6,253 nucleotides of DNA from the IMG/VR virus record IMGVR_UViG_2690316278_000010. One strand, given 5' to 3'. Numbering within the stretch: position 1 is the stretch's first letter; each line of letters starts with the position of its first letter. Positions 1 to 6,253 of the stretch are shown here, piece by piece. This DNA comes from a virus (Duplodnaviria > Heunggongvirae > Uroviricota > Caudoviricetes). Both the position numbers and the translations under genes were made by a program. The notes under the pieces were generated by a model. The model ran no database searches, was not told the origin of the DNA, and worked only from the letters and a program-made list of their open reading frames with translations.

Positions 1-392
1 TGACGGACTGTTACACGCTGTTCCGGGATGCTTACCATCTGGCGGGGATTGAGATGCCGGATTTTCATCGTGAGGATGACTGGTGGCGTCACGGTCAGAA
101 TCTCTATCTGGATAATCTGGAGGCCACAGGGCTGTATCAGGTGCCGTTGTCAGCGGCGCAGCCGGGCGATGTGCTGCTGTGCTGTTTTGGTTCATCGGTG
201 CCGAATCATGCCGCCATTTACTGTGGTGACGGCGAGCTGCTGCACCATATTCCTGAACAACTGAGCAAACGAGAGAGGTATACCGACAAATGGCAGCGAC
301 GCACACACTCCCTCTGGCGTCACCGGGCATGGCACGCATCTGCCTTTACGGGGATTTGCAACGATTTGGCCGCCGCATCGACCTTCGTGTGA
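1..392 (+). CDS. K: Tail tip assembly protein K, C-terminal part (NlpC/P60-type domain); 5' end lies upstream of the window
   Basis: Frame 3 is open from the window edge to TGA at 390-392. Translation (…CYTLFRDAYHLAGIEMPDFHREDDWWRHGQNLYLDNLEATGLYQVPLSAAQPGDVLLCCFGSSVPNHAAIYCGDGELLHH…) matches lambda gpK C-terminus as I recall it, including the conserved His pair of the NlpC/P60 motif. The M at 54 in the ORF track is an internal Met, not the start. Confidence 0.9.
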   Translation, partial: TDCYTLFRDAYHLAGIEMPDFHREDDWWRHGQNLYLDNLEATGLYQVPLSAAQPGDVLLCCFGSSVPNHAAIYCGDGELLHHIPEQLSKRERYTDKWQRRTHSLWRHRAWHASAFTGICNDLAAASTFV

Positions 393-961
393 AAACGGGT
401 GCCGAAGCCATCCGGGCGATGGCCACACAGCTCCCTGCGTTTCGTCAGAAGCTGAGCGACGGCTGGTATCAGGTGCGTATTGCCGGGCAGGATGTTAGCA
501 CGTCCGGATTAACGGCGCAGTTACATGAGGCTCTGCCTGACGGCGCTGTGATTCATATTGTTCCCAGAGTCGCCGGGGCCAAGTCAGGTGGTGTATTCCA
601 GATTGTCCTGGGAGCAGCCGCCATTGCCGGATCATTCTTTACCGCCGGAGCCACCCTTGCAGCATGGGGGGCTGCCATTGGTGCCGGTGGTATGACCGGC
701 ATTCTGTTTTCTCTCGGTGCCAGTATGGTGCTCGGCGGTGTGGCTCAGATGCTGGCACCGAAAGCCAGAACTCCCCGCACACAGACAACGGATAACGGTA
801 AGCAGAACATCTATTTCTCCTCACTGGATAACATGGTTGCCCAGGGCAATGTTATGCCTGTTCTGTATGGTGAAATGCGCGTGGGGTCACGTGTGGTATC
901 TCAGGAGATCAGCACGGCAGACGAAGGGGACGGTGGTCAGGTTGTGGTGATTGGTCGCTGA
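290..961 (+). CDS. I: Tail tip assembly protein I (ubiquitin-like N-terminal domain plus Gly/Ala-rich hydrophobic segment)
   Basis: ATG at 290, TGA at 959-961, 223 aa. Purine-rich RBS-like agagagg at 272-278. Translation is nearly identical to lambda gpI as recalled (MAATHTLPLASPGMARICLYGDLQRFGRRIDLRVKTG…GGQVVVIGR). Start overlaps the 3' end of K by 103 nt in another frame, as in lambda. Confidence 0.92.
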   Translation: MAATHTLPLASPGMARICLYGDLQRFGRRIDLRVKTGAEAIRAMATQLPAFRQKLSDGWYQVRIAGQDVSTSGLTAQLHEALPDGAVIHIVPRVAGAKSGGVFQIVLGAAAIAGSFFTAGATLAAWGAAIGAGGMTGILFSLGASMVLGGVAQMLAPKARTPRTQTTDNGKQNIYFSSLDNMVAQGNVMPVLYGEMRVGSRVVSQEISTADEGDGGQVVVIGR

Positions 962-1009
962 TGCAAAATGTTTTATGTGAAATCGCCTCCGGGCGGTTTT
1001 ATCGTTTAT

Positions 1010-1013
1010 GGAG
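1010..1013 (+). promoter_or_regulatory. Ribosome-binding site (GGAG) for J
   Basis: GGAG at 1010-1013, 8 nt upstream of the J ATG at 1022-1024. Confidence 0.6.
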
Positions 1014-1021
1014 CATGACGA

Positions 1022-2101
1022 ATGGGTAAAGGCAGCAGTAAGGGGCATACCCCGCGCGAAGCGAAGGACAACCTGAAGTCCACGCAGCTGCTGAGTGTGA
1101 TCGATGCCATCAGCGAAGGGCCGGTTGAAGGTCCGGTGGATGGATTAAAAAGCGTGCTGCTGAACAGTACGCCGGTGCTGGACAGTGAGGGGAATACCAA
1201 CATCTCCGGCGTCACGGTGGTGTTCCGGGCAGGTGAGCAGGAGCAGTCACCGCCGGAGGGATTTGAATCCTCCGGCTCCGAGACGGTGCTGGGTACGGAA
1301 GTGAAATATGACACGCCGATCACCCGGACCATCACGTCGGCAAACATTGACCGACTGCGTTTTACCTTCGGTGTACAGGCACTGGTGGAAACCACCTCAA
1401 AGGGAGACAGGAATCCGTCTGAAGTTCGCCTGCTGGTTCAGATACAGCGTAACGGTGGCTGGGTGACGGAAAAAGACATCACCATTAAGGGCAAAACCAC
1501 CTCGCAGTATCTGGCCTCGGTGGTGGTGGATAACCTGCCGCCGCGCCCGTTTAATATCCGGATGCGCAGAATGACGCCGGACAGCACCACAGACCAGCTG
1601 CAGAACAAAACGCTCTGGTCGTCATACACCGAAATCATCGATGTGAAACAGTGCTACCCGAACACGGCACTGGTCGGCGTACAGGTGGATTCGGAGCAGT
1701 TCGGCAGCCAGCAGGTGAGCCGTAATTATCATCTTCGCGGGCGCATTCTGCAGGTGCCGTCGAACTATAATCCGCAGACGCGGCAATACAGCGGTATCTG
1801 GGACGGAACGTTAAAACCGGCATACAGCAACAACATGGCCTGGTGTCTGTGGGATATGCTGACCCATCCGCGCTATGGCATGGGGAAACGTCTTGGTGCG
1901 GCAGATGTGGATAAATGGGCGCTGTATGTCATCGGCCAGTACTGTGACCAGTCGGTGCCGGACGGCTTTGGCAGCACGGAGCCGCGCATCACCTGTAATG
2001 CCTGGCTGACCACACAGCGCANCGGGAGACAGCGGACAGCACCACGGACCAGCTGCAGAATAAGACGCTGTGGTCGTCATACACCGAAATCATCGATGTG
2101 A
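1022..2101 (+). CDS. J: Host specificity / central tail fibre protein J, N-terminal fragment; frame ends at a stop created by the repeat junction
   Basis: ATG at 1022. Translation MGKGSSKGHTPREAKDNLKSTQLLSVIDAISEGP… matches lambda gpJ N-terminus as recalled. J-like translation is reliable to about 2020; after the single N at 2022 this frame reads out-of-frame sequence to TGA at 2099-2101. Confidence 0.88.
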   Translation: MGKGSSKGHTPREAKDNLKSTQLLSVIDAISEGPVEGPVDGLKSVLLNSTPVLDSEGNTNISGVTVVFRAGEQEQSPPEGFESSGSETVLGTEVKYDTPITRTITSANIDRLRFTFGVQALVETTSKGDRNPSEVRLLVQIQRNGGWVTEKDITIKGKTTSQYLASVVVDNLPPRPFNIRMRRMTPDSTTDQLQNKTLWSSYTEIIDVKQCYPNTALVGVQVDSEQFGSQQVSRNYHLRGRILQVPSNYNPQTRQYSGIWDGTLKPAYSNNMAWCLWDMLTHPRYGMGKRLGAADVDKWALYVIGQYCDQSVPDGFGSTEPRITCNAWLTTQRXGRQRTAPRTSCRIRRCGRHTPKSSM

Positions 2102-2475
2102 AACAGTGCTACCCGAACACGGCCATTGTGGGGCTGCAGGTGGATGCGGAGCAGTTCGGCGGCCAGCAGATGACGGTGAACTACCATATCCGCGGTCGCA
2201 TCATCCAGGTGCCGTCAAACTATGACCCGGAAAAACGCACGTACAGTGGTATCTGGGACGGTAGCCTGAAACCGGCATACAGCAACAATCCGGCCTGGTG
2301 TCTGTGGGACATGCTGACTCACCCGCGCTACGGCATGGGAAAACGTCTGGGGGCGGCGGATGTGGACAAGTGGGCGCTGTATGCCATCGGGCAGTACTGC
2401 GACCAGACGGTCCCGGATAGTTTCGGGGAGACCGAGCCGCGGATGACCTTCAATGCGTACCTGGCACAACAGCGT
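1579..2475 (+). repeat. Divergent tandem duplication of a ~440 bp J segment (copy 1 ~1579-2020, copy 2 ~2034-2475), single N at 2022 between them
   Basis: Both copies encode the same J stretch (…DSTTDQLQNKTLWSSYTEIIDVKQCYPNTA…WCLWDMLTHPRYGMGKRLGAADVDKWALY…TTQR) with many synonymous and some replacement differences. By eye roughly 80-90% nucleotide identity, gapless; not computed. The period is about 455 bp, not a multiple of 3, so the frame shifts between copies. Confidence 0.85.
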
Positions 2476-3147
2476 AAGGCATGGGACGTGCTCAGTGATT
2501 TCTGCTCGGCGATGCGCTGTATGCCGGTATGGAACGGCCAGACGCTGACGTTTGTTCAGGACCGCCCGTCGGATGTGGTGTGGCCGTACACCAACAGCGA
2601 TGTGGTGGTGGATGATAACGGCGTGGGTTTCCGCTACAGCTTCAGTGCCCTGAAGGACCGGCACACGGCGGTGGAGGTGAATTATACCGACCCGCAGAAC
2701 GGCTGGCAGACCTCCACGGAACTGGTGGAAGACCCGGAAGCCATACTGCGCTACGGACGCAACCTGCTGAAGATGGACGCGTTCGGCTGTACCAGCCGCG
2801 GTCAGGCCCACCGTGCCGGACTGTGGGTGATAAAGACCGAACTGCTGGAAACGCAGACGGTGGATTTCACGCTCGGGTCTCAGGGGCTGCGGCACACACC
2901 CGGTGACATCATTGAAATCTGTGATAACGACTATGCCGGGACCCTGACCGGCGGACGTGTCCTGTCCATTGATGCTGCCACCCGCACTCTGACGCTGGAC
3001 CGTGAAGTGACACTTCCGGAGACCGGTGCCGCCACGGTGAACCTGATTAACGGCAGCGGTAAGCCGGTGAGTGTGGACATCACCGAACACCCCGCGCCGG
3101 ACCGGATACAGGTTAGTACCCTGCCTGATGGTGTGGAGACATACGGG
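2023..3147 (+). CDS. J: Host specificity protein J, middle fragment (different frame from the N-terminal fragment; runs open into the N gap at 3148)
   Basis: Frame 1 reads …DSTTDQLQNKTLWSSYTEIIDVKQCYPNTAIVGLQVDAEQFGGQQ…AWDVLSDFCSAMRCMPVWNGQTLTFVQDRPSD…GQAHRAGLWVIKTELLETQTVDF…, colinear with lambda gpJ. The ORF-track start at 2098 is an internal GTG (Val) codon. Confidence 0.85.
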
Positions 3148-3208
3148 NNNNNNNNNNNNNNNNNNNNNNNNNNNNNNNNNNNNNNNNNNNNNNNNNNNNN
3201 NNNNNNNN
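3148..3208. other. Assembly gap (61 N) inside J
   Basis: Run of N. J reading frame differs on the two sides (frame 1 before, frame 3 after), so the gap length is an estimate. Confidence 0.95.
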
Positions 3209-3358
3209 ACTGCGCCGTCTCCTGTTCCGCTGTGTCTCCGTCCGGGAAAACACGGACGGCACCTTTGCCATCACGGCGGTGCAGCACGTACTGGAAAAAG
3301 AAGCCATCGTGGATAACGGTGCCCGCTTTGAGCCGCAGTCAGGTTCCCTGAACAGCGT
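3209..3358 (+). CDS. J: Host specificity protein J, short fragment between two assembly gaps
   Basis: Frame 3 from 3210 reads LRRLLFRCVSVRENTDGTFAITAVQHVLEKEAIVDNGARFEPQSGSLNSV, matching the lambda gpJ segment …LFRCVSIRENDDGTYAITAVQHVPEKEAIVDNG… as recalled. Bounded by N runs on both sides. Confidence 0.8.
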
Positions 3359-3649
3359 NNNNNNNNNNNNNNNNNNNNNNNNNNNNNNNNNNNNNNNNNN
3401 NNNNNNNNNNNNNNNNNNNNNNNNNNNNNNNNNNNNNNNNNNNNNNNNNNNNNNNNNNNNNNNNNNNNNNNNNNNNNNNNNNNNNNNNNNNNNNNNNNNN
3501 NNNNNNNNNNNNNNNNNNNNNNNNNNNNNNNNNNNNNNNNNNNNNNNNNNNNNNNNNNNNNNNNNNNNNNNNNNNNNNNNNNNNNNNNNNNNNNNNNNNN
3601 NNNNNNNNNNNNNNNNNNNNNNNNNNNNNNNNNNNNNNNNNNNNNNNNN
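3359..3649. other. Assembly gap (291 N) inside J
   Basis: Run of N. J resumes in frame 1 after the gap (frame 3 before it). Confidence 0.95.
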
Positions 3650-5151
3650 ACCGGCAGNCGGATGCCAGACTGGTGACCACCGCCATCACCGCAGACACGG
3701 AGCACCGTTTCAGCGGCCTGCCGCTCGGGGAATACACCCTGACGGTGCGGGCGATAAACAGCTATGGCCAGCAGGGTGAACCTGCCACCACCACCTTCCG
3801 GATTGCCGCACCGGCAGCGCTGTCGCGGATTGAGCTGACGCCGGGCTATTTTCAGATAACCGCAACGCCGCATCTTGCCGTTTATGACCCGACGGTACAG
3901 TTTGAGTTCTGGTTCTCGGAAAAGCGGATTGCGGATATCAGGCAGGTTGAAACCAGCGCCCGCTATCTTGGCACGGCGCTGTACTGGATAGCCGCCAGTA
4001 TCAATATCAAACCGGGCCATGATTATTACTTTTATATCCGCAGTGTGAACACCGTTGGCAAATCGGCATTCGTGGAGGCTGTCGGTCGGGCGAGCGATGA
4101 TGCGGAAGGTTACTTGGATTTTTTCAAAGGAGAGATAGGGAAAACACATCTGGCTCAGGAGCTGTGGACGCAGATTGATAACGGTCAGCTTGCGCCTGAC
4201 CTGGCTGAAATCAGGACGTCCATTACGGATGTCAGCAATGAAATCACGCAGACCGTCAATAAGAAACTGGAAGACCAGAGTGCGGCAATTCAGCAGATAC
4301 AGAAGGTTCAGGTTGATACAAATAATAATCTGAACAGCATGTGGGCTGTGAAGCTGCAACAGATGAAGGACGGACGCCTTTATATTGCGGGTATCGGTGC
4401 CGGTATTGAGAATACGCCAGCAGGAATGCAGAGTCAGGTGCTGCTGGCGGCAGACAGGATTGCGATGATTAATCCTGCGAATGGCAACACAAAGCCGATG
4501 TTTGTTGGTCAGGGCGATCAGATATTCATGAACGACGTGTTCCTGAAACGCCTGACGGCCCCCACCATTACCAGCGGTGGAAATCCATCGGCATTTTCCC
4601 TGACTCCGGACGGAAAGCTGACCGCTAAAAATGCGGATATCAGTGGCAGTGTGAATGCGAACGCCGGGACGCTCAACAATGTCACAATTAATGAGAACTG
4701 TCAGATTAAGGGGAAACTGTCAGCCAACCAGATTGAAGGCGATATAGTCAAAACAGTGGGTAAGGCTTTTCCGCGGGACTCCCGGGCACCGGAGCGGTGG
4801 CCATCAGGGACCATTACCGTCAGGATTTATGACGATCAGCCTTTTGACAGGCAAATTGTTATTCCGGCGGTGGCATTCAGCGGCGCTAAACATGAGCGGG
4901 AGAATAACGATATTTATTCGTCATGCCGCCTGATAGTACGGAAAAACGGTGCTGAAATTTATAACCGTACCGCGCTGGATAATACGCTGATTTACAGTGG
5001 TGTTATTGATATGCCAGCTGGTCGCGGCCACATGACGCTGGAGTTTTCGGTGTCAGCATGGCTGGTGAATAACTGGTATCCCACAGCAAGTATCAGCGAT
5101 TTGCTGGTTGTGGTGATGAAGAAAGCCACCGCAGGCATCAGTATCAGCTGA
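3650..5151 (+). CDS. J: Host specificity protein J, C-terminal fragment (FN3-like region and receptor-binding C-terminal domain)
   Basis: Frame 1 is open from the gap edge to TGA at 5149-5151. Translation …[64 protein letters not shown]…[42 protein letters not shown]… matches lambda gpJ as recalled. The ORF-track start at 3673 is an internal GTG codon; an ambiguous N sits at 3658. Confidence 0.88.
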
Positions 5152-5168
5152 ATTTTATAACCCATATA

Positions 5169-5197
5169 CGGGCGCCAGAAATGGCGCCTTTTTTATT
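5169..5197 (+). terminator. Intrinsic (rho-independent) terminator immediately downstream of J
   Basis: Perfect 6-bp GC stem GGCGCC (5171-5176) paired with GGCGCC (5183-5188), 6-nt loop AGAAAT, followed by TTTTTTATT (5189-5197). It starts 18 nt after the J stop. Confidence 0.8.
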
Positions 5198-5207
5198 GCA
5201 GAAAAGC

Positions 5208-5213
5208 GAGAGG
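5208..5213 (+). promoter_or_regulatory. Ribosome-binding site (GAGAGG) for lom
   Basis: GAGAGG at 5208-5213, 5 nt upstream of the lom ATG at 5219. Confidence 0.6.
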
Positions 5214-5218
5214 TAATT

Positions 5219-5818
5219 ATGCGTAAAGTTTGTGCAGCCATTTTGTCCGCAGCCATCTGTCTGTCCGTATCCGGTGCGCCTGCATGGGCGTCTGAACATC
5301 AGTCCACACTGAGCGCGGGGTATCTTCATGCCCGTACGAACGCTCCCGGCAGCGATAATCTGAACGGGATTAACGTGAAATACCGTTATGAGTTTACGGA
5401 CGCGCTGGGGCTGATTACGTCCTTCAGTTATGCCAATGCTGAGGATGAGCAAAAAACGCACTACAGCGATACCCGCTGGCATGAAGATTCCGTGCGTAAC
5501 CGCTGGTTCAGCGTGATGGCGGGGCCGTCTGTACGCGTGAATGAATGGTTCAGCGCGTATGCGATGGTGGGTGTGGCTTACAGCCGTGTGTCGACTTTCT
5601 CCGGGGATTATCTCCGCGTAACTGACAACAAGGGGAAAACGCACGATGTGCTGACCGGAAGTGATGACGGTCGCCACAGCAACACGTCTCTGGCGTGGGG
5701 GGCTGGCGTGCAGTTTAACCCGACCGAATCCGTGACCATTGACCTTGCTTATGAAGGTTCCGGTAGTGGTGACTGGCGAACGGATGCATTTATTGTTGGT
5801 ATCGGATACCGTATCTGA
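5219..5818 (+). CDS. lom: Lom outer-membrane protein (Ail/Lom/OmpX/PagC-family small beta-barrel), prophage moron
   Basis: ATG at 5219, TGA at 5816-5818, 199 aa. N-terminal signal peptide with AWA-S cleavage-like site (MRKVCAAILSAAICLSVSGAPAWA/SEHQ). Family motifs shared with lambda Lom as recalled: GINVKYRYE, SVMAGP, SAYAM(V/A)GVA(Y/H)SR, IDLAYEGSGSGDWRTD(A/G)FIVG(I/V)GY. Same position as lom in lambda, between J and stf. Confidence 0.9.
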   Translation: MRKVCAAILSAAICLSVSGAPAWASEHQSTLSAGYLHARTNAPGSDNLNGINVKYRYEFTDALGLITSFSYANAEDEQKTHYSDTRWHEDSVRNRWFSVMAGPSVRVNEWFSAYAMVGVAYSRVSTFSGDYLRVTDNKGKTHDVLTGSDDGRHSNTSLAWGAGVQFNPTESVTIDLAYEGSGSGDWRTDAFIVGIGYRI

Positions 5819-5922
5819 CAACAGACGCCGATTTATCTTCTGTAAATATTGTTATGATACGCAGGTTCATCCACCTTATGGGGTGAACTGCGTTTGAGGA
5901 AACGTAAAGTTACACTGTCCTG

Positions 5923-5956
5923 AAGCCCGTGGCGTCACTGCTGCGGGCTTTTTTTA
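5923..5956 (+). terminator. Intrinsic terminator downstream of lom
   Basis: Stem AAGCCCG (5923-5929) pairs with CGGGCTT (5944-5950) around a ~14-nt loop, followed by a run of 7 T (5949-5955). Confidence 0.7.
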
Positions 5957-5969
5957 TTGGTGGAAAAGT

Positions 5970-6253
5970 ATGACAGTAAAAATTTCTGGCGTGCTTAAAG
6001 ATGGCACAGGAAAACCAGTACAGAACTGCACCATTGTGCTGAAGGCCAGACGAACCAGCAGCACGATGGTGGTGAANNNNNNNNNNNNNNNNNNNNNNNN
6101 NNNNNNNNNNNNNNNNNNNNNNNNNNNNNNNNNNNGGATGAAGCCGGACGTTACAGCATGGATGTTGAGCATGGTCAGTACAGCGTCACCCTGCTGGTTG
6201 AAGGTTTTCCGCCTTCACATGCCGGGACCATTACCGTCTATGAAGGTTCCAGA
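5970..6253 (+). CDS. stf: Side tail fibre protein Stf, N-terminal part (3'-truncated by window edge; interrupted by a 59-N gap)
   Basis: ATG at 5970. Translation MTVKISGVLKDGTGKPVQNCTIVLKARRTSSTMVV… then, after the gap, …DEAGRYSMDVEHGQYSVTLLVEGFPPSHAGTITVYEGSR, matching the lambda Stf (orf-401) N-terminus as recalled (MAVKISGVLKDGTGKPVQNCTIQLKARR…DEAGRYSMDVEYGQYSV…GFPPSHAGTITVYE…). Frame differs across the gap, so gap size is an estimate. Confidence 0.85.
   Translation, partial: MTVKISGVLKDGTGKPVQNCTIVLKARRTSSTMVVXXXXXXXXXXXXXXXXXXXXXMKPDVTAWMLSMVSTASPCWLKVFRLHMPGPLPSMKVP
6077..6135. other. Assembly gap (59 N) inside stf
   Basis: Run of N. Confidence 0.95.

Follow-up and report, generated by a model that had tools for sequence, protein, structure and literature searches.

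An apparent tandem duplication in a lambda-type tail gene J is very probably a false scaffold join between two prophages

The tail gene J of the stretch of DNA analysed here (the window, 6,253 nt) appears to carry a diverged tandem duplication, which is very probably an assembly artefact in which a scaffolder strung together contigs of two prophages with an N as placeholder between them. The evidence for the false link comes from reference genomes rather than from reads of the isolate itself. An exact-protein look-up of the 359-aa open reading frame (ORF) that spans this N returned one place, CXCB01000221.1, and the window is the entire record (6,253 bp), a scaffold of the draft assembly GCA_001255415.1. 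The source of the assembly is most likely Shigella sonnei, sequenced as a short-read draft, because the window is nearly identical to S. sonnei 53G (HE616528.1; name confirmed in PMC5447701) and because the neighbouring WGS prefixes CXBN, CXBR and CXBV are listed as S. sonnei drafts (Holt et al, 2012). The window consists of six pieces of sequence and five N gaps, as follows (prophage A and prophage B are the two source loci described below; L008 and L009 are the prophage B loci of CP032523.1 and 53G).

1–2021, + strand: contig 1, prophage A; C-terminus of K to 392, I from 290 or 389 to 961, J nt 1–1000 at 1022–2021
1573–2021, + strand: copy 1, allele A of J, about aa 184–333; reaches the last base of contig 1
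2022, no strand: single N, probable scaffold-join placeholder; the implied gap is negative, −454 nt in J coordinates
2023–3147, + strand: contig 2, prophage B, J nt 547–1671
2028–2476, + strand: copy 2, allele B, same stretch of J; begins no more than 5 nt into contig 2
2099–2101, + strand: TGA stop that ends the 359-aa 'J' ORF (1022–2101), a probable artefact of the join
3148–3208: 61 N; true distance 23 nt in 53G
3209–3358, + strand: contig 3, prophage B J; 150/150 identical to L009
3359–3649: 291 N
3650–3657: 8-nt island between the 291-N run and a single N
3658: single N; the whole of 3359–3658 is 300 nt, with a true distance of 115 nt in 53G
3659–6076, + strand: contig 5, prophage B; 3' part of J to 5151, lom 5219–5818, start of stf from 5970
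6077–6135: 59 N; true distance 21 nt in 53G
6136–6253, + strand: contig 6, prophage B stf; 118/118 identical to L008 and L009

The repeat itself is easily seen. In an ungapped comparison, 1573–2021 and 2028–2476 form a direct repeat with a fixed offset and a start-to-start spacing of 455 nt, in which 364 of 449 bases are identical (81%), 85 of 449 differ and there are no indels; the longest exact run between the copies is 53 nt (1616–1668, equal to 2071–2123). Translated in their own frames, 1577–2020 and 2032–2475 agree at 123 of 148 residues, and both copies encode J residues 186–333 in the numbering of the reference allele. The codon differences comprise 37 synonymous and 25 non-synonymous changes, which puts the 449-nt homology far beyond chance and is the pattern that would be expected of two old functional alleles. 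Copies 1 and 2 are read in frames 2 and 1, respectively (455 = 3 × 151 + 2). Since 455 is not divisible by three, the J frame opening at 1022 reads through the N and stops at the TGA at 2099–2101. An initial annotation made from the sequence had described the two divergent copies at this spacing (the peptides it quoted were reproduced exactly), the single N at 2022, the change of frame in copy 2 and the stop at 2099–2101, all of which we see as well; its end point for copy 1, 2020, should be corrected, since contig 1 ends at 2021.

Close relatives of the two sides were found by exact-protein look-ups of I and Lom, and they place the sides at two different loci. Contig 1 is identical at 2021/2021 positions to the closed genome CP032523.1 (L004; 4,834,449–4,836,469), has a 100% match in two drafts (L005 and L007) and differs by one mismatch from a third (L006). 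In all four of these, J allele A is intact, uninterrupted and single copy, at 1,165 aa. Contigs 2, 3, 5 and 6 align collinearly to another locus of CP032523.1 (L008, at ~4.28 Mb) and to 53G (L009) at 99.3–100% identity, with 1, 0, 17 and 0 mismatches, respectively, relative to 53G. Contig 2 (1125 nt) has 2 mismatches relative to CP032523.1 and is 78.8% identical to prophage A, and contig 5 is collinear with L009 8441–10858. Identity between the two prophages is only 74–79% across K, I and the 5' half of J, with 74–78% for contig 1 against prophage B; their loci in CP032523.1 share one orientation and are separated by 553,840 bp. The sequences on either side of the N therefore match different loci of a finished genome, at 100% on the left and 99.8–99.9% on the right. 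This agrees with the proposal in the initial annotation that the copies are alleles of two lambdoid prophages: we find the left contig 100% identical to prophage A and the right-hand contigs 99.3–100% identical to prophage B, ~554 kb away. Complete E. coli genomes are ~97% identical to contig 1 and ~98.6% to contig 2, and in the E. coli strains holding both best matches the two fall in different prophages; these identities are too low to settle co-occurrence of both alleles at full identity, which was settled by the exact-protein look-ups.

The geometry of the junction is that of two overlapping contig ends. In J coordinates, contig 1 ends at nt 1000 and contig 2 starts at nt 547, so the 'duplication' corresponds to a 454-nt overlap of two alleles. 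The homology abuts the N on both sides, the BLAST segments stopping 2 nt short of it on the left and resuming 10 nt beyond it on the right. Each contig end is a clean cut through its own allele: in the references, ...CAGCGCA, where contig 1 stops, is followed by AGGCGTGGG, and CGGGAGACAG, with which contig 2 opens, follows ...GGATGGTC. Neither closed CP032523.1 locus has an internal repeat in J. A 1,301-nt query across the region, which matched 4,539 E. coli and 253 phage records, maps onto 819–846 nt in all of the 50 matches listed, from which the mapping was read. A 166-nt query centred on the N aligns as two permuted pieces spanning 453 nt in 15/15 matches listed and is never contiguous. 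Scans for the junction pattern that accepted any base at the N found nothing in GTDB species representatives, IMG/VR or JGI metagenomes, and in independent assemblies (L004, closed; L005–L007, drafts) contig 1 continues into allele A. The junction is absent from all finished genomes searched, which bears out the earlier suspicion that the block of K, I and the J N-terminus is not contiguous with what follows. The further suggestion of a scaffolding join between overlapping but non-identical contig ends holds as far as the join is concerned; these do not appear to be merely the unmerged ends of one locus, and the join is probably a false one between two loci.

The four other N gaps, which the initial annotation did not mention, provide key context. 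The record is a gapped draft scaffold whose placeholder gaps disagree in length with the closed genomes: 61 N stand for 23 nt, 59 N for 21 nt, and the 300 nt of 3359–3658 for 115 nt, a true distance that includes a 22-bp deletion of prophage B J in 53G. For both the 61-N and the 59-N run, the excess is exactly 38 nt. As the lengths of the N runs are wrong, the reading frames 3' of each gap are arbitrary. The J frame of the window is broken at the join and at every gap, with no single frame of ~1,130–1,170 codons, and we attribute these breaks to the assembly. The 8-nt island ACCGGCAG (3650–3657), between the 291-N run and the single N, is probably a gap-filling residue. In 53G, the same 8-mer also occurs 6 nt downstream of where contig 3 ends; placing the island at one site was tried and rejected, as the 8-mer is too common in these loci. 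Gaps are also present in a chromosome-scale assembly (CP029794.1, 4.54 Mb) with the same prophage B, which has three 100-N gaps at 2525, 17188 and 19280 of the extracted locus (L014), in the tape-measure gene and IS1 copies.

Both alleles are also represented in contig 5. All 17 of its mismatches relative to the prophage B reference fall within 3819–4635, and 17/17 carry the prophage A base. Across 3718–4712, the window has the B base at 65 of 82 sites that discriminate A from B and the A base at the other 17/82, in four patches. At the A patches of the window, seven closed or near-closed reference loci are B throughout. A sibling draft (L012, CXDS01000012.1 of GCA_001259615.1), whose prophage B part begins at the equivalent of window position 4285, is likewise pure B and differs from the window at 10 sites in the patch span. 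Judged from these sites, contig 5 is a mosaic of A and B, which indicates that the two alleles were co-assembled, and it looks like a collapsed consensus of two J copies that are 93% identical. The sibling draft also has a junction of its own, a single N at 9066 at which divergent J/lom alleles (91.7% identity) dovetail exactly over 1,117 nt, which suggests that false joins in prophage tail genes recur across this draft batch. Elsewhere in the same sibling scaffold, P2-like baseplate and tail genes run into J at nt 406 across a 9-N gap (5732–5740), and a further single N is found at 15266, in the tail-fibre region.

The false join probably arose as follows. Over J nt 547–1000, alleles A and B would have been too different to merge and would have been kept as separate contigs, while the more similar downstream parts of the two J genes would have been collapsed by the assembler. 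Read pairs from both prophages would then lead into this common downstream sequence, with those from prophage A linking contig 1 to sequence held only in the B contigs, and the scaffolder would put both branches in series. Given a negative implied distance and ends that could not be merged, a single N would be written. SSPACE writes a single n for an overlap that is predicted but cannot be merged; text on such a single N for a negative gap was not found in a scaffolder evaluation paper or a full-text literature search. The frameshift and the 359-aa 'J' ORF would be consequences of the join, and the real genome would have one copy of the stretch in each prophage. A candidate anchor for the false link is the 50-nt exact run between A and B at 2488–2537 (+ strand; J nt 1012–1061), which begins 11 nt beyond the end of contig 1, and 47 nt of which are shared by a third allele in the sibling scaffold L012. 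Exact runs of 50 and 53 nt are plausible points of assembly-graph tangling or false read-pair links. However, runs of 50–53 nt are perhaps not long enough for full-length reads to be mis-mapped, and their role in the false link is tentative.

Among the alternatives, the one that survives best is a real hybrid prophage, in which recombination joined the K-I-J 5' end of A to the J 3' part, lom and stf of B, so that only the 454-nt overlap would be artefactual, contributed by reads of the parental alleles. Lambdoid tail genes are mosaic, the exact A/B runs of 50–53 nt could support recombination, and the allele A patches of contig 5 could in principle be real gene conversion. We nevertheless consider this hybrid very unlikely, considering that both parental versions of the 454 nt are present and each matches its own locus (A at 100%, B with at most 2 mismatches in 1125 nt), that at the A-patch sites the sibling draft, like all seven closed or near-closed references, is pure B, and that no hybrid junction was seen. 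In addition, a simple crossover would delete 554 kb, as inferred from the same orientation of the two loci in CP032523.1, or else an extra prophage copy would be needed. For the broader case, that the two resident J genes have truly recombined, giving an A/B hybrid tail module or else a tandem arrangement out of register, and that the scaffold is a garbled record of this, we see a very slim chance indeed.

Taken at face value, the deposited record has both copies with one base between them, and could describe a genuine diverged tandem duplication of J residues 186–333, with the N as an ambiguous base call and J frameshifted and dead. The initial annotation had kept this as its alternative, and we regard its probability as close to negligible. 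Copies made by duplication would be each other's closest relatives, whereas these are 81% identical to one another and 100% and 99.9% identical to two separate prophages, and an uninterrupted duplication would be expected in independent genomes, whereas the stretch is single copy in the E. coli and phage matches listed and in the closed S. sonnei loci. A spacing of 455 nt puts the copies in different frames. The repeat boundary coincides exactly with the N, the homology dovetails onto both contig ends, and there is no reason for a biological duplication to be centred on an ambiguous base. We give practically no credence to a true overlap within one locus, with both ends from the same J gene and sequencing or consensus errors blocking the merge: unmerged overlaps are usually marked by a single N between the two ends, but the 85/449 differences are codon-aware (37 synonymous, 25 non-synonymous, 0 indels) and each version recurs in independent closed genomes (A exactly, B with at most 2 mismatches in 1125 nt), and sequencing error as the cause of the differences is ruled out by this codon pattern and the near-perfect reference matches.

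The preferred reading, a false join between prophages A and B, has precedents. For a high-throughput pipeline of Velvet, SSPACE and GapFiller, the authors warn that its greedy tools can join contigs falsely (Page et al, 2016; PMC5320598). GapFiller extends both edges of a gap base by base and leaves it open unless the two extensions have an overlap of 10 nt or more and agree with the gap size (PMC3446322). The window resembles SSPACE/GapFiller false joins in having N runs that depart from the true distances, a single N between ends that overlap in the reference, and joins that lie inside multi-copy prophage genes and are repeated in a sibling assembly; the Page et al (2016) pipeline (PMC5320598) may have been the one used for GCA_001255415.1. 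A second parallel is the haplotype false duplication flanking a gap, with which the window shares two diverged versions placed head to tail around a gap and nearby, more similar sequence collapsed into a mosaic consensus. Here, however, the place of the diploid alleles is taken by paralogous J alleles, one from each of two prophages of a haploid genome. The feature is of a known class of scaffolding artefact (false joins and false duplications around gaps) and holds no new biology.

The underlying genes are an ordinary lambda-type K-I-J-lom-stf tail module. The gene order is that of bacteriophage lambda, whose gpJ is the tip attachment protein (central tail fibre), and intact allele A together with the window fragments matched the gpJ Pfam domains FNIII-A_GpJ, Phage-tail_3, Ig_J, Ig_J_second, Phage_Tail_Tip and Ig_GpJ_C. 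Matching sequence is annotated as J in E. coli and phage records. Unlike in lambda, no intact J can be read in the window, given the probable false join and the missized gaps; intact forms are found in the reference loci. Duplication of a functional domain was considered and rejected, as aa 186–333 start within FNIII-A (aa 86–207), end just inside Phage-tail_3 (aa 330–498) and are repeated out of frame.

This is a matter of quality control only: the K-I-J-lom-stf linkage implied by the scaffold is very probably not a real one. For typing of prophages, J alleles or host-range determinants from this draft batch, scaffolds should be broken at N gaps inside prophage tail genes, and single Ns in such draft scaffolds warrant particular suspicion. 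The 359-aa chimeric 'J' (1022–2101, + strand) and a 291-aa antisense ORF are spurious proteins that are now in public protein collections. The latter (2215–3090, − strand) lies inside J, is without a Pfam match and is found among public gene calls.

A dead tail tip, which the initial annotation had expected if the duplication were real, has a separate basis in prophage B. In closed S. sonnei genomes, prophage B J is a pseudogene (6482–9933 in L009, HE616528.1; same coordinates in L008, CP032523.1), with a TGG to TGA change at codon 68 and the 22-bp deletion at J nt 1875–1896. Both lesions fall outside the assembled sequence of the window, the first upstream of contig 2 and the second inside the 291-N gap.

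Follow-up and report, generated by a model that had tools for sequence, protein, structure and literature searches.

Structures of phage lambda gpJ, the central tail fibre protein, have provided the names and the order of its distal domains, namely the alpha-helical shaft (AHS), the beta-sheet prism stalk or central straight fibre (CSF), and the receptor-binding domain (RBD) (PMC11101478). Lambdoid prophages are already well documented to exchange the specificity region of J as a module, and positions ~1012, 1048/1049, 1077, and 1107 of lambda gpJ are hot spots of indels and specificity (Maddamsetti et al., PMC6646904). Receptor use in the gpJ family is labile; the native receptor of phage 21 is LamB and a single mutation in J adds OmpC (PMC11336670), and OmpC is used by "some lambdoids" (Brödel et al., PMC11338833). 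In the chimera 1A2, lambda gpJ has been given the C-terminus of a natural prophage allele in place of its own from residue 964 onwards (Brödel et al., Nature 2024, PMC11338833). In an MG1655 host deleted for lamB and ompC, 1A2 gave 2% delivery with the K-12 OmpC and 98% with the EDL933 OmpC, whereas in wild-type MG1655, which has LamB, it gave 5% compared to 98% for lambda gpJ (PMC11338833). At the top dose, delivery by 1A2 was at least 76% with 20 of the 23 natural OmpC variants, the exceptions being G1, G2, and G40 (source data of PMC11338833). Since delivery by 1A2 is LamB-independent and OmpC-dependent, the swapped segment suffices to change the receptor of lambda from LamB to OmpC.

The stretch of DNA analysed here (the window, 6,253 nt) represented the tail-tip end of a lambdoid prophage, in which K and I were located upstream of J, and lom and stf downstream (Table 1). 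The region directly following J (5152-5197) was 97.8% identical to the stretch after the phage 21 J gene, which carries an annotated terminator. The lom DNA was 100% identical to that of loci L006-L011, which come from six public NCBI assemblies fetched by means of the exact Lom protein. From 3673 to the stop codon of J the reading frame was uninterrupted, and 4130-5151 was free of N.

Table 1. Features of the window. Residue numbers are positions in the 492-aa stretch encoded by 3673-5148.
Feature	Coordinates (nt)	Strand	Residues (aa)	Remarks
K, 3' end only				Upstream of I; lambda-like tail gene order
I	290-961			Upstream of J; lambda-like tail gene order
J	1022-5151	+		Stop codon 5149-5151
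5' part of a different, lambda-like J	1022-2020	+		96% nt identity to lambda; joined out of frame at ~2021
Middle of VR50/L008-type J	2023-3358	+		~79% nt identity to lambda; N run 3148-3208 inside
End of first and whole second Ig/FNIII domain	3673-4128	+	1-152	Pfam Ig_J (2-47), Ig_J_second (51-151)
Predicted alpha-helical shaft (AHS), central fibre, long variant	4129-4347	+		Domain by alignment to lambda gpJ
Beta-sheet prism stalk (CSF)	4348-4743	+		Pfam Phage_Tail_Tip (205-333)
RBD, Ig-like, with stop codon	4744-5151	+	358-492	Last 135 aa (4744-5148); 1A2/VT1-Sakai type
L1-like loop, predicted receptor-facing	4765-4806	+	365-378	14 aa; inter-strand loop in AlphaFold2 model
L2-like loop, predicted receptor-facing	4894-4911	+	408-413	ERENND; hypervariable
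L3-like loop, predicted receptor-facing	4975-4983	+	435-437	LDN
L4-like loop, predicted receptor-facing	5065-5100	+	465-476	12 aa
Terminator-like hairpin and T-run	5170-5194	+		Directly after J; 8 pairs, 6 GC
lom (Ail/Lom outer-membrane beta-barrel protein)	5219-5818	+		Pfam Ail_Lom, E 2e-125
stf (side tail fibre gene), start	from 5969			Gene order J-lom-stf as in lambda

The region 4130-5151 probably encodes the last, distal third of a gpJ central tail fibre of the lambda type, with a long shaft, a beta-prism stalk, and an Ig-like RBD, a reading that includes OmpC as the receptor (see below). The Pfam domains Ig_J, Ig_J_second, Phage_Tail_Tip, and Ig_GpJ_C occurred in this order, and the succession FNIII-shaft-stalk-RBD was collinear with that of lambda gpJ. 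The RBD matched PF12421 (Ig_GpJ_C), entitled 'Tip attachment protein J, C-terminal receptor binding domain', over the entire profile (aa 362-492, positions 1-135 of 135, 133.5 bits against a gathering cut-off of 26.2, E 6.5e-39). In a sequence search of the PDB, the gpJ of A8 (9wca, E 7e-129) came ahead of lambda gpJ (E 1e-105 to 1e-107). A structure prediction for the last ~150 aa had been proposed in the first-pass annotation; an AlphaFold2 model of the last 193 aa from the single sequence (pLDDT 48) was discarded, and a model based on an alignment of 46 natural homologues (pLDDT 82.4, pTM 0.71) was used instead. The latter showed the gpJ RBD fold, its Foldseek matches being 9wcb, 9wca, and lambda 8xck/8xcj with TM 0.78-0.80, and all others having TM of 0.44 or less. 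The shaft, which would be helical by its correspondence to that of lambda, was 73 aa long compared to 45 in lambda, i.e. 28 aa longer. Analysis of heptads and periodicity in this longer shaft gave the best power at 3.6 residues with no clear a/d register, and "four extra heptads" are not claimed as the signal was too weak.

When aligned by the Smith-Waterman method, window 3673-5148 (492 aa) was collinear with residues 668-1132 of lambda gpJ (NC_001416), with 302 of the 492 columns identical (61%) and a single gap, of 28 residues, in lambda. Identity to the lambda protein, counted in blocks of 25 columns, changed in steps. It was 0.56-0.68 for nt 3673-3822, rose to 0.92-1.00 for nt 3823-4122 (aa 51-152 were 92-100% identical) with an end coinciding with a 12-aa conserved joint at nt ~4128, fell to 0.12-0.32 for nt 4123-4347, was 0.52-0.64 for nt 4348-4497, reached 0.92-0.96 for nt 4498-4647 (54-aa segment), and was 0.20-0.64 in the last ~135 aa. 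The DNA followed the same course, with identities in 60-nt bins of, in order, 0.90-1.00, 0.20-0.33, 0.60-0.68, 0.87-0.95, and 0.23-0.65. At the first boundary, the bins of 3793-4092 were 0.90-1.00 identical to lambda and that of 4093-4152 was 0.83, and identity dropped from 0.98 to 0.20 at ~4130. Compared to phage 21, in contrast, it was 0.98 through the shaft and dropped from 0.87 to 0.45 at ~4750. Thus, judged from the alignments, 4130-5151 is a recombinational patchwork relative to lambda, clear in both protein and DNA.

These data bear on several observations made in the first-pass annotation. The alternation of conserved and divergent blocks relative to lambda gpJ was confirmed, with all of the conserved blocks quoted there being present and aligned. 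The last ~130 residues, described as moderately similar to lambda, and for which near-identity of the last ~150 aa would have meant the opposite, were 42% identical to lambda over the ~135 aa of the RBD. The statement that J tracks lambda up to ~4130 was correct for 1022-2020 and for the lambda-like block 3793-4128, but not for 2023-3358. The AT-richness noted at 4180-4340 was real (GC 0.46 versus 0.57-0.61 in upstream J; 0.479 for the shaft overall), but it is a weak sign of a recombined-in segment, because the helical-shaft segment of lambda is likewise the lowest-GC part of its own J (0.518 versus 0.587). GC content was therefore set aside as proof of import, and the evidence for exchange is the identity profile, in which the shaft segment is 98% identical at the nucleotide level to phage 21 versus 20-33% to lambda.

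The origin of the segments was assessed by comparison with lambda, phage 21, phage 434, VT1-Sakai, the E. coli VR50 prophage, and A8; Gifsy-1 J, also tried, was dropped since its C-terminus was unrelated. For the shaft, identities were 99% to phage 21 (72 of 73 residues), 99% to VR50, and 97% to Sakai, all three sharing the 28-aa-longer form, versus 36% to lambda (16 of 45 aligned residues, apart from the gap) and 38% to 434, both having the short form. For the stalk, identities were 98.5% to VR50, 92% to Sakai/1A2, 89% to phage 21, 81% to A8, 74% to lambda, and 73.5% to 434. For the RBD, they were 100% to VR50, 95% to Sakai/1A2, 66% to phage 21, 63% to A8, 45% to 434, and 42% to lambda. By these identities, the shaft and stalk are of the phage 21 type and the RBD is of the VT1-Sakai/'1A2' type, which is dominant in E. 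coli/Shigella prophages; a C-terminus of the phage 21 type in all three alleles was not found, the RBD being the exception. The breakpoints were located at short invariant stretches, namely DFFKG (the 12-aa joint, ~4128) and the MFV...ADISG block, and the stalk holds a near-invariant 49-aa block that serves as a recombination joint, both natural and engineered. As read from the alignments, this is the pattern of classical cassette exchange at conserved joints, in which allelic J cassettes would be swapped at short near-invariant stretches (the 12-aa DFFKG stretch and the 28-aa ...ADISG stretch).

This RBD type was found to be abundant. Among 5,426 complete E. coli genomes, nt 3650-5900 were matched in 4,900, and an RBD at least 80% identical at the nucleotide level was present in 3,394 (~62%), with a median of two copies per genome and with at least 99% identity in 23 records; the gene carrying it was annotated as 'phage attachment tail tip protein J'. 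The window RBD was 100% identical to that of intact gpJ of 1157 aa, e.g. WP_046072828 of E. coli VR50. Sequenced phages with the same RBD type include the PPompW prophages, many Stx1a and Stx2a phages, PhiR55_1, 2G7b, and P-EibA. The outer-membrane receptor of PhiR55.1 is not given in the PhiR phage paper, and a genome-based receptor-prediction preprint excluded the lambda RBD from its GpJ analysis.

Upstream of the distal third, a single intact J frame of ~1130-1160 codons was looked for, and a frame change, a 455-nt repeat, and N runs were seen in the window. Nt 1-2020 were 95-96% identical to lambda; nt 2023-6253 were 93-99.6% identical to the VR50 prophage and 98.7-100% to the loci fetched via the exact Lom protein; and 2021-2027 contained an ambiguous base and the frame change. 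After this junction J restarted ~455 nt early, with 2028-2327 repeating 1573-1872 at 83% identity. N runs of 61 (3148-3208), 291 (3359-3649), and 59 nt, the first two lying in J, replaced 23, ~115, and 21 nt, respectively, in the closest relatives, and they keep neither the length nor the frame of the homologous stretch. The junction at ~2021 looks like two contig ends of different prophages joined by the assembler, or it may be a real rearrangement; as this case shows, a J gene in a draft assembly can be put together from different prophages.

It is quite possible, although not the expected case, that the RBD is a relic, i.e. that J is a pseudogene in a defective prophage, used by no virion now and serving as a cassette for recombination by other lambdoid phages. 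The frame change at ~2021, at which the first, lambda-like kilobase of one J meets another J that restarts 455 nt earlier, would fit such a state, but ambiguous and garbled bases at 2021 are typical of a contig end and may be an artefact of assembly. Likewise, J was split or uncalled in five of the six loci with identical lom (two or three ORFs in four of them, and no gene called across J in the fifth, L007), and the annotation of the VT1-Sakai J gives it as truncated by mutation, whereas in the window the last 1.5 kb of J form an ORF without interruption, with an RBD 100% identical to those of intact gpJ genes, which is compatible with recent function. The matter concerns the present activity of J, not the identity of the RBD or its binding partner.

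Four loops of the RBD were aligned to the hot spots of lambda gpJ, L1 corresponding to 1012, L2 to 1048/1049, and L4 to 1107, with L3 adjoining 1077. In the AlphaFold2 model they probably lie on one receptor-facing side, the assignment to top or bottom being based on strand alternation rather than on coordinates. The loops that insert into LamB in lambda were not conserved. The L1-like loop shared 7 of 14 residues with lambda, was identical to that of 1A2/Sakai, and was 4 aa longer than those of A8 and phage 21; the L2-like loop shared 0 of 6 with lambda, and A8 and phage 21 had a 5-aa insertion here; the L3-like loop shared 0 of 3 with lambda; and the L4-like loop shared 3 of 12 with lambda, 9 of 12 with A8 and phage 21, and 12 of 12 with 1A2. 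In the variable cores, identity to lambda was 0/7 for L1 and 0/6 for L2. Summed over the four loops, 10 of 35 residues were shared with lambda and 32 of 35 with 1A2. All indels between RBD types were located in these loops. In a set of 21 natural alleles with the RBD type of the window, recurrent polymorphisms were concentrated at aa 406-414, 451-453, and 464-467, which were inter-strand loops in the model, and aa 467 within the L4-like loop was polymorphic (N/D/G/A).

VT1-Sakai and the window differ at 12 sites of the swapped segment, and at each of these the 1A2 C-terminus showed the VT1-Sakai residue. For this comparison the 1A2 DNA was machine-read from the supplement PDF, with bases dropped, and exact 5-mers in its three frames covered 160 of the 173 residues of the Sakai segment 320-492, which begins seven residues ahead of the chimera joint. 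The window was identical to 1A2/VT1-Sakai (Sp15, E. coli O157:H7) at 156 of 168 residues of the swapped segment, i.e. above 90%, and at 128 of 135 residues of the RBD, with no indels and with equal loop lengths. The seven RBD differences (window to 1A2) were I358L, I385V, R409K, N411H, N412T, R451H, and S490T. Three of them changed half of the L2-like loop (ERENND to EKEHTD) and R451H sits in the PAGxG loop, while the L1-, L3-, and L4-like loops were identical.

Since the 95%-identical RBD of 1A2 has been characterised as an OmpC user, the receptor of the window's RBD is, by analogy and together with the gpJ mosaic reading above, most likely OmpC rather than LamB. The first-pass annotation had suggested that the receptor may be other than LamB, which the published experiments on 1A2 support, and had considered that it cannot be inferred from sequence, which was too pessimistic, the allele type having already been characterised. 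The rule that divergence from lambda indicates a non-LamB receptor was rejected; phage 21 uses LamB with an RBD 48% identical to lambda (and 81% identical to that of the OmpC-using A8), so distance from lambda is uninformative on the receptor.

With OmpC instead of LamB as the porin, the RBD trimer would reach with its four distal loops into the trimeric protein from the extracellular side, as shown for relatives. Binding would then spread the bases of the RBD, twist the stalk, flip the helical shaft, and open the tail tip, as shown for lambda in the gpJ-LamB structures (PMC11101478). The OmpC variants accepted would be set by the hypervariable loops, where the window allele differs from 1A2. 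As three of the seven RBD differences fall in a hypervariable, probably receptor-facing loop, the OmpC range of the window allele could differ from that of 1A2. That the window/VR50 sub-allele (R409, N411, N412, R451) differs from 1A2 in the OmpC variants it recognises is a tentative and rather doubtful proposal from these residues. If true, this sub-allele might accept the K-12-like G1/G2 or the Shigella sonnei OmpC, and polymorphisms of the L2-/L4-like loops would follow the variation of OmpC in E. coli as part of an arms race between prophage and host.

The same loop differences raise the question of whether the RBD has been retargeted to another porin, such as OmpF, PhoE, or NmpC, or to an outer-membrane protein of some other kind. 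Lambda needs few substitutions in J to use OmpF, as does phage 21 to use OmpC and OmpF (PMC6646904, PMC11336670), and the differences from 1A2 do lie in a hot-spot loop; with only 7 of 135 RBD residues differing, however, with three of the four predicted receptor loops identical and indels absent, and with 20 of 23 divergent OmpC variants tolerated by 1A2, which suggests robust OmpC recognition, retargeting is improbable. Binding to LamB, alone or with OmpC, with the divergence being neutral or antigenic drift in a LamB-binding family, finds a precedent in phage 21, with which the window shares most of the shaft and stalk and two-thirds of the RBD residues, but it is very improbable given that 1A2 is poorly active on LamB-bearing MG1655 where lambda gpJ is efficient, that it is fully active in a lamB deletion host provided with the EDL933 OmpC, and that the window's L1- and L2-like loops are set apart from those of phage 21 by indels.

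With OmpC as the probable receptor, the feature is nevertheless an ordinary one, i.e. an abundant J allele type that is already known and of which a near-identical relative has been characterised experimentally; no other RBD type is as common in E. coli genomes, and with the 95%-identical allele lambda particles have already been redirected to OmpC. A suitable annotation of the gene would be gpJ whose RBD is of the 1A2/Sakai type and probably specific for OmpC. For receptor assignment, an RBD type is better matched to a characterised allele than judged by its distance from lambda.

Among the named systems, lambda gpJ (NP_040600; PDB 8iyk, 8xck, 8xcj) had the same domain order and fold, was 97-100% identical in the FNIII-2 block, and shared WPSGT, FDRQIV, DMPAGRG, and the conserved stalk block with the window, but its shaft was 28 aa shorter, its shaft and RBD were diverged, and it binds LamB. 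The J of phage 434 (OL657227.1) belonged to the same family and architecture, with a short lambda-type shaft and with indels in all four loops of the RBD; in the classical literature, phage 434 is reported to use OmpC. The J of phage 21 (OL657228.1) was like the window in the shaft, including its additional 28 aa, and in the stalk, but differed in the RBD, with indels in the L1- and L2-like loops, and in its native receptor LamB. The gpJ of A8 (9wca, closed; 9wcb, open with OmpC G17 of E. coli EDL933), the best match among solved structures by sequence and by fold (TM 0.79), binds OmpC, has the same kind of Ig-like RBD as the window, and is similar in its L4-like loop, although the RBD identity was lower and the L1- and L2-like loops differed in length, and it accepts the K-12 OmpC, which the 1A2 type does not. 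The native VT1-Sakai J possessed a long shaft and a stalk like those of the window, while the 1A2 chimera derived from this allele type carries the shaft and upper stalk of lambda, and it is with the RBD of these two that the window allele shared equal loop lengths and the highest identity after VR50.

The J gene of the window, which encodes the central tail fibre protein gpJ, was composed of two unlike alleles that met out of frame at nt 2021–2027. Nt 1–2020 shared 95–96% nucleotide identity with lambda, and J from nt 2023 onward was of the type found in the prophage of E. coli VR50 and in L008, one of six loci (L006 to L011) fetched from public NCBI assemblies by the exact Lom protein. The second allele restarted 455 nt earlier in the gene, such that nt 1573–1872 were repeated by nt 2028–2327 with 83% identity, and an "n" at nt 2022 was followed by garbled bases. 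The junction is probably an assembly join between the J genes of two prophages; it could also be a real rearrangement that inactivated J.

Downstream of the junction, the window contained three N runs, two of them within J, and a further lone "n" at nt 3657. Compared with L008 and the VR50 prophage, the closest relatives, these runs kept neither length nor reading frame, as listed in the table below together with the other features. The split of J into two ORFs in these relatives fell within the 291-N run.

Features of the window downstream of the J junction
Feature	Position (nt)	Details
N run	3148–3208	61 N; 23 nt in L008 and the VR50 prophage
N run	3359–3649	291 N; ~115–137 nt in L008 and the VR50 prophage
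Intrinsic-terminator-like hairpin and T-run	5170–5194	directly 3′ of J
lom	5219–5818	outer-membrane beta-barrel protein of the Ail/Lom type; E 2e-125 in Pfam
Intrinsic-terminator-like hairpin and T-run	5922–5961	directly 3′ of lom
stf, N-terminus	5969–6253	side tail fibre (Stf); MTVKISGVLKDGTGKPVQNCTIVLKARRTSSTMVV...
N run	6077–6135	59 N; 21 nt in L008 and the VR50 prophage

The window lom DNA was 100% identical to that of all six fetched loci, and the exact Lom protein was indexed in 721 blocks of a public collection. J was not called as a single intact gene in five of these loci (L006 to L010): the calls were of 67 + 547 + 513 aa in L006, L008 and L010, L009 had smaller fragments, and L007 lacked any gene call across J; judged from these gene calls, the prophage lineage may be defective in the five genomes. 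In L011, a 293-aa fragment of the J C-terminus was preceded by a J-like ORF of a different kind, 1012 aa long.

The window lom was 99.6% identical to that of VR50, whereas identity with lambda lom was only ~74% over a short stretch. The stf start shared 99–100% identity with VR50 and the fetched loci, and the full-length VR50 counterpart, about 1,000 aa, carries the annotation "prophage tail fiber N-terminal domain-containing protein". A 46-nt stretch holding the hairpin after J was 97.8% identical to the region 3′ of phage 21 J, where a terminator is annotated in the matching region. In lambda gpJ structures, residues 841–861 of the alpha-helical shaft refold to beta-strands upon receptor binding (PMC11101478). 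The corresponding shaft of the window (nt 4129–4347) was 28 residues longer than those of lambda and 434, and this long form, nearly identical in sequence, was common to phage 21, the E. coli O157:H7 prophage VT1-Sakai, and VR50.
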